From: an uncultured bacterium | Lineage (GTDB): Bacteria; Patescibacteriota; Microgenomatia; UBA1400; UBA12108 | Assembly (NCBI GenBank): GCA_903945195.1 | Contig: CAJAUT010000019.1 | Coordinates: forward strand, 1 to 63,845 | Reading direction: 5' to 3' | DNA: 63,845 bases | In this document: in pieces, positions 1 to 63,845 of the stretch | Layout: each line of letters starts with the position of its first letter | How positions within the stretch are numbered: position 1 is the first letter of the stretch | Notes under the pieces: generated by a model | Told to the model about the DNA's origin: nothing | The model's input: the letters and a program-made list of their open reading frames with translations, nothing else | The model's database searches: none | Made by a program: the position numbers and the translations under genes

Positions 1-110
1 ACTTGGAACACCATTTTTTTTGCCATATTAATCTCCAGGTAGCTTAATTGTTTCTGATTATATCCTATCCATCCGTCAAATCACTCGATTTTACCAACGC
101 AAAATGTCAC

Positions 111-329
111 TTAACCCCCATTTACTTTTAAATCATTACGTAGTTCAGAGCGATGAAATACAAACGATTCTTTCTTAAAAAATTTAAGCTTCAATTTCTT
201 AAACTTTTCCGTCAATTTATTTCGCGTCTCTTGGTCTATTACTACACCAACAATAGCAAAGACTTTTGAGTCATCAGAATAATCCGCTTTCCCACACTCA
301 TCAATAAATATAAATGTTCTATCCATCAA
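111..329 (-). pseudogene. DUF3800-like N-terminal fragment, apparently truncated
   Basis: The ORF starts MDRTFIFIDECG...FAIVGVVI, the DESG-type N-terminal motif typical of DUF3800 proteins. GGAGG lies upstream at 340-344. The ORF stops after about 72 codons and all three downstream frames are closed. Confidence 0.3.
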
Positions 330-360
330 ATTAAATTATCCTCCTGTGGGGATAATTTAT

Positions 361-1824
361 CTAGATTTCTCCCACTTTACCACTCATCTCATCTCGCCAA
401 AAATCCATCTTGGCTTCAGGCATCAAGAATACTTTATCAGGCTTGAGCTCTTTGATAAATTCTTCGGTGTGAGACACAATGATCATTGTACCTTTATAAG
501 TTTTCAATGCTTCAAGTATCACCCTTTGCGACATAATATCCAAATACGTAGTTGGCTCATCGAGTATGAGCAAATTAGCGTCGGTTGAACAAAGCATAGC
601 TATTGCTAGGCGAGTCTTTTCGCCACCAGATAGTGTCCCCACTTTTTGATGGACCTTGTTGGCAGCAAACCCAAACTTACCTAAAAATGGTCTACAAAAA
701 GATTCCATCCGCTGACATTTGTCGCCAAACAGATTTAGCACCGATTTTTCCATGTCAAAGTTTTCAAATTCCTGAGAGTAATAACCTAGTTTATTCATAG
801 GATTCCACTCTACAATTCCCTCATCAGCCTTCATTTGGCCGATCAAGAGTTTAATAAGCGTCGACTTACCTACTCCATTTGGTCCAAGCATCGCAATTTT
901 TTCTCCTCGTCTAATGGAGAAATTTAAATGCTTCATTACTTGCAGTGTTTCAAAAGATTTGGAGATTGATCTAGCAGTAATCAAAATATCGCCACTTCTA
1001 GCTGGTTCAGGTAGCTGGATCTTGATACTTCGCACTTCAGGAGGCAGCTCGGGCAGTACATCCTTTAGTCTAGCAATGCGCTTTTTCATCACGATCCGCG
1101 CCTCTACTCCGATCACCTTCATTGCATGCTCAAGCTTCTCTATATGCTTCTGTTGTCCATGCACTTGTTTCTTAAATAGATTCTCAGCTTCTTTTTGCAG
1201 TTTAATATATTGAGTGTAATTGCCTTTGTATTCTTCAATGATATGCTTGTGTTTATTTACATACATCACTCTATCTATTGCCTTATCCATTAGCCCCATA
1301 TCATGAGAAATTAGGATCAAAGTCTTTGGATACTGGGCTAGCAGTCCCATCACCCATTTTTTACCCTCGATATCCATAAAGTTTGTCGGCTCATCCAGTA
1401 GCAACGTATCAGGCTCTTTAAAAAGTGCTCGCGCTAAGGCAAACTTGGTTTTTACTCCACCACTATATCCATGAGGTGGAGTGCTTAGATCTACTTCCCC
1501 TACCCCAAGCCCAGCAAATAGTTTGCAAATCTGATGTTCTTCAATAAGTCCGTCAGGATTGATATATTCCATGACCGATTTTGCTTTATCAAGTATTGGA
1601 TCTCGCTTTACTTCTTGTGGCACAAGCTCCATAGTCCCTGAAATTTTTAGCTCCCCTTCATCAGGGTATTCTTCGCCCATAAATAGTTTCAGGAGTGTGG
1701 ATTTGCCAGTTCCATTCTCCCCAACCAGTCCCACTTTTTGCCCGTCTTCAATCCGGAAACTCGCCTCAACCAAAAGAGGTTTCTCACCATAACTAAAACT
1801 AATGTCTGTCGCTCTGATACTCAT
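361..1824 (-). CDS. ABC-F family ATPase (two ABC cassettes, no membrane domain)
   Basis: Two Walker A motifs (GENGTGKST, GPNGVGKST), two signature motifs (YSGGVKTK, LSGGEKTR) and two Walker B motifs (LLLDEPTN, LILDEPTT), separated by a charged linker. Confidence 0.9.
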   Translation of the reverse strand: MSIRATDISFSYGEKPLLVEASFRIEDGQKVGLVGENGTGKSTLLKLFMGEEYPDEGELKISGTMELVPQEVKRDPILDKAKSVMEYINPDGLIEEHQICKLFAGLGVGEVDLSTPPHGYSGGVKTKFALARALFKEPDTLLLDEPTNFMDIEGKKWVMGLLAQYPKTLILISHDMGLMDKAIDRVMYVNKHKHIIEEYKGNYTQYIKLQKEAENLFKKQVHGQQKHIEKLEHAMKVIGVEARIVMKKRIARLKDVLPELPPEVRSIKIQLPEPARSGDILITARSISKSFETLQVMKHLNFSIRRGEKIAMLGPNGVGKSTLIKLLIGQMKADEGIVEWNPMNKLGYYSQEFENFDMEKSVLNLFGDKCQRMESFCRPFLGKFGFAANKVHQKVGTLSGGEKTRLAIAMLCSTDANLLILDEPTTYLDIMSQRVILEALKTYKGTMIIVSHTEEFIKELKPDKVFLMPEAKMDFWRDEMSGKVGEI

Positions 1825-1843
1825 CTGGACATTCTACAGTATA

Positions 1844-2257
1844 TCAAACAAGATCACTACTCTTTTTAATCATCAGTGCCAAGATAAAGGAGATAATCAT
1901 ATCAACCTGGCAGCCTATACATACAGGGCAAATTACATGGAGCATAAATAGCTCGACATATGCGATGTACATACAAAATACTAGTCCAAATGCTGCCATA
2001 GACAACACTAGTTTTTTACTCTTAATAATCGCGCCAAGCAAGATCATGGCATATCCCACGAGTCCATAAATTGGGGTAGGAATCCCTAGAGTCTTAGATA
2101 CTTCGCCTTTTATCACTGCATCACAGTTGACTGTGGCATTGATCGTACATGGGGTCCAAGCAGGCATCGTGATCTGCTCATACATGAGATACGACCCAAG
2201 CATCAGTCCAAATATTGCTAGCACCTTGATCCAGAAATACAGTTTTAAATTAGTCAT
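1844..2257 (-). CDS. Vitamin K epoxide reductase (VKOR) family membrane oxidoreductase
   Basis: Multi-TM protein with a loop Cys pair (CTINATVNC), the SKTLGIPTPIYG motif and a CPVC redox motif in a late TM helix. Confidence 0.7.
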   Translation of the reverse strand: MTNLKLYFWIKVLAIFGLMLGSYLMYEQITMPAWTPCTINATVNCDAVIKGEVSKTLGIPTPIYGLVGYAMILLGAIIKSKKLVLSMAAFGLVFCMYIAYVELFMLHVICPVCIGCQVDMIISFILALMIKKSSDLV

Positions 2258-2274
2258 AGTTAAATCTTACACCA

Positions 2275-2655
2275 TTATTTACTATTTAACATTGCCATTG
2301 TAGCCATTATCATACCTTTCATTCCTCGAATCGAAATCCCAATTTCAAATCCTCTGACTAGCCATCCCAAAGCTATTCCAATAGTGTTTTCAGGCGTATC
2401 CATAGACTGTACTATTGGCTCGGTAAGCATCAATAAAAGCGGCGGTGCTACAAAGCATAAAGCAGACAATAAACCTTCCGTGACAACTTCATCCATCCAG
2501 TTGGGGACATCTTCAGTATCATCATTAGCCCAATCTCTCACTCTATTTATGCCTAAATCAGCTAAATAAATTCCTCCAATAACACCCCCTCCTAAGCTAG
2601 CAAGCCCTACTTTAGCAGTTAAATCACTCATTGACTCAGTCATGTCTATCATCAA
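2275..2655 (-). CDS. hypothetical membrane protein
   Basis: 126-aa ORF with Gly-rich and hydrophobic segments. No motif recognised. Confidence 0.45.
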   Translation of the reverse strand: MMIDMTESMSDLTAKVGLASLGGGVIGGIYLADLGINRVRDWANDDTEDVPNWMDEVVTEGLLSALCFVAPPLLLMLTEPIVQSMDTPENTIGIALGWLVRGFEIGISIRGMKGMIMATMAMLNSK

Positions 2656-2691
2656 ATTTAATAATACAGGGTTTTTTGATAAAATATACTT

Positions 2692-3120
2692 ATGGGTTAT
2701 ACAAATAAAGAAATAATTTCAGATGCAGTGGCTTCTGGTGCAAGCGTCCTAGGATTAGTTGGAGATATTGTGTCTCAAACTGGATCTAGACATTCTCTTC
2801 CAGATTTTTACCAAGAGTCAGCTGGTAGCTTCGGTTTTCCATGGCTCATAGTTGTAGGTTCTAACCTACTTGGTGAAGCATGCATAGACAATGGTACTAA
2901 AAATAACAATCAAAAAATGGTAAATACAGGTCATCAATTAAAAGGAATAGGATTAGGTTTAGCTATCGGTTTAGCGTTCATGGTTGAAGCCCAATTTATC
3001 AATCGTCCAGAATTATGGCAAGAAAACGCTCCAGACATGATCGTAGGATTGATTGCTATAACAATAGCAGCGAAAGTAAACAAAATGATCAATAAATCAT
3101 TGTTTCCCAACAACTCTTAA
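2692..3120 (+). CDS. hypothetical membrane protein
   Basis: 142-aa ORF divergent from 2275-2655 with hydrophobic Gly-rich segments. No motif recognised. Confidence 0.45.
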   Translation: MGYTNKEIISDAVASGASVLGLVGDIVSQTGSRHSLPDFYQESAGSFGFPWLIVVGSNLLGEACIDNGTKNNNQKMVNTGHQLKGIGLGLAIGLAFMVEAQFINRPELWQENAPDMIVGLIAITIAAKVNKMINKSLFPNNS

Positions 3121-3155
3121 TCGTATTTTAATCTCCTCGTGCTAAACTATTTCTC

Positions 3156-4526
3156 ATGGACAGCTTTACTTTGGTTATTTTTGGCATCACAAGCAATCTA
3201 GCTCAGATCAAGCTCATCCCTACCCTCTACGATCTAGTCGCAGGCGGTGCCATAGACTCTGATTTCTCAGTCATCGGAGTAGGTCGCACACCCATGGACC
3301 AATCTCAGTTCAATAGCTTTATCTCAAAGACCTTGCGCACCCCCAATCGCCACCACACACACTCTATAGATGGAAAAATTGAATCAACTCTGCTAACCAA
3401 ACTACATTACCTCCCAGCCGACCTCACAGATCCAAAAAGTTATGAGCAACTCAAAAACAAAATCACTACCCTAAGACACAAAAATCTCATGATCTATTTG
3501 GCCACCTTCCCCTCCCTCTACAGCACTATCTTCAACGAACTCCACTCTGCAGGTCTAACTACTTCATCTGTAGATTCCTGGACTCGTGTCATGATCGAAA
3601 AGCCAATTGGCTCCGATAGATCATCTGCCGCCGAAGTAAACAATTTGATCACCAAATATTTCAAGGAAAATCAGATCTTTAGACTAGATCACTATCTAGG
3701 AAAAGAAACTCTTCAAAACATTCTTACTTTTAGATTTGGCAATGGCATCCTCGAGCCTCTCATGACCAGTGAGCATATAGATCATATCGAAGTTACGGCC
3801 AGCGAAGATTTTGGCATTGGCAGTCGTGGTAGCTACTACGACCAAAATGGAGCCATCAAAGATGTTGGTCAAAATCATCTACTGCAAATGATTGCCCTAG
3901 CCACCATGGACAAGCCTACAGAGATGTCGAGTGAAGCGATCACCAAAGAGCGAGTCAAAGTATTACAAAACCTAGTTTGTGATCCTAGTTCTCTAGTAAC
4001 CGGACAATATGAGGGATATCTAACAGAAAAAGACGTAGCTCCAAACTCTACGGAAGAAACTTATTTTTCATTCAAAACTATGTTAAACACCGATCGCTTC
4101 CGCGGTGTCCCTATCTATGTCCGAGGTGGTAAATTTCTGGCTCGCACCGCCACCGAAGTTGCGATAATCTTCAAAGATTCTCCAAATGTCCTGATCTATC
4201 GCATCCAACCAAATGAAGGAATCGTGTTAAAAATCATGACCAAAAAACCAGGCCATACACTGGAACTAGAAGAATCCTATATGCAATTTTGCTATCCACA
4301 TGATGTAGATTTGCCAGATGCCTACGAAAAACTCATCATCGATGCGCTCCGTGGCGACCAGACTTATTTCAACGATACAAATGAGGTAGACGCACAGTGG
4401 GCCTTTACCGACCCACTCATTGAGGCCAAACACGGTATGACCCCTGCCATCTATGCCAAAGGTTCTTGGGGACCAAAAGACGATATCAACTGGCTCGAAC
4501 CCTCAACAGCCTTTTGTTCAATCTAA
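3156..4526 (+). CDS. zwf: glucose-6-phosphate 1-dehydrogenase
   Basis: Carries the G6PD signatures EKPIG and FRLDHYLGKE. The 456-aa length fits. Confidence 0.92.
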   Translation: MDSFTLVIFGITSNLAQIKLIPTLYDLVAGGAIDSDFSVIGVGRTPMDQSQFNSFISKTLRTPNRHHTHSIDGKIESTLLTKLHYLPADLTDPKSYEQLKNKITTLRHKNLMIYLATFPSLYSTIFNELHSAGLTTSSVDSWTRVMIEKPIGSDRSSAAEVNNLITKYFKENQIFRLDHYLGKETLQNILTFRFGNGILEPLMTSEHIDHIEVTASEDFGIGSRGSYYDQNGAIKDVGQNHLLQMIALATMDKPTEMSSEAITKERVKVLQNLVCDPSSLVTGQYEGYLTEKDVAPNSTEETYFSFKTMLNTDRFRGVPIYVRGGKFLARTATEVAIIFKDSPNVLIYRIQPNEGIVLKIMTKKPGHTLELEESYMQFCYPHDVDLPDAYEKLIIDALRGDQTYFNDTNEVDAQWAFTDPLIEAKHGMTPAIYAKGSWGPKDDINWLEPSTAFCSI

Positions 4527-4548
4527 CTTGATAAACCTGACGAACTTT

Positions 4549-5427
4549 TTACTTTTTACTTACTAGGTGCCCACCAAACTTGCCCCTCATCGCCGAAACA
4601 GTTTTGTCCCGGAAGCTCTCGGACTCTTTAGTTGAACGCTTTCTTACTTCAAGTGATTCCTTGATGATTGGCACTTCTATTCCTAGTTCTTTTGCAGCAT
4701 CCACTGTCCACTCACCTTCCCCAGTATGGTCAATTTTAGAAGAAATCATATCTAGATTTGGATCCTCAGCTAGCGCTTCCTGTGTCCAGCCCACGAGCCT
4801 CGATACTATCACCGAATTGTGGTTGTACAGCTCAAATACCTCTGCCATGTCATACTCAAACTCACTAGCTTTTAGTACTGCTGCTCCTTCTGCAATAGCC
4901 TGCATCATGCCGTATTCAATACCGTTGTGCACCATCTTAGCAAAATGGCCAGCTCCAGTTTTCCCAAAATATTTAAAAGAATTCGGCGCAGACACTGCCA
5001 CCCACAATGGCATTAGTTCTTCAAATTTTGCTTTGTCACCTCCAATTAGCAAACACGCCCCGTCTCTTGCCCCTTTAGGTCCCCCCGATACTCCTATGTC
5101 CATATATCCGATTCCATCTTTCTTTAGATCTTCGACTCTGCGGATATCATCTTTGTAATTAGAATTTGCCCCATCAATTATCAAATCACCTGCAGATAGC
5201 AAAGGACGGACCTTTGTTATCATCTCATCCACGATCGTCCCGGCTGGTAGCATGAGCCATATCACTCTTTTGCCAGGATCCAGCTGCTTGATCATCTCCT
5301 CCACGCTATCTACATTTGAGACTTCATTTGGCGTTCTATTCCATGAGAGCACCTCTATTCCCTTTTCTCGCATGGACAACACTAGTCCTTTACCCATTTT
5401 CCCTAGACCTACAAATCCTATTTTCAT
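4549..5427 (-). CDS. gnd: 6-phosphogluconate dehydrogenase, short (YqeC/Gnd-like) form
   Basis: N-terminal Rossmann motif GFVGLGKMG and the GAGHFAKMVHNGIEYGMMQ block typical of 6PGDH. Convergent with zwf. Confidence 0.85.
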   Translation of the reverse strand: MKIGFVGLGKMGKGLVLSMREKGIEVLSWNRTPNEVSNVDSVEEMIKQLDPGKRVIWLMLPAGTIVDEMITKVRPLLSAGDLIIDGANSNYKDDIRRVEDLKKDGIGYMDIGVSGGPKGARDGACLLIGGDKAKFEELMPLWVAVSAPNSFKYFGKTGAGHFAKMVHNGIEYGMMQAIAEGAAVLKASEFEYDMAEVFELYNHNSVIVSRLVGWTQEALAEDPNLDMISSKIDHTGEGEWTVDAAKELGIEVPIIKESLEVRKRSTKESESFRDKTVSAMRGKFGGHLVSKK

Positions 5428-5454
5428 ATCTTTAGTTTACTCCATGCATATTAA

Positions 5455-6429
5455 CTAATGATTAAGACTAGCAAAAAATTCTAGATCCCGCATCACCACG
5501 CTGTCCCAATTAGGTTTCATATTATGATCAGCCCCTGGGTACACAAAATAATTTACCGTCTTTTCTTTACCTTTTAAAGCTTTGGAGAGATTATCACTCC
5601 ACACTTTAGGCACCGCCTCGTCCAAGGATCCTTGATGGATCTGAATGGGTATATTGATCCAGTCTAGATATCTATCTATCGAATAGTTAAACACGTCATA
5701 CTCTTTTTCAAACTCAGATATTTGTCCACGTAGCCACTTACCGCTATCGCTAGCATCATCGGTATAGTAAAGAATATTGTACGGAAATGGCTTACTTACC
5801 GGCGCCCACAATGTCACCGCTTTTACCTGCGAGGACTGTCCTTGCAGGCTCGGTTCCCTTTTACCCAAAATTTCGGCTACCGAGATCATGATCTGCCCAC
5901 CGTTTGAGTGTCCCCATAGAAATATCGGGAGTTTCGTCGTGGCCTGCACACTCGCAATCATATCGAGTATCTCAACAGGCTTTACTAGCCTAGCCCCTAG
6001 CGCACTTTCATCTTCTGGATCAGATTCCCCGTATCCAGAAAAATCGGGAGCATAGGTAGTGTAGCCACGTTCACTAAAATATTTCGCAGCATTGTGAGTC
6101 CCTATCCCCGTTCGATATCCCTCTTTCTCCACATACCCCCTCGCCATCACCACTACACCTACATGGTCGGACCCTACAGGCCTATTTGTCTCTCCGCTAA
6201 TCCTTCTACCCTCACTCTTGAAATAAAATTTATTTCCCACAACCTCGATCTTGCTCACTACTCCCCCGCGTTTAGCCAGATTCTCAAAACTATACTTCTC
6301 ATATGGCTTCTCTTTTATCACTTCCTCACCCTTTGGAGTTAGTAGATCCTCTCCTCGGCCGGCAATTCCCCACCATAGCCCTACAACCACAAAAACAAAA
6401 AATATGACCAGGCTAATTTTTGATCGCAC
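5455..6429 (-). CDS. alpha/beta hydrolase with N-terminal membrane anchor
   Basis: N-terminal TM helix, nucleophile-elbow motif GHSNGG and a C-terminal GADH block. The fold resembles dienelactone hydrolases and S9 peptidases. Confidence 0.65.
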   Translation of the reverse strand: MRSKISLVIFFVFVVVGLWWGIAGRGEDLLTPKGEEVIKEKPYEKYSFENLAKRGGVVSKIEVVGNKFYFKSEGRRISGETNRPVGSDHVGVVVMARGYVEKEGYRTGIGTHNAAKYFSERGYTTYAPDFSGYGESDPEDESALGARLVKPVEILDMIASVQATTKLPIFLWGHSNGGQIMISVAEILGKREPSLQGQSSQVKAVTLWAPVSKPFPYNILYYTDDASDSGKWLRGQISEFEKEYDVFNYSIDRYLDWINIPIQIHQGSLDEAVPKVWSDNLSKALKGKEKTVNYFVYPGADHNMKPNWDSVVMRDLEFFASLNH

Positions 6430-7843
6430 GGGTCCTACCCCCTTTATCCTCTAGGTGATATCCCAGCTTTTCGATATCTTGCCTTATCTTGTCAGCTTCA
6501 TCATAATTTCTCATCTTGCGCATGTTCTCCCTCTGTTCTATCAGCTTCTCGATATTTTCTGGGATTGCAGCACCATCTTTACTGATAGGTTTATCAAGTT
6601 GTAAACCTAGTACTCGATCAAACTGCATCATCATGTCTACCTTGTCATAATTTGGGATATTAGATTTAGCCATTTCCCATAGGACGGCTAGAGCCTCACT
6701 CATATTCAAATCATTTTCTATGGCCGCTGTAAATTTATTCTGAAAAGCCTCGATTTTCTCCATCTTTTCTTCCGACAAGCTCACCCTCTCCACCCCGTCT
6801 ACCTTGGTGTTTTGGTAAAGCTCTCTAAGCTTGGTCAAAGCAGTTGCGGCTGAAGCAAGACTATCCCAGGTAAAGTTGATTTGTTTACGATAATGCCCTG
6901 TCAGATAAAAATAGCGTAACGCGAGAGGATCTATGCCTTTAGCAGCTATGTCTGCGATCGTGTAAGCATTGCCTAGCGACTTGCCCATACGACCTCCATC
7001 AACTAGCAGGAATGCCCCGTGCACCCAAGTCTTTACAAAAGGTTTCTTGCCCGTTGCCCCTTCTGCCTGAGCGATCTCATTTGGGTGGTGAGTACTACGC
7101 AAATCTTCGCCTCCAGCATGGATATCAAACTGGTCACCCAGATATTTGGTAGACATAGCGGAACACTCTATATGCCAGCCGGGAAATCCTACTCCCCATG
7201 GGGACTCCCACTCCATCTGACGCTTGGTGCCATCAGAGGGTGAAAATTTCCACAAAGCAAAATCTCGTGGATTCTTTTTCTCTGGATTAGGCTCTAGTCG
7301 TGCCCCTTTCTTCATCTCATCTAGATTAGATAGCTCGCCGTATGTAAAACCCTTTGCCTCAAATGCTAAGGTATCAAAGTATATGCCATCTGATATTTTG
7401 TAAGTCAAACCATTGCTTTCTAGCTGTTGCACCATCACGATCTGTTCAGGGATATGATCCGTTGCTTTACATACGACCGTTGGCATCTCGATATTCATCA
7501 TCTTCATCTGAGCCATAAACTCATCGCTATATCCTTTGGCAATATCCCAAGCCGTCTTACCTTCTTTTTTAGAAGCTTTTTCTAGTCTATCTTCACCCTG
7601 ACTACTATCTCCCTCATTATCCCCGGTGAGGTGTCCTACATCAGTCAGATTCATCACTAGTTTGACTTCGTAGCCTACATACCTTAGCGCTCTAGCCAGT
7701 ACATCAGACAATGTGTAAGTACGAAAATTGCCGATGGTCGCAGTTGAATAAACAGTTGGACCGCAAGTGTACATCCCAATCTTGCCAGCCTCTATAGGAA
7801 CAATCTCTTCTACCTGTCTACTGAGTGAGTTATATAGTTTCAT
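6413..7843 (-). CDS. cysS: cysteine--tRNA ligase
   Basis: Class I aaRS with a HIGH-region variant (ATIGNFRTY) and KMGKS (KMSKS-type), plus a typical CysRS core (WHIECSAM). Confidence 0.95.
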
Positions 7844-7858
7844 ATCTGTATCTTACCA

Positions 7859-8359
7859 TTAGCCAGCACCCCACGCCTTGTTTTCTGCGCTTGCCTCTCC
7901 TTTAGCTGCTTTAAGCCCGATATCTTCCTGCTGCTTCTTCTGGAACTCAAACTCTTTCTTTTGTTCCTCTTTCTTCTCTTCGACCTTCTTCCTTTGCTCT
8001 TCTTTTTGCTCAAACTCCATCCTGGCTTTCTGCATCCCACCCTCGATAGTCGTATCAAGTCCCCACTCTCGCACGAGCTTGCCGCGAATCATCGCTAGTT
8101 CTTTATCATCTTTTTGACCAGACAAATCTTGGTACTTAGTGAAGTCATCTTGATTTGCAAACCCAGCTTTATGTAGATCTGCCATTGGATCAGCCTGCCC
8201 GCCTGACTGCGAAGCTGTCGGCTGGGCTGGAGTTTGCCCTTTTTCGTTCTGCTGTCCCACCGCGTCCTTTATCACCTCCATGGGCTCGCTCACCACAGTC
8301 TTTACAATGTGCTTACCCAGTCCAGCTAAATTTTGTCCCACGTTTTGCCAAATACCCAT
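7859..8359 (-). CDS. hypothetical protein with E/K-rich C-terminal half
   Basis: 166-aa ORF with a low-complexity charged tail. No motif recognised. Confidence 0.45.
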   Translation of the reverse strand: MGIWQNVGQNLAGLGKHIVKTVVSEPMEVIKDAVGQQNEKGQTPAQPTASQSGGQADPMADLHKAGFANQDDFTKYQDLSGQKDDKELAMIRGKLVREWGLDTTIEGGMQKARMEFEQKEEQRKKVEEKKEEQKKEFEFQKKQQEDIGLKAAKGEASAENKAWGAG

Positions 8360-8386
8360 ACATATAACTATACCCTATGTATTAAA

Positions 8387-8490
8387 GGTTTGATCTTGTA
8401 GGTTGCAAGCTAATTCAAAACCTACTAGGTCAGACCTTGAAGGTGTATTTCAAATATTTTGAAGACCAGGTCAGACCCTAAAGGATATTT
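8387..8490. repeat. GGTCAGACC-core palindromic repeat, locus R1
   Basis: Degenerate left arm GGTTTGATCTTGTAG (8387-8401) pairs with CTACTAGGTCAGACC (8422-8436). A second AGGTCAGACC unit lies at 8468-8477. The locus ends at the stop codon of 8491-8703. Confidence 0.6.
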
Positions 8491-8703
8491 TTACCCCAGC
8501 TTCATCTTCGCAAGAACCAATAGAAGCACGATGATCGTCGTAAACAAAAAGGTCTTGATCAAATCTTTGACCACGTATTCACTGGATAAATAGCTAAATT
8601 CATTTGCATCTTTGATGGCTGTGCGCTCACTCGCTGCAATACTAAAATTTTTCAATCTATATCCACTTTCGATCTTTTCTGCTCTTGTTTTGTTACGCGC
8701 CAT
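8491..8703 (-). CDS. small tail-anchored hypothetical protein
   Basis: 70-aa ORF with a single C-terminal TM helix (LFTTIIVLLLVLA). Tightly spaced after 8705-9304. Confidence 0.4.
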   Translation of the reverse strand: MARNKTRAEKIESGYRLKNFSIAASERTAIKDANEFSYLSSEYVVKDLIKTFLFTTIIVLLLVLAKMKLG

Positions 8704-8704
8704 A

Positions 8705-9304
8705 CTACTTTAAAGTTTCTTCGTAATCTTTATCAGCCTGCATTTCATTCTCGATCAATTTACGCAAAAATACAGCTCTTGGAATTCGTTTTTTCTGAGC
8801 TACCCAATCTAGATATCTTCCAATTTGCGGAGAGATGAAAAAGTTAAACCTTACATCTTGCGTAGCCAAAGCATAATCAAAAGCATTTGCCAAAACTTGC
8901 TCGAGATCATATGTAGTATAAGGCAGGATAGTCAATTTATCGTCTACCCTTCCCCTAAGAAAAAATGGATCTCTGCCAGATTTATACAATGCAATCACTG
9001 GCTTACCTAAATCTAGGGCATATGTGAGCTCATGACCTACATTCGCCGTGGAAGGATACGAAGTCTCAACGACTACAACATCCGCCTCTCTTACTTTTGA
9101 GATAGATTCTTTATACCACTCTTCTCTTTTCTTTTGATCTTCTACAAAATTGGCAGTGTCATGTTTTTTATCAAATAAAGTTCCAGAATAAACTGTATAA
9201 CCTCTATCATCTAAAACCTTTTTAATACGGTTGTAGAATTCACTCAGCTCACTTGCCTGAGAGTGTGATGCAACAAAAGCTACTTTCATATTATTTTCCT
9301 CCAA
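8705..9304 (-). CDS. nucleoside 2-deoxyribosyltransferase-like domain protein with ribbon-helix-helix-like tail
   Basis: The block ADVVVVETSYPSTANVGHELTYALDLGKPVIALY matches the NDT/Rcl-like pattern and is paralogous to the N-terminus of 30818-31927. The C-terminal RFNFFISPQIGRYLDWVAQKKRIPRAVFLRKLIENE looks RHH-like. Confidence 0.55.
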   Translation of the reverse strand: MEENNMKVAFVASHSQASELSEFYNRIKKVLDDRGYTVYSGTLFDKKHDTANFVEDQKKREEWYKESISKVREADVVVVETSYPSTANVGHELTYALDLGKPVIALYKSGRDPFFLRGRVDDKLTILPYTTYDLEQVLANAFDYALATQDVRFNFFISPQIGRYLDWVAQKKRIPRAVFLRKLIENEMQADKDYEETLK

Positions 9305-9306
9305 TA

Positions 9307-9819
9307 TCAGTATTCTATCAGATTATTAAATTCTTCAATTATTTCAACATCTGATTTGTCTATATTTCGTAAAACTTTATGAGGGATTTTTGGAGCTTCA
9401 AATTCAGCCCATACAAACTCAAAAACATTCTCATCTACTACATGGTCTTCTTTTTTCATTCTCTTGCGCATTCTTTCGAAGGCAATATCTCTAGATGCAT
9501 GGATCATAATATACTCAATTTGAGAATCAAAATATTTCATAAATTCTGATCTATTTTTTTCTTTTGTAAATGCCTCAGCAATCACCAAATCTTTAGAGCT
9601 ATTAGTAGACAACATATGCTGGACTGTCATTATCAGTTTTTTTACAAATCTATCTCTCACAGTCTGATCATACTTACCACTCTCTAGCAGATATCGAAGC
9701 TCATCGTCATTTGAATATATCGTGTCCGCATCAAAAAAATGCCACTTTTTATGCTTGGCAAGCAATCCTCCGATATAAGTCTTGCCTACCCCGGGTGGAC
9801 CAAAAAGCACATATATCAT
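9307..9819 (-). CDS. P-loop kinase (gluconokinase/shikimate-kinase-like)
   Basis: Walker A GPPGVGKT followed by FFDADTIYS...DQTVRDRF, a layout seen in gluconokinase-type small kinases. Confidence 0.65.
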   Translation of the reverse strand: MIYVLFGPPGVGKTYIGGLLAKHKKWHFFDADTIYSNDDELRYLLESGKYDQTVRDRFVKKLIMTVQHMLSTNSSKDLVIAEAFTKEKNRSEFMKYFDSQIEYIMIHASRDIAFERMRKRMKKEDHVVDENVFEFVWAEFEAPKIPHKVLRNIDKSDVEIIEEFNNLIEY

Positions 9820-9828
9820 AAGGAAATT

Positions 9829-10425
9829 TTACAATACTCGTCTAGTCCCAAACGCATGTACTAGCGTCTGATCATCTGCATATTCTATCTCAACACCTGT
9901 AGGAAGTCCACGACCTATCCGACTAATCTTCACTTTCGTGCCAGAAAGTGCTTGCTGTATATACAGGGCCGTTGCCTCTCCTTCGAGGCTAGTATTGGTC
10001 GCAAGCACCACTTCGTCGATACCGCCTCTATTTACTCTTTTGACCAAAGTATCAATATAAAGCTCGTCAGGTCCTACATTGTTTAAGGGTGAAATAGATC
10101 CGTGCAGTACATGATAAACACCTTTGTAACTGCCAGACTTTTCGATCGCTATCACATCTTGAAAAGATTCAACCACACATACCTGCGACTGATCACGAGT
10201 GGAATCAGCGCAGATACTACACTGCTCTTGGTCAGTCAGATTGTGGCAAATAGTACAGATCTTCGTCATTTTCTTGAGATTCGACACCGACGTCGCAAAC
10301 ATATCTAGATCTCGCTGTGGTACACGAAGTAGGTAAAATGCGAGCCTCTGTGCCGACCTATGCCCTATTCCAGGCAACTTCTCAAAACTATTTGTTAGAT
10401 CTTCTACGACTTTTGGTAAACGCAT
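9829..10425 (-). CDS. recR: recombination protein RecR
   Basis: HhH N-terminus (LPGIGHRSAQRLAF), a C4 zinc finger (CTICHN...CSIC) and a Toprim domain. Confidence 0.93.
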   Translation of the reverse strand: MRLPKVVEDLTNSFEKLPGIGHRSAQRLAFYLLRVPQRDLDMFATSVSNLKKMTKICTICHNLTDQEQCSICADSTRDQSQVCVVESFQDVIAIEKSGSYKGVYHVLHGSISPLNNVGPDELYIDTLVKRVNRGGIDEVVLATNTSLEGEATALYIQQALSGTKVKISRIGRGLPTGVEIEYADDQTLVHAFGTRRVL

Positions 10426-10460
10426 ATAGGATATTGTATCTATCTAGTATGTGAGCCACA

Positions 10461-10575
10461 AGGTGCAGGTGAATATCACAGTCAAAAAAAATTGCGCAGG
10501 CCGGGCAGGTCGAGAACTAGGCCAATTTTTCAACAGAAAATATGGCCGATTTTTTGCGTGATGTACACCGAACCT
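10461..10575 (+). ncRNA. structured intergenic element, copy X (family of two with 36709-36826)
   Basis: Conserved blocks CACAGTCAAAAAA and TTTTTTGCGTGATG. The outer arms are complementary and show compensatory changes relative to copy Y. An internal hairpin plus T6 run forms a plus-strand intrinsic terminator. The strand call is tentative. Confidence 0.45.
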
Positions 10576-10595
10576 AAAGTGCGAACACGATTGTT

Positions 10596-10895
10596 TTACG
10601 CCATCCCTCCACCAAGTAGGCCTTTAAGTCCTCCAGACATTTCCTGGAGCTTCTTGGCAGCTACTTGCTGAGATTTCTTGATAGCGTCATTTAGGATCTT
10701 GACTAGTCTCTCTTCATATTTGCCATCAATAGTGACAGTCTCGACCTTTTGGTCACCTGTCATGACTACGCGGATCCCATTTTCTTCGACTTCGATCACT
10801 TCAGCCTGCAATTGTTTTTGCATCTGCACTGCCTGATCGCGGATTTTCTTTAGCTGACTTACTTGCTGACCCATTTGTTGGAATTTATCAAACAT
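10596..10895 (-). CDS. ybaB: nucleoid-associated protein YbaB/EbfC
   Basis: 99 aa, in the canonical dnaX-ybaB-recR position, with a coiled N-terminus and the VTIDG core typical of the family. Confidence 0.88.
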   Translation of the reverse strand: MFDKFQQMGQQVSQLKKIRDQAVQMQKQLQAEVIEVEENGIRVVMTGDQKVETVTIDGKYEERLVKILNDAIKKSQQVAAKKLQEMSGGLKGLLGGGMA

Positions 10896-10935
10896 AATTC
10901 TCCTTGTACTTTATAACTTTATAAACTTGACACTT

Positions 10936-12201
10936 TCAACTTGTGAAAATTGCCATTGCGTCATCTATTGTATCATCCTGCACCTCATTAGCTTTCGGTT
11001 TAGGTGGTGATATCTTCTCGCCCGACTTGAGTTTCTCCTTCATGATTTGCCAAGGAGACTTCTCTTCCTCTTTTTGCATCTGAGATTCTAGTTCCGATCT
11101 TTGCGCGATTTTAGGCGATAGATCGGAACTTTGCAGTTTTGATTTGAGAATTGGACCTGCCTGCGCCGGCAGGGAATTTATGATTTGAGAATTACTCTCA
11201 GTGTGGCCACACCACTCTACTATCGCCACTTGGATCAGAAGTTCCCCGTCCAGACTAGTAGCCAGTCTCCTAGCCACCTCATCCAGTGCAAAAATAAATT
11301 TAGACACTTCTATCTCCACTTCACTATTTAAAAGTTTATCTCTCAGCCCTCTCATGATCGACACAATCAGATAACTCATATCCACCCCGTTTGAGGTAGC
11401 CTCACTCAGTTGTTTTAGAGATTCTTTTACATCTCTTGATGCTAAAGCATTTACAAGGATCGTAACTTTGTAATTTGAACTTCCAGATACCACTAGCTCT
11501 ATATCAGATAGCTCTACACTATCAGCATTGGATAGTACCTGATCCAGTATCTTCACCCCGTCGCGAAACGAGCCATCAACCGCTTTAGACAGATACTCTA
11601 GCGCTTCACTACTCACTTTCTTGCCCTCACCCTTTATCACCCGCGCAAAAGATCTCTGCATCTCATCACTTGTTGCTTTTGTAAACTGTATCTGTGCACA
11701 CCTAGAGACAATAGTTTCTGGGACTTTGTGCAGTTCTGTCGTACAAAGGATAAATAGCGAGTGGCTTGGTGGCTCCTCCAGGGTCTTTAAGAGCGCGTTA
11801 AAAGCCTCAGTCGTAAGCATATGCACTTCATCGATGATATAGACTTTGCGAGGCAGTACAGCCGGCGCTAGGCGAATTTTTTCTTTTAGTTCCCTAATGT
11901 CATCGATACCGCGATTAGATGCGGCGTCAATTTCAATCACGTCCATAGCGCTACCATCGAGGATCGATTTACAGGCGCTACACTGATTGCACGGCTCTCC
12001 CAGTTTCCCTGAATTTTTTTCGCAGTTTACTACCCTGGCGAGTACTCGGGCAGTACTGGTCTTGCCAGCACCACGAGGACCAGTTAGTAGGTAAGCATGC
12101 CCCACATTGCCAGATTTGACCATGTCATTTAGGACTTTACGCACGCCTGAGAGATCTAATTCATCAATTGTCTTGGGTCTGTATTTGAGATAAAGATTCA
12201 T
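10936..12201 (-). CDS. dnaX: DNA polymerase III subunit gamma/tau (short form)
   Basis: Walker A GPRGAGKTS, a Zn module (CEKNSGKLGEPCNQCSACKS), Walker B IIDEVHML and the SRC motif (VSRCAQ). Confidence 0.93.
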   Translation of the reverse strand: MNLYLKYRPKTIDELDLSGVRKVLNDMVKSGNVGHAYLLTGPRGAGKTSTARVLARVVNCEKNSGKLGEPCNQCSACKSILDGSAMDVIEIDAASNRGIDDIRELKEKIRLAPAVLPRKVYIIDEVHMLTTEAFNALLKTLEEPPSHSLFILCTTELHKVPETIVSRCAQIQFTKATSDEMQRSFARVIKGEGKKVSSEALEYLSKAVDGSFRDGVKILDQVLSNADSVELSDIELVVSGSSNYKVTILVNALASRDVKESLKQLSEATSNGVDMSYLIVSIMRGLRDKLLNSEVEIEVSKFIFALDEVARRLATSLDGELLIQVAIVEWCGHTESNSQIINSLPAQAGPILKSKLQSSDLSPKIAQRSELESQMQKEEEKSPWQIMKEKLKSGEKISPPKPKANEVQDDTIDDAMAIFTS

Positions 12202-12214
12202 GGATTACACTCTA

Positions 12215-12607
12215 TCATTCGTGGTGGTAGCCTAACAAGTGCATCAAACCGTGCTCTACTAGGAAATTGATCTGGGAGTCTAGCTTGCACTGCTTTTCTA
12301 GAGCTTCCTCTACCGCCACCGGGTAGCACACCACTATATCCCCTAGTCGCAGGATCCCATCAGGTGAGGCCATAAAAGGTCTGTCATCGCTTGGGTCATT
12401 TAGGGGGAAAGAGAGCACATCTGTAGGTCCTTCAATTTTCATATAAACTCTGTGGAGCTCAGACATTTTGCGTTTGCCCACAACTTGTATATCTACCTCT
12501 ATATTGTCGGTCAGACGATATTTGACTAGCACTTTAGTCAAATGTTCTCGCAACATTACACGATCAAATGGAAATTTTGCATCAGCTAGGATATTTATTG
12601 TAATCAT
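12215..12607 (-). CDS. ybeY: rRNA maturation endoribonuclease YbeY
   Basis: Metal-binding motif HGLMHLLGYHH at the C-terminus. 130 aa. Confidence 0.92.
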   Translation of the reverse strand: MITINILADAKFPFDRVMLREHLTKVLVKYRLTDNIEVDIQVVGKRKMSELHRVYMKIEGPTDVLSFPLNDPSDDRPFMASPDGILRLGDIVVCYPVAVEEALEKQCKLDSQINFLVEHGLMHLLGYHHE

Positions 12608-13041
12608 TTCGCAAAAAGTTCTTTAACAATCTTACTCACTGTTGCTCCATCCGATTGTCCAGACACCATTTTCATCGCTATCTTCATCACTTCCCCAAAA
12701 TTTGCAACTCCCGCAAGCTGTTTGCTGTTAGCTGTAAGCAGCTTTCGCACCTCATCTTCAGACATCATTTTTGGGAGATAATCTTCTATCAAATTTAGTT
12801 CGTATTGTTCTTGAGCAGCTTGTTCTTCACGACCCACTGCTTTGTAGGCCACGATCGACTCTCTTCTTTTTTTGGCTTCTTTAGAAAGTACTGCGACCAT
12901 CCCTTCATCATCCAAATCTGGTTTATCTACAACTACGTATTTTATGCTAGACACCATGAGGCGCAACGCATCAAGTCGAGCTTGATCACGGTTCCTCATG
13001 GCCGTCTTCATTTGATCCTGTAAATCGGTCAAAATACTCAT
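12604..13041 (-). CDS. GatB/YqeY domain protein
   Basis: The N-terminus LQDQMKTAMRNRDQARLDALRLMVSSIKY matches the YqeY pattern. Overlaps ybeY by 4 nt. Confidence 0.85.
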   Translation of the reverse strand: MSILTDLQDQMKTAMRNRDQARLDALRLMVSSIKYVVVDKPDLDDEGMVAVLSKEAKKRRESIVAYKAVGREEQAAQEQYELNLIEDYLPKMMSEDEVRKLLTANSKQLAGVANFGEVMKIAMKMVSGQSDGATVSKIVKELFAK

Positions 13042-13256
13042 TATTTTTTCTTTGAGGCATTCATACGCTGCATACGATCAACGTATTTTTTACGTTTAAT
13101 TTCGTTGTTGCGTTCTTTGCGTAACATTGAAGGTGATTTGTGGAATTCGCGTTTGCGAGTCTCCTCTATCACGTTCTCTGTCATGACTTTTTTCTTAAAT
13201 CGTCGGATTACTCCGTCTGGTGACTCGTCTTTTTTAGCTTTTACTATAATTGGCAT
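13041..13256 (-). CDS. rpsU: 30S ribosomal protein S21
   Basis: 71-aa basic protein (PIIVKAKKDESPDGVIRRFKKK...REFHKSPS..RK) typical of bS21. Confidence 0.9.
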   Translation of the reverse strand: MPIIVKAKKDESPDGVIRRFKKKVMTENVIEETRKREFHKSPSMLRKERNNEIKRKKYVDRMQRMNASKKK

Positions 13257-13258
13257 AT

Positions 13259-14107
13259 TTAAATAACACCTCCTTCAATCATCTCAAGTAGATCAGATGC
13301 AAAGAGCGAAGATTTTTCTTTCTTCTCCCCCTTGTCCGATCCTGAGAACAGCATGTGACCAGAATTATGGTATACCCATCTATTCTTGTCCTCACGCTCA
13401 GCTATTTTATCATACAAACTTATAAGTGGCAGCGTCACGGCCGGTGCCGTCTTGATTTTTAGATATCCATGCTTTGTATCTTCGATTATCACTATTTGGT
13501 ACCCCATTTTCTGAGCAGTCTTAGATACATCATCGGCTGCCGTCTTTACGACTATCCCCTTACCCCACAGACTCTCAAATTCCTCGCCTTCGTTCACTGC
13601 TTCTTTGCCCTTTTGCCAGTCTTTAAGCCTCTGGTACACCCCGTCTAGATACACAAATACCATCCTTAGCACAGCTTCGTTGTCATGAGTCTGGAGTCTA
13701 TGTAGCGCAGGTATGATCTCATGGAGCATAAATGCCATGCGTGGATGCTCGGTCCCTGGCCAGTAGCAGTCCGCAAAGGTATCTATCTCAAATGCAGTAC
13801 CTATCATTTCTTTAAGAGCCTCATCAGTTGCAGGTACTAAATTTTCAGCCACCAAGTCTTCAAGCACTAACTTTGCCGCACAAGTACTAAATCCACCGGG
13901 TTTGTGGTGATCCCATTTGCCACCACCTACGTCCACATGTACGATGTTTGGATCATTGTCTGGCGGGAGGTTTTTGTAAGTGGTAGGAGCAGGCACAAAC
14001 TCAAATTTTGCATCCCCATATTGTGGCTGGTTAAAGCGTACAAGCAGCCACGCACTCATGATGGCATCTAGATCTGGGTGAATATGGGTAACAATTAGTT
14101 TGGTCAT
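13259..14107 (-). CDS. DHH/MYG1(UPF0160)-like metal-dependent phosphoesterase (putative)
   Basis: THIHPDLDAIMSAW (DHH motif I-like) and VDVGGGKWDHHKPGG (a DHH motif resembling MYG1). Confidence 0.5.
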   Translation of the reverse strand: MTKLIVTHIHPDLDAIMSAWLLVRFNQPQYGDAKFEFVPAPTTYKNLPPDNDPNIVHVDVGGGKWDHHKPGGFSTCAAKLVLEDLVAENLVPATDEALKEMIGTAFEIDTFADCYWPGTEHPRMAFMLHEIIPALHRLQTHDNEAVLRMVFVYLDGVYQRLKDWQKGKEAVNEGEEFESLWGKGIVVKTAADDVSKTAQKMGYQIVIIEDTKHGYLKIKTAPAVTLPLISLYDKIAEREDKNRWVYHNSGHMLFSGSDKGEKKEKSSLFASDLLEMIEGGVI

Positions 14108-14119
14108 GCCCCTATTGTA

Positions 14120-15196
14120 CTATGAAAAAAACAAATCTTTGACCGTGGCAAAAAGCATGAGGCCGATCAGTAGGATCATGCCGATACTGTTTAGATAACC
14201 CTCAAACTTCACCACTCTCTTGCGGCCTATTACTTTTTCTAGCCCCACAAACAGTAGTCTCCCACCGTCAAGTGCTGGGATAGGCAGTAGATTAAATATC
14301 GCAAGGTTTAGCGAGATGATTCCCGCAAATCGTACCATCGTCAGCCAGCCTTCTTTTGCTGCGCTTTCGCCGACTTTAACGACAGCCACAGGACCGCTCA
14401 CATTTTTCACTAGTTCAACAGGATGCATAAAGATTCGCAAAAACTCGCGACTCCACCCAATTGCTTCCTTCATCCCTTCTCTCGCCCCGTAGATCGGTGC
14501 CATGTACCACACGAGCTTCTCGTACTCAAATATAGGCACGCTCGCCACACCTACTCCAAGCGCTCCTTCACCAACCGGTGGATTTTCTCTAGGGATCACA
14601 CTTACTTGTCTAGAATTTTCACTGCGCTGACCATTTGCATCGACTTTAGCTAGATATAGAGATACCGATTTACCTTTATTCTCCTTAATAAGCTCTACAA
14701 ATTTTTCAGATTCCGTAATCTCAGTATCCCCTACCTTCACAAGCACCTCGCCTACCGTGATATCTGCTAGTTTGGCGGGACTTCCCTCTGTGACCTGGGT
14801 CACCATTACCTGTCTACCCACTTCTTTTGGTATTCCCATCTTCGTATATATGAGAGAAAAACAAGCAATGCCAATTAGGAAATTCATGACTACTCCGGCA
14901 ATGATGACGAGCGCCCTCTGCCAAGCAGGCTTGGCAAAAAACATATGACCGTGGGTGAGCGGATTGATCCTCTGCCACAGCGTAGGATCTGTCTCTTCTC
15001 CCGCTAGTCGCACAAAACCACCAATAGGCAGCCAGTTAAGTGTGTACTCCGTTTCTTTGTGTTTAAAAATCTTTAGAGCTTTGGGAGGTAGTCCTATCCC
15101 AAACTCTAGTACATGGATCCCAAACAATTTGGCGATTAAAAAATGCCCAAGCTCATGAAGGAGTACTAAAAGCGACAAAACCAAAATCGTAGTCAT
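14120..15196 (-). CDS. rseP: RIP (site-2) metalloprotease RseP, M50 family
   Basis: HELGHF zinc motif, a central PDZ-like segment and the NLLPIPALDGG motif. Multi-TM. Confidence 0.9.
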   Translation of the reverse strand: MTTILVLSLLVLLHELGHFLIAKLFGIHVLEFGIGLPPKALKIFKHKETEYTLNWLPIGGFVRLAGEETDPTLWQRINPLTHGHMFFAKPAWQRALVIIAGVVMNFLIGIACFSLIYTKMGIPKEVGRQVMVTQVTEGSPAKLADITVGEVLVKVGDTEITESEKFVELIKENKGKSVSLYLAKVDANGQRSENSRQVSVIPRENPPVGEGALGVGVASVPIFEYEKLVWYMAPIYGAREGMKEAIGWSREFLRIFMHPVELVKNVSGPVAVVKVGESAAKEGWLTMVRFAGIISLNLAIFNLLPIPALDGGRLLFVGLEKVIGRKRVVKFEGYLNSIGMILLIGLMLFATVKDLFFS

Positions 15197-15219
15197 TGGA
15201 TTATATTATCACGGATGCG

Positions 15220-15283
15220 ACCTTCAAGGTCTGACCTTGTAGTCATATTGTCTTATTAAGATTCCTACGAGGTCAGACCTTAT
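15220..15283. repeat. GGTCAGACC-core palindromic repeat, locus R2
   Basis: ACCTTCAAGGTCTGACCTTGTAG ... CTACGAGGTCAGACCTTAT inverted arms. The right arm ends 9 nt before the tsf stop codon (15289-15291), the same spacing as R3. Confidence 0.65.
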
Positions 15284-15288
15284 GGGAA

Positions 15289-15735
15289 CTATAAGCAAGC
15301 AATGGACACTACTTTGATATTCTCTCCAGTTTTGCCAGAGATGAGTTTGATCAAAGCTTCGATGGTCTTGCTTGTGTCTTTAAGGAAATCTTGCTTGAGG
15401 AGCTCTTCGATCGTCTCCGGCTTCATCGAAGCTACCTGCATCGCTATCTCTTTGCCTAGATTTTGGAAATCCTCAGTCTTAGCGACAAAATCGGTCTCAC
15501 AAGCTAGTTTCACTAGTGATCCTACCTTGCCGTTAAAATGAACGTAAGAAAAGACATAACCAGCTTCGGTAGTACGATCAGATTTTTCGGCCGCTCTCTT
15601 CATACCCTTTTTCTCTAGCCAAGCTTTGGCTTTTTTGGTATCGCCGTCAGACTCAGTCAAGGCTTTGCGCACATCCATGATGCCAGCGCCAGTCTCTTCA
15701 CGCAAGGTTTTGATTTGATCTACTGTAATTGTCAT
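15289..15735 (-). CDS. tsf: elongation factor Ts (minimal 148-aa form)
   Basis: UBA-like N-terminus (IKTLREETGAGIMDVRKAL) and the ETDFVAKTEDF core block. Sits immediately downstream of rpsB. Confidence 0.85.
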   Translation of the reverse strand: MTITVDQIKTLREETGAGIMDVRKALTESDGDTKKAKAWLEKKGMKRAAEKSDRTTEAGYVFSYVHFNGKVGSLVKLACETDFVAKTEDFQNLGKEIAMQVASMKPETIEELLKQDFLKDTSKTIEALIKLISGKTGENIKVVSIACL

Positions 15736-15736
15736 A

Positions 15737-16645
15737 TTATTTCCTCTCCTTGTTTAGTTTGAGCCCTTTCTCTACTGCTGCAGTGATAGCCATAACTAGC
15801 ATCACGACAGATTTTAGAGCATCATCATTTGCTGGGATCACTTTGGCAATACCTGTTGGGTCACCATTGGTATCTACGATAGCCACAACTGGGATAGCAC
15901 GGTGAGTAGACTCACGCATAGCAGTGATTTCGCGGGTTGGATCTACGATAAAGACTGCTTTAGGTAGTCCTTTAAGAGTTACTAGTCCACCATACATGCG
16001 CTCTAAGCGGTCAATCTCGCGCTTTAGCAGTACTTGCTCTTTTTTGGTGTATTTTTTGTATTCACCGGCTTCGTACTTTTTCTTCATGTCTACGAGTTTG
16101 TCTACGCGAGTTTTGATCTGTTCCCAGTTGGTAAATAAACCGCCAACCCAGTGAGTAGTCATAAATGCTACACCTAGTCTCTCAGCTTCTGCTTTGATCG
16201 TGTCAGCTGCTTGGGCTTTGGTTCCAACAAGGAGGATTTCGCCGCCCTTGGAGATCACGTCTGCCAAGTAGTTGCAGGCATCAGACAACATAGATCTGGT
16301 CTGGACCAAGTCAAAGATCTGGACACCATTTTTAACAGCATAAACATAATCATCCATACGTGGGTTGCGACGTTTGATCGAGTGACCAAAATGTACGCCA
16401 GCCTCTAGCATGTCTTTAAGTGATGGGAGTTTTTCAAATTCCACAGAAACTTTTACTTCTTTCTGTGCCCCTAGCGTAGCCGTAGGCGTAGTGGGGTCGA
16501 CTTTTTCCACGACAGGAGCTGCAACAACTTTCGCCTCTACTTTTTTCTCTACTACTTTTGCAATTTTCTCTGCCTTTGGTGTTTCCGACTTGACGGACTT
16601 TACAGACTTGACGGACTTTTCACTAACTCTCTTGGCGACTGCCAT
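15737..16645 (-). CDS. rpsB: 30S ribosomal protein S2 with N-terminal Lys/Val-rich extension
   Basis: uS2 core (LEAGVHFGH, FMTTHWVGGLFTNW, VVAIVDTN) preceded by an extension of about 70 aa containing KSVKSVKSVKS. Confidence 0.93.
   Translation of the reverse strand: MAVAKRVSEKSVKSVKSVKSETPKAEKIAKVVEKKVEAKVVAAPVVEKVDPTTPTATLGAQKEVKVSVEFEKLPSLKDMLEAGVHFGHSIKRRNPRMDDYVYAVKNGVQIFDLVQTRSMLSDACNYLADVISKGGEILLVGTKAQAADTIKAEAERLGVAFMTTHWVGGLFTNWEQIKTRVDKLVDMKKKYEAGEYKKYTKKEQVLLKREIDRLERMYGGLVTLKGLPKAVFIVDPTREITAMRESTHRAIPVVAIVDTNGDPTGIAKVIPANDDALKSVVMLVMAITAAVEKGLKLNKERK
16587..16622. repeat. 4 x 9-nt tandem repeat inside the rpsB 5' extension
   Basis: GACTTGACG GACTTTACA GACTTGACG GACTTTTCA (plus strand), encoding the (KSV)n tract. 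Confidence 0.8.
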
Positions 16646-16726
16646 ATGTTTATCTCCTTAAACTTCTCTAAAGACCCTACTAATGCAGGAGATTTGTCTC
16701 TAGATGTAAATTTTTATAACTCTGGA

Positions 16727-16735
16727 ATTATAGCA
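16727..16735 (-). promoter_or_regulatory. extended -10 promoter element (TGCTATAAT) upstream of rpsB
   Basis: The reverse complement of ATTATAGCA is TGCTATAAT, about 85 nt upstream of the rpsB ATG. The leader contains a 9-bp hairpin (TCTAGAGAC/GTCTTTAGA) before the AAGGAG SD. Confidence 0.4.
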
Positions 16736-16753
16736 CAAAACTCAAATCATTAA

Positions 16754-16933
16754 CTATTTTTTTCCATAATACGAATCATCCACAGCTTTATTATGCTCAC
16801 TCTCACTTATCTCTAATGCTCGTAATAATTCCTCCCAAGCATAAGGTTCGTTGTAGTTCTCCTCTAACCATTTTGCCACGGCTTGCACCACCGTTCGTGG
16901 TTTTTCTTCCCCTATAATCAAAATTTCAGCCAT
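16754..16933 (-). CDS. small hypothetical protein (59 aa), below the ORF-track cutoff
   Basis: ATG..TAG ORF reading MAEILIIGEEKPRTVVQAVAKWLEENYNEPYAWEELLRALEISESEHNKAVDDSYYGKK. It fills the folD-rpsB spacer. No clear SD. Confidence 0.3.
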   Translation of the reverse strand: MAEILIIGEEKPRTVVQAVAKWLEENYNEPYAWEELLRALEISESEHNKAVDDSYYGKK

Positions 16934-16995
16934 ATACGATATCTACTATTATTCTAATAAGCTACCAAGCATAACAATATTCACAACTATCAGTC

Positions 16996-17751
16996 TTATT
17001 TACATAAATAAACTGCATTTTGCATAAGACACGCTATTGTAACAGGTCCGATGCCTCCTGGCACCTCTACAGACACACTTGCCTTGTCATAAGCATCTCT
17101 CGCCATATCTCCCCGCGGCGCTCCTACATCTATAAGTATCACACCATCTCTTACCATATCCCCTGTCACCACACCTTCTTTTCCCACACAACTAATCACG
17201 ATGTCACCTTGCAGTACCAAATCCTTGGCATTTTGAGTATCTGAGTCGACTTTTATTACCTCTTTCCCCATTTTCTCTAATTCTAGACATGTCGCACTCC
17301 CCACAAACCCACTAGCTCCTATCACCACAAATTTCTCTGGGTTTCCCCCTATCTTCTCCACCACATCGAGTATTGCCTTAACGACTGGTGGTACTACACC
17401 CGACTCTGGATATCTGAGTCCATCCACATCTTTGTTTAATGGGATAGTCTCAAGTATATCCTTCAGCGCCTGTCCCGAAATGCCAGGAACTGGGAGTTGC
17501 AACATAATACCTGTTACTTCATCTCTCTTGGCTATCTCTTCAATCTCATTACCTAATAAATCTAGCTTTACTATCTCAAAGTCGATTCCTACTCGCTCTG
17601 CCGCTGCTTTCTTGAGTTTGGTATAGAGCGCACTAGCTGGATCATCTCCCACAAGAACGCTTACTATCCTAGGTTTTTTTGCAAGGATCGTAACTTTGTT
17701 TTTTACTTTAGCCTCTATTTCCTCTGCAAATGCTTTTCCATCAAATTTCAT
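16996..17751 (-). CDS. folD: methylenetetrahydrofolate dehydrogenase/cyclohydrolase
   Basis: FolD layout with DGKAFAEEI at the N-terminus, VVIGASGFVGS dinucleotide fold and the GGIGPVTIA block. Confidence 0.85.
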   Translation of the reverse strand: MKFDGKAFAEEIEAKVKNKVTILAKKPRIVSVLVGDDPASALYTKLKKAAAERVGIDFEIVKLDLLGNEIEEIAKRDEVTGIMLQLPVPGISGQALKDILETIPLNKDVDGLRYPESGVVPPVVKAILDVVEKIGGNPEKFVVIGASGFVGSATCLELEKMGKEVIKVDSDTQNAKDLVLQGDIVISCVGKEGVVTGDMVRDGVILIDVGAPRGDMARDAYDKASVSVEVPGGIGPVTIACLMQNAVYLCK

Positions 17752-17758
17752 GAGGTTA

Positions 17759-18271
17759 TTATACCCGTTCGAGAGTCAGGTAGCGGTACTTGATCCCATT
17801 TTCTTCGTGGGGATCATCCGACAGGACTTTTTTAAACTCACTATATTCAGGGAAAAAAGCATCACCATCTACTTCCAACTCAACTTTTGTTAGATAAATC
17901 CTAGAGACCTCCCCTAAAGTTTGCGCAAATATCGTAGCCCCACCAGCAACATACGCTTCATCACTCTCTATTTCTTTCGCTTTAGCTATTGCCTCTTCCA
18001 CACTATGACACACGTAGCACTTTGGTAGATCAACTACGTAATCAGTATTTTTGGTCAAAATGATTTGGTTGCGGTCTGGCAGTGCCTTCCCTCTCGACTC
18101 ATAGGCATGACGCAGTTGCTCAAAAGTAGTCCTGCCCACTATGATTGTTTTACCTTCGGTCATTAGACGAAATCTACGCAAATCATCTTTAATATGCCAG
18201 GCTAGTTCATTGCCTTTACCGATCACTCCGTTATGAGCAACCGCGACAATCATCGAGATTCGAGGTGTCAT
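17759..18271 (-). CDS. folA: dihydrofolate reductase
   Basis: ISMIVAVAHNGVIGKGNELAWHIKDDLRRFRLMTEGKTIIVGRTTFE is the canonical DHFR N-terminus. Confidence 0.88.
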   Translation of the reverse strand: MTPRISMIVAVAHNGVIGKGNELAWHIKDDLRRFRLMTEGKTIIVGRTTFEQLRHAYESRGKALPDRNQIILTKNTDYVVDLPKCYVCHSVEEAIAKAKEIESDEAYVAGGATIFAQTLGEVSRIYLTKVELEVDGDAFFPEYSEFKKVLSDDPHEENGIKYRYLTLERV

Positions 18272-18274
18272 TTT

Positions 18275-19273
18275 TTAAAATCCTCCCACCACCGTTATAT
18301 CACCTTTGATAGCTGGATGTGGATCATAACCAACTAGCTCAAAGTCGCTAAACTTGAAGTCATCAATATTTTTCACATTTGGGTTGATCTTGATTGTGGG
18401 GAAATCCTTTGGCACTCTCTTTAGCTGTTCTTTACACTGATTTAGATGATTTTCGTAAATATGCACGTCGCCTAGTACATGCACAAACTCTCCTGGCTCA
18501 TATCCAGTCACCTGCGCAATGAGCATGGTAAGTAGAGCATAAGAAGCAATGTTAAATGGCACACCTAGAAATAGGTCTGCGCTACGCTGGTAAAGAAGGA
18601 GTGACAATTTTTTACCTGTGATATTTATATGAAACATTGTGTGGCAAGGCGCAATCACCATCGAAGCCGAATGTGACCCAGACATCTCGTAGATACACCC
18701 AGCGTTCCAGGCAGAGACTATGTAATGTTTCTTTTGTGGATATTTCTTGATTTTCTCTATCGCCCAGCCGAGTTGATCCACTTCTTTCATTTCTCCAGTT
18801 TCATCATCATGAGCCGGCCACTTACGCCACTGGACCCCGTACACCGGTCCTAGTTCTCCCCACTGTTCGATGAATTTGGCATCACTTTTTGCTCGTGCCA
18901 TAAATTCTTCGTAGGTCAACACTTCTGTGGCTTTACCTTCTTTTATAGCCCACTCATATTTTTTAAAAGCCCACTCATCCCAGATATGCACATCATTGTC
19001 TACCAAATACTTGATGTTGTTTGATCCAGATAAAAACCAAATAAGCTCGTGGATGATCCCACGGGTAAAGACTTTTTTGGTAGTCAGTACTGGCAGCCCT
19101 TTTGATAAATCGTATCTACAGATTCGTCCAAACACACTCTTTAGCTTCACGCCTGTCGAGTGACTCACTTTCCACTCACCATTTTTCATGATGTCTTTCA
19201 TGAGATCTAGATATTGATATTCTGGGTGTTTTACTTTTGGCATACTTTGAGCCCTTTCAATCAAATAATTCAA
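18275..19273 (-). CDS. thyA: thymidylate synthase (ThyA type)
   Basis: Catalytic APCH motif (VIAPCHTMF) and YQRSADLFLGVPFNIASYALL. The track start at 19273 is TTG. The ATG at 19243 (MPKVKHPEYQYLDLM) aligns better with known ThyA N-termini. Confidence 0.92.
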   Translation of the reverse strand: MNYLIERAQSMPKVKHPEYQYLDLMKDIMKNGEWKVSHSTGVKLKSVFGRICRYDLSKGLPVLTTKKVFTRGIIHELIWFLSGSNNIKYLVDNDVHIWDEWAFKKYEWAIKEGKATEVLTYEEFMARAKSDAKFIEQWGELGPVYGVQWRKWPAHDDETGEMKEVDQLGWAIEKIKKYPQKKHYIVSAWNAGCIYEMSGSHSASMVIAPCHTMFHINITGKKLSLLLYQRSADLFLGVPFNIASYALLTMLIAQVTGYEPGEFVHVLGDVHIYENHLNQCKEQLKRVPKDFPTIKINPNVKNIDDFKFSDFELVGYDPHPAIKGDITVVGGF

Positions 19274-19310
19274 ATGTATATAATCGATCTTATCATGATA
19301 TAAATCTCCC

Positions 19311-19339
19311 TTGACTCATGCGTGCAGATTTCTTAGAAA
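19311..19339 (+). promoter_or_regulatory. sigma70-type promoter for glyA (TTGACT-17-TAGAAA)
   Basis: TTGACT at 19311-19316, a 17-nt spacer and TAGAAA at 19334-19339. The predicted TSS near 19346 lies just before the 49-nt hairpin element. Confidence 0.45.
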
Positions 19340-19348
19340 TTTTCAGCA

Positions 19349-19397
19349 CGCAACCATCCATCTGGGCAGCCAGATGACGATGTGAGTACTGCAAAAT
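19349..19397 (+). promoter_or_regulatory. 49-nt hairpin leader element, copy A (glyA 5' UTR)
   Basis: CGCAACCATCCATCTGGGCAGCCAGATGACGATGTGAGTACTGCAAAAT. The stem is CATC-CATCTGG / CCAGATG-(AC)-GATG. It matches 39422-39470 at 46 of 49 positions. Confidence 0.55.
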
Positions 19398-19434
19398 GAG
19401 AAGAAAGCTGCAATATTTAAAAAAAGGAGCACAC

Positions 19435-20760
19435 ATGTCAAATCTACAAACCCAAGATCCCATCATCTCAAAAGCGATTGAAGCAGAGGCAAAACGCCAA
19501 TTTGAAGGTCTAGAGCTCATCCCGAGCGAAAACTATGTCTCAGAGTCAGTCCTAGAAGCAATGGGTAGCATCCTCACCAACAAATACTCAGAAGGCTTCG
19601 CCGGTCATCGCTACTATGGTGGCAACACTCATATCGATGTCATAGAGCAAGAAGCTATCGACAGAGCCAAGGCCCTGTTTGGTGTAGAGCACGTCAATGT
19701 CCAGCCTTACTCAGGATCTCCCGCCAACTTTGCTGTCTACAACGCAGTCCTAGAGCCAGGCGACCCAGTCTCTGGTATGAATCTCCTGGATGGTGGCCAT
19801 CTCACGCACGGATGGAAAGTCTCCGCGACAGCCAAGTTTTTTGAGTCACATCCTTATCACGTCTTGCCAAATGGTCACACCGATTTTGAAGAGTTAAAAA
19901 GAATCGCTAAAGAATTCAAACCCAAGCTCATCTGGTGTGGCGCGACAGCCTATCCACGTACGATCGAGTTTGCCCAGTTTGCCGAGATTGCTGACTCAAT
20001 CGGTGCCTACCTAGTCGCCGATATCTCTCACATCTCAGGACTCGTCGCCGCAGGCGTACACGAAAGTCCCGTACCATACGTCCACATAGTTACAACCACC
20101 ACCCACAAGACGCTCCGTGGTCCACGCGGCGCCATGATCATGGTCACCAAAAAGGGTTTAGAAAAAGATCCAGGTCTTGCTAGCAAAATCGACAAAGCTA
20201 TCTTTCCAGGACTCCAAGGTGGGCCACACAATCACACCACAGCCGCCATCGCAGTAGCTCTTAAAGAGGCAGCCACCCCAGAGTTTAAAGAATATGCTAA
20301 ACAGATAGTCAAAAATACCAAGACTTTAGAGCAAGAATTTAGCAAAGCAGGCATCAAAATGGTGTCTGGCGGTAGCGACAATCATCTCCTACTTCTAGAT
20401 CTCTCTGTAAATGGCACGCTCGGCAGCCAGCTAGAATACGCCATGGACGTCGCCCACATGACCGCCAACAAAAACACAATTCCAGGGGAAAAGAGCTCTC
20501 CCTACTACCCTTCAGGCCTTCGCCTAGGGACACCAGCTTTAACCACAAGAGGTTTTAAAGAAGCAGATATGGTCCATGTGGCCGACTGGATAGTCCGTGT
20601 GATCCACCACATCGAAGGTGATGCACTTCCAAAAGAACAGTCAGAGCGCGCAGGATTTATCAAAGCGATTCATACTAAATATGACGCCGATCCATTCCTC
20701 AAAAAGATTGGAGAGGAAATCAAATCCTACACCAAAGCCTTCCCGATCCCTGGGATCTAA
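19435..20760 (+). CDS. glyA: serine hydroxymethyltransferase
   Basis: PLP-lysine block TTTTHKTLRGPRG. The ATG at 19435 is preceded by AAGGAG. The upstream in-frame ATG at 19396 lacks an SD. Confidence 0.95.
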   Translation: MSNLQTQDPIISKAIEAEAKRQFEGLELIPSENYVSESVLEAMGSILTNKYSEGFAGHRYYGGNTHIDVIEQEAIDRAKALFGVEHVNVQPYSGSPANFAVYNAVLEPGDPVSGMNLLDGGHLTHGWKVSATAKFFESHPYHVLPNGHTDFEELKRIAKEFKPKLIWCGATAYPRTIEFAQFAEIADSIGAYLVADISHISGLVAAGVHESPVPYVHIVTTTTHKTLRGPRGAMIMVTKKGLEKDPGLASKIDKAIFPGLQGGPHNHTTAAIAVALKEAATPEFKEYAKQIVKNTKTLEQEFSKAGIKMVSGGSDNHLLLLDLSVNGTLGSQLEYAMDVAHMTANKNTIPGEKSSPYYPSGLRLGTPALTTRGFKEADMVHVADWIVRVIHHIEGDALPKEQSERAGFIKAIHTKYDADPFLKKIGEEIKSYTKAFPIPGI

Positions 20761-20769
20761 ATATTTGGT

Positions 20770-21318
20770 TTATTCCGCAACTATTTGGTCAAGCAAACCA
20801 AGTCTAGCAAGTGTGTGGATAGCTAATTCTTTTTGATTCATACGCTCACTACACAGACGGAGAGTGTAGTATTTTGGATCAGTAAAGTCATTAACACCAT
20901 AAATTTCATCAAACATCTGCATGTTTTGAGCTTCCCTCTCTAGATTAATCTTCCTGGCTTGATTTTTAGTCACATTATCTCTTGGTGCAATTCTAGAAAA
21001 TCTAGTCTTATCCAAACACGCAACATATATTCTATCTGATTCAACTTTGCGCAAAAAGGCATTAACTCCTTGAAACCAACCTTCAATCACTACTTTTTGT
21101 CCAGACATCATGTGTCCATACATGATTTCATCCACTTCTCGATGGAACTCTCTTGGAAATTTTAAAGTATCCTCAAGTGCTATCCCTAGTTCGGCACCTT
21201 TATTTCTAAAATATGGTCCAGCAGTAAATCTCTCTCTTCCAAGCATCCTTGCCACATCCTTGGACAACGTAGTTGTACCCACACCAGCAAGACCAGAAAA
21301 AATGATTACTTCATGCAT
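20770..21318 (-). CDS. P-loop kinase-like protein (cytidylate-kinase-like family)
   Basis: N-terminal Walker A-like GLAGVGTTT. 182 aa. Last gene of the three-gene orphan operon. Confidence 0.5.
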   Translation of the reverse strand: MHEVIIFSGLAGVGTTTLSKDVARMLGRERFTAGPYFRNKGAELGIALEDTLKFPREFHREVDEIMYGHMMSGQKVVIEGWFQGVNAFLRKVESDRIYVACLDKTRFSRIAPRDNVTKNQARKINLEREAQNMQMFDEIYGVNDFTDPKYYTLRLCSERMNQKELAIHTLARLGLLDQIVAE

Positions 21319-21335
21319 GACAAGGAATTTTACAG

Positions 21336-21629
21336 CTATAGGCCTGGTTTAGCAAATTTATCTCGGTCAATCATATTTCGCCCAGTACCATTACTCGAAA
21401 AAGTATTTACAGTATCAATTTGAATAAGTCCAAGGTCGTGTTTTAATATTGCGATTATTGCAGCATCACAATTATCACAACACGGAAAGAATTCTGGATC
21501 TCCTTTAACATCAACGTCAATTGTATGGGTGGCAGTATTGTTGCAGTGTTTACACTTGGCTGAATTTCGGATGATTGACCAAGCAATATCTCCAGCACGT
21601 CCTTCACCGAAATCTTTTCTATCAGGCAT
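21336..21629 (-). CDS. small Cys-rich (zinc-ribbon-like) hypothetical protein
   Basis: CKHC ... CCDNC cysteine pattern. 97 aa. 17-nt and 35-nt gaps to its neighbours. Confidence 0.45.
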   Translation of the reverse strand: MPDRKDFGEGRAGDIAWSIIRNSAKCKHCNNTATHTIDVDVKGDPEFFPCCDNCDAAIIAILKHDLGLIQIDTVNTFSSNGTGRNMIDRDKFAKPGL

Positions 21630-21664
21630 AATTATAGGACATTATACACATCATTTACATATAA

Positions 21665-23548
21665 TCAATCATCTTGAATTTTCATCATTTCTGCTATTTC
21701 TTCAAGTCTTTCCAATCTATCGTGATCCTGCTCACCATGAGTATCGTGCTCACTCATTTTTTTCAAAAATCTATCCAAAGCCAGACGTAACCCTGAGAGA
21801 CTCAATCCTCCCACCGATATACCTATTTCATTTTGCACTTTCTCAGGTAGTGAAAGAAATGATTTTTCTTTCCCCACTTTTACCAAGTGCCAAGCAAAAG
21901 CTTTCGTATCTCCACCCACTTCATCAGACATCACCAAGTCATCCAAATCTTCAGGGATAGTCACATATTGATATGGCTGCAAAATATCACTCAACAAACT
22001 TGTTCCACCAGGAGTCAACTTCCATCGACCTTCTTTTCTTACTGCCTTACGATAAGCAGCGATACATTCTTCTCCCACCTTCATTTTTTCTTCCTTATCT
22101 TTGAACTTAAGCCTCATAGGGATGATTTGGACCGCAAGTCCTTCTCCCATGCCATTTTGTTGCAGAGCACTCACTACAGTTGCATTCGATACAAACACCT
22201 GCTCCCCGCTGATAAGTCGATCTATTTGTCTTAAAGCCTCATTCTCGTCGTCTGGTCGCTCTATTGCTTCAAATTCTTTTTTCTGCTCGTCCCAGAACAG
22301 GATGATTTCATCCATCGCCACAACCATTCCGCTATGTTTGTGCCCAGAATCAACATTGTCATGTCTCAGATCCAACCTAGCTTCTTTGCCCTCTACCACT
22401 CTTGCTTGAAAATCAAATATATCAATTGGTTTATTATGCTTTTTTGCCCAGTTTTCATACTGCTTCCATCGTAGTTCATCATCTACTTCGCCAAGATTTT
22501 CAAATTCCAGACCCACATATTTCGCAAGAGCACGTAAGCCCTCAAATCTAAAATTACTACCACTAGGCACAACAAGCTCACGTATATCTGTATCTATTAG
22601 TTTAGAAAGTGTATCTCTCCATTCTGGTTGCAAAAAATAATGGCGGTAGTCAGCCATCCTAGCATCATGGTGAAACCTGTATTCATTATCGTCATATAGC
22701 CATTTTATTGCCCCTACAGCATAAAGACCGTCATAAGTATGATCTCTATCACTTGGCCCAAGCTCAACCAGACCATCTGGTCTTACATATATCGCCTTTG
22801 GGCTACTACCATTTGTCCCGTAGGGACTCTCATGCGCTTTTGACAAGCGTGACTCACCAAGTCTGGGGTTACTCATCAAATCTTTCATTTGGGATTTGCC
22901 GATAGGGCCTACCCCTTTTCTAAAGCGTCTTGCGAATGTATCAAAATCCTCCCCAGACCCCAATTTTTGTATCAATAACCAAGAATAAAAATGTGGATAA
23001 TGTTGCTCGTTCAAGGCGTTCTTCTCAATTATTGCCTCGGCCAAGTCGACACCCATACTACTTAAATCTGCTCTTATGATCTTCAAATCATCTCTAAATT
23101 TTGCTCTATTTCCAGTCAGGGGAACTTCATCAAAGTCTCCTCTCCATAAACTCGCCACCCATTCAGGGGGATAACCTTGTAGTTTTAATTCTGATCCAGC
23201 CACAATGGCTACGTCAGCTGCCTCACTTGCCACAGTCCAAATCTGTTCAAATAGCGGGTCATCATGCCAATTTACCCTATGATCACGACCACTTATGTTA
23301 ACCCAGTAATCACTCTTTGCCTCTTTATATTCCTCAATTTCTCCATCATATACAGTATCCGACTCTGGAGAGCCTTTTGCTGTTATATACTCTACTCTTT
23401 CGTCATACCACCGAAATACTTCTCTAGCTGCAAAGTCAAAATTTCCCTCCAAAACAGTTGTTTTTTCTGCAGAAATATTGATAAACCGCAAATCATACTC
23501 TGTTAAAGGTCGCTCCAATATCTCCATCTGTAAAACCATACAAACCAC
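21665..23548 (-). CDS. large acidic orphan protein (about 620 aa)
   Basis: Long uninterrupted ORF with no motif I recognise. Start is ambiguous: GTG 23548, ATG 23539 or ATG 23527. Confidence 0.6.
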   Translation of the reverse strand: MVCMVLQMEILERPLTEYDLRFINISAEKTTVLEGNFDFAAREVFRWYDERVEYITAKGSPESDTVYDGEIEEYKEAKSDYWVNISGRDHRVNWHDDPLFEQIWTVASEAADVAIVAGSELKLQGYPPEWVASLWRGDFDEVPLTGNRAKFRDDLKIIRADLSSMGVDLAEAIIEKNALNEQHYPHFYSWLLIQKLGSGEDFDTFARRFRKGVGPIGKSQMKDLMSNPRLGESRLSKAHESPYGTNGSSPKAIYVRPDGLVELGPSDRDHTYDGLYAVGAIKWLYDDNEYRFHHDARMADYRHYFLQPEWRDTLSKLIDTDIRELVVPSGSNFRFEGLRALAKYVGLEFENLGEVDDELRWKQYENWAKKHNKPIDIFDFQARVVEGKEARLDLRHDNVDSGHKHSGMVVAMDEIILFWDEQKKEFEAIERPDDENEALRQIDRLISGEQVFVSNATVVSALQQNGMGEGLAVQIIPMRLKFKDKEEKMKVGEECIAAYRKAVRKEGRWKLTPGGTSLLSDILQPYQYVTIPEDLDDLVMSDEVGGDTKAFAWHLVKVGKEKSFLSLPEKVQNEIGISVGGLSLSGLRLALDRFLKKMSEHDTHGEQDHDRLERLEEIAEMMKIQDD

Positions 23549-23649
23549 TATACCTAGTGTGTATGTATCCCTACAACCACTATAAATACATCAAAAGGGA
23601 CCAATGTTATTTCCCGCCCATCACAACAAGTCATGTTAGTATTAAATAT

Positions 23650-25050
23650 ATGAAAACCTTCTATATCCGCCTCCAGATCCTCCTCATTATCATCCTTGTC
23701 TTTAGTCCTCTCCTTTACCTAGGTTATAAAAAATTATCTCCTCAACTAGATCTTTATCTATATGACTTGTCAGCACAACAAACTATCTACCCCATTTCTA
23801 CCCTTCATACTCAGGATACAAAAATCCTAAATGACAAAAATGAACCAATCCGCCTCAGGGGGGTCAATCTTATCAGCACCAATTGGGGAGATAAGTATAA
23901 TGATTGGAATCCCAAGGCCATCGAGCATGCCGCCAAAAACTGGCACATCAATGTCATTCGCACTCGCATCTACGAACATGAATACGTCGAAAATCCCGCC
24001 AAATTCTTTTTAAACCTGGAAACTCAAATCCTAGATCCTGCTCGTAAAAATGGACTCTACGTCATCATACATCCTTGGTTTGGCGAAAATGATTCCTTGC
24101 CAGACAATGAAGGCATCAAAATGTGGCTATCTATAGCAAATAGATACAAAAACGATCCTCATATCATCTACGATCTCCTAGCAGAGCCCAGGGACACCAC
24201 CTTTGACACTGTTTTTAATACTTACACTTCGCTCATTCCTAAAATCAGATCCATCTCCCCAAACTCTCTCATCATGGTCACAGGGCTAGATTGGGGTCGC
24301 GATATCAATGCATATCTAGACTCTCCTCTCCCCTATACAAATCTGGTCTACCGGGTAAATCCCTACAACAAGACTGCCGAGTTCCCAGGACTGTTTGGCA
24401 AGATCGCAGAGAAATACCCCGTCTTCTTTGGGGAGTTTGGCACCGAAGATAAGCTCAGCATGACAATCCAAGATGTCCAAAATGTCATGGCATATGCAGA
24501 CAAGCTCAGTATCGGCTGGACTGCCTGGCACTTTACAAGTAGCGGCTGTCCTTGCTTACTATCAAACGAACTCGACTTTACCCCTACACCCTACGGTGAT
24601 CTGGTAAAAGCCAATCTAGCAGGCACCACTTGGCCATTTACCCTACCCACTTTTGACACAGATCCAACCAAACTATATGTCTATTCTGATTTCCTAGAAT
24701 CAGGCTTCTCTGACTACTCATGGGGAATTTCCAACCAACTAGGTACTACTATCAGCACCAATTTCCACAATGGTGCTGGCATCTACTTTAGTACTCCTCG
24801 TCGTATAGACCCAAAGACCTTCAAATCCTTCGTTCTAACTATCGACAGTAAAGAAGCAGGCAAGTTCTCCCTAAGGTTCAAATCATGGGACAACAAATTA
24901 TCCAATAGTTATTTACTCAAGAATGGCCCAAATGCCATAGGGATCTCGGATATCCAACTCGATTCCATATCTGGAATATTGATCGAATCAAATGAGACTA
25001 TCCCAGACCCTACTATCCTAAAAATTGACCATATTTATTTTCGTAAATAG
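23650..25050 (+). CDS. membrane-anchored glycoside hydrolase family 5-like (clan GH-A)
   Basis: The start is taken at MKTFYIRLQILLIIILVF (TM anchor). RGVNL, YDLLAEP (acid/base Glu, with Ala where NEP usually has Asn) and FFGEFG (nucleophile Glu), plus a C-terminal beta-rich domain. Confidence 0.75.
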   Translation: MKTFYIRLQILLIIILVFSPLLYLGYKKLSPQLDLYLYDLSAQQTIYPISTLHTQDTKILNDKNEPIRLRGVNLISTNWGDKYNDWNPKAIEHAAKNWHINVIRTRIYEHEYVENPAKFFLNLETQILDPARKNGLYVIIHPWFGENDSLPDNEGIKMWLSIANRYKNDPHIIYDLLAEPRDTTFDTVFNTYTSLIPKIRSISPNSLIMVTGLDWGRDINAYLDSPLPYTNLVYRVNPYNKTAEFPGLFGKIAEKYPVFFGEFGTEDKLSMTIQDVQNVMAYADKLSIGWTAWHFTSSGCPCLLSNELDFTPTPYGDLVKANLAGTTWPFTLPTFDTDPTKLYVYSDFLESGFSDYSWGISNQLGTTISTNFHNGAGIYFSTPRRIDPKTFKSFVLTIDSKEAGKFSLRFKSWDNKLSNSYLLKNGPNAIGISDIQLDSISGILIESNETIPDPTILKIDHIYFRK

Positions 25051-25059
25051 TCCTATAAC

Positions 25060-25088
25060 TTGACATTTCCCCACTTCAATGCTAAGAT
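25060..25088 (+). promoter_or_regulatory. canonical sigma70 promoter TTGACA-17-TAAGAT
   Basis: TTGACA at 25060-25065, an exact 17-nt spacer and TAAGAT at 25083-25088. Sits about 370 nt upstream of the lipoprotein ATG. Confidence 0.5.
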
Positions 25089-25094
25089 CCGAGA

Positions 25095-25460
25095 GCTTTA
25101 ACAGGCTCATTGGTTACTCACTTTTTTTACTTCAGAACCAGCATGTTAAAGCCAGAGGCGAAGGGGCCCCTGTTAAAGTTTTTGGCAGTTTTATTACTAC
25201 CAAAATCTTAGGCCCCTTCACCTCTGATCCAAAAGATCAGACTCGTCAAAGGTGACTGTGTGACATTGCGTCACAATAGTCGCTCACAAACGAGGCACTT
25301 TAACAAGCAAATACGTACAAAATGTTTTTGTCATGGATTTCTCCATATCTGGAGGACTCCCCAAATAGCGGATAAATTATTGTCCCTTATTTAAGGAGTC
25401 TTTCAGACTTCCCACGGCACGGAACCGTAAAAAAACCGAATCTTCTCAAGGAGAACACCC
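25095..25460 (+). promoter_or_regulatory. long structured 5' leader with four CTTTAACAGG-type sites
   Basis: Sites at 25095-25105 (+), 25142-25153 (-), 25169-25178 (-) and 25298-25307 (+). A 15-bp stem pairs AGAGGCGAAGGGGCC with GGCCCCTTCACCTCT. There are several smaller hairpins. SD AAGGAG lies before the ATG at 25461. Confidence 0.4.
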
Positions 25461-26276
25461 ATGAAACGTTTTATCCCCCTGTTGATCGCGCTCGCTTTGA
25501 TCTTGACCGCGTGTCAACCCAAGCCCACATCTGCTCATGATATAGCCGTAGAATTGGCGACTATTCAAGCTGCTGCATTCACGCCCGTAGTGGTGTCGAC
25601 CCCCACAAATCAACCCCTCCCGACCTTCACGCCGACCAACACGCCGATCCCCGCCCTCCCAACCTTCACCCCCGTCCCCACCGCCACCACAATTCCATCA
25701 ACGCCTCAATCAGGCTACCAGCTCACCACTGGCAATGTCTGTATCACCGGCGGCGGGAACGAAGGAGTGGAAGGCAACGCTGAGTTGATCTGGGTGGAAG
25801 ATGTGACTTCGTTCAAAGCTGGATTACACTATCAGCATAAATGGACAGAGGTCTCTAACATCACTGTGATCGGCACCACCACCCTCAATCCGACTTGGGA
25901 AGGACTCAACGATACAGCACAATTCAAGTCCTGTTGGGACACTACCTCGCAAAGCTGGAAAGGCTGGATGTTTGATCGGAATGCCGACTCAAAATTCCCA
26001 TTTTGGGTAGGTATTAGTTTTAGCCAGTGGCTATCATCATCCACCATTGCGGTGAATGAACACGATGTCAACAACCTCGGAGCTGGCAAATACGCTGAAT
26101 ATGGGACTACCTATACTTTCGCCGAAATGCGACTGTTACCGGGAGCCTCCGAAATTTCAGCACACATAGACGCCGCCGAAGCGCTTGCCAACCAGATTTC
26201 CGCCGGGCAGATCTACATCCCCATTAACTATCAGACTTGGTCTGGACAATGGGTGTTGATGGCATTTCAGAAATAG
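25461..26276 (+). CDS. lipoprotein with Pro/Thr-rich linker (compositionally foreign)
   Basis: Signal peptide with lipobox LTAC, then a TPTNTPIPALPTFTPVPTATT linker. Codon usage is visibly richer in G+C than the flanking genes. Confidence 0.75.
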   Translation: MKRFIPLLIALALILTACQPKPTSAHDIAVELATIQAAAFTPVVVSTPTNQPLPTFTPTNTPIPALPTFTPVPTATTIPSTPQSGYQLTTGNVCITGGGNEGVEGNAELIWVEDVTSFKAGLHYQHKWTEVSNITVIGTTTLNPTWEGLNDTAQFKSCWDTTSQSWKGWMFDRNADSKFPFWVGISFSQWLSSSTIAVNEHDVNNLGAGKYAEYGTTYTFAEMRLLPGASEISAHIDAAEALANQISAGQIYIPINYQTWSGQWVLMAFQK

Positions 26277-26279
26277 TAT

Positions 26280-26367
26280 TAAAAACAAAAACAAATAGGA
26301 CCGGGTCGGGCCACTTCACCTTTGAGGTGGCCTGACCTTCTGGTCGTACGTATTTGCTTTTGTTTTC
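26280..26367 (+). terminator. nested hairpin or terminator-like structure closing the island
   Basis: A 10-bp stem GGCCACTTCA/TGAGGTGGCC (26309-26332, CCTT loop) nested inside AAAACAAAAACAAATA / TATTTGCTTTTGTTTT arms. T-rich tail. Confidence 0.4.
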
Positions 26368-26431
26368 AAGTTTATAATTCACTTTATAAGTTTGAAAGCA
26401 AAACAATTAATCGCTATAAACTAGCATCAAT

Positions 26432-27766
26432 ATGAGGCAAACACTGCAGTACCTCACAGGCTCCCTCTTCGCTATAGCCATCCTGCTATTTATCTTTGTC
26501 GTGCCCTCACACACTTCTCTCCCCATCTTTATCCTCTTTATCACCTTGTTTCTCCTGATCCAGGGTTACTTGGCCACCCGCTCTATGCTATTTGGGTTCA
26601 ATCATCGCCCTGCAGCTAGCATACCTCCACACGCAGCTACTCGCAGCTTCACACTCATCGTCCCAGCTCGGGATGAATCAGAGGTGATCGGCCATACCAT
26701 CAATACCTTGTCTGCGCTTGAATACCCCAGAGATCTCTACGAAGTCCTCGTCATGATCAGAGCCGATGATTTTGCCACTATTGCCGCTGCCTCACGCGCT
26801 ATTTCAGACTCGGGAGCTGACAATATCAAAGTAGTACAAGTAGACGGAGATGCAAACAACAAGTCCTACTCCCTAAACATCGCGCTTCATGTAGCTAAGC
26901 ATGAAATTATCGGCATTTTTGACGCCGAGGATGAGCCCCACCAGACAATCTTGCAGAGAGTCAACGACTTCATGCTCGCCCATCCAGATTCACTAGCAGT
27001 CCAGGCACCAGTACACCTAGTCAATCTAAATAGTTCTTGGTTTAGCAGCTTGAGCGCGATCGAGTATTACTACTGGTTTACCTCCTCCCTACCCTTTTTT
27101 GCTACCAAAAACATCGTACCTCTAGGTGGCAACACTATCTTCACAAAAAAAGAAATCTACCAAAAACTGGGCATTTACGACGAATCATGCCTGACTGAAG
27201 ACGCTGATCTAGGTATCCGCCTGGCCGTACAAAATATCAAAGTCGGCATAATAGAAGATCTCTCTATAGCTACCCTAGAAGAATCGCCAACAAATGAACT
27301 CGAAGTCATCCGCCAAAGAGCCCGCTGGGACCAAGGATTTTTCCAGATCATCGAAAAATCGGACTGGACTGGCTTGTCAAAAAATCAAAAGTTTTATGCG
27401 CTCTACATCCTGACCCAGCCTATCTTCCGCCACTTGAGCTTCCTAAACATGGTCTTTGCCCCACTCCTGGCAGTATATGGCACTATCCCATTTTGGATCG
27501 TATTTGTCTCGTTTATACCTGGATATTTCCTCATACTTCAACTAGGTCTTTATCTACTTGGGTTATCAGCTTTAGCTAAACAGCATCAAATCAATATCTC
27601 TCCTTGGCGTTATGTGACCACACTCCTTGCCTTTATCCCTTACCAAGCCTTACTTACTCTTGCCACGCTCCGTGCTATGGGCAAGATGATCATTGGAGAT
27701 AACTCTTGGGACAAAACCGATCACAGCAATTCACACCGCAAAGGCCTTGCTATACTAAATTCATGA
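26432..27766 (+). CDS. integral-membrane family 2 glycosyltransferase (processive synthase type)
   Basis: DAEDEP and QRARWDQG (Q-x-x-RW) motifs, with TM helices at both ends, as in cellulose, chitin and PNAG-type synthases. Confidence 0.85.
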   Translation: MRQTLQYLTGSLFAIAILLFIFVVPSHTSLPIFILFITLFLLIQGYLATRSMLFGFNHRPAASIPPHAATRSFTLIVPARDESEVIGHTINTLSALEYPRDLYEVLVMIRADDFATIAAASRAISDSGADNIKVVQVDGDANNKSYSLNIALHVAKHEIIGIFDAEDEPHQTILQRVNDFMLAHPDSLAVQAPVHLVNLNSSWFSSLSAIEYYYWFTSSLPFFATKNIVPLGGNTIFTKKEIYQKLGIYDESCLTEDADLGIRLAVQNIKVGIIEDLSIATLEESPTNELEVIRQRARWDQGFFQIIEKSDWTGLSKNQKFYALYILTQPIFRHLSFLNMVFAPLLAVYGTIPFWIVFVSFIPGYFLILQLGLYLLGLSALAKQHQINISPWRYVTTLLAFIPYQALLTLATLRAMGKMIIGDNSWDKTDHSNSHRKGLAILNS

Positions 27767-29733
27767 AAAAATATTTTTTACCTACACTCATTTTTTTCAT
27801 TGCAGCCTCCGTTGCGCTGTTCAATATCTCAGGTTTCCCCAAAATGATCGGTGACGAAGGTATCTACGTCTCACAAGCCTATTGGCTCTCTCATTTTGGC
27901 CATCTTGGGCCTTATACCTACTGGTACGACCATTTCCCTCTTGGCTGGGCCCAGATAGGCTTATGGCAGCTCCTCACAGGTGCCACTGGGTTCTTTAGTA
28001 GTGCAGTGCTCTCTGCTCGTGTTTTTATGGGTTTGGTACTAGGTGGCACCACCACTCTCTTATATCTGCTAGCCAATAAGCTCACAAATTCCAAGATATT
28101 GTCATTTACCTCGGTCTTCATATTTATCATGAGCTCGCTCACTCTTACTTTTGGGCGGATGGTACTGCTCGACAATTTAGCCATTTTTTGGTTTTTACTC
28201 AGTCTGCTGTTACTCATAAATAATCCCAAACAGATCAAGAACCTTGCTCTTTCAGGACTCGCATTAGGTCTTAGCATTCTGACCAAAGAGTCACTACTGT
28301 TCTTTTTGCCACCCTACCTATATCTGGCTTACTACTTAAATAAAGACAACATTCACTCTAAATATGCCCTCCTAGTCAGCTACGTCACCATCTTTTTTAT
28401 CCTAGGCTTCTTCCCGCTACTAGCAATTCTAAAAAATGAATTTTTGCCCCAAGCAAATCAGGTATCACTTCTGGGTACAATCCTATTGCAAGCAGGCAGA
28501 GGCTCTGAAATACCATTTTATCTCGAGGGTTCACACTTCCGCCAGATGCTTAGTGTCTGGCTTAGCATCGACCCAATATTGCTAATTGTAGGTAGTATCT
28601 CGACTATAGCCACGTTATTGTTTGGCAAAGCACTCACTCGCATCCTCAGTCTCTTTACTATCTTTTTTACACTATTTCTTGTTCGTGGAGGTCAAATATA
28701 TGACTTTTATCTGATCCCACTCTTACCGCTTTTTGCTCTCAACTTCGCTCTCTTTTTACACAATCTTGCTCCTTTCAAAAAGGTATATTTTCTCAGTTTC
28801 CTCTTTACTTTGATACTTGGATTCTACGTAGCGACAAACTCTCTCTACCCTTGGACTTCACAAGCCACATCAGCCCAAAAAGAAGCGATAGATACGCTCA
28901 TAGATCTCGGGCCAAAAGCAGTCATTGCCGCTCCAGACTATACTTTTCTAGATGTATATCTATCTGATCCATCCACCTCTATCAGCTGGTACAGAAAAGT
29001 AGAATCAGATCCAGCAGTCAGATTTTCTGTGGGTAAGGTGACAAATATTCTTACAGACAACCAATTCGACAACGAACTCACCGGAGGTGAACTACCATAC
29101 CTTAAATCTCTCATCCAAAACAATAAACCCGCTGCCAAATTTGGAAGCCTTCTCTCTCCAGGAGAAATCACAAGACCTTACACCCAAGAATTCTTAAATC
29201 TCTACAACCTCGAAGCACAAAATAATACTGTCGAAACTATCATCTCCTTGCAAACCATAGATTCAAACTCTCTATCAAGTTACCAGGCAGATCCCCCACA
29301 CGCAATTCTAGTTAACAAAGAGAATTTTAGTAGCTCGCTAGATCTGCAAAACAAACTCCTGCTTATCAAAACCATATTGCCTACAACCGAGATATTAGTA
29401 TCCCAAGATAGCGAAGGTCACAACACCATACCCTGGATAAGCACCAACGCCCGTAGTTTTTTCAAATCAAAAAATGAGGCCATAGATGCCACACTGCGCA
29501 AAACAGAAGCGTTAAAAGGACTTGGTTTTACTAGTGTCATAGTCGCAACTACTAAAAACGATGATGGATATCTAGATTCTATTCTCACAGCCACAAAATC
29601 CCATCTCATCCCATATCTCTTCTACACTGTCACAATCCCAGAATTTGCAGAAAATGTCATTGTAAGCACGGAATCTGATCTAGAAACACTAAAAAAATCC
29701 AACTTTGCCGGAAATATCTATCTTACTGATTAA
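27763..29733 (+). CDS. GT-C fold glycosyltransferase (PMT/ArnT-like) with large C-terminal extracytoplasmic domain
   Basis: The start ATG overlaps the GT2 stop (ATGA). The first-loop GDEGIY motif is DE-type. More than 10 TM helices, then a soluble domain of about 270 aa. Confidence 0.7.
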   Translation: MKKYFLPTLIFFIAASVALFNISGFPKMIGDEGIYVSQAYWLSHFGHLGPYTYWYDHFPLGWAQIGLWQLLTGATGFFSSAVLSARVFMGLVLGGTTTLLYLLANKLTNSKILSFTSVFIFIMSSLTLTFGRMVLLDNLAIFWFLLSLLLLINNPKQIKNLALSGLALGLSILTKESLLFFLPPYLYLAYYLNKDNIHSKYALLVSYVTIFFILGFFPLLAILKNEFLPQANQVSLLGTILLQAGRGSEIPFYLEGSHFRQMLSVWLSIDPILLIVGSISTIATLLFGKALTRILSLFTIFFTLFLVRGGQIYDFYLIPLLPLFALNFALFLHNLAPFKKVYFLSFLFTLILGFYVATNSLYPWTSQATSAQKEAIDTLIDLGPKAVIAAPDYTFLDVYLSDPSTSISWYRKVESDPAVRFSVGKVTNILTDNQFDNELTGGELPYLKSLIQNNKPAAKFGSLLSPGEITRPYTQEFLNLYNLEAQNNTVETIISLQTIDSNSLSSYQADPPHAILVNKENFSSSLDLQNKLLLIKTILPTTEILVSQDSEGHNTIPWISTNARSFFKSKNEAIDATLRKTEALKGLGFTSVIVATTKNDDGYLDSILTATKSHLIPYLFYTVTIPEFAENVIVSTESDLETLKKSNFAGNIYLTD

Positions 29734-29999
29734 CCTAGGATATAAGATCTAAAAGTTAGTTTATACAAAGTAGTAGTTACAATTGCTGCCATAGCAATAC
29801 TTGCAAGTACCATAAGTCCTTGATTATCACCATCACCTGTCTCTGCATATTGCTGAACTGTTTGATTTGCAGTTGTTTCTCCACACACTTCCCCACCACC
29901 ATAAGAGTTAGTTGAGTTTGAACATGTGCGAGCAGTTTCGGCCTTGGCTTGACCTGCTAAAAGAAATAGTAAGGCGGCGATCAAAAACATCTTTTTCAT
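29730..29999 (-). CDS. small secreted sortase substrate (YAETG sorting signal)
   Basis: Signal peptide (LLFLLAGQAKA), then a C-terminal YAETG motif, a hydrophobic helix and a basic tail (KLTFRSY). The next gene downstream on this strand after the sortase gene. Confidence 0.6.
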   Translation of the reverse strand: MKKMFLIAALLFLLAGQAKAETARTCSNSTNSYGGGEVCGETTANQTVQQYAETGDGDNQGLMVLASIAMAAIVTTTLYKLTFRSYILG

Positions 30000-30085
30000 A
30001 CTCGCTACTATACCACCCTATAATCATTTTGTCAAATATCTATAGGTCATATTTCCAGAGTAAGCACAAGTTTATCTAGGACAAA

Positions 30086-30808
30086 TTAGATCATTAGTTT
30101 CGCGTATACAAAAATCCGTATGGGAGATACCAAATACTTACAGGTATACAGGATCAAATCACTCGAATAATCGCTAATTGCAGTCCCCTCTTCTAGCTTT
30201 GTCACTTTGTATTTATATCTGTGCTGATTCCAGACTATCTCCACCTCATCTCCTGGCTTTAAATCAGGGAGTTTATAAAAGGAATTCTTGAGTCTATACG
30301 TTTGAGTCCAATCAATGTAGCCAAATCTATGAGCTGCCAAGATAACCGGTCTACCAGAACTTGGAATAGCCAGATCTGGAGTAGCAAAATCACTAGTTCT
30401 CCACACTCCTTTTTTTAGAGCTTTTTCATAATTTTCAACTTCTGCTTCCCAGATGATCGTATTCACCCCTATCTTTGGGATACTCAGAAAGTGTCCATCT
30501 GGAAGCGAGACATCTCTTGAGATTTCTACAGTCGAAACTTTCTCCGTAGCTATTTGCTCACTAGCTTTGGCTTCTCTTGTAATACTTTTGCTCGTTTCTT
30601 GAAGCGATTTCCCAAGTGTGCCAGATGTCCCTGGTAGCACCGTATAGTAAAGATAGAGTCCCACTGGGTAACTAGATAGGATTGCAAACACACTCCAGAG
30701 AGTAAAAGCCATCCCCGCGAAGATCGCCGCCAGAGTAGAAGGCCCTCTTTTATACAAAATCTGATATTTCTTCTGACGTCTTCGTTTCCAGGTGGCAAAA
30801 TAACTCAT
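30086..30808 (-). CDS. sortase family transpeptidase
   Basis: N-terminal TM anchor, catalytic His (LAAHRFGY), Cys (LILYTCKY) and a C-terminal Arg region. Confidence 0.85.
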   Translation of the reverse strand: MSYFATWKRRRQKKYQILYKRGPSTLAAIFAGMAFTLWSVFAILSSYPVGLYLYYTVLPGTSGTLGKSLQETSKSITREAKASEQIATEKVSTVEISRDVSLPDGHFLSIPKIGVNTIIWEAEVENYEKALKKGVWRTSDFATPDLAIPSSGRPVILAAHRFGYIDWTQTYRLKNSFYKLPDLKPGDEVEIVWNQHRYKYKVTKLEEGTAISDYSSDLILYTCKYLVSPIRIFVYAKLMI

Positions 30809-30817
30809 GTCTATATG

Positions 30818-31927
30818 TTACACGATCTCGTGCTTTTTGAGAGCTTCTATCACCTTATCATGCACTTTCTCTATAGAGAGCAGCTTACCTTTGGAGTCGA
30901 CACACTTGATCACTTCCCAGTGCTTATTCTTTTTAGCTAGTTCCAGGTATAGTGACAGGACCTCTTTTTGGTAAGCCACATTGGCTTCGTTTATATCCTT
31001 TTTCTTGCCTGCTACATAGTCTCGACTAGCTTTTTGATCTATCAGTTTCTGACTGATCTCTACAGGCACATAGAGAAATAGCACTAGATCCTCTTTTGGT
31101 AGTTTGTGTTCTTTGTACTCCATGTCATAAAGCCATTTGATAAACTCTTCTCTTTTTTCTTTATCCACCCGAGCAGTCTGGAAAGCCATAGAACTAGTGG
31201 TATACCTGTTTGCCACCACCGTATTGCCTTCTTCTAGCCAGTCCACTATCTCATCACGTGCCGTCAGACGATCCATAGCGTAGAAAAGAGATGTCAGATA
31301 AGGACTCGAGCTTTCTAAACTGCCAAACTCACCAGATAGGTAGCGGCCCACCATCTGACCATGGAACGAGGTGTAATATCGAGGGAAATCTATATATTTA
31401 TTGCGGATATTGTTTGAGTCTAGGTATTTTAGCAGTAGCTCTGTCTGGGTACCTTTTCCAGATCCATCAGTCCCATCTATCACCACTAGCTTGCCCTTGC
31501 GCTTCGCCATCGAGACAAAATAGTCCATGTTTTTCTTGAGGACGGTCTTGATATTGCCCTTACTATAATGAGCTACGTACAATTCTGGATGACCTTCAAT
31601 CATCATGGGTAGTGGCATCGCAGCCTCTTTGTAATAAAGGGCTAAGACTTGTTTACCATGATTCAATGCATATTCAATAAGGAATGCTGTTCCCCAACTT
31701 GGCTTTGTAACCTCAGCAATCATAAAATCAGCTTGATCTATCAAGATGGTTTCTCTTTTATACAAACTTTTCGCCGACAATCCATCTCCAAGTTCTGTAT
31801 CAGGATCTATCACATGAGGATTTACTATAGAGTGTCCTAGCTTCTCCAAATTTGCTACAACTTCCTGATATAGAGGAAGTAATGATCTATCAAATTGAAA
31901 AGACGCACCAAAATATGCTTTCATCAC
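30818..31927 (-). CDS. tmk: fusion: nucleoside 2-deoxyribosyltransferase-like domain + thymidylate kinase
   Basis: The N-terminal ADFMIAEVTKPSWGTAFLIEYALNHGKQVLALYY block is NDT/Rcl-like. The C-terminal half has dTMP-kinase motifs: P-loop VVIDGTDGSGKGTQ and the DR motif (AMDRL). Confidence 0.8.
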   Translation of the reverse strand: MMKAYFGASFQFDRSLLPLYQEVVANLEKLGHSIVNPHVIDPDTELGDGLSAKSLYKRETILIDQADFMIAEVTKPSWGTAFLIEYALNHGKQVLALYYKEAAMPLPMMIEGHPELYVAHYSKGNIKTVLKKNMDYFVSMAKRKGKLVVIDGTDGSGKGTQTELLLKYLDSNNIRNKYIDFPRYYTSFHGQMVGRYLSGEFGSLESSSPYLTSLFYAMDRLTARDEIVDWLEEGNTVVANRYTTSSMAFQTARVDKEKREEFIKWLYDMEYKEHKLPKEDLVLFLYVPVEISQKLIDQKASRDYVAGKKKDINEANVAYQKEVLSLYLELAKKNKHWEVIKCVDSKGKLLSIEKVHDKVIEALKKHEIV

Positions 31928-31969
31928 AATATAGTACTATTATCACCAGATACTAGCAACCAAATCAAT

Positions 31970-33076
31970 CTATATCGGAAAACCACCTTTTGCCGCCCCG
32001 CTACCCCACAACTGCATAGCTTTACGCTGGCTCGGTGGTAGGTTTCGTACAAGGATACTATTTGACCAATCCGCGTGGTATGGACTCATAGGACTCACGA
32101 CCTCTCGTTCCCTCATCTTGGATTTTTGCCAATAATCCGCATCATTCACACTTAATCCATATCTCCAGGGATGATAACGGAAAAATTCAGGTTTTTGCCA
32201 AGTATAATTCACTCCAGGGGAAAAAATGCCTTCCGTACGAGATGGCCGCATAACCATTTGTTTGCGTTTTAAGATATATCCCATCCTTTCAGTCATAAAC
32301 GACTCAAACTCCTCCATATCCAAATGCTGTGATAATCGCTCAAATCGAGAACTAGGATGACCGATACTATTTGCCCAATACTCCGCCTTCAACTCACGGG
32401 GATCGCTTCCCCAATCATATCTCTCCTTACTTTTACCTGGTCTTCCTACAGCAAATGCTCTATATGGCAAATGCATATCTCGACTATTAAATGCCAAGAA
32501 ATTATTCAAATATCTCTGTCTCCATCGCTCAGCGCTTGTTGTTAATTCCTCCCTACTATTTGGACAACCAACTAACTCTTCGTAGACTCGATCCCCCGCC
32601 AAATACAAAGAGGTGAAGATACTTCCTAAAGGTTTTAGTGTCACATCAGCAGATTCAAGTGCATTTTGCCAACTTTTGTCCAACAAACTGTTTAAAGTTG
32701 CCTGAAACAATACTCCTTGCACAAGTTCTATCATCCCAGGAGCCAACCAAAACCATTCTCCACTACCAAAAACTGTAGCATCAGTAACCTCAGCAAAAAG
32801 ACCAAGTTTTTTCAAAGTATATACCGCTGCCTCGTTAATGTCAGTAGCCATCGGGGTAATACGATTTTGTCTCATTTCTAAGGATTTTCGCGAATTACCA
32901 CCCGAACCAGCATCAATCACTATTCCTCTATCACCAAATACGGGATGAGGAGGCAACGCTTCAACCATCCACTCTATCGGAAAATCAGAGGTAGATAAGA
33001 TATCGGAAACTGGCATTTTTTCCCATATTCTACGTTCCAATAAAGCTGGATCATGTTCCTGTACACCTAACCCCAT
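31970..33076 (-). CDS. class I SAM-methyltransferase-like protein with long C-terminal extension
   Basis: Motif I-like IVIDAGSGGN followed by an acidic ATDIN. The roughly 170 C-terminal residues are W/R-rich and unrecognised. Confidence 0.4.
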   Translation of the reverse strand: MGLGVQEHDPALLERRIWEKMPVSDILSTSDFPIEWMVEALPPHPVFGDRGIVIDAGSGGNSRKSLEMRQNRITPMATDINEAAVYTLKKLGLFAEVTDATVFGSGEWFWLAPGMIELVQGVLFQATLNSLLDKSWQNALESADVTLKPLGSIFTSLYLAGDRVYEELVGCPNSREELTTSAERWRQRYLNNFLAFNSRDMHLPYRAFAVGRPGKSKERYDWGSDPRELKAEYWANSIGHPSSRFERLSQHLDMEEFESFMTERMGYILKRKQMVMRPSRTEGIFSPGVNYTWQKPEFFRYHPWRYGLSVNDADYWQKSKMREREVVSPMSPYHADWSNSILVRNLPPSQRKAMQLWGSGAAKGGFPI

Positions 33077-33103
33077 AACTGTAATTTTTCTACCGAGTTA
33101 AAA

Positions 33104-33742
33104 CTAGACCAATAATAGTCCTATATCATACACCGTCTGACAACTAGCATCTGACTTGTCGCTCTCCCCACCCACAAATATCGTCTGCATACCCACCGCT
33201 TTTGCCCCCTCTATATCTATATCCTCCCTATCCCCTACGTAGACTATCTCCTGTGGATTCATCTCTAGGCTCTCTATGGCCGCTAGAAAAGGCTGGGGAT
33301 CAGGCTTTACCCATCCCTGGTCATAACAGTATATTCTGGGGTCAAAATCATGGTAGTCTAGCCCCAGGTGAGTCATTTTGCGCTCTACCTGACTCCCACT
33401 ACCATTTGTTATCACAAACAATCTATACTTCTTTTTCAGTTCTGACATCATTTTAACTAGTTTGAGGTCTTTTGACACGTATTTATGTATTTCGACCTGG
33501 TCCCATACACTTTGAAATATTTTCTCCCCTTCAAGTCCAAAAGAGTTCAGAGTCATAGTGTTACTACGATACATCTCTCTACGCTTCAAGTATTCCTCGA
33601 CTATCTCATCTGGATCTTGGGAAAGTGCCTTGGCTGCTTTTTGGATAAGTATCTTGCCTATCTGCTGAGACATTGCTTCTGGCGCATGATAAAGGGTGCC
33701 ATCCACATCAAATCCGATTGCCCGTATGTTTTGAAAGCTCAT
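33104..33742 (-). CDS. HAD-superfamily hydrolase
   Basis: Motif I FDVDGTL, motif III/IV VGDREDIDIEGAKAVGM. Confidence 0.85.
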   Translation of the reverse strand: MSFQNIRAIGFDVDGTLYHAPEAMSQQIGKILIQKAAKALSQDPDEIVEEYLKRREMYRSNTMTLNSFGLEGEKIFQSVWDQVEIHKYVSKDLKLVKMMSELKKKYRLFVITNGSGSQVERKMTHLGLDYHDFDPRIYCYDQGWVKPDPQPFLAAIESLEMNPQEIVYVGDREDIDIEGAKAVGMQTIFVGGESDKSDASCQTVYDIGLLLV

Positions 33743-33769
33743 GCTGATAGTTTAACACTCTTCAAGCTC

Positions 33770-34393
33770 TTAAAACGATCTCCTTTTATAAGTAATAGGG
33801 ACCACAATCCCAGCCCCAAAAAACCACTTCCCAGTCCGCAAAGAAGCATCATACCAAAGTGATTGAAGCTCAGATTTATGGATCCGCGATGATCCATCAT
33901 ATGCACTCTCACCAAGTAAAATGTATCCTCGACTATCTATGGCAAACGCCATTGCATAATGCCCAGCATCCCCAGATAGCTTCTCCTCTACAGTACACTC
34001 AGGCTCCTGATAATCTATGATCACTGCGTGGTTGCCTCCATGCAATATTTGTCCCAAATATCCAACGGTCATATTTTCAAAGAGATAACTCAGTATACCC
34101 ATGTTTGTCATGCCTCTAGACATTTGATCAGGATCCACTCCTGCATATGTCACCCCGATTTCCCTACTTACTCTATCCTCATCGAGCTCTATTCCTTGCA
34201 GTCTCCCGGCTGTAATTACTTGTGAAACACTACAATTATAGTCAGTAGATTGAGTTTCCACTTTGTACAAACCAGATGCGTACTTCGCAGGCAATCTCCA
34301 CTGGCGGTAGTGTTCATCTGAAACAGGGGGCTTATCTACTATTTGCTGCACTCTCCACAACCCTAAATTATTAGCTTGTTCTACTTGAAACAT
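33770..34393 (-). CDS. papain-like (C39-like) cysteine peptidase domain protein (putative)
   Basis: Candidate catalytic Cys (TDYNCSVSQV) and His (GHYAMAFAID) with spacing reminiscent of the C39/BtrH-like fold. Confidence 0.35.
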   Translation of the reverse strand: MFQVEQANNLGLWRVQQIVDKPPVSDEHYRQWRLPAKYASGLYKVETQSTDYNCSVSQVITAGRLQGIELDEDRVSREIGVTYAGVDPDQMSRGMTNMGILSYLFENMTVGYLGQILHGGNHAVIIDYQEPECTVEEKLSGDAGHYAMAFAIDSRGYILLGESAYDGSSRIHKSELQSLWYDASLRTGKWFFGAGIVVPITYKRRSF

Positions 34394-34414
34394 CTAAAAA
34401 TCATATCAAACCTG

Positions 34415-36592
34415 TCAACCGCACACACTATATCCGCACCCATAACACTTCTTACACCCTTCTTCTAGCGCCAGCTTATTTCCACACTCAGGGCAGCTTT
34501 CCTTACTCTGATTCTCTGGCTTTCTGGTCCTCTGATTTTCTGAGTTATCTGGTTGTCTGATCACTTTATTGGCTGATTGTCCGATATTGAGCACCTGCTC
34601 TCCCCTACTCTTGTCTCTATATACCGTGATCCCCTTACATTTTAGCTCTGCTGCCATCATGTAGGCACTCATCACATCTTCTACCGTTGCATCACTTGGC
34701 AGATTGATAGTTTTAGACACTGCATTATCTGTATACTTTTGGAAAGCTGCAAGCATCTCCACGTGAGTCTCTGGTTTTATATCCATCGCCGTCACAAACA
34801 CTTTGCGTATTTTTTCTGGGATTACTGTTACCCCCATTACACTCCCTGTACGAGCTATCTCGTCCATGAGGTCGCTGGAATAAAGTCCATTGACATGTTT
34901 GATCGCTTTTACTAGATCGCTGTTTACTTCTGGCAGGTTGTATTGCCCCATAGATTTGCGGAAATATGCCAGTGCAAAATGTGGCTCTATTCCTGAGCTT
35001 GCCCCAGCCATCATCGAGATCGTACCAGTAGGCGCGATCGTGATCACAGTCGCGTTGCGGAAGTGTTTGTAGCCCTTTTTCTGCCACAGACTGCCTTTAA
35101 AGTTGGGGAAGTTCCCTTTTTCTTTACCTAGCTTCTCACTCTCTTCATGACCGATCTTTTGGATAAATTTCATCACTTCTTCTGCTAGTTTGAGAGCATC
35201 TTTAGAATCATAAGCCACATGTAGTTTCACGAGCATATCTGCCCATCCCATGACCCCAAGCCCAATCTTGCGATTGCCATGAACTGTATCAGCTACTTTT
35301 TTAAGAGGATATTCACACACTGATACCACATCATCTAGCATGCGCACCGCGATCCTTACTGTTTCTTCTAGTTTTTTGTAGTCAACTTTACTATCACCGT
35401 TTGTCCCTGCCACATGAGTTGCCAAATTGATCGAACCAAGGTTGCAAGCTTCATAAGAAAGTAGTGGCTGCTCGCCGCACAGATTTACTGTCTCAAGTGG
35501 CCCTACGTGTGGAGTAGGATTGTATTTTTCTATCTCATCGATAAAGATCAGTCCTGGGTCACCATTTTTCCAGGCCATCCGAGCTGCCTCTTCCATCAAA
35601 CCCCTAGCAGAGACTCGACTAGTCACCTTGCCAGTCCTTGGGTTTATCAGCTCCCACTCAGCATTTTTCTTGACTGCTTCGATAAATTTGTTTGTGACAG
35701 AAATCGAGATATTTATGTGAGGGAAATTGTTGCCAGATTCTTTGCAGTGGATAAAGTCTATGATGTCAGGGTGTGTGATCGGCATGGTCACCATGTTGCC
35801 ACTACGTCTCTTACCAGCCTGCAAGTAAATGTCTGAGGCATCATTTACCAGTTGCATCAGTGCCACAGGGCCAGCAGCAGCACCTGAAGTCGTTGAGACC
35901 TTGTCTCCCTTGGGGCGGATATGCCCAAAGGTAAATCCTACGGCTCCACCATATTTTTTGAGGATCGAACTTTCTTTGAGCGACTCAAAAATCCCCTCTA
36001 TATCATCGGGCATCGGCATCACAAAACAGTTGGCAAGCTGATTATTTTTTGTACCAGAATTGGCAAGCGTTCTACCTCCTGGGATAAACCTCTGCTCTTT
36101 CATCACGCCTGCAAATTTTTCTAGCCACACTTTACGTGTTTTTACAGGCTCTGCAGTTGCCAAGAATTTGGCTGTACGATCAAACATACCGCCAACAGTC
36201 TCTGCGACTTCCCCTTCTTCATCTCTCAGTAGATACTTTTCCTTGGCCACAGTTAGCGCATTTAGTGTCAGTCCCACATCATCATTTACCCCAAGCGCTC
36301 TCTTACTTGCTTCTACCTGTCTCTTCTTTTCTCTATTTAAAATGTAAGCTTTGGCTGTCTTGTAGTGACCTGACTCAAGTAGTACTCGCTCGACCATATC
36401 GCCAATTTCTGCCGAGGAAACTTTTTTGATACGACCATATTGTTTATCTAGTTTGGTTATCACTTGCTTGGCTAGACTCTGGGCTAGCTTGTCATCTGTC
36501 CCACCTACATCTTGGGCAGCCAAAAATATAGAATCGGCTATCTTTTCTTGCTCTAGTACTTGCTCTTTGTCACTGCGTTTGATTACTTTCAT
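34415..36592 (-). CDS. nrdJ: class II (adenosylcobalamin-type) ribonucleotide reductase with ATP-cone and C-terminal zinc ribbon
   Basis: N-terminal ATP-cone, active-site NLCGEQPL and a C-terminal CPECG...CKKCYGCG. 725 aa in a single chain. Confidence 0.9.
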   Translation of the reverse strand: MKVIKRSDKEQVLEQEKIADSIFLAAQDVGGTDDKLAQSLAKQVITKLDKQYGRIKKVSSAEIGDMVERVLLESGHYKTAKAYILNREKKRQVEASKRALGVNDDVGLTLNALTVAKEKYLLRDEEGEVAETVGGMFDRTAKFLATAEPVKTRKVWLEKFAGVMKEQRFIPGGRTLANSGTKNNQLANCFVMPMPDDIEGIFESLKESSILKKYGGAVGFTFGHIRPKGDKVSTTSGAAAGPVALMQLVNDASDIYLQAGKRRSGNMVTMPITHPDIIDFIHCKESGNNFPHINISISVTNKFIEAVKKNAEWELINPRTGKVTSRVSARGLMEEAARMAWKNGDPGLIFIDEIEKYNPTPHVGPLETVNLCGEQPLLSYEACNLGSINLATHVAGTNGDSKVDYKKLEETVRIAVRMLDDVVSVCEYPLKKVADTVHGNRKIGLGVMGWADMLVKLHVAYDSKDALKLAEEVMKFIQKIGHEESEKLGKEKGNFPNFKGSLWQKKGYKHFRNATVITIAPTGTISMMAGASSGIEPHFALAYFRKSMGQYNLPEVNSDLVKAIKHVNGLYSSDLMDEIARTGSVMGVTVIPEKIRKVFVTAMDIKPETHVEMLAAFQKYTDNAVSKTINLPSDATVEDVMSAYMMAAELKCKGITVYRDKSRGEQVLNIGQSANKVIRQPDNSENQRTRKPENQSKESCPECGNKLALEEGCKKCYGCGYSVCG
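34506..34562. repeat. DNA repeat inside nrdJ coding sequence (shared with epmA)
   Basis: 34508-34526 CTGATTCTCTGGCTTTCTG is identical to 46459-46477. The flanking TGAGTT..TTGTCTGAT is also shared. Encodes ..NSENQRTRKPENQ.. in the linker before the zinc ribbon. Confidence 0.7.
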
Positions 36593-36708
36593 GTGCTCTC
36601 CATCCTATACGAAAAATCCCTAAAGACGCAAGACATCAAAAAAGATCAGCCATACAGAAAACTGTAAATTAAAATTTTTGGTGGACACTAATAAACAATT
36701 TCTGAAAA

Positions 36709-36826
36709 AGGCACAGGCACATCTCACAGTCAAAAAACATTACGCACCCCGCTATTGCGGGGGAGTTAGAGGCGGCTGGCCACCAGGCCAGAACGCCGTT
36801 TTTTTGCGTGATGGTGTGCCGAGCCT
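36709..36826 (+). ncRNA. structured intergenic element, copy Y (family of two with 10461-10575)
   Basis: Same conserved blocks as X. Inner hairpin CCCCGC/GCGGGG. A hairpin at 36771-36797 followed by T7 forms a plus-strand intrinsic terminator. Lies between the topA stop and the nrdJ start. Confidence 0.45.
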
Positions 36827-36836
36827 ATGAAGAAAT

Positions 36837-38798
36837 TTACTCTGTAGCTTTAGCTGGCAACTTCCACGCCGCCCACTTACAATTAGGATAATTCTCACAC
36901 CCAAAAAACTTCGCACCTTTTTTCGACTTCATCGCCCGCACCCGTCCCCCATCAGTTGGACACACGACGTCTTTGACATACTCTATATAAGGTTTGGTAT
37001 ATTTACAATCTGGATAGGTGGAACAAGATAGGAACTTCCCAAATTTGCCTGTGCGGATCACAATCTCACCTTCTGGACAATCTGGACATTTCTCCCCTGT
37101 CGACTGCACCTGCACCTTGACCCGCTCCCCAGTCTCTTCCACTATTTTCACTTGTGCAGCAAGTGGATCCCAAAATTCACGTACCGTCGGCACCCACAGC
37201 TTTTTACCTTCGGCTATCAGATCTAGATCCTTTTCCATCTTGGCAGTAAATTCATATGCGAATACTTGGCCAAAATTGGTGACGAGGAAGTCTACAACAG
37301 CTTCGCCAATTGCAGTAGGATGAAAAGATTTTTCTTCCTTGACCACGTAACCTCTGTCTTGGATAGTAGAGATGATAGCAGCGTATGTACTAGGCCTACC
37401 TATCCCTCTTTTTTCTAGCTCTTTGATGAGTCCTGCCTCACTATAGCGGGCAGGAGGATTGGTAAATTTCTGCGTTGGATCCACTTTAACCAGTGAAAGT
37501 GGATCATTCACTTTAAGTTCTGGCAAAAATACATCATCAGCCGTCTTGCCTAGTTTTAGGTAACCATCAAAGATCATTCGTTTGCCATCAGCTTTTAGTA
37601 AATATGGTTTACCCTGAGCCTGCCGAAGGGCTTCCACCAAAATACTTGTCTTATCAAACCTAGCATCCGCCATTTGACACTGCAGGAATCTAGAACGGAT
37701 CAAGTCATAAAGTTTTTGATGACGCGAAGTCATACCAGCAGCCGTTAGATCACTCCCCATACGAGTCACATCAGTTGGACGGATCGCTTCATGAGCTTCC
37801 TGTGCGCTAGCCGACTTTGTTTTGTATACTCTTTTTTCAGCAGGTAAATACTCTGCCCCGTATGTTTTGGTCACAAAGTCACGCGCCATCGCGATAGCTT
37901 CATCAGCTAGATTGAAAGAGTCTGTACGGTGATAAGTGATGTATCCATGCTCATATAGTGACTGGGCAATCTGCATAGTCATCTTGGCGCTCCAGGAAAA
38001 TACATTGGATCCTGCTCGCTGGAGCAAAGAGGTGGTAAAAGGAGGAAATGGAGAACTATGCTGTTCTACTTGCTCTATATCACTGACTTTGTAACTTGCA
38101 GTTTGAAGATCCGAAATGATAGTTTTAGCTAGCTCACCATTTGAGATCTTCGCTGGCTTACCATCTATTTTGTATAGTTGTACTCTAAGCTCTTCTTTAG
38201 CTTTCAAATCTACAAAAATCTCCCAGTATTCTTCTGGCACAAAAGCCCTGATCTCTCGTTCTTTATCCACTATCAGTCGCACCGCCACCGATTGCACGCG
38301 TCCAGCCGATAGTCCTCTACGCACCTTTTTCCATAGCACTGGCGAAAGCGTATAGCCTACGAGTCTATCTAGCACGCGCCTAGCTTGCTGAGCATTGACC
38401 ATCGGCATGTTTACTTCACCTGGATGCTTTAGAGCTTCTTCGATCGCAGTTTTGGTGATTTCGTGAAAGGTGACGCGTTTAAAAATCTTTTTCTTGTCAG
38501 TGCCAAGTAGATACTGCACGTGATACGAGATGGCTTCTCCCTCGCGGTCAGGGTCAGTAGCCAGATACACGACATCTGCATCTTTGGCTAGTTTTTTCAG
38601 CATCGCCACCTGCGCTTTCTTATTTGAAAGTACTTGGTAGTTGGGCTCAAAGTCATGGTCGATGTCGATTGCTAGTCCCCCGCCTTTTTCTGGCAGGTCG
38701 CGCACATGCCCCATCGAAGCCTCGATTTTGTACTTACCGCCAAGGAATTTGGTCAGTGTTTTCGCTTTGGTTGGTGACTCGACTATTACTAAATCCAT
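36837..38798 (-). CDS. topA: DNA topoisomerase I
   Basis: Toprim N-terminus (LVIVESPTKAKT), catalytic Tyr block ITYHRTDS and C-terminal Cys4 zinc ribbons. Confidence 0.95.
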   Translation of the reverse strand: MDLVIVESPTKAKTLTKFLGGKYKIEASMGHVRDLPEKGGGLAIDIDHDFEPNYQVLSNKKAQVAMLKKLAKDADVVYLATDPDREGEAISYHVQYLLGTDKKKIFKRVTFHEITKTAIEEALKHPGEVNMPMVNAQQARRVLDRLVGYTLSPVLWKKVRRGLSAGRVQSVAVRLIVDKEREIRAFVPEEYWEIFVDLKAKEELRVQLYKIDGKPAKISNGELAKTIISDLQTASYKVSDIEQVEQHSSPFPPFTTSLLQRAGSNVFSWSAKMTMQIAQSLYEHGYITYHRTDSFNLADEAIAMARDFVTKTYGAEYLPAEKRVYKTKSASAQEAHEAIRPTDVTRMGSDLTAAGMTSRHQKLYDLIRSRFLQCQMADARFDKTSILVEALRQAQGKPYLLKADGKRMIFDGYLKLGKTADDVFLPELKVNDPLSLVKVDPTQKFTNPPARYSEAGLIKELEKRGIGRPSTYAAIISTIQDRGYVVKEEKSFHPTAIGEAVVDFLVTNFGQVFAYEFTAKMEKDLDLIAEGKKLWVPTVREFWDPLAAQVKIVEETGERVKVQVQSTGEKCPDCPEGEIVIRTGKFGKFLSCSTYPDCKYTKPYIEYVKDVVCPTDGGRVRAMKSKKGAKFFGCENYPNCKWAAWKLPAKATE

Positions 38799-38803
38799 AC
38801 GTA

Positions 38804-39343
38804 TTAGGATACCACACGCATCAGTTCATCTACGATTTTGGCAATCACTTCATCTACAATTTTGCGCTCTATATCAGTAAAATCTTGCAAGCTATATACT
38901 ACTCCAGGGATCCCCCCATTACCCCTCACTTCTCTATTTTCTACTCCCACCCGGACGTTGGTGTACTGATCCGTCCCAATTTTTTCTATTACCGAACTGA
39001 GTCCATTGTGAACCTTGGGCCCTTTGCCCTTAGCAATTTTGTAGCTACCTAGTGCAATATCTAAATCATCATGAATGATGTAAATATCTATAGGGTCAAT
39101 TTTGTAAAAATTTGCGATTGCCGCCACCGCCACCCCACTATCATTCATGAAAGTTTGTGGCTTGGCTAGAATATATTCTTTGGTCTGAATCATCTCAGCA
39201 TTAAATTTCTTATTACTGGAAAACTGGATCACTGGAGTACTGGAGCACTCTTTAGCCAAAGCATCCACCACCATAAACCCGACGTTGTGCCTGTTTTTGC
39301 TATATTTTTCTCCTGGATTCCCTAGACCTACAATCAGCTTCAT
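38804..39343 (-). CDS. pth: peptidyl-tRNA hydrolase
   Basis: MKLIVGLGNPGEKYSKNRHNVGF is the canonical Pth N-terminus. The start is set at ATG 39343. The track's 29-codon upstream extension runs into the 49-nt repeat. Confidence 0.9.
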   Translation of the reverse strand: MKLIVGLGNPGEKYSKNRHNVGFMVVDALAKECSSTPVIQFSSNKKFNAEMIQTKEYILAKPQTFMNDSGVAVAAIANFYKIDPIDIYIIHDDLDIALGSYKIAKGKGPKVHNGLSSVIEKIGTDQYTNVRVGVENREVRGNGGIPGVVYSLQDFTDIERKIVDEVIAKIVDELMRVVS

Positions 39344-39421
39344 GTAAGAATTGTACCATTCTATCGAGAAGACTCCTCTATAAAAACCATATAAAAGCTG
39401 ATTGGAAAATAATTTTAAACC

Positions 39422-39470
39422 CGCAACCATCCATCTGGGTAGCCAGATGACGATGTGAGGATTGCAAAAT
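39422..39470 (+). promoter_or_regulatory. 49-nt hairpin element, copy B (orphan copy between dprA and pth)
   Basis: CGCAACCATCCATCTGGGTAGCCAGATGACGATGTGAGGATTGCAAAAT, matching copy A at 46 of 49 positions. The upstream AT-rich GAAAATAATTTTAAAC resembles the region before copy A. Confidence 0.5.
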
Positions 39471-39481
39471 TGATTTTACAA

Positions 39482-40030
39482 TCAGCCTAGTGAAAATTTT
39501 AACTGCTCGATCAAATCCTCTGGACTATAGACTGGTATCCCCCCATTTCTTATTATCTCCACAGACCCATGATAACTAGCCAAATTCACTGGCCCCGGCA
39601 CCACATATACATTTATACCTTCCTCAGCCGCTCCGGATACCGTAATTTTTACCCCGCTTTTCTTTGGGCATTCCATGACCAGTATGGCTTGCGACAAATG
39701 TGCCATAAGCCTATCACGAGCCCGGAATTTATCAGGTGTAGGGGGCACCCCGTTTTCATATTCGCTCACCAGCAGTCCTCCACTATCCAAGATTCTTTGT
39801 TTCAAACCTAGGTTTTCCGGTGGATAACATTTATCTACCCCGTGCCCCAGCACTGCGAGGGTCCGACCCTTAAAGTCCAGCGCGGTTTCATGCGCCACAG
39901 TGTCTATTCCCCTAGCTAGGCCTGACACTATGCACCAGTTTTCACTCACCAATTTCTTTACAAATATCTTTGTCATCTCCCTGCCGTACTCACTCATGAT
40001 CCTCGTCCCCACCACCGCAATGCGTTTCAT
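39482..40030 (-). CDS. dprA: DprA/Smf-like DNA-processing protein (Rossmann core only)
   Basis: IAVVGTRIMSEYG ... SGLARGIDTVAHE ... AVLGHG blocks typical of the DprA core. The start is set at ATG 40030 because the longer ORF would run through the terminator hairpin. Confidence 0.7.
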   Translation of the reverse strand: MKRIAVVGTRIMSEYGREMTKIFVKKLVSENWCIVSGLARGIDTVAHETALDFKGRTLAVLGHGVDKCYPPENLGLKQRILDSGGLLVSEYENGVPPTPDKFRARDRLMAHLSQAILVMECPKKSGVKITVSGAAEEGINVYVVPGPVNLASYHGSVEIIRNGGIPVYSPEDLIEQLKFSLG

Positions 40031-40089
40031 CTCTAGACACTTTTGATTCCCCAGTAAATACAAATCGCTCACAGCTATATAATACACAA

Positions 40090-40127
40090 ACACCCTCCTC
40101 GATGTTTCTGCATAACGAGGAGGGTGT
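40090..40127 (-). terminator. 12-bp perfect hairpin terminator
   Basis: ACACCCTCCTCG (40090-40101) pairs with CGAGGAGGGTGT (40116-40127). T-rich on the minus strand. Downstream of the 55-aa ORF. Confidence 0.55.
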
Positions 40128-40138
40128 TTAAAATACTA

Positions 40139-40306
40139 TCATTGCTGAATACCTCTCGAATTTGATTCGGTAGAGTTAGGCGCATCTTCGATCTTAGCTA
40201 ATGCATCGATAAATGCTTTAGCTCTAGCTTTGGCAAAGTACTCAACGGTATCAGGATTTGGTTCTGTAGCCAATCCAGAAACAGGACCTTCTGGCTTTGC
40301 TGTCAT
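40139..40306 (-). CDS. small hypothetical protein (55 aa) with strong SD
   Basis: AGGAGGTGA lies 8 nt before ATG 40306. Product MTAKPEGPVSGLATEPNPDTVEYFAKARAKAFIDALAKIED... Confidence 0.5.
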   Translation of the reverse strand: MTAKPEGPVSGLATEPNPDTVEYFAKARAKAFIDALAKIEDAPNSTESNSRGIQQ

Positions 40307-40340
40307 AAATCTCACCTCCTTTCGAATATATATTCGAGTA

Positions 40341-40586
40341 TTATCTTTCCTGTTCTCCACATCTTCCGACATGGTTTTTTGCATCTACCCATCCAGAAAA
40401 TGGCCAAATTCTAGCCATAATTGGACACTCACTTGCTACAATTTGCCCAGCCACCAAAATGTTCAATCCAGATCTATCACCTTCTTCATTATCTGTAATA
40501 GCTGGAGCACACTCTTTTCGGAAATGGCAATCACCTTGGCAATACTTGCCCGCTAATCTAGATGTAGTAAAAAATTTAACTGTCAT
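40341..40586 (-). CDS. small Cys-containing hypothetical protein (81 aa)
   Basis: Contains a CQGDCHFRKEC pattern. No SD. The start lies only about 17 nt after a terminator hairpin. Confidence 0.35.
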   Translation of the reverse strand: MTVKFFTTSRLAGKYCQGDCHFRKECAPAITDNEEGDRSGLNILVAGQIVASECPIMARIWPFSGWVDAKNHVGRCGEQER

Positions 40587-40597
40587 ATTTTATTCCA

Positions 40598-40636
40598 TAA
40601 AAAAACCCGCCTCTTGGTGCGGGTTTGTGTTGTTTT
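40598..40636. terminator. bidirectional intrinsic terminator
   Basis: ACCCGC (40605-40610) pairs with GCGGGT (40619-40624), flanked by an A-run upstream and a T-rich run downstream. It therefore reads as a hairpin plus U-tract on both strands. Confidence 0.55.
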
Positions 40637-40701
40637 GCTTTTTAATTAAGCTTTTTTACACCAAACCCACATCTCCCCAAATAAGGAGGTGTTTAACGGT
40701 A

Positions 40702-40758
40702 ATGGTTGTAAAACGAGCTGTGTTTTTCATAACTTTTGTTAGTATCGCAAAATATTAA
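40702..40758 (+). CDS. candidate 18-aa hydrophobic mini-ORF (MVVKRAVFFITFVSIAKY)
   Basis: AAGGAGGTG at 40683-40691, 10 nt before the ATG. Bracketed by hairpin elements. A 24-codon ORF (40656-40730) lies antisense. Speculative. Confidence 0.2.
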   Translation: MVVKRAVFFITFVSIAKY

Positions 40759-40790
40759 CGCTGTGACAATATATCAAACCATGTCAAATA

Positions 40791-40880
40791 TATAAGGTCT
40801 GACCTGCTAAGGAGACGAACGAAGTGAGTGTTTAGTCGAATCCTGAGCTTGGCGAAGGAGAGACCAGGTCAGACCTTATA
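40791..40880. repeat. GGTCAGACC-core palindromic repeat, locus R3
   Basis: Perfect 14-bp terminal inverted repeats: TATAAGGTCTGACC (40791-40804) and GGTCAGACCTTATA (40867-40880). The GGTCAGACC core of the right arm ends 9 nt before the stop codon at 40885. Confidence 0.7.
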
Positions 40881-40884
40881 GGTA

Positions 40885-41808
40885 CTAGTTCTCTCTCGTC
40901 CCCATCCACGCGACTAGTTCCTCCATGACCTTCCGGGAGTCTCCCGGAAGGCTCAAAAGTCCAGATGTGAGTGACCGAGCCTTGCTCATATGTTCTTTTA
41001 TTACCTGTTCAGTTTTTTCTTTCCCATTCATCGTGGCATAGGTATGTTTGCCTTCGCGACTATCGTTTCCCACAGGTTTACCTGTCTTTTCACTATCGCC
41101 GTACTCCCCTAGCCAATCATCTCGTAGCTGAAATACATAGCCTAGCTCCATCCCGTATTTTTTAAGATTCTCTATCATCTCAGGTTTGGCTCCACCTAGG
41201 GTAGCCCCAAGTAGTAGTGGTAGGACGCAGCTATATTCCCCGCTCTTCATCTCTAGTATTTGCTGGATCGTGGTCTCATCCGCTATCGCTAGACCGTCAA
41301 GTGTCTGGCCATATCCCACCCGGGTGAAGTATTTGCCCCATACTTTCATTGCTTCAATCACTATCTTTGGATCCATTTTTAAATCAGATAAAATCTCTAT
41401 CCCCCAGCCAAATGTATAGTCGCCAGCTAGCATCGAGACAAAGTCGGCTTTATGTCTGTCATCATATCTAGCTAGCATCGTCTTGACCCCGCGGCGGAGT
41501 GTATCATTGTCCATGAAATCATCTTGGATCAACAGTCCCAGGTGGAAAATCTCCATCATGGCCGCAGATTTGACAATGTCTTGTAGGGGCGGATTATCAT
41601 CAGCCCGTGCGATCTCATATCCAAGTATCGTGAGCATTGCCCTCATCCGCTTACCACCCACAGACAGTTCCTTCATTGCTTCTACTATCTTTAACAGTTG
41701 TGGTGAAATACTTTTTACCTCTACCAGTCTCCTCTCTAGTTCACCTGCAATCTCTCTGTCCACCAGCTCTTTGTATTTGGCAATAAATTCTTCTAGCAAT
41801 TTATTCAT
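40885..41808 (-). CDS. polyprenyl diphosphate synthase (FPP/GGPP synthase family)
   Basis: First Asp-rich motif LIQDDFMDND and second QLRDDWLG. Confidence 0.9.
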   Translation of the reverse strand: MNKLLEEFIAKYKELVDREIAGELERRLVEVKSISPQLLKIVEAMKELSVGGKRMRAMLTILGYEIARADDNPPLQDIVKSAAMMEIFHLGLLIQDDFMDNDTLRRGVKTMLARYDDRHKADFVSMLAGDYTFGWGIEILSDLKMDPKIVIEAMKVWGKYFTRVGYGQTLDGLAIADETTIQQILEMKSGEYSCVLPLLLGATLGGAKPEMIENLKKYGMELGYVFQLRDDWLGEYGDSEKTGKPVGNDSREGKHTYATMNGKEKTEQVIKEHMSKARSLTSGLLSLPGDSRKVMEELVAWMGTREN

Positions 41809-41820
41809 ACCCTTATTCTA

Positions 41821-42903
41821 TCAAACTAACAACTTCCCCTCTTTCAGCACCACTTTACCATCGATAGTCAAAACACTGCCAGACAATCTCATATCCTTCA
41901 CTATATCCCAGTGGATTGCAGACTCATTCTCACCCCCGCCTTTCTTGCTCTTGTACGCACGCCCAAGAGCCATATGGATAGTGCCACCAATTTTTTCATC
42001 AAACAAAGTATTTAGCATCGCCCTTTTGATATTAAAGTTGGCGCCAATCGCAAACTCACCCAGGTATTTTGCCCCGTGATCTGTCTCTAGCATTTTTAGC
42101 AAGGCTTCCTCACCTTTATCAGCTGCTGCCTTGATCACTTTGCCGTCTTTAAAATGCAAATGGATCCCAGATACTTCAGTACCATATGCAAGAGTTGGCA
42201 GATCAAAATAAACCTCCCCATTTACCCCGTTTGTCACAGGTGCCAGGAAACACTCACCATCAGGTATATTGCAGTCGCCGTAGCACGCACACGCAGTCCT
42301 ACCTTCTATGTTTACATACAAGTCCGTCATCTTCCCAACCACATGGATCTCCTTGCCCTCATCCATCATTTTTTCCAGTGATTTCAGGTCCTTTTCCATT
42401 TTTTTATAGTCAACTAGCACACTATCAAAATAAAACTGCTTCAACCAGTCATATGCCACCCCTGCTTCCTGAGCCATGGCAGGTGTGGGATAGTATGTCA
42501 GCACCCAGCGCTCCGAGTCGATCATCGGGTCCATCAGTGGTCTCATCAGCTTGGAGCGGATCGCTAGTTTAGCCGGGTCAATTTGCGCAAGTTCTCGACT
42601 ATTAAATTCACTATAGATCCGGATATATGCGTCGGCCCAAGCCACTTTGGATTTCACCACTTCTTCAGGTACATAGTTTAGCTGCCAGTCATTGGCTTCT
42701 GTAAAAAAAGCATAGGACATGCCAGTAGCCTCGATATCAAACATAGGGTAAGCCCCGCGCTTGAGCACCTCTATAAACACAGCTTTGCCTAGCGGCATCC
42801 CGTCTTGCGACACGGTAATGAGCACATGTTCTTTGGCTTTTACTTTGACACTATGGTCAACAAGTATTTTGGCTAGTTCAAAGTCTTTTTCAGATGGATT
42901 CAT
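41821..42903 (-). CDS. aminopeptidase, M29 (AmpS/PepS) family
   Basis: The N-terminus LAKILVDHSVKVKAKEHVLI and the C-terminal GGTIHMALG...ESAIHWDIV block resemble M29 thermophilic aminopeptidases. Confidence 0.75.
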   Translation of the reverse strand: MNPSEKDFELAKILVDHSVKVKAKEHVLITVSQDGMPLGKAVFIEVLKRGAYPMFDIEATGMSYAFFTEANDWQLNYVPEEVVKSKVAWADAYIRIYSEFNSRELAQIDPAKLAIRSKLMRPLMDPMIDSERWVLTYYPTPAMAQEAGVAYDWLKQFYFDSVLVDYKKMEKDLKSLEKMMDEGKEIHVVGKMTDLYVNIEGRTACACYGDCNIPDGECFLAPVTNGVNGEVYFDLPTLAYGTEVSGIHLHFKDGKVIKAAADKGEEALLKMLETDHGAKYLGEFAIGANFNIKRAMLNTLFDEKIGGTIHMALGRAYKSKKGGGENESAIHWDIVKDMRLSGSVLTIDGKVVLKEGKLLV

Positions 42904-42927
42904 TGCAAAAGTATAACACGAGAGTAT

Positions 42928-44331
42928 TTACTTTTTAGTCAAAGTCAAAAGTACGCTATCGCTCTCATTTAGTGAGATATCTCTTTTCAAACTACTTCCT
43001 ACATTCACTTCAGTATTTAAAACTCGTCCTGAAAGATATTCTTCACGTACAACATAGTTACCAGCACTCAAACCCACCACTGTAATCGGGAATAGTTCAT
43101 CATGCGTGCCCACCGAATCATAATTTGTCGCAAGCACTCGCACCACTCCATTTGCATCATAACTAGCCATAGCAGTCACATAGGTACCATTTCCTACACT
43201 AGGCAGTTTTACCCCGTCTAGTTTAGACAACATTTCTAAAGCTTTAAATCTAGGTTTCTTTTCAACAGGTCCATACTTTGGATTGGTCAACATCCCCCAG
43301 CCGCCATGATATTTTTTATCTCCTGGGGCCCCGTCCATCACTTCAAATGCGAGTACCATATCTACCGCCGATGATTCCAGCGCCGTATTTACCGCCAAAA
43401 AATGTGCTCCAGCCCACCGCCCGTCATATGCGCTAGACCTCTCTGGATTTACCCCCCATTCAGATATATACAAATCTTGCGACCTAGAAATTCTCGTTTG
43501 CATCATCTCTTTAGCAGTTGTCACATCTTTTACAAAATCATCAATATTTGCGCTGTACCTGTGCCACGAAAAAAAGTCGATCCTCACAGTGCTATCCAAT
43601 TTGTCATAAAATCCAGTCACCCAAGCAGGATAAAACCCAGTCGTAGCAGGACCACCTATCTTAAAAGCCTTTGCACCTTTTACTCCATTTGCCGCATTGG
43701 CAGCTGTACTATAAAGAGTCACATAATTTTTAGTTCCATTCATCTTCCATCCACCAAACAAGTCCGGCTCATTCCAAACCTCATATATCACATTCTCCAG
43801 ACCGCCCTTATAATCACGCGAATAATGCCCGACCGTTGCAGCCACCACTTGCCCCCACTCTCCCCAATTCACCGGAAAATCCAAGATATCACTCTTTGAA
43901 ATAGCTGTAGGCATATAAGAAAGTGAAAAATATGGCTTTGCACCTGCCGCTACTATATCGCCCACAAGTGCATCTAGTTTGGTCCAGTTATATACCAGAC
44001 GGCCATCCTTTTTATCCACCACGCCATACCCATCATAGAGATGATCAATTCTCACGTATTTTGTGCCCACAGATTTCAGCATGCCGCTCGTTGCAGTCAT
44101 TCTAAAATCTGAGTCAGGTAATTTTTCAAATCCTTGCGACACTCCACTCCAGATTTTACGAATAGGTGCGCCAGGTTGTGACACATCCACCACAATTGCA
44201 GCAGTCTGGAAACTAGCACCCGTCATGAGCCTCCAAGCGTTTTGGGCCAAAGGAATCGTAAAAGGCAGTAGTGCCACAAGTCCAAAGACGATTGCCAAAG
44301 CTTTCCAATTTTTCTTCCAAAATTTCTGCAT
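42928..44331 (-). CDS. membrane-anchored clan GH-A glycoside hydrolase (GH5/GH39-like)
   Basis: N-terminal TM, acid/base YEVWNEPD, nucleophile YISEWG and a C-terminal beta-sandwich-like tail. Confidence 0.7.
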   Translation of the reverse strand: MQKFWKKNWKALAIVFGLVALLPFTIPLAQNAWRLMTGASFQTAAIVVDVSQPGAPIRKIWSGVSQGFEKLPDSDFRMTATSGMLKSVGTKYVRIDHLYDGYGVVDKKDGRLVYNWTKLDALVGDIVAAGAKPYFSLSYMPTAISKSDILDFPVNWGEWGQVVAATVGHYSRDYKGGLENVIYEVWNEPDLFGGWKMNGTKNYVTLYSTAANAANGVKGAKAFKIGGPATTGFYPAWVTGFYDKLDSTVRIDFFSWHRYSANIDDFVKDVTTAKEMMQTRISRSQDLYISEWGVNPERSSAYDGRWAGAHFLAVNTALESSAVDMVLAFEVMDGAPGDKKYHGGWGMLTNPKYGPVEKKPRFKALEMLSKLDGVKLPSVGNGTYVTAMASYDANGVVRVLATNYDSVGTHDELFPITVVGLSAGNYVVREEYLSGRVLNTEVNVGSSLKRDISLNESDSVLLTLTKK

Positions 44332-44402
44332 ATCTCTAGATTATCACAATAGCTGAGACAAAAATACTGCAATATTTGACAGTATGTAATATAATATAGG
44401 AT

Positions 44403-44990
44403 ATGAAATCATTCATTACAGGGCTCCTCACCATCTTGGCTATCGGAATCATAGGTTTTATTACCTTTAGATCCACTACTTCCTTCATGATCAAGATTTT
44501 TGGCTCTCCCTCACCCAGTGCCTATGTCTTCCCTTCCGAATCTCCAGTAGCTAGTTCCACGACAAAGGCTTCATCTACACCAGAAGAATCTGAAACACCA
44601 GTTAAAACCACCAAAGGTGGGATGCCCATAGAAGATACCAAAGTCAAAGGAGCTACAACCTACGCTCCCTCCACAAAGACCATCGTCACCACAACCACTC
44701 ACCTTACACTCACTCTCATCAAATCTAGTGTCTGCCCAGTCAGCTATATCACAGAAGTCAAAGATATTTCTGGCCCTCTTTCTTTAAAATATGTTCTTAA
44801 AGATGGCTATAGTTTTGGCATTACTGTCTGGAAAAGAGATGGTAGCGAAATCATTCAAAATACCACCTACTCAGGAAATTCTGGTTTAGTCAAAACCGTA
44901 GACGGTATCGATTACATGAAAGTCCGCATCGAATCCAAGTCTTGCTCAGGCAATTCCGACAACTGGCTCACCCTAACCGCAGAAAGATAA
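44403..44990 (+). CDS. membrane-anchored hypothetical protein with Ser/Thr-rich linker
   Basis: N-terminal TM helix, an S/T/P linker and a beta-rich C-terminal domain. No motif recognised. Confidence 0.5.
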   Translation: MKSFITGLLTILAIGIIGFITFRSTTSFMIKIFGSPSPSAYVFPSESPVASSTTKASSTPEESETPVKTTKGGMPIEDTKVKGATTYAPSTKTIVTTTTHLTLTLIKSSVCPVSYITEVKDISGPLSLKYVLKDGYSFGITVWKRDGSEIIQNTTYSGNSGLVKTVDGIDYMKVRIESKSCSGNSDNWLTLTAER

Positions 44991-44992
44991 TT

Positions 44993-45556
44993 TTAAGCCC
45001 TACTTACGTACTCGTCAGTTGCCGTATCGATGATGATTGTCTCGCCTTGTTTGATAAACAGCGGCACCATCACCTCTACCCCTGTCTCTATAGTCACTGT
45101 CTTTTTAGGAGCATTGACCGTGTTTCCAGCTACCGCGTCCGATGCCTCCGTCACTTTTACAGTGACTTTCAGGGGGAAACGTACACCTATTGGCTTACCT
45201 TCATAAAAACTCACAAACATCTTCATTTCTGCTAGTAGATACTTTTCCTTACCTTCAAATAAAGGTTTATCCACCTCAAACTGGTCATAAGTCTGTGGGT
45301 TCATAAAGTAATAGATATCACCATCACTATATAGGTACTGTAGCTCGACTGTGTCTACGTCGACTGTCTCCACCATTTCTGCAGATTTAAAGGTGTATTC
45401 GTAGACATTTCCCGTCTTTACGTTCTTCATGCGAGTACGAGCAAAAGCACTGCCCTTACCAGGAAAATAAAACTCACACTTTACGACCGCACATGGTTGA
45501 CCTTTATAAAGGACAAACACCCCGGTCTTTAGTTGATTTGCGCGCATTGTAGACAT
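44993..45556 (-). CDS. efp: elongation factor P
   Basis: KOW-like N-terminus with the modified-loop motif YFPGKGSAFARTRMKN. 187 aa. Confidence 0.93.
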   Translation of the reverse strand: MSTMRANQLKTGVFVLYKGQPCAVVKCEFYFPGKGSAFARTRMKNVKTGNVYEYTFKSAEMVETVDVDTVELQYLYSDGDIYYFMNPQTYDQFEVDKPLFEGKEKYLLAEMKMFVSFYEGKPIGVRFPLKVTVKVTEASDAVAGNTVNAPKKTVTIETGVEVMVPLFIKQGETIIIDTATDEYVSRA

Positions 45557-45579
45557 ATGGCGGATTATAACCCTGATTA

Positions 45580-45819
45580 CTAGCTTTCAGCAATCCTACC
45601 CATACCTATTAAAGTTTGATGTAAAAAATTCATATCACCGGATGAATACGACACTGATGCCGCAAAGCCAATTTTATATGCTTCACTCTCTATTTCAAAT
45701 TTTGCCCATCCTTTAGTAGGACCTCTAAATGATCCTTCACTTTCTGCCCCAGTTAATTGAATAATTTCCTGTTCTGTCAGTCCTAATTTTCTTAAATCTT
45801 CCATCCCAAATCCAGACAT
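45580..45819 (-). CDS. hypothetical protein between epmA and efp
   Basis: 79-aa ORF, same strand, with 15-nt and 23-nt gaps to epmA and efp. No motif recognised. Confidence 0.45.
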   Translation of the reverse strand: MSGFGMEDLRKLGLTEQEIIQLTGAESEGSFRGPTKGWAKFEIESEAYKIGFAASVSYSSGDMNFLHQTLIGMGRIAES

Positions 45820-45834
45820 AATTTATTCTCCTAT

Positions 45835-46914
45835 CTATATTATAGATATATTAAACAACTCCCCTACCGGGAAAAAGAGCGTATCTGCAATATCTGGAGC
45901 GTCTGCAAACAGCGCCACTAGCCTATCTACTCCCACCGCAATCCCCCCAGTTTCTGGCATCCCCATCTTCAAAGCCTCGATAAAGTCAGTATCCATTGGG
46001 TAAGCGAGTTTACCCTGAGCTTGCCGAAGGGCTAGATCAGCTAGACACCTAGCCTCCTGCTCTCTCCAGTCAGTCAGCTCCGAGAAACAATTGCCTAGCT
46101 CCATACCCGCCATAAACACTTCAAATCTCTCGGCAAATCTAGGATCACTCACTTTCTTTTTCGAAAGTGCTGCTTGGGACACTGGATAGTCATAAAGAAT
46201 AGTTGGGCCCTTTTGCCCGAGCTTTGGCTCTATCTCATTGGCGATTATTTGATTCCAGATTTCTTCCCAGGTTGTTTTTTCATCTACTTGATACCCACGC
46301 TGTTTGCCGCATGCCGTAAGCCGTTTGCCATCCAACATCGTCTCAGTGTCGATCCCTGCATATTTTTCAAATGCTTCAGCAACCGATATCCTCTCCCACG
46401 GTGCCTTCAAAGAGTATTCTTTCCCCTGGTACATCAAAATCTCCGATGCTCTGATTTGCTGATTCTCTGGCTTTCTGAGTTTTCCGATTGTCTGATTTAT
46501 CTTAATCATCAACCCCTCAAAGTCATGCGCCACGTCCATATAGTCACCTGGCGTCCTGTACCATTCAAGGATGCTAAATTCTGGGTTGTGTCGACTAGAT
46601 CTCCCTTCACCATTGCGAAAAGATTTAGTGATCGTAAATATAGACCCTGACCCAGCAGACAAGAGTTTTTTCATTGCAAACTCAGGAGAACTAGGCAAAA
46701 ATCCATCCCATTTATGACCTTGATCATCTACAAGTTTTGTCTTAAATACTTCTAAAAATGGCTCCGTACTAGGTGTGGGTAAAAGTAGTGGCACCTCGGC
46801 CTCATGAAATCCCTCACCCTTAAAATATGCGCGGATCGCATCGATCACTTTTTCCCTCACAAAATACTGTTTCCATAATTCTGGTTTTTCTTTCAATTTT
46901 TGAAACGTTTTCAT
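45835..46914 (-). CDS. epmA: EF-P lysine ligase EpmA/GenX-like (LysRS catalytic-core paralogue)
   Basis: Class II aaRS motif 2 (FRNGEGRSSRHNPEFSILEWY) and motif 3 (GGIAVGVDRLVALF), with no anticodon-binding domain. In the efp neighbourhood. Confidence 0.8.
   Translation of the reverse strand: MKTFQKLKEKPELWKQYFVREKVIDAIRAYFKGEGFHEAEVPLLLPTPSTEPFLEVFKTKLVDDQGHKWDGFLPSSPEFAMKKLLSAGSGSIFTITKSFRNGEGRSSRHNPEFSILEWYRTPGDYMDVAHDFEGLMIKINQTIGKLRKPENQQIRASEILMYQGKEYSLKAPWERISVAEAFEKYAGIDTETMLDGKRLTACGKQRGYQVDEKTTWEEIWNQIIANEIEPKLGQKGPTILYDYPVSQAALSKKKVSDPRFAERFEVFMAGMELGNCFSELTDWREQEARCLADLALRQAQGKLAYPMDTDFIEALKMGMPETGGIAVGVDRLVALFADAPDIADTLFFPVGELFNISII
46448..46497. repeat. DNA repeat inside epmA coding sequence (shared with nrdJ)
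   Basis: 46459-46477 is identical to 34508-34526. Encodes ..GKLRKPENQQIRA... The segment next to the shared core is read in a different frame from the nrdJ copy. Confidence 0.7.
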
Positions 46915-46967
46915 GCGATCTTCCAGATATATGAGTGATATAATGATTTAAATCATTATATCATTAA

Positions 46968-48023
46968 CTAGTAACGTAAGCGGGCTCCAACTTTTACTTT
47001 TTTGAGCAGTCTCTCGTCTGTTAGTAGTTTGCCGCATCCCCTCACGACTGCCGACATAGGCTCGTCAGTCACCCACACAGGCATACGGGTAGATTCTGAG
47101 ACCATCTTATCTAGCCCACGGATGAGAGATCCTCCTCCAGCCATAGTGATGCCGTGCTGGATGATATCAGATACTAGTTCTGGTGGAGTCTCTTCGAGCA
47201 CATCCATCACCGCTCGCACTATTTGCTGGATAGTAGGAGCTAAAGCCTCGCGTACTTCGGTCGCACTAAACTTCATCGACTTTGGTAGTCCATTGGATAG
47301 ATCTCTGCCACGCACCACAATCTGTAATTCTTTTTTGTCATCAGGCTCGACCGCGCTACCTATCTGCATCTTCACTTCTTCCGCTGTAGTATCGCCTAGT
47401 AGTAGTCCGTATTTCACGCGGGAAAAATGGATAATCGACTCAGTCAGTTCGTCCCCAGCAATTCGCAGAGATTTATTTAGCACAATTCCACCAAGCGATA
47501 GGATTGCGATCTCCGTAGTCCCACCACCTATGTCTATGATCATCTGTCCGCGGGGTTCATCTATCGGGAGTCCTGCCCCGATGGCTGCGGCCATCGGCTC
47601 TTCGACTAGATATGCCTCACGTGCTCCTGCCTGTATCGCTGCCTCAGATACAGCACGTCTTTCAACTTCGGTCACGCCCGAGGGTATGCCGATGATCACT
47701 TTAGGTCTAGGAATTTTAGCGATCCACGGCGAACTTTCATGTACTTGTTTAATATAAAAATTAAGCATCGCCTCAGCCCCGTCATAGTCAGCTATCACTC
47801 CGTCGCGTAGCGGACGTATAGCTTCTATAGCTTCTGGAGTTTTGCCGGCCATCAGTTTGGCTTCGGTTCCTATAGCTAGTACCGCGCCTGTTCTTTTATG
47901 CCGCGCGATATAGCTAGGCTCGCGGATCAGTATCCCTTTACCCTTTACAAAAACGAGTGTGTTTGCTGTCCCCAAATCTATCCCCATATCCTGCGAAAAA
48001 TACCCTAAAAGTGTATTCAACAT
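46968..48023 (-). CDS. mreB: rod shape-determining protein MreB
   Basis: Actin-fold phosphate motifs DLGTANT and DIGGGTTE. 351 aa. Confidence 0.93.
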   Translation of the reverse strand: MLNTLLGYFSQDMGIDLGTANTLVFVKGKGILIREPSYIARHKRTGAVLAIGTEAKLMAGKTPEAIEAIRPLRDGVIADYDGAEAMLNFYIKQVHESSPWIAKIPRPKVIIGIPSGVTEVERRAVSEAAIQAGAREAYLVEEPMAAAIGAGLPIDEPRGQMIIDIGGGTTEIAILSLGGIVLNKSLRIAGDELTESIIHFSRVKYGLLLGDTTAEEVKMQIGSAVEPDDKKELQIVVRGRDLSNGLPKSMKFSATEVREALAPTIQQIVRAVMDVLEETPPELVSDIIQHGITMAGGGSLIRGLDKMVSESTRMPVWVTDEPMSAVVRGCGKLLTDERLLKKVKVGARLRY

Positions 48024-48127
48024 GCCTCACATGATATCACACCTGCAGCTCAGATGAGCAAAATATCCAGATAAATACCTCATAAAACATCAAAAGATAT
48101 CAACTGAATTTCTGATATACTTTCTGT

Positions 48128-50086
48128 ATGCAGCCCCTTATCCAAACTACCATCTATCTCCTAACTATCTTTATCCCCCTCACCTTTACCATTCTAAACT
48201 CCGAACTCTTTGAATTCCCCAAATTTATCATCCTGTTATCAGGCACCATCGCAATTGCACTAGCATGGGGCTACCACATCTACAAATCAAAAGATTGGAA
48301 GATCTTTACCCCCAATTTTTTAAATTATTCCGTCCTGGCAGTACTAGCTACCCAAACTATCGCCACGATTTTTTCCATTCATCCATACACTAGTTTTTGG
48401 GGTTACTACTCACGTTTTCACGGTGGGCTTCTCACCACCATTTGCTACACCATCATCTATTTTGCAGCTCTTAAATGGATGGATACAAAATCTACTCAAA
48501 AACTTATAAAGATATCTATAGGCACAGCTATTTTAGTTGGCCTATATGCCATTCTAGAGCGCCTGGGTATAGACAAAAACTTCTGGGTCCAAGACGTGCA
48601 GAGTCGTCCCTTTTCCACGCTAGGTCAGCCCAATTGGTTAGCTGCCTACATGATCCCAAACATCTTTTTGGCACTATATCATAATGCATCAGGGAAAAAA
48701 TCTAGTTACTGGGGATATATAGTCACTATTGTTCTTATTGCTTCACTCGTTTTGACTCGCTCGCGCTCCGGACTCATCGGCTTTGCCCTTTCACTTCTCA
48801 CTTATTATGTATTACTGACTCGCCAGTTTAACTTTAGCAAAATCAAAAATCAGATTTATGTTTTCCTAGCTAGTTTTACGGTTCTTGCCATCGTCCTAGG
48901 CAATCCCTTTACCTCCTCAATCACCTCATATTTTACAAAAGTATCACCAGTCGTCGTCGCCCCATCAGGCACAGCTCTAGAAAATGGTGGTACAGAATCA
49001 GGTGATATCCGCAAGATTGTTTGGAGCGGTGCCCTAAAGCTCATCCAAAAATATCCTATCTTAGGCACGGGACCAGAAACATTCGCCTATACCTACTACT
49101 GGACTAGGCCCATCGCTCACAACATGACCTCCGAATGGGATTTCCTCTACAACAAAGCCCACAACGAATACCTAAATGTGGCTGCAGGCGCAGGTCTCAT
49201 CGGCCTTGCTGCCTATTTATCTTTTCACTTAGCTATGTTTATGGCAGGATTTGCCAAAGTCTCAAAATCCAAAAAAATAAACCAAGATGAGCTGGACGAT
49301 TTACGCCATCTATATCCTGTGTTGGGAGCTACTATTGTAGGTTTTGCAGTCACCAGCTTCTTTGGTTTTTCAGTGATCCCTGTGTACTTTATTACCATCA
49401 TCATCGCCACTTTACCAACCACTTTTAAAACCTCTGTAGCAGAATCAAATGACCCCCTAAACCCTTCTTATTACTTTGTACTGCCTGTATTACTTTTGTA
49501 TCCACTCACCATTTTCCTAGCCGATACAAATTATGCCAAAGGCAAAGCTTACCTAGACGCTGGCAAACCCGCAGTAGCTTTGCCATATCTACAAAAATCA
49601 GCTAATAATAGACTAGGGTTAGATCTCTACCAAGCCACCCTAGGTGAAGCATATAGCCAGCTAGGACAGGTAGATAGCGCTCTATCTCAACTAGATCTAA
49701 ACAAAAAATTAAACCCCTATCACCTCAATTTTTACAAATCTCGCGCCAAGATATATCTCACCCTTGCCAGCATCGATGCCAAATATCACACAGGGGCACT
49801 AGAGGAGCTTAAAAAAGCTAGAGAGCTAGCTCCCACCGATCCCAAGCTCGCCTACAATCTAGGGCTCGTCTATACAAGACTAGATGACCTATCTAGTGGA
49901 GAGGAGCAGCTGCGTGAGTCGATCGCGCTCAAACCCAACTACAGCGAGCCTTACTACGCCCTCACCCTACTCTACGAACAAGACAAAAAAACAGATCTCT
50001 TGCCAGACCTCCTCACCTCCGCCAAATCAAATCTCTCTACCTATAGTGCCCAGCTCAAAGACAAAATAGACAAATACTCAAAATAA
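48128..50086 (+). CDS. O-antigen ligase/polymerase-like membrane protein fused to C-terminal TPR repeats
   Basis: More than 10 TM helices with the LTRSRSGLIGF loop (Wzy_C-like). The C-terminal 200 aa or so carry TPR-type A/Y/L periodicity. Confidence 0.7.
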   Translation: MQPLIQTTIYLLTIFIPLTFTILNSELFEFPKFIILLSGTIAIALAWGYHIYKSKDWKIFTPNFLNYSVLAVLATQTIATIFSIHPYTSFWGYYSRFHGGLLTTICYTIIYFAALKWMDTKSTQKLIKISIGTAILVGLYAILERLGIDKNFWVQDVQSRPFSTLGQPNWLAAYMIPNIFLALYHNASGKKSSYWGYIVTIVLIASLVLTRSRSGLIGFALSLLTYYVLLTRQFNFSKIKNQIYVFLASFTVLAIVLGNPFTSSITSYFTKVSPVVVAPSGTALENGGTESGDIRKIVWSGALKLIQKYPILGTGPETFAYTYYWTRPIAHNMTSEWDFLYNKAHNEYLNVAAGAGLIGLAAYLSFHLAMFMAGFAKVSKSKKINQDELDDLRHLYPVLGATIVGFAVTSFFGFSVIPVYFITIIIATLPTTFKTSVAESNDPLNPSYYFVLPVLLLYPLTIFLADTNYAKGKAYLDAGKPAVALPYLQKSANNRLGLDLYQATLGEAYSQLGQVDSALSQLDLNKKLNPYHLNFYKSRAKIYLTLASIDAKYHTGALEELKKARELAPTDPKLAYNLGLVYTRLDDLSSGEEQLRESIALKPNYSEPYYALTLLYEQDKKTDLLPDLLTSAKSNLSTYSAQLKDKIDKYSK

Positions 50087-50101
50087 ATATAAACTAAGTA
50101 T

Positions 50102-50344
50102 ATGTTTTTACCTAAAGAAGAATTTAATACTCCAGCCAGCGATCCAAAAGTATTACAAAAAGTATTAAACCTAGTAGATGCCATTCAAAGCAGGGGAGAG
50201 ACTGGATTTGGAGAGAGAATTATTATCGCTTTTCAGAATATTCTTGGGATACACGGGAACATAAATGAAGGCGAAGAGGCAACAAAATTTATCAAAGAGA
50301 ACCCATTAGATACTAAAAAAGTAACTGATATATTGAAAAATTAA
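50102..50344 (+). CDS. hypothetical protein
   Basis: 80-aa ORF. No motif recognised. Confidence 0.35.
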   Translation: MFLPKEEFNTPASDPKVLQKVLNLVDAIQSRGETGFGERIIIAFQNILGIHGNINEGEEATKFIKENPLDTKKVTDILKN

Positions 50345-50372
50345 TCCACCCTCTTACCAGTTAAAATCCGAC

Positions 50373-50702
50373 TTAATTATTTTCGTTATTTTTAAAAATA
50401 TTCCTCATTCTTTCGCTAGGAGTTAGTTTGGAAATTGTTTCTATATTTCTTTGTACCTCCACCATTTGAGCACTAGCTGCAACTGAATCATATTTATATT
50501 GTTTAGTAGCTCGTTTAACTTGTTTCTGCCAAGCATTCCTCATTTCAATCTCTTCATTTGTTATTGGAGTTTTAGGGTTCTGCTCATCGCTCATGGCCCA
50601 AGTACTAAGTGATCTTCGAGCATTAAGAGTTCTTTGTTCGACATCAACATCGCCATCTTGGTTGCCAAAAAATAAACTTCTCAACGTTTCTTTTAATCCC
50701 AT
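50373..50702 (-). CDS. hypothetical protein
   Basis: 109-aa charged ORF convergent with 50102-50344. Confidence 0.4.
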   Translation of the reverse strand: MGLKETLRSLFFGNQDGDVDVEQRTLNARRSLSTWAMSDEQNPKTPITNEEIEMRNAWQKQVKRATKQYKYDSVAASAQMVEVQRNIETISKLTPSERMRNIFKNNENN

Positions 50703-50866
50703 ACATCCCCAAAAAATATATATCTATATCATACCATATCAGCCACAATCATTACTTGAATTTATTGGAGATTTCTTTTGCTTTTCTTATAGAAAGACCT
50801 TTCGCACTAATTCAGTAAAATATTGCAATGGAGTTTTTTTGATTTTTTGAACATTCATTTCAGTCA

Positions 50867-50953
50867 TTACCCTAGGGCTAAATTTTCGTTCATCCCTTTA
50901 CGATATTTATCAAACAATCCCTTAGTATTTTCACCTCTCATTATTGAATTCAT
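50867..50953 (-). CDS. 28-aa mini-ORF, truncated paralogue of 50990-51190
   Basis: AAAGGAGGG SD. The N-terminus MNSIMRGEN parallels MNAVMQGEG of the upstream gene. Preceded by the same 20-nt leader block. Confidence 0.3.
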   Translation of the reverse strand: MNSIMRGENTKGLFDKYRKGMNENLALG

Positions 50954-50969
50954 ATCAAACCCTCCTTTG

Positions 50970-50989
50970 TTATAACTAACCTCAAATAT
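50970..50989. repeat. 20-nt leader block TTATAACTAACCTCAAATAT, copy 1
   Basis: Identical to 51210-51229, exactly 240 nt away. Each copy precedes an SD and a small ORF on the minus strand. Confidence 0.75.
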
Positions 50990-51190
50990 TCACTCTAGGC
51001 CTTGCATGACCATTTTAGCTTGATTAAATGACACTCCTTGTCTCAACATTTTTGCCCATGTTTGCAATTGCTTTTCCGAATATGGCCGCACTGATACATA
51101 CTCGTGCAATACTTTTGGTACATGTAGCATAGGTTGCGGCACTGATTTCATCGAAGTTGGAAATCCCTCACCCTGCATCACGGCATTCAT
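50990..51190 (-). CDS. small hypothetical protein (66 aa)
   Basis: GGGAGGAG SD before the ATG at 51190. No motif recognised. Confidence 0.45.
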   Translation of the reverse strand: MNAVMQGEGFPTSMKSVPQPMLHVPKVLHEYVSVRPYSEKQLQTWAKMLRQGVSFNQAKMVMQGLE

Positions 51191-51209
51191 TTTATATCTC
51201 CTCCCTTTT

Positions 51210-51229
51210 TTATAACTAACCTCAAATAT
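51210..51229. repeat. 20-nt leader block TTATAACTAACCTCAAATAT, copy 2
   Basis: Identical to 50970-50989. Confidence 0.75.
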
Positions 51230-51419
51230 ACATACATTCTAAATATATGCAACATCCCCCAGCTCCCAGATTATCCTCGACAAAAAAAGCCCAATATGTT
51301 AATCTAATCTCATGAAAAAGACTATGCTCAAACTATTACATGAGCCAAGTCTCAGTACCATTTGTATGGTCAAACTAATCCCCCTTAAAGCCAAAAAATA
51401 ACTTATTTAGGAATTAACT

Positions 51420-51968
51420 ATGCAACCCATCCTTTCAGTCCCACACGAAATCTTGCGCAAAAAATGCCTCACGATAAATCGCATCACACCAGATGTGCAA
51501 CAACAAATCGACGACCTCAAGCAAGCCATGATAGACGCCCACAATCCAGAGGGAGTCGGCCTCAGTTTCCCTCAGATCGGCTACTCCATCCGTGGTTTCG
51601 TCACTTACCTCGACAAAAAAATGAAAGTCTACCTAAATCCTCTCATCCTCGATATGAGTGAAGAAAAGACTCTAGGCGGCACCAAAGATCGCCCCACCCT
51701 CGAGGGCTGTCTCTCTATCCCCTGGCTCTACGGCCCCGTCTGGCGACCAAAAAAGATCAAAATCCAAGCCATAGACGAGCACGGAGTCGAATTTGTAAAG
51801 ACTCTCTCTAGCTTCCCCGCCCGCCTAGCCATGCACGAGTACGACCACCTAGAGGGAGTACTATTTACTGACTATACCCTCAAAGACAATCTACCGCTCT
51901 ATCTCCTCAACCAAGAACAAGACAAATTTGTGCAAATCGAAGATCCAAGCTCAGTCATTAAGTGGTAA
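51420..51968 (+). CDS. def: peptide deformylase
   Basis: The three PDF motifs: GVGLSFPQIG, EGCLSIP and HEYDHLEG. Confidence 0.92.
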   Translation: MQPILSVPHEILRKKCLTINRITPDVQQQIDDLKQAMIDAHNPEGVGLSFPQIGYSIRGFVTYLDKKMKVYLNPLILDMSEEKTLGGTKDRPTLEGCLSIPWLYGPVWRPKKIKIQAIDEHGVEFVKTLSSFPARLAMHEYDHLEGVLFTDYTLKDNLPLYLLNQEQDKFVQIEDPSSVIKW

Positions 51969-52562
51969 CAATTCTTTACCTACGATCGCTGGACACGCTA
52001 GCTCACCCCTATAATATATATACGTAGTATCTTCAAGATCTTTGTCTTTTACTGCTCTAACTGTTCCGTCACCTTCAATAAACAATGTATGGTTTGGATC
52101 TGATCTTCCAGTCAGTTGTCTTATATCAAAAACAGTGTCAAAGGGTGGAAGTAATGCATCATATTGATTATCCTCATTCACGCTATTATTAATCATTCCA
52201 CAATGTACCAATGCTCCACCAACCCGTACGTACATAGTACCATCCGCCAAGACTTCTTGTACTTGTATCCCTCTCACCAACATTCCTTGAATAGCTATAC
52301 TATTTGTAAAAACTTCCTCTGGAGAGATAAATCCAGAATTTATAGCTGTAGATTCAATTAAACTTGGATCAAATCCCTGACTTTGTGCCCGATCTCCACC
52401 CGCCACGTCCATTGCAGGTTTATTTAGTACTTCAGCTTGACCTCTCAAAGCAATCATCGCTCCTACCGCCAAAGTACCAATGACAGGCACTGCCCACCAC
52501 AAATTTCCTAACAATATATCAGACCCATTCGTTTTAGGCGCTTCCTGCTTACCCATAACCAC
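51951..52562 (-). CDS. membrane-anchored hypothetical protein
   Basis: 203 aa with an N-terminal TM helix (WWAVPVIGTLAVGAMIAL). Its 3' end overlaps the def 3' end by 18 nt (convergent). Confidence 0.5.
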   Translation of the reverse strand: MVMGKQEAPKTNGSDILLGNLWWAVPVIGTLAVGAMIALRGQAEVLNKPAMDVAGGDRAQSQGFDPSLIESTAINSGFISPEEVFTNSIAIQGMLVRGIQVQEVLADGTMYVRVGGALVHCGMINNSVNEDNQYDALLPPFDTVFDIRQLTGRSDPNHTLFIEGDGTVRAVKDKDLEDTTYIYYRGELACPAIVGKELLPLND

Positions 52563-52595
52563 GAATTTTAGTACACAGCAGATAAGTATGCAACC

Positions 52596-52624
52596 TTGAC
52601 ATTATATACACCCTATAGTACAAT
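52596..52624 (+). promoter_or_regulatory. canonical sigma70 promoter TTGACA-17-TACAAT
   Basis: TTGACA at 52596-52601, an exact 17-nt spacer and TACAAT at 52619-52624. Implies a TSS near 52631, inside the track ORF. Confidence 0.5.
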
Positions 52625-52640
52625 GACCAGACAAAAACTT

Positions 52641-53603
52641 ATGATAAAAATTGAAGACAGAAATTTTCTTTCAGCAGGTAAATTTGGCAATGACCTATTA
52701 ATCACTGGATCTCTCGCAGTCGAAAAACCAATAATTGCACCCTTCATCGCCTCCGGCTTAAATGCTCGTCTTCTAGATGCTAAAGACGCATTAGCTTCAG
52801 GTTCTATGGAGAGTGTATACCACAGTATTGGACAACATGCTCAAGAAACCAAGCTACTAGAACACATAAACGCAGACTTGCTCGCAGGATTTTTAGAACA
52901 TCCACTCGCTACTACTTTTAGCGCAATCGCTGTCGGGATGCAGATGGTTGAACAACACGGCATAGATCATCAAGAGGGAGAAAGTAAACTAAAATCAATA
53001 TTTGATAATGGGTTAGTATATCCAATTCGCGCACTTTTAGCAGTATACGGCATTCAATTATTTAGCTCATATATCAATGCAATGATGGCAACCAAAGAAT
53101 TTATTACACCAGATGCTGGAGATCTAACGATACTGACTCTCGCATCATTAAGTGTATTAAAATCTGGTTTAGCAATTTCAAAATATGCAAGAGAAGCCAA
53201 ATATAAAAAATCTGTAGATAGGGCTGCTGAAGCAAAAGCTAAAATATCAAAAAGTCAAGAAAAATTAACACAAATCTTAGAAAAAAGATCTATACCTGAA
53301 AGTCGCAAAGGAAGAAGATTAGAATATAGGGATCAACAAAATGATCAACGTGGTATCCATGCAAACATTCAGAACGAACATGGAAAAGAGATGTATGATC
53401 ATTTTGATTCACAAATAGACATGACTTTCCCAACAGAACCAGATCCAATACCTAATCCTCGCCTCGAAAGAGTAAAGCTAGCATCAAGAGATGAATTATC
53501 ATTTCCAAAATCAGTAAAAAACGCTATATCCAAAGTACCAAGATCTGAAAGATATAGATCTAGATTAGAAAGATTTTATAAAACTCATTTTAAGAGAAAA
53601 TAA
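52641..53603 (+). CDS. hypothetical protein (hydrophobic core, K/R/E-rich tail)
   Basis: The track ORF starts at TTG 52596. If the promoter is real, the first usable ATG is 52641 (MIKIEDRN). ATG 52623 is an alternative. Confidence 0.5.
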   Translation: MIKIEDRNFLSAGKFGNDLLITGSLAVEKPIIAPFIASGLNARLLDAKDALASGSMESVYHSIGQHAQETKLLEHINADLLAGFLEHPLATTFSAIAVGMQMVEQHGIDHQEGESKLKSIFDNGLVYPIRALLAVYGIQLFSSYINAMMATKEFITPDAGDLTILTLASLSVLKSGLAISKYAREAKYKKSVDRAAEAKAKISKSQEKLTQILEKRSIPESRKGRRLEYRDQQNDQRGIHANIQNEHGKEMYDHFDSQIDMTFPTEPDPIPNPRLERVKLASRDELSFPKSVKNAISKVPRSERYRSRLERFYKTHFKRK

Positions 53604-53608
53604 CTATC

Positions 53609-53998
53609 ATGACTCCAGACATACTTACCAAATCGCTAGAGCTGGCAGCCTATACCCTACACAATACGTCAGTAGGTGAATCTTTACATGCTTTTTCCGC
53701 AGACGATTCGGAAATGAATATTGGTGCAAAATTTAGCATTGGTTTTGCTTTAGCCACATTCGCATTTATTTACATAGCATCCAGAATGCTGAAAAGAGAT
53801 ATTGAAAATTTCTCAAGACCAAAAGGTGAAGAATCTAAGAGTCCTGCTAGTTTAGAGCAAAAACCAGTACGTGAATTCATTAAAGTATTACCATCTACTG
53901 GACAGGCAACATCAAGACCGACTAGATTTTTTCCTAATGGAAAATCAGCAATGACTGAAAAAGCACCTAGGGAAGATGAGCCATTTTACGAAAAATAA
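53609..53998 (+). CDS. hypothetical single-TM protein
   Basis: 129 aa with one TM helix (FSIGFALATFAFIYIA). 5 nt after the preceding gene. Confidence 0.45.
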   Translation: MTPDILTKSLELAAYTLHNTSVGESLHAFSADDSEMNIGAKFSIGFALATFAFIYIASRMLKRDIENFSRPKGEESKSPASLEQKPVREFIKVLPSTGQATSRPTRFFPNGKSAMTEKAPREDEPFYEK

Positions 53999-54023
53999 TT
54001 CTTTTCCATAGTACAATTACCTC

Positions 54024-54962
54024 ATGAACCTCATCTTTTTTGGCGCAGACCAATATTCTGCAGTAGCTCTCCAAACTATCCTTGCCGCTAGCCTTCCGGG
54101 AGACTCCCGGCAGGTTCAGGTAGTCACCGACAAACACGAAGGTGGCTCACCTGTCGAAAAACTCGCCAAGGAACACAACCTAAATGTCTCCTACTACCCC
54201 ACCCTCCCAGATCTATCTGGTGCCATCGGCCTCTGCGCCTCATTTGACCACTTGATCCCTCAAGACATCATCGCCCAATTTGCAGGCAATCTATACAATC
54301 TCCACCCATCCCTTTTGCCACAGTACAGAAATGTCTCCCCTGTTCAGTACGCGATCGCCCTAGGCGACAAGGAAACTGGTATCACCCTCTTTCGCATCTC
54401 CCCAGGTATAGATGACGGAGAGATTATCGCCCAGTCCTCAGAGCCCATCCTAGAGTCAGATACGACCGCCACCCTTACCCCTCGACTATTTAAAAAAGGT
54501 GCCGAATTGTTCCTAAGTTACGATCCTTGTAAACCAAGCAATATTTACAAGGATCGTAACTTTGCAATCCCAGCCGAATCCCTCATCTTTACCCGCCGTC
54601 TCACCCGCGATTCTGGCTTTATCGACTGGGTAGTACTAGAAAAGCTCCTCACAGGCAAAAAAATCGAAGCCACAGAAACCAATAATGGATTACTCAACTT
54701 GCGCATCACCCACAATCCTGATGGCAATATTCTAAAAGATCTCCTGCGCGCCCTCACCCCCTGGCCTGGTATCTGGAGCCTCGTACCTACCAAGAAGGGC
54801 GAGTTGCGAATTGCTCTTGTGATTAAAGGGTCTGACCTTACAGGAAGTGCCCAACCCGCAGATTCAAAGGCGGGAAGGTCAGACCCTGAAGGTATTCAAA
54901 TCCTCATCTCAGGAAAACACAAAGCTATATCTCTTAAAGATTTCACAAAATATTATTTATGA
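54024..54962 (+). CDS. fmt: methionyl-tRNA formyltransferase (carrying an in-frame repeat insertion)
   Basis: The HPSLLPQYRN motif, an N-terminal formyltransferase fold and a C-terminal domain interrupted by the R4 repeat. Confidence 0.9.
   Translation: MNLIFFGADQYSAVALQTILAASLPGDSRQVQVVTDKHEGGSPVEKLAKEHNLNVSYYPTLPDLSGAIGLCASFDHLIPQDIIAQFAGNLYNLHPSLLPQYRNVSPVQYAIALGDKETGITLFRISPGIDDGEIIAQSSEPILESDTTATLTPRLFKKGAELFLSYDPCKPSNIYKDRNFAIPAESLIFTRRLTRDSGFIDWVVLEKLLTGKKIEATETNNGLLNLRITHNPDGNILKDLLRALTPWPGIWSLVPTKKGELRIALVIKGSDLTGSAQPADSKAGRSDPEGIQILISGKHKAISLKDFTKYYL
54826..54901. repeat. GGTCAGACC-core palindromic repeat, locus R4, in frame within fmt
   Basis: GGTCTGACC (54829-54837) ... CCCGC/GCGGG inner hairpin ... 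GGTCAGACC (54877-54885), plus a CTGAAGGTATTCAAAT tail as at R1. Translated as KGSDLTGSAQPADSKAGRSDPEG. Confidence 0.7.
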
Positions 54963-54974
54963 TAACATTTATTT

Positions 54975-55187
54975 ATGTCACTGAAAGTAAGGCTTTCAAA
55001 AACAAATCTTAGCCAACTCTCAAATTACCTAAATAATCTAGCTGCAGCTTGGTTTATAGCCGGCATAATCACTCCAATTTTTATTCTCGACAAATTTACA
55101 ATCCTCATATTTTTCCGTGCTATACTCGGCATTATCATGTCCGTTGTTTTTTTATACGCTTCTTTTAGATACAATAAATCTAGATAA
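54975..55187 (+). CDS. small two-TM membrane protein
   Basis: 70-aa ORF with two hydrophobic helices. Confidence 0.4.
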   Translation: MSLKVRLSKTNLSQLSNYLNNLAAAWFIAGIITPIFILDKFTILIFFRAILGIIMSVVFLYASFRYNKSR

Positions 55188-55194
55188 AAATACT

Positions 55195-55284
55195 ATGATA
55201 AATATTGAAAACGGTTATTACATTGCAATCATTATTAGTGCAATTTTCTTGGCAGTAATACTACTTATTGTTGAAAAGAAATAA
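55195..55284 (+). CDS. 29-aa single-TM mini-ORF
   Basis: MINIENGYYIAIIISAIFLAVILLIVEKK. Below the ORF-track cutoff. No clear SD. Confidence 0.25.
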   Translation: MINIENGYYIAIIISAIFLAVILLIVEKK

Positions 55285-55285
55285 T

Positions 55286-55378
55286 ATGACAGAAACTCAA
55301 ATCTTAGCCATTTTAGCCACCTTAGCAGTAATTTTTATCTTGTTAGTATCCATCAAAATTTCTCAAAAAAAACTCTAA
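55286..55378 (+). CDS. 30-aa single-TM mini-ORF
   Basis: MTETQILAILATLAVIFILLVSIKISQKKL. Starts 1 nt after the previous stop. Confidence 0.25.
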   Translation: MTETQILAILATLAVIFILLVSIKISQKKL

Positions 55379-55380
55379 TC

Positions 55381-57522
55381 TTACCGTCCCCACCTCTCCC
55401 TACTCACCCTTATCACTTTATCCCTATTTTCATTGCGGCTAGCAGGCAGTGGCAACGTCCGCCCTACAAACGCTCGCCCTGACATGGCGTCCACCATCAG
55501 TCGCACCGCGATCTGGTAGTTCTCTAGATTTACCAGGTCTTTGTCGGTAAATACGTCCCCAAATTCCTTCATGATAATCCGCGCATCATCCGCCCCTATG
55601 GTGAATGAGATGATCGACCCTGCATTTCCCAGGATTGCCTTTTGCACCTCGATCGGGATCTGCGCCATATATTGGTTGGCGAGTGTCAGATTTAGTTTGT
55701 ACTTACGAGCCTCAGACAAGATTTTAATAAATGATTCTGTAGCAAAGTTTTGGAACTCATCGACGTATAGATAAAAGTCCTTGCGATCTGCCTCGCTTCT
55801 ATCTACCCTATTCATGGCAGCCAGCTGGAACTTGGTGATCAGCATCGCACCAATCAGGGCTGCATTGTCCTCTCCCATCTTCCCCTGCGACAGATTGGCT
55901 ATCAAGATCTTGCCGCTATTCATGATCTCTTCTATATCTATCGAGCTTTGTGGTCGCTCGATAATGGCGCGGATCAGGGGTGAAGAGATAAATTGTCCAA
56001 CCTTATTTAAAATGGGCGAGATCGATTCTTGGAGCATTTTCTCTGGCATCTTGTCAAACTCATTTTCAAAATATCGCTTTATCACTGGGTCTTTAATCTT
56101 CGTCATCACATCACGTCGGAAATCCCTGTCTGTCAAAAGTCTTGGCACCTCAACAAGCGTCATCCCAGGTACTTCAGATAGTGCTAGTAGTGTGTTGCGC
56201 AGTATGTACTCAAGGCGTGGACCCCAGGAATGACCATACAGTTTATTAAAAATGGCCACAATCCCAGATACAATTAGCTCGCGTTGGATCGGATCCTTTA
56301 CCTCGAGTATATTTAGTCTCACCGGTCTATCGCGGTCCACTGGATTAAAGTACACTACATCGTTCATGCGCGAAGCAGGGACATAATTTAAAATAATATC
56401 TGACAAATCGCCGTGGGGATCTATGATCGCCATCCCTCGCCCCTTTTTCATATCATCTATCGCCATATTGGCGATCAGGGTCGATTTACCCGTCCCAGTC
56501 TTACCGATCGCCCAGAGGTGGCGACGTCTATCTTCATCTTTGATGCCAAAGATTAGGTCACGATTTTTAAAGACTGCTCGCCCAAAAAAGTTTATCTTTT
56601 GTCTTTCTTCCTCATCCCTACCCTCTGCAATTGGCAGATTTTCTGGCGGCTCACTAAACACATTTTGCCCCCACAGGATCATCGGGATCTTCACCTTGTC
56701 AGATGGCAAATGCCAGATAGTGGCTAGCTCAGTGATGGATAGGACTCTCTTGTCCACTGGTTTACGCTCTATCATCTTGCGCCTGGCAGACTCCATAAAC
56801 AAAGGCTTGTTCACGTGCCAGCTATTGCCGTCTGGTCTCGCAAACACGCCAAAGACAGCCGAGAGCTCTCCTAGTCTTGCAGGATTGGTTACAGCTATAC
56901 GGGCAGTGATCGCAAATCCCGCTTGGCCTATCTTTTCTTCTATCCCTCTGGCATTTGGCAATGTCCCACGCTTCTCTTGGTAGCCATTTTGGGTCTTGGT
57001 AGCACCCATGGACCGACCATTGTCTAGCGCGCTTCGTCCTGCGCCCTGCCAGTTACCTGGGGCAGAGGAGATAACAAATGACATATACATCACCTCACCC
57101 ACCTCAGCCTTTGACATGACAGACAAATAAGAATTGATAGGGTCTGTATCACGGAAATCTGCCCAGGTTTTAAAAGGATAAAAACTAGCCAGATTTAGCC
57201 TCAACTCCCCAATAGTAAGTTTGGAAATGACACTTTGGATCGGATCTTCGACAGGCACGATGACCGCCAAAGGATAAGTGGACTGTATCTGGGAGATCAC
57301 AAACTGCGTCAGATGTGAGGTGCAAGTGACCAGGAACCGGATCTTTTGCTCCCACACAGCCACCTCAAGGGCCACGACAGGCTTCTCCTCGCCTTTGATC
57401 AGGATATCAAACAGAGATTTGTGCAAGATCGAGGGAAAGGTCGAAAGAAATGTAGAGGCAGACTCGGCGGTCACCTCTGTCTCACGAGGAATAGTCACAA
57501 GAAGAGTTGTTAGTTTGGGCAT
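55381..57522 (-). CDS. VirD4/TraD-like (FtsK-HerA superfamily) coupling-type ATPase with novel N-terminal domain
   Basis: Walker A GKTGTGKST and Walker B LYVDEFQNF, with a TLANQYMAQ block. The roughly 320 N-terminal residues have no TM helices and are unrecognised. Confidence 0.75.
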   Translation of the reverse strand: MPKLTTLLVTIPRETEVTAESASTFLSTFPSILHKSLFDILIKGEEKPVVALEVAVWEQKIRFLVTCTSHLTQFVISQIQSTYPLAVIVPVEDPIQSVISKLTIGELRLNLASFYPFKTWADFRDTDPINSYLSVMSKAEVGEVMYMSFVISSAPGNWQGAGRSALDNGRSMGATKTQNGYQEKRGTLPNARGIEEKIGQAGFAITARIAVTNPARLGELSAVFGVFARPDGNSWHVNKPLFMESARRKMIERKPVDKRVLSITELATIWHLPSDKVKIPMILWGQNVFSEPPENLPIAEGRDEEERQKINFFGRAVFKNRDLIFGIKDEDRRRHLWAIGKTGTGKSTLIANMAIDDMKKGRGMAIIDPHGDLSDIILNYVPASRMNDVVYFNPVDRDRPVRLNILEVKDPIQRELIVSGIVAIFNKLYGHSWGPRLEYILRNTLLALSEVPGMTLVEVPRLLTDRDFRRDVMTKIKDPVIKRYFENEFDKMPEKMLQESISPILNKVGQFISSPLIRAIIERPQSSIDIEEIMNSGKILIANLSQGKMGEDNAALIGAMLITKFQLAAMNRVDRSEADRKDFYLYVDEFQNFATESFIKILSEARKYKLNLTLANQYMAQIPIEVQKAILGNAGSIISFTIGADDARIIMKEFGDVFTDKDLVNLENYQIAVRLMVDAMSGRAFVGRTLPLPASRNENRDKVIRVSRERWGR

Positions 57523-57546
57523 GACACTAGTATAGCGGAAAAACGT

Positions 57547-57693
57547 TTATTTATTCAAAAACTGCGCAGCCATCGCGAACCCACCACACAACAGTAACGA
57601 TGCGATCGTGGCAACCACGACATTTCTCATTTTCTCGCGTTCTAGTTGACCAAATCCTGTTTGAAAATCTTTCTTTTGAAGTTGTTCTTTCAT
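57547..57693 (-). CDS. small tail-anchored membrane protein (48 aa)
   Basis: The start is set at ATG 57693 (MKEQLQKK) to avoid a 38-nt overlap with rpmB. C-terminal TM helix VVATIASLLLCGGFAMAA. Confidence 0.35.
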   Translation of the reverse strand: MKEQLQKKDFQTGFGQLEREKMRNVVVATIASLLLCGGFAMAAQFLNK

Positions 57694-57703
57694 GATGATA
57701 TTT

Positions 57704-57907
57704 TTAAGCAGCCACTGCTGGCTTTGAAGCAGATTTGACACTGCGTAGACATTTGGTGCAGAGTCTCAGACGTAGTTTGGACTCTCCCATCTGCATCTTG
57801 TGTGAGTGGAGATTTGGTTTGCGGATCCTCTGGGTGCGGTTTTTGGCGTGGGACACGTTGTGCCCTACGTTTCTTTTTTTACCACATAAATCACATGCGT
57901 TTGCCAT
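57704..57907 (-). CDS. rpmB: 50S ribosomal protein L28
   Basis: CDLCGKKRNVGHNVSHAKNRTQRIRKPNL is the bL28 signature. Confidence 0.9.
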   Translation of the reverse strand: MANACDLCGKKRNVGHNVSHAKNRTQRIRKPNLHSHKMQMGESKLRLRLCTKCLRSVKSASKPAVAA

Positions 57908-57927
57908 AGGTCGTTATTTTAGCACGA

Positions 57928-58167
57928 TTATTTCTTTTTCGCACTAGTATAAGAGTGAGATAAAACAGTTCTATAGCCTCCTACTGCCCCTGAGTCTGGA
58001 TCATAAAGAGTACTATTATTTGCTTTAATAAAAATATGTTCAAAGTTGATTAACCCATGATCAACAAAAAAACAGATAACATGAAACAAATGATTCGCAA
58101 ATTCCAGATCTTTCTTAGAATCAGCATATACTTCCAAGTCTAAACCTAACCTATCAACTTTGATCAT
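57928..58167 (-). CDS. hypothetical protein
   Basis: 79-aa ORF. No motif recognised. Confidence 0.35.
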   Translation of the reverse strand: MIKVDRLGLDLEVYADSKKDLEFANHLFHVICFFVDHGLINFEHIFIKANNSTLYDPDSGAVGGYRTVLSHSYTSAKKK

Positions 58168-58176
58168 ACTACCTTG

Positions 58177-58785
58177 TTAGTGACTGCTTACAGATCCACG
58201 ACTTCTAAATAGAAGCGAGGCGCCGATGGCTAGTCCCACGATAACGAGTATTACAACAAGTAGTGAAGATACGATCTTTCCTATCACAGCTCCAGCAGTA
58301 CCTGTGGTTGCAGCTACAGTTGTAGCGGCAGTAGAGGTAGTAGTAGCTTTGGTGGTAGTTGCAGTAGTTGTGGTGACAGGTACGGCAGTAGATTTACTTT
58401 TGTCAAAACTAAAAGCAGCCACAGATCCAGAGACAATTTGTTTGTCACCCATCTTGCGTACCAAGCCATCTTTTTCAGCAGTGATATACATAGCGTCAAA
58501 TTCATCAGAGATATTTCCGGAAAAATATCCTCTATCTACTTCGGCAATTCTAGTGACTTCACCACGAGTAGAGGTCTTGCCCCAAAGGACATATTTGTTA
58601 TAAAGAGTTTCGTAAGGATAAACGAGGCCATCACAGCGTCCACTGACTCTGTATGTACCATCTTGGTAGATAGATACACCTTTACAAGATACGTTGCCAC
58701 CTGTTAAATCAATAGATCCTTCATGTGCTGAAGCTGTAGAAGCAAATATAAAAGACAAAGCTACAAGAGCCAATAGTTTTTTCAT
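58177..58785 (-). CDS. secreted Thr-rich protein, second candidate sortase substrate (AATTG signal)
   Basis: Signal peptide MKKLLALVALSFIFASTASA. The C-terminus has a poly-Thr tract, AATTG, a hydrophobic helix and an RSRGSVSSH basic tail. Confidence 0.55.
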   Translation of the reverse strand: MKKLLALVALSFIFASTASAHEGSIDLTGGNVSCKGVSIYQDGTYRVSGRCDGLVYPYETLYNKYVLWGKTSTRGEVTRIAEVDRGYFSGNISDEFDAMYITAEKDGLVRKMGDKQIVSGSVAAFSFDKSKSTAVPVTTTTATTTKATTTSTAATTVAATTGTAGAVIGKIVSSLLVVILVIVGLAIGASLLFRSRGSVSSH

Positions 58786-58874
58786 ATGGCCCATAGTGTA
58801 CCATATTTCCCTCCAAAGTCAATGGCGATGCCCTCTCGAAGCCGGAGGCGTAGTGGGGTATACTGACACAACCT

Positions 58875-59462
58875 ATGGATTTTATAATCAAAGCCATCGT
58901 CTTTATTGTAGCCCTGACTATCCATGAGTTTGCCCATGCTTATGCTGCCGACAAACTAGGTGATCCCACTCCTCGTAGCTACGGCCGACTCACCCTAAAT
59001 CCTCTGGCTCACCTAGATCTCCTAGGGACATTAGCCATCATCTTTATTGGCTTTGGCTGGGCCAAACCAGTCCCCTTTGACGCCTACAACTTGAGGAATC
59101 CTAGGCGCGATTCCATGCTTATCGCTCTAGCAGGGCCAGCATCAAACCTGATACTTGCAGTCATAATTAGTATCTTACTCAACTTTATCCCCTCCTCATT
59201 TATTACTCTAATCTTGCAGTACGTACTCCTAGGCAATGTCAGTATCGCCATCTTTAACCTGATCCCTGTCTTCCCTCTAGACGGTGAAAAGATCCTCGGC
59301 GGCCTCCTACCTCCAGATCTATATAGGGAATATGCAAATATCATGGCTCAGTATGGCACCATCATCCTTATCCTCATGTTGCTACCTATAGCTGGTGGCA
59401 CCTCCCCCATTGCCGCCCTCATCTCTCCAATCATTTCCTTTGTAGCACAGCTATTGCTATAA
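58875..59462 (+). CDS. site-2 protease family (M50B-like) membrane metalloprotease
   Basis: HEFAHAY zinc motif and NLIPVFPLDGEK motif. Multi-TM, no PDZ domain. Confidence 0.85.
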   Translation: MDFIIKAIVFIVALTIHEFAHAYAADKLGDPTPRSYGRLTLNPLAHLDLLGTLAIIFIGFGWAKPVPFDAYNLRNPRRDSMLIALAGPASNLILAVIISILLNFIPSSFITLILQYVLLGNVSIAIFNLIPVFPLDGEKILGGLLPPDLYREYANIMAQYGTIILILMLLPIAGGTSPIAALISPIISFVAQLLL

Positions 59463-59476
59463 TCACCTCTGTTCTT

Positions 59477-59547
59477 AGGCCTGTCGTTCAGCGGTAGGAC
59501 TCTTCTCTCCAAAAGAAGTAACGAAGGTTCGATCCCTTCCGGGCCTG
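59477..59547 (+). tRNA. trnW: tRNA-Trp (anticodon CCA), no encoded CCA end
   Basis: Folded by hand: acceptor AGGCCTG/CGGGCCT, D arm GTTC-AGCGGTA-GGAC, anticodon arm CTTCT-CTCCAAA-AGAAG, T arm GAAGG-TTCGATC-CCTTC, discriminator G. Confidence 0.85.
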
Positions 59548-61215
59548 CAGAGTAGAAATTACAGGGGTTACGACACCTGTTTTTTCGTATATATCAATAC
59601 TTTTTTCAGGTTCTAGCGGATCTATAGTGTAAGCACGAATGTCGGCATTAGCTTTTCTTATAAACAAGTGCAAAATATCTTGATCCATCAATACTTTCCT
59701 ATCTAAGAGTTTTAGGTTCTGGCCTAAATTGCGGAATACTGTAGTCCTAGTCTCAAAGTCACCAGTATTAAAATCAGTCGCCGCCTTCACAGCAAAGTTA
59801 AATTTCTCCTCTGTATCACCCATAAAGTTCGCTACTCTTTGAGTTAGATCTGCTAATTTCTCTACAGCTTGCTTCTTGTTCTCCTCTAGCTCCCCTTTCC
59901 GTTTCATATATGCCTCAGTACTAATGATTTTACGATCCTTGTTCTCTGGTTGAGTATATTGCACCAACAAGCCGTCTAATTCTCTCTGAGTGCCACTAAC
60001 TACTTTTTGCAAGTTATCTAGAGCTTGAGCATTTACCGCTATCTGACCCTCTGTATTCGTCTTGAGTTGTTTGAGGACCCAATCACAGACTTTGGGTTTA
60101 ATCTCTAGCGACATCAAGTAATCATGAATTTGCGCCTCCAATGCCTCAATCCTAATCGTTTTCTGGGTACATTCATGATTCTTTTTCTTGGTACACGCCC
60201 CATAAATGTAATGTAGTCGTGTGGGGTCATCCATCTTATCTATTGCTAGTTCACACTTAGGACAAGTAGTTCTATTTCTTGAGGCAAACTTATATTTACA
60301 TCCACTACAGATCACTTGGTATTTCTCCTCTAGACAGATAGCGCTACCGCACTCTCCACACTGCATAAGCCCTCTGTACGGCAATGACACCGTTTTAGGC
60401 CGACTCTTACCCTTGTAGCCTAGTATCATCTGTATCTGATCGTATTCTCTATCTGTAATCATCGCTTCATGCCTACCCCTTACTCTCTGACCATCTGCTG
60501 TATAGATCCATCCCGCATAAAATTCGTTATGTAGGACCTTATAAAAATTACTTATGCCCATTGGCTTACCACCAATCCTTCTTGTCTTTGGCGTACGAAA
60601 TCCCCACTCCTCATTCAGTATCTCTAGAACTTTAGGAGGTGATTTGTAATTAATCACCATCTGTAATGCCCGTTTTATCAGATCAAATCGCTCAGGATCA
60701 TTAGCTAGAATGGGCTCACCAGTGGCAGGATCTTCTACAAACATATATCCTGAGTACTTCTTGATTGACCAACCTCGTAGTACCTTCTCCCTGTTTCCCC
60801 GCTTCACCGATTCGCTATTATCATCAGATGATTTTTTGCTCATAGCAAACTCAAGAGCCAGCATAAACTTACTATTGCCTGAGCCATCGGTGTACCCTGT
60901 AGGGGTCCTAATCCCCTTTATCACCCCAGAATCAAGCATGTAGATAATCATTCCCCCATCTAGGGAATTACGAGCTATACGGTTATATTGCCAAACCAAG
61001 ATTGCGTCAGCTTCCCCATCCTGCAATCTCTCCACCATCTTATTAAATTCTGGTCTCCCTACCTTGTAGGCACTCGCCGACTCTGTAAACCTATCTACTA
61101 TCTCCAGTCGTTCTTTTTGTGCGTATTCGTCCAACGCCCTCTTCTGAGCAGGCAAGGATAGCAACTGCCGATCCTCACTCTCCGTACTCTTGCGACAATA
61201 GATAAAATATTTCAT
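59488..61215 (-). CDS. large serine recombinase (integrase)
   Basis: N-terminal resolvase catalytic domain (YCRKSTESEDRQLLSLPAQ, catalytic Ser), a recombinase domain, a zinc ribbon (CGECGS...CSGC...CPKC) and a coiled coil. The last 20 codons are antisense to tRNA-Trp. Confidence 0.9.
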   Translation of the reverse strand: MKYFIYCRKSTESEDRQLLSLPAQKRALDEYAQKERLEIVDRFTESASAYKVGRPEFNKMVERLQDGEADAILVWQYNRIARNSLDGGMIIYMLDSGVIKGIRTPTGYTDGSGNSKFMLALEFAMSKKSSDDNSESVKRGNREKVLRGWSIKKYSGYMFVEDPATGEPILANDPERFDLIKRALQMVINYKSPPKVLEILNEEWGFRTPKTRRIGGKPMGISNFYKVLHNEFYAGWIYTADGQRVRGRHEAMITDREYDQIQMILGYKGKSRPKTVSLPYRGLMQCGECGSAICLEEKYQVICSGCKYKFASRNRTTCPKCELAIDKMDDPTRLHYIYGACTKKKNHECTQKTIRIEALEAQIHDYLMSLEIKPKVCDWVLKQLKTNTEGQIAVNAQALDNLQKVVSGTQRELDGLLVQYTQPENKDRKIISTEAYMKRKGELEENKKQAVEKLADLTQRVANFMGDTEEKFNFAVKAATDFNTGDFETRTTVFRNLGQNLKLLDRKVLMDQDILHLFIRKANADIRAYTIDPLEPEKSIDIYEKTGVVTPVISTLQARKGSNLRYFFWREESYR

Positions 61216-61230
61216 ATAATTACCTACATT

Positions 61231-61920
61231 TTACACATATATACCTCTTAAAAATATATCGTCTACCTCCTGACTTGTCATATTATCCATAGTTCTAGGA
61301 ATTATTGGGTTATCAAATTTCTGATTCTGATCTATCCACATCATATCTTCTGGCAATAAACCAGAATAACCATCATTCGTATATATCTCCTTATAATCAT
61401 ATAAGCTCCTTACTGTCTTCATATTCTTTATACCTAAATCATCCTTAAAAGAACTTAAAGCTTTAGTAGAGACTTCCCAGATCTGAGACGTAGATATTTT
61501 CGGAATATTTTCCTGTATTGCTCTGGTAATTATCATCTCACTATCGGAAAAACAAATATTCTCTAGTAATTTTTCTATCGTAATATTTCGTTCAGATAGC
61601 TCACACTGAGGCGCTTTGCCAAATACATATCTTTCGGGATTTTTCACTGCGTAAAGTTTTCTCTTCTTATCAGACAACTTCACAAATCTCTTACTCAACA
61701 AACATGTAAACCAATCATTTATACTCTCAGGTTTTTTATGAAATACACACTCTAATTCATCTGGGAAAAACTCAAATAAACCAAAGTTATCATGCCTATG
61801 ATCCCAATCCATAGTATCTAGCAAATACTCGTACAAACTCCACTGCTGCAAACTCAGGATCTTCCCACTTATTAGCAACCACCTATTCTTGTAACTTGGT
61901 CTATATCCATTACGCTTCAT
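61231..61920 (-). CDS. hypothetical protein of the integrative element
   Basis: 229-aa ORF. No motif recognised. Confidence 0.5.
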   Translation of the reverse strand: MKRNGYRPSYKNRWLLISGKILSLQQWSLYEYLLDTMDWDHRHDNFGLFEFFPDELECVFHKKPESINDWFTCLLSKRFVKLSDKKRKLYAVKNPERYVFGKAPQCELSERNITIEKLLENICFSDSEMIITRAIQENIPKISTSQIWEVSTKALSSFKDDLGIKNMKTVRSLYDYKEIYTNDGYSGLLPEDMMWIDQNQKFDNPIIPRTMDNMTSQEVDDIFLRGIYV

Positions 61921-62071
61921 ATTGACCTTTAGGGTGATCCCTATTAAATATTGCGGTAGCGATATTCACCAGACTCTCACCTATTCGTCTTACTTCATCC
62001 AAACTCAACTCAACCTGATATTCCGAGGCAATAATCTTTTTTAACTCTAAAATTTCAGAGTCTGGGATCAT
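61910..62071 (-). CDS. 53-aa hypothetical ORF (below track cutoff)
   Basis: MIPDSEILELKKIIASEYQVELSLDEVRRIGESLVNIATAIFNRDHPKGQYEA. Overlaps both neighbours (11 nt and 17 nt), which suggests translational coupling. Confidence 0.3.
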   Translation of the reverse strand: MIPDSEILELKKIIASEYQVELSLDEVRRIGESLVNIATAIFNRDHPKGQYEA

Positions 62072-62270
62072 CTGTCTCCTTTTCAGTCATACTTAAAACA
62101 TTACCGCCCAACACAAACTCCAAACCCTCTTCTACAAGGCTCTTAATGGACCTTTCCTGCTTCACCGCCTCTAACTTCGCATAGTAGAGCCACCCCGCAT
62201 CTATACGTACCAACTTTGTGCTATTGCTGTTTACTTGTTTATTCGCTGTGACTAACTTATTCATATACAA
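62055..62270 (-). CDS. ribbon-helix-helix-like small regulator (putative)
   Basis: KLVRIDAGWLYYAKLEAVKQERSIKSLVEEGLEFVL has a strand-helix-helix pattern. AGGAG SD. An inverted-repeat operator candidate lies upstream. Confidence 0.45.
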   Translation of the reverse strand: MYMNKLVTANKQVNSNSTKLVRIDAGWLYYAKLEAVKQERSIKSLVEEGLEFVLGGNVLSMTEKETDDPRL

Positions 62271-62285
62271 AAAATCTCCTGATTA

Positions 62286-62323
62286 GGGTGACTATCTAAT
62301 CAAGAGATTACTGGTAGTCACCC
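62286..62323. promoter_or_regulatory. 9-bp perfect inverted repeat GGGTGACTA-N20-TAGTCACCC upstream of the RHH gene
   Basis: Arms at 62286-62294 and 62315-62323, located 16-53 nt upstream of the ATG at 62270. Confidence 0.35.
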
Positions 62324-62336
62324 ATTTTTAGACAAC

Positions 62337-62368
62337 AAAAAAAGCCGCGACCTAAACTGGTCTCGGCT
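62337..62368 (-). terminator. intrinsic terminator after the repeat-protein gene
   Basis: On the minus strand, AGCCGAGACC-loop-GGTCGCGGCT (one mismatch) is followed by T7. Confidence 0.5.
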
Positions 62369-62446
62369 ATATTGCTCGTTATTAAGATAATAATATCACA
62401 AATCTAAGAATAAATCCATTAATGAATTAATATTGATATATCAATC

Positions 62447-63118
62447 TTAAGGATAAATATACATGCTATTGCCTATATTGCTTGCACTTGAGCCGTCACT
62501 ACCAAAAGTAGTGTTGCCGATATGAGTATAGATTGTCCCATCATTGGCAAATGTCGTATTGCCAATATTTGTGTAAGTTGAGCCATCATTACCAAATATC
62601 GTACTTCCAACTTGGGTATAGGTAGATCCATCGCTTCCAAAAGTGGTATTCCCTATTTTTGTAAAAGTATCGCCATCATTTCCATACAAAGTGGATCCAA
62701 CTTTAGTATAAGAACTACTTCCACCATAAACATCAATAACTGGTTCTTGACTCGCAACAGGGATACGAGTGATTATTTCGCTATTTACATCAGACTCATC
62801 TACTTCTAATTGATCTGATTTCAAATTGAAGCAACTATCTGGATTCATTACAAAAAACGCATCTATATCATCATCAGTGTAATCATATTTTTTCATTAAA
62901 TTAGTCAATTCTTGTTTATTAAATTGACAATGCTTAGCATCTAAGGACAAAGCTTTTGGTGAAGGGTTCATGGTTGGAATGATAGTTGGAGATGGACTTA
63001 CAACCACAATTGATTCTACTGGTGGAGAAGGGATTTGGATTGGAGTTTTTACGGTCATTACCAATGAACTAAATGAAATAATTATACTGGCTATCAACGC
63101 TCGCAAATAATTAATCAT
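62447..63118 (-). CDS. secreted protein with tandem 11-residue G-x-T-x-(F/Y)-G-x-D-G repeats
   Basis: N-terminal signal or anchor. The C-terminus holds about 7 units such as VGSTLYGNDGDTFTK, IGNTTFGSDGSTYTQ and VGSTIFGNDGSTYTN. Confidence 0.6.
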   Translation of the reverse strand: MINYLRALIASIIISFSSLVMTVKTPIQIPSPPVESIVVVSPSPTIIPTMNPSPKALSLDAKHCQFNKQELTNLMKKYDYTDDDIDAFFVMNPDSCFNLKSDQLEVDESDVNSEIITRIPVASQEPVIDVYGGSSSYTKVGSTLYGNDGDTFTKIGNTTFGSDGSTYTQVGSTIFGNDGSTYTNIGNTTFANDGTIYTHIGNTTFGSDGSSASNIGNSMYIYP

Positions 63119-63136
63119 AATTTGACTTAAATATTG

Positions 63137-63343
63137 CTATTTCCAGACTCCAATCAACACATTTCTTATCCACGTCATCACGATAATCGCCAGTACATAT
63201 CCCCAGATCACGTCTGAACTAGTAAACATCACAATTATTGTAATAACAGTTGCAAATAGCCAAATAGTATAAATAACCTTCTGCCAAACATTAGACATTT
63301 CAGGTTGACTAAAAAAATTTGATACTAACGCAAAAATATTCAT
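63137..63343 (-). CDS. small two-TM membrane protein
   Basis: 68 aa with two hydrophobic helices. Immediately upstream of the repeat-protein gene on the same strand. Confidence 0.45.
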   Translation of the reverse strand: MNIFALVSNFFSQPEMSNVWQKVIYTIWLFATVITIIVMFTSSDVIWGYVLAIIVMTWIRNVLIGVWK

Positions 63344-63425
63344 AAATTATCTCATAGCAAACTAACGTATATTTTAGCAATAATTCATAAATGCTACAAG
63401 GAGAAGCTGGTCTAGTAGTCCCATT

Positions 63426-63443
63426 TAGCCTAATTTTAGGCTA
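63426..63443. promoter_or_regulatory. perfect palindrome TAGCCTAA-TT-TTAGGCTA abutting the HTH gene ATG
   Basis: 8-bp arms with a 2-bp spacer, ending 1 nt before ATG 63444. No SD is present, so it may be an operator of a leaderless transcript. Confidence 0.4.
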
Positions 63444-63665
63444 ATGAAAACTATTACAAACACTCATAAGAAACTTGGTATAAGAATTAAAGAGTTACGC
63501 AAGCAACTTGGAATGACTCAAGAAGATCTAGCCTTCCAGGTAGGTGTAGACCGAAGTTATATGGGATTTGTAGAACGCGGAGAAAAGAACCCTACCCTTT
63601 CCAAGTTAACGAAAATCGCAAAGTCTCTCAAAGTATCGCTATCTGACTTCTTTCAAAGTATATAG
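63444..63665 (+). CDS. XRE-family HTH regulator resembling restriction-modification controller (C) proteins
   Basis: 73 aa. LGMTQEDLAFQVGVDRSYMGFVERGEKNPTLSKLTKIAKSL matches the C-protein/XRE pattern. Confidence 0.8.
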   Translation: MKTITNTHKKLGIRIKELRKQLGMTQEDLAFQVGVDRSYMGFVERGEKNPTLSKLTKIAKSLKVSLSDFFQSI

Positions 63666-63699
63666 ACCTTGAATATTCACTAGCCACCTTAGCTTCAAT

Positions 63700-63843
63700 T
63701 TAAATAATTAGTTTTTTGAATTTTCTTGGGACCAATGGGCTTAATTTAACTGCTTCACGAAGTTGATCTAGCAACGAAGCACTAACTACTTCTACCATAG
63801 GAACGTCATGATCACAAAGTTTTTGTCTTAATACTTCAAATGA
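63700..63843 (-). CDS. 3' end of a gene entering from beyond the window
   Basis: Open frame from the window edge to TAA at 63700-63702 (...VPMVEVVSASLLDQLREAVKLSPLVPRKFKKLII). Convergent with the HTH gene. Identity unknown. Confidence 0.3.
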   Translation of the reverse strand, partial: SFEVLRQKLCDHDVPMVEVVSASLLDQLREAVKLSPLVPRKFKKLII

Positions 63844-63845
63844 AA

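Follow-up and report, generated by a model that had tools for sequence, protein, structure and literature searches.

An undescribed, clade-restricted family of structured intergenic repeats in Microgenomates/Woesebacteria-like bacteria

The window analysed here is a stretch of 63,845 nt from an uncultured bacterium (contig CAJAUT010000019.1 of assembly GCA_903945195.1). Its RecR protein has the affinity of a Microgenomates/Woesebacteria-like CPR bacterium, with 93% identity to RecR of the best public MAG. Two related elements lie in intergenic spacers of the window, both on the plus strand. Copy X (10460-10576) sits between the start of recR (10425) and the stop of ybaB (10596), and copy Y (36708-36827) sits between the start of a gene for a 725-aa ribonucleotide reductase-like protein (36592) and the stop of topA (36837). 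All four of these genes are encoded on the minus strand. The spacers measure 170 nt around X and 244 nt around Y, and they stand out because the rest of the genome is tightly packed, with spacers of typically 10-40 nt. A preliminary description of this DNA had reported that X and Y align end to end, that both carry two conserved blocks, and that their outer arms differ by compensatory changes. Each of these points held. The pairwise alignment runs from end to end and both copies were recovered by a covariance model (104.9 bits for X and 99.6 bits for Y, E about 1e-25 in both cases). Each of the blocks TCACAGTCAAAAAA and TTTTTTGCGTGATG is present in the window exactly two times, once in X and once in Y. 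When up to two mismatches are allowed, about 0.6-0.7 block matches are expected by chance, and near-matches at 29585, 52714 and 54649 fall inside coding sequence and were dismissed as chance. The compensatory pairs can be read from the sequence as AGGT/ACCT in X against AGGC/GCCT in Y, and as GGTG/CACC against GGCAC/GTGCC. A covariance-model search of the window with filters off returned X and Y alone.

On the plus strand X and Y share a common fold in which a long closing stem, P1, encloses two hairpins, P3 and P2. The predicted folding energy is -39.6 kcal/mol for X (z = -3.6) and -63.2 kcal/mol for Y (z = -6.7). In X the 5' arm of P1 (AGGT-GCA-GGTGAATATCACAGTC, 10461-10483), which is hypervariable in the family and still paired, folds onto the 3' arm (GCGTGATGTACACC-GA-ACCT, 10556-10575). 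Between the arms lie an A8 run (10484-10491) that pairs with the T-run, the short GC hairpin P3 (GGCC-GGGCA-GGTC, 10499-10511), the 12-bp bulged hairpin P2 (10520-10547), which is supported by covariation and has the loop C-AACA-G where the family consensus is C-ACCA-G, and a T6 run directly 3' of P2 (10550-10555). In Y the arms of P1 occupy 36709-36731 and 36806-36826 and P3 occupies 36747-36762 (CCCCGC-TATT-GCGGGG), while P2 (GGCGGCTGGCC-ACCA-GGCCAGAACGCC), a single G and a T7 run together occupy 36771-36805. Copy Y also has an outer extension of P1, in which AATTTCT (36697-36703) pairs with AGAAATT (36831-36837), the latter overlapping the topA stop codon; the same extension is present in the orthologues L185 and L190. 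Folding thus agrees with the earlier observation that the 3' inner hairpin is followed on the plus strand by T6 in X and T7 in Y. The resulting unit is terminator-like, and the T-run recurs in all copies of the family. A strict terminator scan did not call either P2 hairpin because the stems hold a bulge or internal loop.

A promoter-like sequence, TTGTGG-N17-TACAAT, lies beside copy X on the minus strand (10433-10461). It overlaps the last two bases of the element and ends 7 nt before the recR ATG, an arrangement that suggests a putatively leaderless recR mRNA. A strict promoter scan did not call the site. It is kept in those relatives that have any hairpin insert in the ybaB-recR spacer, and it is missing where the junction is empty.

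Homologues were collected from protein-anchored orthologous spacers in genome and metagenome collections, and later with a pattern for the core. A covariance model built from 10 copies matched first 19 and then 50 copies at E < 1e-8, so that the covariance-model search proposed in the preliminary description did find further members. The 50-copy set comprises the window and loci of close relatives, where gene calls were crude longest-ORF calls and MAG contigs were mostly short. The strict core pattern occurs in 35 stretches among 185,579 species genomes, 33 of which come from one clade. The carriers are at least 11 related Microgenomates/Woesebacteria MAGs together with metagenome contigs of relatives, the single richest MAG holds at least 13 copies, and at least five different sites are occupied. 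The exact two-block pattern of X and Y had 0 matches in genome contigs, the blocks being specific to a subfamily, and the viral contig, phage and plasmid collections gave no match to the family. At the gathering threshold Rfam returned nothing for the whole window other than a tRNA at 59477. With X and Y and their flanks at E <= 10 it returned noise (e.g. isrD with 13.8 bits against a threshold of 37), and the earlier statement that the element resembles no known RNA family stands. We conclude that X and Y are members of an undescribed, clade-restricted, interspersed family of structured non-coding repeats, and we regard this conclusion as secure. We propose the name 'ACCA-loop element' for this repeat of about 115 nt, which in our preferred reading is something other than a stand-alone RNA gene.

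Each copy forms a three-way junction made of the closing stem P1 and the hairpins P3 and P2. Along the element strand the 5' half consists of the P1 5' arm, A4-8, (N)ATTRCGCA, P3 (e.g. GGC-loop-GCC) and GAG-NNNN-AGG, and the 3' half consists of P2 (12 bp with one extra base and a C-ACCA-G loop), CCG, T4-7 and the P1 3' arm. The C-ACCA-G loop is found in 48 of 50 copies, with CAACAG in X. The A-run, present in all 50 aligned copies, pairs with the equally conserved T-run to bracket the core, and each of the three central A:U pairs is kept in 47-50 of 50 copies. The stems of P3 covary (GGCC, GCGC and CCCCGC are examples), and a distant subfamily has a long P3 with a GCTG loop. The core of about 70 nt is 69% identical among copies, whereas the P1 arms, at 36% identity, are close to random; they form 21 sequence classes and yet remain paired in every copy. 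Several arm classes coexist among the contigs of one MAG. The variable core noted in the preliminary description is therefore a property of X compared with Y; across the family it is the core that is conserved and the outer arms that vary, the reverse of a classical MITE.

Several further ideas about this architecture were discarded. We considered whether the core had inserted into pre-existing palindromes, such that the arms would derive from the target, and rejected this because one arm class recurs at unrelated loci (X, Y, L105, L173, L178, L180, L191 and others). Pairing between the junction variants ATTAC/GTTAG and ATTGC/GCAAC had no consistent complementarity, and these variants were treated as linked haplotypes. 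Likeness to a kink-turn, a T-loop, SRP RNA or a dif/XerC arm was unsupported on inspection by eye.

The preliminary description had argued for a selected structure, and the 50 homologues bear this out. In their alignment 87.7% of the cells assigned to pairs are paired, compared with 67.2% after shuffling, and the covariation score is 0.480, compared with 0.146 for shuffled alignments (0 of 500 shuffles reach 0.480) and 0.04-0.11 when the pairing partners are slid. Double-sided changes occur in 34 of 39 pairs. Within P2, 97% of cells are paired and 9 of 11 pairs have double changes. The P2 stem varies freely in sequence (ATTTTGC, ATTCGCC, CTGGCC and others), and thus what is kept is the pairing and not a protein half-site. 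The alignment was fitted by the structure model on the plus strand and copies within subfamilies are non-independent. The observed score is far above both sets of controls, and we regard it as secure that the three-stem fold is maintained by compensatory change.

A look-up of the exact YbaB protein gave the loci L195-L204, of which L195 is the window's own contig. Four of these (L196, L199, L200 and L203) encode the identical YbaB protein from ybaB DNA that is 88-95% identical, and have a ybaB-recR gap of 9 nt. Their empty junction reads TAA-AATTTTGCC-ATG and contains neither the element, nor the promoter-like site, nor a duplicated target. The identical YbaB protein is likewise encoded in L197, L198, L201 and L204, and in L201 and L204 a gene for a 133-aa nucleoside deoxyribosyltransferase-like protein is inserted between ybaB and recR on the opposite strand. 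Among the ybaB-recR spacers of relatives (L001-L011, L081-L105 and L195-L204) there are further copies of the element, empty junctions and at least five unrelated hairpin-forming inserts, making this junction a hot spot. In L202 the arms and flanks match those of X almost base for base around a GC-rich core that is about 90% like that of Y, which we read as a core swap between paralogous copies or alleles. At a second site, too, orthologues have common arms and different core haplotypes, and orthologous copies of Y lie at the topA-nrd site in L190 and L185. Comparison of these close relatives shows copies that were evidently gained and lost and cores that were exchanged.

Some copies also carry a structured insert of 77 nt nested in the junction and flanked by a duplicated TTA (L192:4693-4889, L178:579-774, and L167:2030-2330 and 6930-7230). 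It occurs in copies of two different arm classes, and this points to a separate small cut-and-paste element as well as to core exchange among copies. For the ACCA-loop element itself, no target-site duplication was found at the filled compared with the empty ybaB-recR junction, and no general direct repeat was found in the flanks of the 50 copies. GCGAG-like direct repeats were examined as candidate duplications and rejected, since they are confined to the X-type subfamily and are missing from the empty site and from other subfamilies. No clean-ended insertion or excision junction was found; the sole filled/empty comparison differs over the whole 170-nt spacer, promoter-like site included. Between genomes, the recR 4-fold sites are 40% identical, the element core at the ybaB-recR site is 67% identical, and arms within one arm class are 82-91% identical. 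Thus, either the element is under purifying selection or its copies are much younger than the species splits, having arrived by spread or conversion.

The window contains other repeats and structures in addition to this family. Long intergenic hairpins at 8385-8490, 15220-15288, 40790-40884 and 54873-54893 belong to another palindromic repeat family, which is built on ACNAGGTCAGACCTT and unrelated to the ACCA-loop element; the first of these positions, downstream of recR, is a site occupied by the ACCA-loop element in several relatives. A 60-nt direct repeat that is 90% identical (19338-19397 and 39411-39470) has an internal CATCTGG/CCAGATG hairpin and adjoins gene starts. The 26-nt palindromic motif ATTTACAAGGATCGTAACTTTGTAAT is found at 11449-11474, 17677-17702 and 54543-54568 with 85-96% identity, and all three copies are inside long ORFs, dnaX included. 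The 410-nt intergenic region at 25051-25460 holds several long near-perfect hairpins (-155 kcal/mol on the minus strand) and had nothing in Rfam beyond a spurious miRNA match; from its predicted fold it may be another palindromic-repeat cluster or an unrecognised RNA. An ORF is present at 26432-27766.

Most copies have their 3' end 0-21 nt away from an opposite-strand stop codon, and the next gene after the element is 9-170 nt further on. The window has a very strong GC skew (-0.20 on the plus strand), and its GC3 skew is +0.27 in minus-strand genes and -0.48 in plus-strand genes. Since these two values are opposite in sign, the skew is tied to the DNA strand and to replication, and it can serve as a strand marker in this clade. 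Measured along the element strand, local GC skew is below zero at all 50 copies (-0.125 to -0.295). Among them are three loci whose two neighbours are both encoded on the same strand as the element (L170, L173 and L175) and three independent convergent sites (L189, L184/L162 and L171). The element strand is the C-rich strand, which is taken to be the leading-strand template, as skew and gene-strand bias are usually read. Orientation therefore follows replication rather than transcription, because the element occupies the C-rich strand in every copy even where the flanking genes are reversed. GC skew serves here only as a stand-in for the replication strand, and replication and transcription can be told apart in about six contexts, so that the support for a replication-strand rule over gene direction is real but modest. 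If orientation were set only by the avoidance of operon polarity, sense copies would be predicted at the ends of leading-strand operons and antisense copies among lagging-strand genes. None of the former was found among about 40 copies with both neighbours on the opposite strand, and none of the latter was found either. The terminator-like unit faces transcription head-on to replication in all 50 copies. The earlier claim that it points against every flanking gene is true of X and Y, and fails in the wider family, where at least three copies match the orientation of both neighbours.

Compared with its complement, the element strand has the more stable predicted fold in 44 of 48 copies under RNA parameters (mean difference -4.9 kcal/mol) and in 48 of 48 copies under DNA parameters. 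This difference resides in P1, where it stems partly from G-U/G-T pairs (71 in P1b compared with 17 A-C) and partly from purine-rich internal loops that are common within subfamilies. The predicted asymmetry is suggestive rather than decisive, because the copies of a subfamily have these loops in common and a plus-strand model was used to fit the alignment. We infer that it opposes the mutational skew, which should place G-T on the other strand. In P2 and P3 nearly all pairs are of the Watson-Crick type; the count for P2 is 533 Watson-Crick, 1 G-U and 1 A-C, despite heavy covariation. Helices of RNA families seldom lack G-U pairs to this extent when they covary so heavily, and the pattern is compatible with stems that fold as DNA or that have to fold on both strands.

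Known systems provide partial parallels. In chromosomal integrons, attC bottom strands on the leading-strand template stabilise the arrays, and the folding strand has this position in 25 of 30 sedentary chromosomal integron arrays (PMC5371416). Like attC sites, the ACCA-loop element has a conserved structure with free stem sequence, an imperfect stem with recurrent bulges and one folding strand, it is of similar size (attC sites are 57-141 nt), and its folding strand is on the leading-strand template, here in all 50 copies. There are also differences. The element lacks RYYYAAC/GTTRRRY core sites, its stem bases being AAGG..CCTT, AGAG..CTCT, ATTTG..CAAGT and others; it occurs as single copies among housekeeping genes, whereas attC sites lie in cassette arrays beside an integrase (intI); and its apical part is conserved where that of attC is variable. 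The resemblance to attC is thus one of logic and not of membership.

For IS200/IS605 elements, the orientation of the hairpin-bearing element is tied to the replication fork (PMC5027513). Together with PATEs and REP/REPIN (RAYT, HUH Y1), they resemble the present family in having hairpins recognised by shape, no target duplications and a fork-tied orientation. PATEs and REPINs are also short, non-coding and multi-copy, and the conserved extra-helical base and loop of P2 are a further likeness. However, the elements of this group lack a long closing stem that joins their ends, and the active strand of IS200/IS605 is on the lagging-strand template whereas the better-folding strand here is on the leading-strand template. 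PATEs insert 3' of a fixed tetra- or pentanucleotide, and here no flanking motif is fixed across subfamilies. REPs are palindromes of 20-40 nt in hundreds of copies, unlike the three-way junction of about 115 nt described here, which has no GTAG-type head. No RAYT/Y1/TnpA-like gene was found in 1.6 Mb of loci, a partial and weak test that used an approximate query.

ERIC, Correia (CREE), BOX and RUP are structured intergenic repeats of roughly 100-150 nt from enterobacteria, Neisseria and pneumococci, and they can bring promoter or terminator activity as a side effect. The ACCA-loop element recalls them in size, intergenic setting, long hairpin and tens of copies per genome. Their terminal repeats are conserved, and Correia elements have TA duplications. 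To our knowledge, no report on these families describes hypervariable arms that stay paired on either side of a conserved core, or an orientation bound strictly to the replication strand. The P2 hairpin, GC-footed and directly before T4-T7 on the element strand, also resembles an intrinsic terminator, and differs in that it is embedded in a larger conserved fold, has a conserved loop and mostly faces away from the neighbouring genes. Overall, the family appears closest in logic to attC and HUH-type hairpin elements, and closest in size and setting to ERIC, Correia and BOX. It is a structured or palindromic interspersed bacterial repeat outside every named family, because it lacks core sites and cassette arrays, a GTAG head, conserved termini, target duplications and a found enzyme.

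What such a repeat does can be read in several ways. The preliminary description had offered a small-RNA gene family or a REP/MITE-like element, and the part of this that stands is the repeated, structured family. A small-RNA gene family would produce a plus-strand transcript, antisense to most neighbours, that ends at P2 and its U-run and acts through the ACCA loop or the junction. The plus-strand terminator looks canonical, the better fold of that strand in 44 of 48 copies and the loop kept in 48 of 50 are what an RNA would show, covariation is strong, and the lack of a match among known families would make it a possible new one. Nevertheless, a scan of the copies found no sigma-70-like promoter at a constant spacing 5' of the element on the element strand. 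A -10-like hexamer in the right range is present in 6 of 48 copies and is more frequent on the opposite strand, different loci have unrelated 5' flanks, and a search by eye of the arms and core on both strands gave partial -35/-10 pairs (e.g. TGCGTAATGT on the minus strand) that are not conserved across subfamilies. Furthermore, the P1 3' arm lies 3' of the terminator-like T-run, and therefore an RNA ending there could not form P1, the best-supported helix. The absence of a promoter and the extension of P1 past the terminator make a small-RNA gene less likely, as do the near-lack of G-U pairs in P2 and P3, the presence of at least 13 copies in one genome of roughly the 1-Mb class with site occupancy that differs between close relatives, and an invariably head-on orientation that would be odd for expressed genes. 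Taken together, we consider this reading quite improbable. A classical MITE, with the P1 arms as terminal inverted repeats for a DDE transposase acting in trans and arm covariation arising from the need of both ends to match the transposase, is very improbable. The element is indeed small, non-coding, multi-copy, intergenic and polymorphic for presence, and the TTA-flanked nested insert indicates that cut-and-paste elements exist in these genomes. Yet the arms are the least conserved part, with several of their classes in a single MAG, and the interior is the conserved one; target-site duplications are absent from the filled/empty junction and from around most copies; the inner hairpins covary with arbitrary stems, so that pairing is what is selected; strict replication-strand orientation is unexpected for DDE MITEs; and no parent IS was seen in the collected loci.

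An alternative in which the host has domesticated the element as a cis-acting module is unlikely. Such a module would be a one-way terminator or insulator against antisense (head-on) transcription, or a stable hairpin in the sense mRNA through which the 3' end of the upstream message is protected or processed. This would account for the closeness of the element end to opposite-strand stop codons in most copies and for a terminator-like unit that always faces head-on transcription. At the three same-strand loci the unit is placed where those genes need a terminator, and the conservation of copies at orthologous sites far exceeds that of synonymous sites; canonical hairpin and T-run terminators are used elsewhere in the organism (62271-62446 and 40557-40884). 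However, the element is dispensable at ybaB-recR, because relatives with an identical YbaB protein have the two genes 9 nt apart and no element, and in other relatives the same site holds five unrelated hairpin inserts. The RNA strand relative to the neighbours is not fixed, which argues against a sense-mRNA role, and a terminator needs neither a 25-bp closing stem nor a conserved loop. 

The reading we prefer, to which we assign an even chance, is that of a non-autonomous repeat whose active or mobile form is a folded single strand of DNA. We infer this mechanism from the fold, the orientation and the turnover of copies. The higher identity of orthologous-site copies than of 4-fold sites (67% compared with 40%) counts against it, as this also fits a host-beneficial function, and tblastn with an approximate IS200 TnpA query against the 1.6 Mb of loci, a weak test, gave no match to a mobilising enzyme.

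Under the single-stranded DNA reading, the folded strand would be recognised by its shape together with the conserved core, and the element would spread or survive in this way. Its orientation could arise by strand-specific insertion at the replication fork, for which IS200/IS605 is a precedent although the active strand there is the opposite one. Alternatively, copies could be preferentially lost when their folding strand is the one on the exposed lagging-strand template. The precedent here is the attC site of chromosomal integrons, whose stable orientation places the folding strand on the leading-strand template. The simple analogy of 'peel and paste' fails, because the better-folding strand is on the leading-strand template, opposite to IS200/IS605. 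As a by-product, each copy would set a terminator-like hairpin against head-on transcription while leaving co-directional operons readable, and the head-on-facing P2 and T-run may simply be tolerated or may have been adopted for a benefit. Bolder, and in our judgement unlikely, is the proposal of a new class of shape-recognised single-stranded DNA element whose core is read by a CPR recombinase or replisome-associated protein, or else of a fork signal adopted by the host. In the former case the core of about 70 nt would be read and the closing stem left free, with insertion, parking or removal at the fork fixing the strand. In the latter the element could be a site for priming, for restart or for stopping head-on transcription.

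A limited full-text literature search found no description of interspersed structured repeats in CPR bacteria and no relevant literature on MITE-type elements in CPR; for repeat orientation relative to the lagging strand it found general precedents only. The genomes of CPR/Patescibacteria are small, tightly packed and poorly understood. The strongly covarying structure reported here can be added to libraries of RNA and DNA motifs, ending its rediscovery as a 'candidate sRNA'. Because its orientation matched GC skew in all 50 copies, it offers a natural marker of replication direction for fragmentary MAGs. The family explains the existence of both 10-nt and 170-250-nt intergenic spacers in these genomes, as well as the coming and going of promoter-bearing spacers between formerly coupled genes such as ybaB and recR. 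Finally, it offers a system other than integrons and IS200/IS605 in which structure-based, strand-specific genome dynamics can be tested.

Follow-up and report, generated by a model that had tools for sequence, protein, structure and literature searches.

A thymidylate kinase (Tmk) of an uncultured, ultra-small CPR bacterium (Woesebacteria-like) is fused to an N-terminal domain of the DNPH1 (Rcl) type in which leucine occupies the position of the catalytic glutamate. The gene lies in a 63,845-nt stretch of DNA (hereafter, the window) as a single uninterrupted ORF, as had been predicted for a nucleoside 2-deoxyribosyltransferase (NDT)-like domain and a dTMP kinase, and at least 82 CPR genomes at species level share the architecture. 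Judging from sequence conservation, we suggest, with about an even chance of being right, that the fusion is the main Tmk and that its N-domain, without covalent hydrolysis or transfer, is kept as a nucleotide-binding, dimerising module for the kinase.

The ORF encodes 369 aa from a GTG at 31927, with the stop codon at 30818–30820 (Table 1). Translation more likely begins at the ATG at 31924, giving 368 aa as in the database protein P0001 (368 aa, 100% identical to the fusion product). The peptide ADFMIAEVTKPSWGTAFLIEYALNHGKQVLALYY represents aa 66–99 of the fusion protein. More than 120 database proteins with 70–100% identity carry the fusion ORF in full length, and it was detected in 29 species-level Woesebacteria/Microgenomates genomes (GTDB); a sister form is encoded by 53 Roizmanbacteria-type genomes (GTDB species). 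The occurrence of the same unbroken ORF in these independent proteins and genome loci, from many studies, therefore refutes an artefact in which two adjoining genes were merged by sequencing or assembly error or by frameshift, a reading with practically no probability and for which no favourable point was found. The fusion is thus not confined to this genome, and it is most likely old within the Microgenomates group. Literature searches gave no paper describing it, in agreement with the original prediction, which was aware of no characterisation. In the full-length AF2 model (pTM 0.78), four residues separate the last helix of the N-domain from the first kinase strand, which suggests a fixed inter-domain arrangement.

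Table 1 Features of the fusion gene, its syntenic neighbours and the paralogous locus in the window
Feature	Position	Strand	Basis
Whole fusion gene	30818..31927	minus	ORF list; database homologue; upstream sequence
N-terminal DNPH1/Rcl-type domain, NDT superfamily, aa 1–145	31493..31927	minus	Pfam, Rcl match, AF2 + Foldseek
Active-site helix motif PSWGTAFLIEYAL, aa 76–88	31664..31702	minus	Translation; Rcl alignment; invariance in homologues
PLPMMIE segment, aa 105–111, equivalent of the DNPH1 'helical extension'	31595..31615	minus	Translation; alignments
C-terminal dTMP kinase domain, M. tuberculosis-like type, aa 146–369	30821..31492	minus	PF02223, NF005923, 1g3u, Foldseek
Kinase P-loop GTDGSGKGT, aa 152–160	31448..31474	minus	Translation; aligned to Mtb TMPK GVDGAGKRT; invariant
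HAD-IA phosphatase, syntenic neighbour	33104..33742	minus	Found upstream of the fusion gene at many sister loci
Class II (NrdJ) ribonucleotide reductase with ATP-cone, syntenic neighbour, upstream	34415..36592	minus	Pfam; TIGR02504; synteny
Paralogue, DNPH1/NDT-like domain + conserved C-terminal tail	8705..9304	minus	PF05014, Rcl match, pairwise comparison
Small P-loop kinase-like protein (AAA_33/shikimate/gluconokinase-like), between recR and paralogue	9307..9819	minus	Pfam, NCBIfam, PDB, synteny

The N-domain is more precisely of the DNPH1/Rcl type than a classical NDT. Nuc_deoxyrib_tr (PF05014) matches aa 5–104 of the fusion with 36.7 bits (Pfam gathering score 28.8), a likeness to NDTs such as NDT/PTD of lactobacilli and BB0426 of Borrelia burgdorferi, which differ in being stand-alone enzymes that act on nucleosides and need a Glu nucleophile absent here. 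Among PDB sequences the N-domain matched rat/human Rcl/DNPH1 (E 2e-11), and NDT chains were absent from the matches even at E ≤ 10. When the N-domain was modelled by itself with AF2 (pLDDT 89.1), all of the top 50 Foldseek matches in PDB were DNPH1/Rcl chains (TM 0.67–0.81, E down to 1e-9), confirming the flavodoxin-like NDT fold anticipated for the N-terminal ~150 aa. DNPH1 (2'-deoxynucleoside 5'-phosphate N-hydrolase 1, a homodimeric dNMP/5-hydroxymethyl-dUMP N-glycosidase with shared active sites) is thus the best match both by sequence and by structure; it is an animal protein, unlike the kinase-fused bacterial (CPR) domain. The MilB/BlsM CMP (hydroxymethyl-CMP) N-glycosidases belong to the same superfamily and are weak PDB matches of the paralogue (E 0.14–0.19), but unlike the N-domain of the fusion they have their catalytic Glu intact, play their part in antibiotic biosynthesis and are not joined to kinases. 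Two other affiliations were rejected: a defence system (TIR/ThsB-like), for which PADLOC matches were weak (ThsB TIR-like at E 0.0012 for the paralogue, PDC-M51B for the kinase part of the fusion), and a phage origin or hypermodified-thymidine pathway, for which no relatives were found in IMG/VR or among GenBank phages.

The claim of a complete dTMP kinase likewise stands. Thymidylate_kin (PF02223) matches aa 150–344 with 73.3 bits (cut-off 27), the M. tuberculosis TMPK (PDB 1g3u) aligns with the C-domain end to end (E 2e-16), and the top Foldseek matches of the C-domain are TMPKs. The equivalog cut-offs of NCBIfam were not reached (NF005923, 139.3 vs 193; TIGR00041, 69.2 vs 83.25), though dTMP kinase models are nonetheless the best NCBIfam matches by a wide margin. 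GTDGSGKGT, DFPRYY, AMDR and the basic lid residues R302/K310 could be aligned to the M. tuberculosis enzyme and are invariant among 40 homologues; based on this invariant P-loop, FPRY, DR motif and lid, the fused kinase looks functional. It differs from the M. tuberculosis type in its scores below the equivalog cut-offs, its GKGT P-loop and the extra 145-aa N-terminal domain. A second Tmk was not found within the 64-kb window.

The catalytic triad of DNPH1 is Y24/D80/E104, with E104Q inactivating, its phosphate ligands are S98 and S128', the latter from the partner subunit, and its third helix forms the dimer interface (PMC10603095). In a gapless alignment of PSWGTAFLIEYAL with PSLGVGYELGRAV, L83 of the window protein falls on rat E93/human E104, S77 corresponds to human S98, and E85 occupies the position of G106. 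The register is anchored by the protein P0139 (PSLGVGTEIEYALN), in which both Glu residues are present in the same register. Shifting the register so that E85 would match the nucleophile was rejected on this ground and because S77 and G91-K92 lie as far apart as S87 and G101-K102 of Rcl. The glutamate nucleophile of catalytic DNPH1 and NDT proteins is accordingly replaced by Leu83 in the fusion, and P107 stands in place of the phosphate-binding Ser128', so of the DNPH1 phosphate-ligand pair S77 is invariant yet its partner position is Pro throughout the clade. None of L83, E85 and P107 varies among 120 homologues or across the 26 Woesebacteria-type loci that could be read.

The invariant residues of the N-domain gather at active-site equivalents. 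These otherwise unchanged pocket positions are Tyr5 (human Y24), His38 (H56), probably the acidic Glu59, Ser77, the loop at the helix N-terminus (76–82) and the MMI-x-G extension (M109-I110-G112), together with the new Glu85. Glu59 falls at human D80 in the gapless phmmer alignment (MAFFT displaces this segment by two residues), and an Arg-Glu at the D80 region is conserved in both fusion clades. Where DNPH1 has Glu55, the window protein itself has Pro37.

The Roizmanbacteria-type fusions (uncharacterised; for example, MFZO01000031 and LBST01000018) share the domain order, the linker and the phylum-level group with the window gene, at ~40–45% full-length identity. They differ in keeping the canonical PS[LH]GVGxE-I-V motif and the Ser: Glu was retained in 35 of 37 readable loci, and each of these 35 carries Ser or Thr where DNPH1 has Ser128', by which they look catalytically competent. 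They also lack the topA-nrdJ-HAD neighbourhood that surrounds the window gene. Among standalone DNPH1-like relatives, P0127 and P0132 are without the canonical Glu, have the Pro and carry Asp at the +2 position (the E85 equivalent); in the remaining standalone proteins without Glu, the Tyr is gone too. Such Glu-less standalone proteins arise repeatedly, therefore non-hydrolytic members are a recurring theme of the family.

The genes around the fusion were also compared. NrdJ (TIGR02504 score of 612.7 bits, cut-off 399.95) is a conserved neighbour, with synteny in loci L001–L022, and the HAD phosphatase showed similarity to YjjG and pyrimidine 5'-nucleotidase below threshold only. A thymidine kinase (TK) gene is located directly downstream of the fusion in eight sister loci, and P0129 is a triple fusion with TK as the third domain. 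A rare, independent fusion with reversed domain order is found between thyX and dut in a dcd-thyX-dut cluster; a genome scan for this reversed-order form yielded nothing but relatives with Tmk alone, from MAGs of Paceibacterota and Saccharibacteria. The Rosetta-stone link proposed originally was thus borne out: the fusions in 29 + 53 genomes, the reversed-order fusion and the TK adjacency and triple fusion tie DNPH1-like domains solidly to thymidylate metabolism. The DNPH1-like domain is also met with thymidine kinase, thyX, dut and dcd.

The paralogue predicted elsewhere in the window is real (PF05014, 30.0 bits with the cut-off at 28.8; Rcl, E 2.8e-6; 26% identity to the fused domain, pairwise E 6e-9). 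Its start is probably the ATG at 9289. It keeps the Glu in VGHEL, with Phe replacing Tyr, and the catalytic Glu is variable across its family, whose defining feature is a conserved tail of ~50 aa at the C-terminus (8705–8869). Pfam gave no match for the single tail sequence of the paralogue; with the profile of the tail family, the only meaningful matches in PDB were the CopG regulator 7by2 (E 0.023) and YiiF 2k5j (E 0.61), by which the tail resembles, and may be, a ribbon-helix-helix (CopG/Arc/MetJ) DNA-binding domain. The paralogue is not considered part of the same functional unit as the fusion.

The original prediction also held that the pairing of an NDT-like domain and a kinase occurs twice in the window. 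The paralogue and an adjoining P-loop ORF do exist, but the second pair is not comparable, as the kinase is generic and the adjacency is limited to one narrow lineage. The best matches of the P-loop protein are AAA_33, AAA_18 and SKI, with cytidylate/adenylate kinase models at E 0.01–0.2 only, and its homologues are named gluconate kinase, shikimate kinase or AAA ATPase in their sources; a nucleotide kinase is thus unsupported by Pfam, NCBIfam, PDB and source names. It adjoins the paralogue in five of seven close relatives, whereas 25 loci that are more distant all lack this adjacency, and this confinement to close relatives led us to reject a conserved paralogue-kinase operon. The conserved neighbour of the paralogue is recR. 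An unrelated 340-aa ORF takes the place of the P-loop gene in loci L033 and L036, and the P-loop gene is absent from Collierbacteria and Shapirobacteria loci. The P-loop protein is a lineage-specific insertion.

What the N-domain does beside the kinase can be approached from its conservation. Given that Leu83 and Pro107 do not vary within the clade, the window protein is unlikely to carry out deoxyribosyl transfer or covalent hydrolysis in the manner of DNPH1. Its pocket is invariant all the same, and this speaks for a ligand-binding/regulatory module or for rewired chemistry. In the reading we favour, the gene product would be the main thymidylate kinase of the bacterium (dTMP + ATP -> dTDP), built as one rigid two-domain protein. 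The Roizmanbacteria-type N-domain, with Glu and Ser kept, would probably be a dNMP N-glycosidase beside the kinase, serving thymidylate salvage or pool cleaning, and we infer that the ancestral state of the domain was catalytic. In the lineage of the window, the nucleophile Glu would have changed to L83 and Ser128' to P107 with the remaining pocket held invariant, and covalent (double-displacement) hydrolysis and deoxyribosyl transfer would have been given up. The domain probably persists as a nucleotide-binding, dimerising module that may gate, regulate or feed the kinase; conservation, including the very low omega given below, is what suggests that it probably binds or regulates through a ligand. 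One observation speaks against this reading: Tyr5 is strictly kept together with a conserved acid at the nucleophile +2 position (Glu in the fusions, Asp in P0127 and P0132), which is the pattern expected of rewired catalysis.

Such rewiring would make the N-domain an N-glycosidase in which the carboxylate has moved by two residues (E85), Ser128' has become Pro, and a (non-canonical) deoxynucleotide is hydrolysed in one step via a general base and water, without a covalent intermediate, so that the dNMP pool is cleaned or partitioned before the fused kinase. Beyond E85 and its Asp counterpart in the Glu-less, Pro-bearing relatives, the retention of Tyr5, Ser77, His38 and probably the acid at the Asp80 position is consistent with this, as is the very low omega of the N-domain (0.003, vs 0.006 for the kinase, from the one usable pair, the other 104 of 105 pairs being saturated at synonymous sites). 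That the module acts on thymidylate-related nucleotides is indicated by the sister fusions, which look catalytic, and by the thyX/dut/TK surroundings, and glycoside hydrolases such as GH97, in which relocation of the catalytic carboxylate accompanied a switch between retaining and inverting mechanisms, offer a precedent. Several points make this reading rather unlikely. A shift of two residues along an alpha-helix turns the side chain by ~200 degrees, away from the direction of E104, and since the helix is the dimer interface of DNPH1 (PMC10603095), E85 may be a mere interface residue. In addition, Leu at the nucleophile site occupies the room that water would need, and Pro37 takes the place of the water-activating Glu55.

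The N-domain could also be a purely structural relic, a scaffold by which the kinase dimerises or is stabilised, with no function in its pocket. The nucleophile and Ser128' are gone, DNPH1 and Tmk are both dimers, and the N-domain evolves somewhat faster (mean pairwise identity of 68%, vs 78% for the kinase). We consider this improbable, slightly more so than rewired chemistry, because the invariant residues are exactly those lining the pocket (Y5, S77, loop 76–82, E85, M109-I110-G112), where a mere scaffold would be expected to drift, and omega is as low as that of the kinase in the one informative pair.

The functional couple envisaged originally, in which the classical NDT/Rcl mechanism lets the N-domain exchange bases or hydrolyse dNMPs, with the product passed to the kinase, survived in part. 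The domain is a member of the superfamily, the fusion recurs and adjoins TK, and NDT-family enzymes do serve deoxynucleoside salvage in reduced genomes where nucleotide synthesis is limited, for example, B. burgdorferi BB0426 (PMC2764106). The proposed base exchange or hydrolysis feeding phosphorylation did not hold, as both the NDT and DNPH1 mechanisms need the Glu nucleophile for the covalent deoxyribosyl-enzyme, and its substitution inactivates DNPH1 (PMC10603095). With Leu at this position in the window protein and the whole clade, the classical mechanism is very improbable here, though it may well hold for the Glu-keeping Roizmanbacteria-type fusions.

CPR bacteria have no de novo nucleotide synthesis and depend on salvage, and thymidylate kinase is their essential gate to dTTP. 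The animal DNPH1 is a sanitiser that bars 5-hydroxymethyl-dUMP from DNA and a cancer-drug target; to our knowledge, its bacterial relatives are essentially unstudied. As a speculation to which we give little probability, the Microgenomates fusions could be a 'clean, then phosphorylate' device, in which the DNPH1-type domain keeps modified dUMP analogues (for example, 5-hydroxymethyl-dUMP from salvaged foreign DNA) from the kinase in DNA-scavenging CPR bacteria, the Woesebacteria form being a rewired DNPH1 that hydrolyses or captures them without a covalent intermediate. The presence of a DNPH1-type domain on Tmk in so many species suggests that thymidylate salvage includes a control or quality-check step which has gone unrecognised, and nature supplies a ready-made experiment on the role of the domain beside the kinase, in that one form has the nucleophile and the other lacks it. 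Should the form that lacks it be a binding module and nothing more, it would be an ordinary pseudoenzyme domain; should it be active, it would represent a new mechanism in the DNPH1 enzyme family.

The fusion is encoded by a single ORF in which both domains exceeded the curated, family-specific Pfam thresholds, with 36.7 bits at aa 5-104 for Nuc_deoxyrib_tr (PF05014; cut-off 28.8) and 73.3 bits at aa 150-344 for Thymidylate_kin (PF02223; cut-off 27). This bears out the original prediction of an NDT/Rcl-like domain joined to a dTMP kinase. Among PDB sequences, aa 1-145 matched Rcl/DNPH1 exclusively (E 2e-11 to 3e-8), with no classical NDT among the matches even at E <= 10. AF2 models were obtained for the isolated N-domain (pLDDT 89.1) and the full-length fusion (pLDDT 84.5, pTM 0.78); Foldseek returned only DNPH1/Rcl chains as its top 50 hits for the former (TM 0.67-0.81) and thymidylate kinases for the latter. 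Within the NDT superfamily the N-domain is of the DNPH1 (Rcl) type, a sharper assignment than the name first given to it. The C-terminal part aligned end to end with the M. tuberculosis (Mtb) thymidylate kinase (E 2e-16), and the P-loop GTDGSGKGT, the FPRY segment, the D-R motif and the basic residues of the lid align to the Mtb enzyme and are invariant among homologues. The dTMP kinase is complete, as predicted. The domain scored under the NCBIfam strict equivalog cut-offs, but nothing suggests inactivity. No second Tmk was found within the 64-kb window.

Coordinates of the features discussed in the text
Feature	Position	Strand	Remark
Fusion ORF, uninterrupted	30818..31927	-	369 aa from GTG; ATG at 31924, one codon on, gives 368 aa, the database form
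368-aa ORF directly upstream of fusion	31970-33076	-	
DNPH1/NDT-like paralogue	8705..9304	-	
C-terminal tail of paralogue	8705-8869	-	
Small P-loop protein, AAA_33 / shikimate / gluconokinase type	9307..9819	-	
tRNA-Trp (CCA)	59477-59548	+	the window's only tRNA
575-aa ORF	59488-61215	-	3' end overlapped by tRNA-Trp by about 60 bases
Triple fusion P0129	194-1924		locus L120; metagenomic, 576 aa
Reversed fusion P0277	3227-4327		locus L119
Unrelated 340-aa ORF in place of P-loop gene	2968-3990		locus L033; also in L036

The overlap with the tRNA indicates that the 575-aa ORF call may be too long.

To profile the distribution of the fusion, 5.8 billion proteins were searched and 1240 matches obtained. 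The best 120 of these were all full-length fusions with 70-100% identity to the window protein, and the named entries among them were 'Candidatus Woesebacteria' or called dTMP kinase. Among GTDB species representatives, the Woesebacteria-type fusion (the clade of the window protein) was detected at 29 loci (53-88% identity) in Woesebacteria, the Microgenomates group and Patescibacteria. The N-domain alone had 515 relatives among 1.84 billion cluster representatives, most of them stand-alone proteins of ~140 aa and several joined to Tmk. A search with an alignment of the more distant Tmk fusions recovered a second, Roizmanbacteria-type clade at 53 species-level loci, most of which are Candidatus Roizmanbacteria and one WWE3; full-length identity to the window protein is about 40-45%. 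The fusion is therefore found well beyond one genome; searches of phage collections yielded no relatives. The title 'uncultured Pseudomonadales bacterium' or 'uncultured Gammaproteobacteria bacterium' is given to many MAG records with clear CPR/Microgenomates genes (L001, L003, L006, L008 and many of L062-L104), apparently because bulk third-party assemblies were mislabelled systematically.

In the double-displacement mechanism of DNPH1, the leaving base receives a proton from Asp80, and attack of Glu104 on C1' gives a covalent deoxyribose-phosphate ester; Tyr24 is the third member of the catalytic triad, the phosphate is bound by Ser98 and, across the dimer, by Ser128' of the partner subunit, and Glu55 and His56 assist (PMC10603095). 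Glu104 sits on the third helix, through which the dimer forms, and the E104Q change inactivates the enzyme (PMC10603095).

Human DNPH1 active-site residues and their counterparts in the window protein
Human DNPH1	Window protein	State
Y24	Y5	kept
H56	H38	kept
S98	S77	kept
D80	E59, in the alignment without gaps	probably kept as an acidic residue
E104 (nucleophile)	L83	lost
G106	E85	new Glu
S128'	P107	lost
E55	P37; Glu in most relatives	lost in window protein

The window protein aligned with Rcl over the third helix without gaps (PSWGTAFLIEYAL versus PSLGVGYELGRAV), and the register was anchored by the database protein P0139, in which both glutamates are present (PSLGVGTEIEYALN). L83, E85 and P107 were invariant in the best 120 of the 1240 homologues and in all 26 readable Woesebacteria-type loci. 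The canonical Glu was kept in 35 of the 37 readable Roizmanbacteria-type loci, and in all 35 the residue equivalent to Ser128' is Ser or Thr. Since the Glu nucleophile is present in the wider DNPH1-like family, the Leu is most probably a derived state. The N-domain thus shares the fold, the Tyr and Ser98 with catalytic DNPH1/NDT members and lacks the defining nucleophile and Ser128'. The nucleophile is also replaced (by Leu, Val or Met) in six stand-alone proteins, P0156, P0185, P0186, P0188, P0215 and P0225; the triad Tyr is Phe or His wherever their N-terminus is readable (all but P0215), and Ser128' is retained in 6/6. They make up another nucleophile-less subfamily, of a kind distinct from the fusions.

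Mean pairwise identity was 68% for the N-domain versus 78% for the kinase, and omega, from the sole pair unsaturated at synonymous sites, was 0.003 and 0.006, respectively. The invariant N-domain residues are the pocket-lining ones. These comparisons point to an N-domain that is under constraint and not decaying. We favour, at roughly an even chance of being right, a reading in which a main dTMP kinase carries a formerly catalytic, now non-hydrolytic module that preserves its pocket. The window protein would most likely be the lineage's main dTMP kinase, and its N-domain would descend from a catalytic DNPH1-like partner still found in Roizmanbacteria; it would bind a putative nucleotide-like ligand, dimerise, and gate or regulate the kinase. 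With a pTM of 0.78 and only a short helix-to-strand junction between them, the two domains seem to be in a fixed arrangement.

Rewired catalysis in the N-domain, the chief alternative, is rather unlikely. The acidic residue at +2 from the lost Glu is conserved (Glu in the fusions, Asp in stand-alone P0127 and P0132, which share the Leu/Trp and Pro changes), and Tyr5 is retained in the fusion and lost in the other stand-alone proteins without Glu. However, a side chain at +2 on a helix faces roughly the opposite way, DNPH1 dimerises through this helix, and the Leu occupies the site that a water molecule would need. A purely scaffolding N-domain fits poorly with the invariant pocket and is improbable. 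Base exchange or hydrolysis channelled into phosphorylation, as first proposed, is very improbable for the window protein, since without the nucleophile the known route would be closed to both NDT-type exchange and DNPH1-type hydrolysis; the model may well apply to the Roizmanbacteria-type fusions.

Around the window fusion the genes run topA - nrdJ (a class II RNR with an ATP-cone) - variable genes - HAD phosphatase - variable genes - fusion - sortase, as they do in most Woesebacteria-type loci. In eight Woesebacteria-type loci (L008, L009, L010, L013, L014, L015, L017 and L028) a thymidine kinase (TK) gene begins 6-10 bases past the fusion stop; in the window the downstream position is occupied by the sortase gene, and no TK was found. 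P0129, adjoining SHMT, is a triple fusion of DNPH1-like, Tmk and thymidine kinase domains. The reversed fusion (P0213/P0277) has an N-terminal Tmk and a C-terminal DNPH1-like domain with the canonical GVGYEIG motif (P0277). Its gene neighbourhood, dcd - thyX - fusion - dut, spans the whole dTTP branch; the fusion is rare, its protein cluster having 2 members, with Tmk-only relatives in Paceibacterota and Saccharibacteria MAGs. Because the fusion is conserved and these further architectures and neighbourhoods tie the domain to thymidylate metabolism, the predicted Rosetta-stone link holds, and is partly of independent origin. Other bacterial architectures (P0128, P0138, P0217, P0143 and P0237) include NTPase_I-T (DUF84, non-canonical NTPase) plus DNPH1-like, DNPH1-like plus SAM methyltransferase, and DNPH1-like domains duplicated in tandem; if catalytic members clean the nucleotide pool, the fusion to an NTPase would fit that role. 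The ORF directly upstream of the window fusion, whose VIDAGSGGN stretch recalls motif I of SAM methyltransferases, had no match in Pfam, NCBIfam or PADLOC, and in sister loci is either weakly conserved (25-72% identity) or missing at that position.

The pairing was also predicted to occur a second time, as adjacent genes. Pfam and sequence searches confirmed the paralogue, which keeps the Glu (VGHEL) and has Phe for Tyr. The neighbouring P-loop ORF had no significant nucleotide-kinase match and 95 homologues only; it adjoins the paralogue in just 5/7 close relatives and in 0/25 more distant loci, and its place is taken by an unrelated 340-aa ORF in L033 and L036. There is therefore no second couple of NDT and nucleotide kinase. 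In the paralogue family (~190 aa), the catalytic Glu is variable (GHEL, GHIL, GQEI, GYLI and others), and the best-conserved part is the C-terminal tail of ~45 aa (43 members, 32 loci; consensus DVRFNFFISPxIxxYLDWVxKxKxIPRSVYLRxLIExDM). The only meaningful PDB matches of the tail profile were ribbon-helix-helix proteins (CopG regulator 7by2, E 0.023; YiiF, E 0.61), suggesting that a domain which senses nucleotides may carry a DNA-binding tail and that the family could act as a transcription factor responding to nucleotides. Patescibacterial loci (L030-L061) carry 1-5 copies in tandem (five in L059), in the conserved context dnaX-ybaB-recR-paralogue...cysS. The recR-paralogue slot is variable between lineages and empty in Collierbacteria (L042).

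Among characterised proteins, the N-domain is closest to animal DNPH1/Rcl and the C-domain to Mtb-type TMPK, and the individual parts are already familiar. Full-text literature searches found no paper on a DNPH1-like/Tmk fusion, in line with the initial impression that it is uncharacterised, and databases annotate it solely as 'dTMP kinase' or 'hypothetical protein'. NDT-family enzymes serve salvage in reduced genomes, such as BB0426 of B. burgdorferi (PMC2764106). The fusion is a widespread uncharacterised CPR architecture whose DNPH1-like active site exists in two natural states; the N-domain of the window copy may be a pseudoenzyme domain, and the fusion hints that nucleotide-scavenging bacteria may have a step of quality control or regulation in thymidylate salvage.

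Follow-up and report, generated by a model that had tools for sequence, protein, structure and literature searches.

A palindromic hairpin element read in frame within the methionyl-tRNA formyltransferase gene of an uncultured Microgenomatia bacterium, and its probable mobile origin

The stretch of DNA analysed here (the window) comprises 63,845 nt of contig CAJAUT010000019.1 (assembly GCA_903945195.1) from an uncultured bacterium of the lineage Patescibacteriota; Microgenomatia; UBA1400; UBA12108. The host gene, located at 54024..54962 on the forward strand, encodes a methionyl-tRNA formyltransferase (fmt) of 312 aa, as indicated by the open reading frame, Pfam, structure matches and orthologues. 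The Pfam model PF00551 (Formyl_trans_N) matches aa 70-163 of the ORF (8.9e-23), and solved Met-tRNA formyltransferase and ArnA structures are among its best sequence matches. When the AlphaFold2 (AF2) model of the protein (pTM 0.81) was compared to the PDB with Foldseek, the best matches were full-length Fmt structures (3r8x, 4iqf, 1fmt and 2fmt; TM 0.58-0.63). The Pfam model of the C-terminal domain gave no score on the window Fmt; the two-domain fold, with a linker and a C-terminal beta-barrel domain, is found in the AF2 model and by Foldseek. A protein search yielded 225 Fmt homologues at E <= 1e-10. Some of the 120 listed carry the name Fmt, and the nearest, 66% identical in the BLAST local alignment, include proteins named Microgenomates or Woesebacteria. 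In an alignment of 34 Fmt orthologues (56-74% identity), NLHPSLLPQYRN, the region of the catalytic motif (HPSLLP..R and D), is invariant. The ORF is a bona fide fmt. A hairpin at 54092-54114 of this gene keeps its pairing through compensatory changes in the orthologues; it is separate from the element described below.

Within fmt, at 54826..54895 on the same strand, lies a hairpin element of what we call the A-type subfamily, which encodes the 22 residues GSDLTGSAQPADSKAGRSDPEG (aa 269-290) and is delimited by contig boundaries, a depth spike, the alignment of 21 copies and its absence from most orthologues. The earlier note on this DNA had claimed a palindromic repeat in frame inside fmt, and this holds: the arms of the 13-bp inverted repeat are perfect, the ORF stays open and both Pfam and structure support the assignment to Fmt. 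The left arm of the outer stem, AGGGTCTGACCTT (54827..54839, with the core GGTCTGACC inside), is 100% complementary to the right arm, AAGGTCAGACCCT (54875..54887), and 35 nt separate the arms. This interval begins with a conserved 15-nt segment that is predicted to be unpaired, ACAGGAAGTGCCCAA (54840..54854; consensus of the 21 copies AAAGGAAGTGCCCAA), and continues with an inner hairpin, CCCGC-AGATTCAAAG-GCGGG (54855..54874), in which the stem is kept and the 10-nt loop is variable. On the 3' side of the outer stem follows a right tail, GAAGGTAT (54888..54895; family consensus NNNGGTAC), which is conserved in most copies, both coding and intergenic. A longer tail, CTGAAGGTATTCAAAT, had been proposed as part of the repeat; the other copies do share CCCTNNNGGTA(C), but TCAAAT is probably host sequence, as contigs diverge at 54887-54896. 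The only match reaching a gathering score in an Rfam 15 scan of the whole window was a tRNA-Trp, and the element matched no family. A permissive scan of 54780-54940 gave chance-level matches only (E >= 0.55, scores far under the gathering thresholds).

The core of the arms recurs in the window. The motif GGTCWGACC (GGTCTGACC/GGTCAGACC) occurs eight times against 0.26-0.29 expected, a count reached in 0 of 100 shuffles, and its sites always lie in nearby pairs, of which the three outside fmt are intergenic (8428/8469, with a degenerate left arm at 8386; 15228/15271; 40796/40867). This core-site search confirmed the three intergenic copies named in the earlier note, which are also supported by fold and alignment: R1 (8384..8490) with a degenerate left arm (AAGGTTTGATCTT) and two GGTCAGACC sites, R2 (15220..15283) 6 nt past the stop codon of EF-Ts and upstream of an M50 protease gene, and R3 (40791..40880) 4 nt past the stop codon of a polyprenyl synthase, with 16-nt arms that are 100% complementary. 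The nucleotide likeness between the fmt copy and these relatives stood up to formal global alignment, in which the observed scores were reached by only 1-9 of 2000 random window segments. The further suggestion that all four are the same repeat applies to their shared ends: the likeness lies mostly in the terminal ~13-20 nt, whereas the interiors differ, so R1-R3 belong to the same superfamily but to other subfamilies. The R1 subfamily is also present in a Woesebacteria contig (L054), the R3 subfamily in two further loci (L082 and L044), and a GTAG-like tetranucleotide (CTTGTAGG) is confined to the R1/R2 subfamily. The T-run of an intrinsic terminator is absent 3' of the stem in R1-R3 and in the fmt copy.

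The locus is present in lake-water metagenomes. In run X1 the assembler depth rises from 12.6 to 167 (~13-fold) over 54843-54883, and many contigs end within the element; their non-matching ends begin at 54817-54826 and 54887-54896, which fixes the element boundaries. Because many contigs break at this multi-copy repeat, the join within fmt might be a chimera made during assembly. Such an artefact is hardly conceivable here, as the sequence on either side belongs to fmt, stays in frame and is conserved among the orthologues, contigs from four independent assemblies span the element unchanged (a 14,298-nt contig in X1 and others in X3, X5 and X9) and the same arrangement is found in independent genomes from other studies. 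An empty-site allele was looked for in four lake metagenomes without success, and no RNA sequencing run contained the locus.

The orthologues show that the segment is an insertion and not a conserved native loop, and that its distribution is patchy. At the window's insertion place only one of the 34 aligned orthologues (P0017) has the segment, while most have a short unrelated loop. The possibility of a native loop, raised in the earlier note as the outcome that orthologue alignment might bring, was thus rejected. Decisive is that a near-identical peptide, GSDLKGS[AS]QPADSKAGRSDP.G, is found at three different Fmt positions in different orthologues: at the window's own position in a beta-hairpin loop (site i, also in P0017), after ELLxLRL in a helix-helix loop (site ii, in P0004, P0005, P0009 and P0024) and in the interdomain linker (site iii, in P0016 and P0022). 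On the AF2 model, the pLDDT of residues 272-288, which separate strand 259-267 from strand 291-295, is below 50; site ii maps to the loop joining helix 222-230 to helix 236-244, and site iii to the disordered linker 171-184 (pLDDT < 50). The question of whether the insert occupies a surface loop is therefore answered by prediction: it falls in a low-confidence loop between two strands, apparently a tolerated position, and its peptide is modelled as hydrophilic and exposed.

The insertions recur in Fmt. Peptides of the GGTCWGACC type occur in 22 of the 120 listed homologues (three at site i and ten at each of sites ii and iii), one of which (P0050) has them at two sites. On a neighbour-joining tree built from gap-free columns and including 9 of the 10 site ii carriers, the minimum number of state changes is 3 for site i, 7 for site ii and 8 for site iii, that is, at least 18 gains or losses. 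The sister proteins P0024 and P0032, although 82% identical, differ at site ii, where one has the element and the other a different hairpin-encoded peptide, GRTQGSAPT. At site iii of P0008 (L209) the insert is a member of the R1 subfamily, in frame and encoding RSDLVGYKSDQKPTRSDLVG. Traces of decay are found as well. Site ii of P0014 holds a shortened GSDLKGRPDPIG, and site i of L002 a single GGTCTGACC whose flanks match the filled site of L003 almost exactly; a deletion from one near-identical core to the other is the best account of this. With age, copies thus come to look like any other loop sequence.

The DNA of several orthologues was compared, and the element was scanned for in species-representative genomes and JGI metagenomes. 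The A-type subfamily is rare, with 6 loci among 185,579 species genomes and 14 among the JGI metagenomes, and the element is ~60-70 nt in size, 21 distinct copies being alignable across ~70 nt. Besides the three sites of fmt, copies lie inside an ORF of 391 aa, at the ends of two others (the C-terminus in one of 496 aa, the N-terminus in one of 347 aa), just upstream of lepA, at a gene junction and, in several cases, in short-ORF and probably intergenic DNA. In a 449-aa ORF the element supplies the stop codon (GTC TGA). Between the window's fmt copy and those of other genes and genomes the identity is 90-95%. Among the copies as a whole it is 81-95%, against 52-77% for the fmt DNA that flanks them when the same pairs of genomes are compared. 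A copy in another gene (L009, 95% identical) also resembles the window copy more than L003's copy at the same site does (85%), a pattern more in keeping with independent insertion or recent spread than with shared inheritance. An exhaustive representative search with a 30-aa segment of the window gave a lone match over the threshold, a eukaryotic kinase whose tandem repeat is unrelated; we considered it spurious.

The reading frames bear on what is conserved. The element has three stop-free frames, GSDLKGSAQPADSKAGRSDP, GLTLKEVPNPQTQRREGQTL and, in reverse, GSDLPAFESAGWALPLRSDP. Two Wzy-like genes share its position but not its frame (VGLTLKEVPNPADSKTGKVRP versus GSDLKGSAQPRIIKRGEGQTL), and the L031 copy is read in reverse orientation, so the conserved unit is the DNA and not the peptide. 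The landmark motif of the Wzy insertion site is absent from the window's own Wzy-like gene, and no empty Wzy site was found there. That selection acts on the peptide itself, as a protein module (functional loop or short linear motif) shuffled among proteins, would agree with the predominance of the GSDLKGSAQPADSKAGRSDP frame among coding copies and with the hydrophilic, exposed character of the peptide. We find this very unlikely, because the same DNA occurs in other frames, in reverse and in non-coding DNA, third codon positions are conserved as much as first and second in the 21 copies, the inner-loop peptide varies freely (PADSKAG, PPLSGG, PRHKPSRG, PRIYNHRG) while base pairing is kept, and the predicted structure is disordered.

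In the window Fmt the reading frame is open across the element (...ELRIALVIK-GSDLTGSAQPADSKAGRSDPEG-IQILISGK...), and the C-terminal residues downstream of it are conserved and in frame, K298, I302, F307 and Y311 being invariant among the 34 orthologues, which implies that translation runs through the element. In long ORFs, likewise, every copy is free of stops in the frame of the host and leaves the downstream frame intact. A strong, mobile hairpin that is GC-rich compared to its flanks and lies in a coding region could alternatively be missing from the mature protein, either because it is cut out of the mRNA or because ribosomes skip it, as in programmed translational bypassing. This is highly improbable, since an open, frame-keeping element would be needless if skipped, the element has neither a matching pair of take-off and landing codons nor a stop in frame at its 5' end, and decayed copies persist as ordinary coding sequence. 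For a read-through Fmt the translation predicts the junction-spanning tryptic peptides GSDLTGSAQPADSK and SDPEGIQILISGK.

The hairpin itself is preserved across copies. All copies have a common predicted fold with energies from -28 to -43 kcal/mol, and in the 21-copy alignment 97.8% of cells are paired. The left arm AGGGTCTGACCTT is invariant in the 21 copies except for compensatory changes in the two outermost pairs, and the inner stem appears in the variants CCCCGC/GCGGGG, CCCCCGC/GCGGGGG and CCCAC/GTGGG, with loops that differ in sequence and length. Changes on both sides were seen at three pairs (columns 3-70, AU/GC; 4-69, GC/AU; 34-54, CG/GC/AU/GU). The covariation score of the 21 copies was reached in 0 of 500 shuffles, and it collapsed in slid controls. 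At site ii of L003 a variant has the same flanks and a swapped core (AAGGACAGTC.../...GACTGTCCTT) with pairing retained. This shows that the palindrome is maintained in the element copies, which does not distinguish between RNA function, DNA recognition and hairpin-templated repair as the cause; the compensatory changes could stem from hairpin-templated repair rather than from selection. The unpaired 15-nt segment is almost invariant in the 21 copies, from varied genes and genomes and with third codon positions included, and this suggests a sequence-specific role, for which a purely selfish model offers no explanation.

A rival possibility is a co-opted nucleic-acid signal that would be selected in fmt for a regulatory effect on fmt expression, for example as a site bound or processed by a conserved Patescibacteria protein or nuclease, an mRNA stabiliser, a terminator-like structure or a translation-pausing hairpin. 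The covarying stem pairs, the near-invariant unpaired segment, the position of R2 and R3 abutting the stop codons of upstream genes, the compensatory changes in the second hairpin of fmt and the recurrence of the core in hairpins of many Patescibacteria lineages, far above expectation, are all in line with it. However, the position of the element in fmt varies by genome and most orthologues are without it, so a conserved regulatory role for fmt is unlikely. The window's four copies also lack the terminator T-run after the stem, no Rfam family matches, and the core occurs in both orders (T..A and A..T), which speaks against one fixed oriented signal. Altogether, we regard selection for a signal in fmt as unlikely.

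Signs of a mobilising system were sought in the window and in the flanks of the copies. Pfam scans of the window ORFs of at least 100 aa revealed housekeeping genes and one large serine recombinase beside the tRNA-Trp; among these ORFs there was no transposase or parent IS and no RAYT (Y1 HUH transposase) gene. Of the nucleases that might act on such hairpins, YbeY is encoded at 12215-12607 of the window. In the flanks of the 21 copies no direct repeat was evident as a target-site duplication; there is a weak NNAG preference on the left and the conserved NNNGGTAC on the right. We consider it likely that the segment is a non-autonomous, MITE/REP-like hairpin mobile element that has the palindromic core GGTCWGACC in its ends and that, in coding DNA, is read through as a disordered passenger loop. 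Within this interpretation we infer the transposition event and the presence of the peptide in mature Fmt, and a driving enzyme and an importance of the DNA or RNA hairpin are likewise presumed. The elements would be scattered in the genomes of Microgenomates and other Patescibacteria, mainly between genes or at gene ends. A copy landing within a gene would persist only if its length keeps the frame, the frame is free of stops and the position (a linker, surface loop or terminus) is tolerant. The surviving copy would be translated as a disordered loop rich in Gly, Ser, Asp, Pro and Lys, a passenger rather than a functional module, and would later decay through internal deletion, its footprints turning into ordinary loop sequence.

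The core extends well beyond the A-type subfamily. In species-representative genomes, AGGTCWGACCT hairpins were found at 76 loci in the order T..A and at 114 in the order A..T, where a rough estimate gives ~8 expected per pattern; as both orders are common, there is no fixed orientation signal. The palindromic extensions are lineage-specific and the interiors unrelated. According to record titles the hosts are mostly Patescibacteria (Woesebacteria, Beckwithbacteria, Kaiserbacteria, Saccharibacteria, Paceibacterota and Nomurabacteria), with a minority of MAGs titled Treponema, Spirochaetaceae, Verrucomicrobia, Pseudomonadota, Vicinamibacterales, Roseivirga and others. Some of these hairpins lie inside long ORFs, for example of 745 aa and 1381 aa in Beckwithbacteria. 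Drawing on the different hairpin cassettes at one fmt site in the sister genomes of P0024 and P0032, it may be speculated, though we think it rather improbable, that GGTCWGACC hairpins form a Patescibacteria-wide modular system, in which a 9-nt stem core with swappable interiors is read by a putative conserved protein or nuclease and repeatedly writes, replaces and erases loops in essential proteins, as a lineage-specific source of diversity in protein loops or as a layer of control at the RNA level. If true, the system would act in organisms with minimal regulatory repertoires.

The mobile-element reading has consequences of its own. Unexplained insertions are known from CPR proteins, where they depress homology scores and mislead annotation, alignment and structure prediction, and here three separate variable regions of one enzyme can be traced to hairpin DNA. 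Elements of ~70 nt would escape a gene-based survey. They break metagenome assemblies, as seen from the many contigs that end in them, and could possibly serve as strain or lineage markers.

The closest parallel in behaviour is provided by the Rickettsia palindromic elements (RPE). As described in PMC10969869 with reference to Ogata et al. 2000, these are palindromic repeats of ~100-150 bp that are found between genes and in frame in unrelated housekeeping genes. Going by that description, the element is similarly palindromic and multi-copy, lies both in intergenic DNA and in unrelated ORFs (three of the four window copies being intergenic and one genic), would be read as a conserved peptide where the fold is predicted to tolerate it, and resides in a reduced-genome, host-dependent bacterium. 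Set against the same description, it is distinguished by its size (~60-70 nt versus ~100-150 bp) and by its host phylum, the unrelated Patescibacteria. To this may be added, as far as that description of RPE goes, that one essential gene has been colonised at three sites across the lineage by more than one subfamily and that the 9-nt core is common to many subfamilies across several candidate phyla. The resemblance to RPE drawn in the earlier note thus extends to the behaviour of intergenic and in-frame copies, but not to family membership, which that note did not claim, and the element is about half the size; we would say that it appears to work like an RPE without filing it as one. In-frame colonisation of housekeeping genes by palindromic selfish DNA has so far been known mainly from Rickettsia and a few other lineages. 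A case from Microgenomates/CPR, likewise reduced in genome and host-dependent, suggests that it follows generally from small genomes and weak selection and is no peculiarity of Rickettsia. A full-text literature search found no paper linking palindromic, REP or MITE elements with CPR/Patescibacteria.

Occasional in-frame fusion to host ORFs has also been described for ERIC, pneumococcal BOX, Coxiella QMITE1 and Anabaena MITEs (PMC10969869, PMC5896051). Like MITEs, the element is small, has no transposase ORF, carries perfect 13-bp terminal inverted repeats, forms a stable hairpin, is multi-copy and gives in-frame fusions. It is, however, smaller than most MITEs, and neither a target-site duplication (flanks of the 21 copies) nor a parent IS (window ORFs) was found. 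With the RAYT-mobilised REP/BIME sequences it shares the form of a short imperfect palindrome, typically just past stop codons as in R2 and R3, and the organisation in species-specific families around a conserved core. REPs lack target-site duplications, and none was evident in the flanks of the 21 copies. In contrast to REPs, which are extragenic by definition, it is found in coding DNA as well; the window ORFs of at least 100 aa include no RAYT gene, and the GTAG-like tetranucleotide is limited to the R1/R2 subfamily. Yeast mitochondrial 'byps' and the gap of phage T4 gene 60 are likewise short, mobile, hairpin-forming inserts in coding genes; they are unreadable because of stops or frameshifts, and the ribosome skips them. 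Unlike these bypass elements, every genic copy of the element described here is open and preserves the frame, which implies that it is read through.

No local inverted repeat in the window is longer than the one in the interdomain linker of fmt, the methionyl-tRNA formyltransferase gene, at positions 54510-54567, where arms of 24 nt (92% complementary) enclose a loop of 10 nt and the hairpin encodes the peptide LSYDPCKPSNIYKDRNFA. The linkers of fmt orthologues are similar and also hairpin-encoded (YEPCNPSNHYKVRNF), and in the orthologue at locus L003 the arms are perfect over 25 nt. Exact 13-mers of one arm (CAAGGATCGTAAC) recur in other reading frames within the dnaX-like and folD genes of the window (matches at 11449-11474 and 17677-17702).

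The N-terminal part of fmt carries a second palindrome, CCTTCCGGGAGWCTCCCGGAAGG, at 54090-54115, which is found again at 40928-40953, near the C-terminus of a minus-strand polyprenyl synthase gene. The reading frame is identical in the two copies and gives SLPGDSR(Q/K)V. The N-terminal hairpin keeps its position in fmt orthologues with compensatory changes, its arms being CCTTTCGGGAG/CTCCCGAAAGG in the fmt of locus L211 and CTTTCGGGCG/CGCCCGAAAG in that of contig L002, and it makes no difference in length relative to orthologues without it. In the L003 orthologue (P0017; gene at L003 4926-5969), three separate hairpin inserts in one gene (L003 5429-5488, 5685-5728 and 5837-5894) lengthen the protein to 347 aa, and an additional GC-rich insert encodes the peptide SSAVAPEKCLQTQSGLGGPP.

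Other repeats were detected in the window. A direct repeat of 60 nt (90% identical) occurs at 19338-19397 and 39411-39470, with one copy upstream of the SHMT gene and the other between the genes for DprA and peptidyl-tRNA hydrolase. Both regions are intergenic or at a gene start, and the repeat contains the internal palindrome CCATCTGG..CCAGATGA. The ribonucleotide reductase and class II tRNA-synthetase-like genes, both on the minus strand, share a low-complexity CTGATT/CTGGTT-type repeat (34506-34569 and 46441-46496), located in both genes in the 3' (N-terminal coding) part. A short repeat of 34 nt with 82% identity was found at 16469-16502 and 58831-58864, together with a strong hairpin at 25153-25226 (16-nt arms, 42-nt loop) and a perfect one at 40088-40129 (14-nt arms, 14-nt loop).

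At the tRNA-Trp gene (59477-59548), a large serine recombinase of 575 aa with Resolvase and Recombinase domains is encoded by an adjoining and overlapping gene (59488-61215), which is followed at 61231-63118 by low-GC ORFs with no Pfam matches. Together, the recombinase and these ORFs look like a mobile element integrated at the tRNA gene.

The class II tRNA-synthetase-like gene, a single ORF of 359 aa in the window, is represented by two called ORFs, of 240 and 105 aa, in L002 (4433-5534), the syntenic contig of the Fmt orthologue P0022, a split that could be due to a frameshift or an element insertion. Many contigs with CPR-type elements, among loci L005-L010 and several of L025-L174, are TPA assemblies titled uncultured Pseudomonadales, Gammaproteobacteria or Burkholderiales; these titles look at odds with the Patescibacteria-like content of the contigs, and the element-bearing ones may be mislabelled.

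Whichever way the genes run, every 1-kb bin of the window (1-63845) has a negative GC skew of about -0.2 (C over G), and the cumulative curve declines in a straight line. As a hint of the window's lineage, this pattern matches the strand disparity reported for Microgenomates of the order UBA1400 (PMC7143001).
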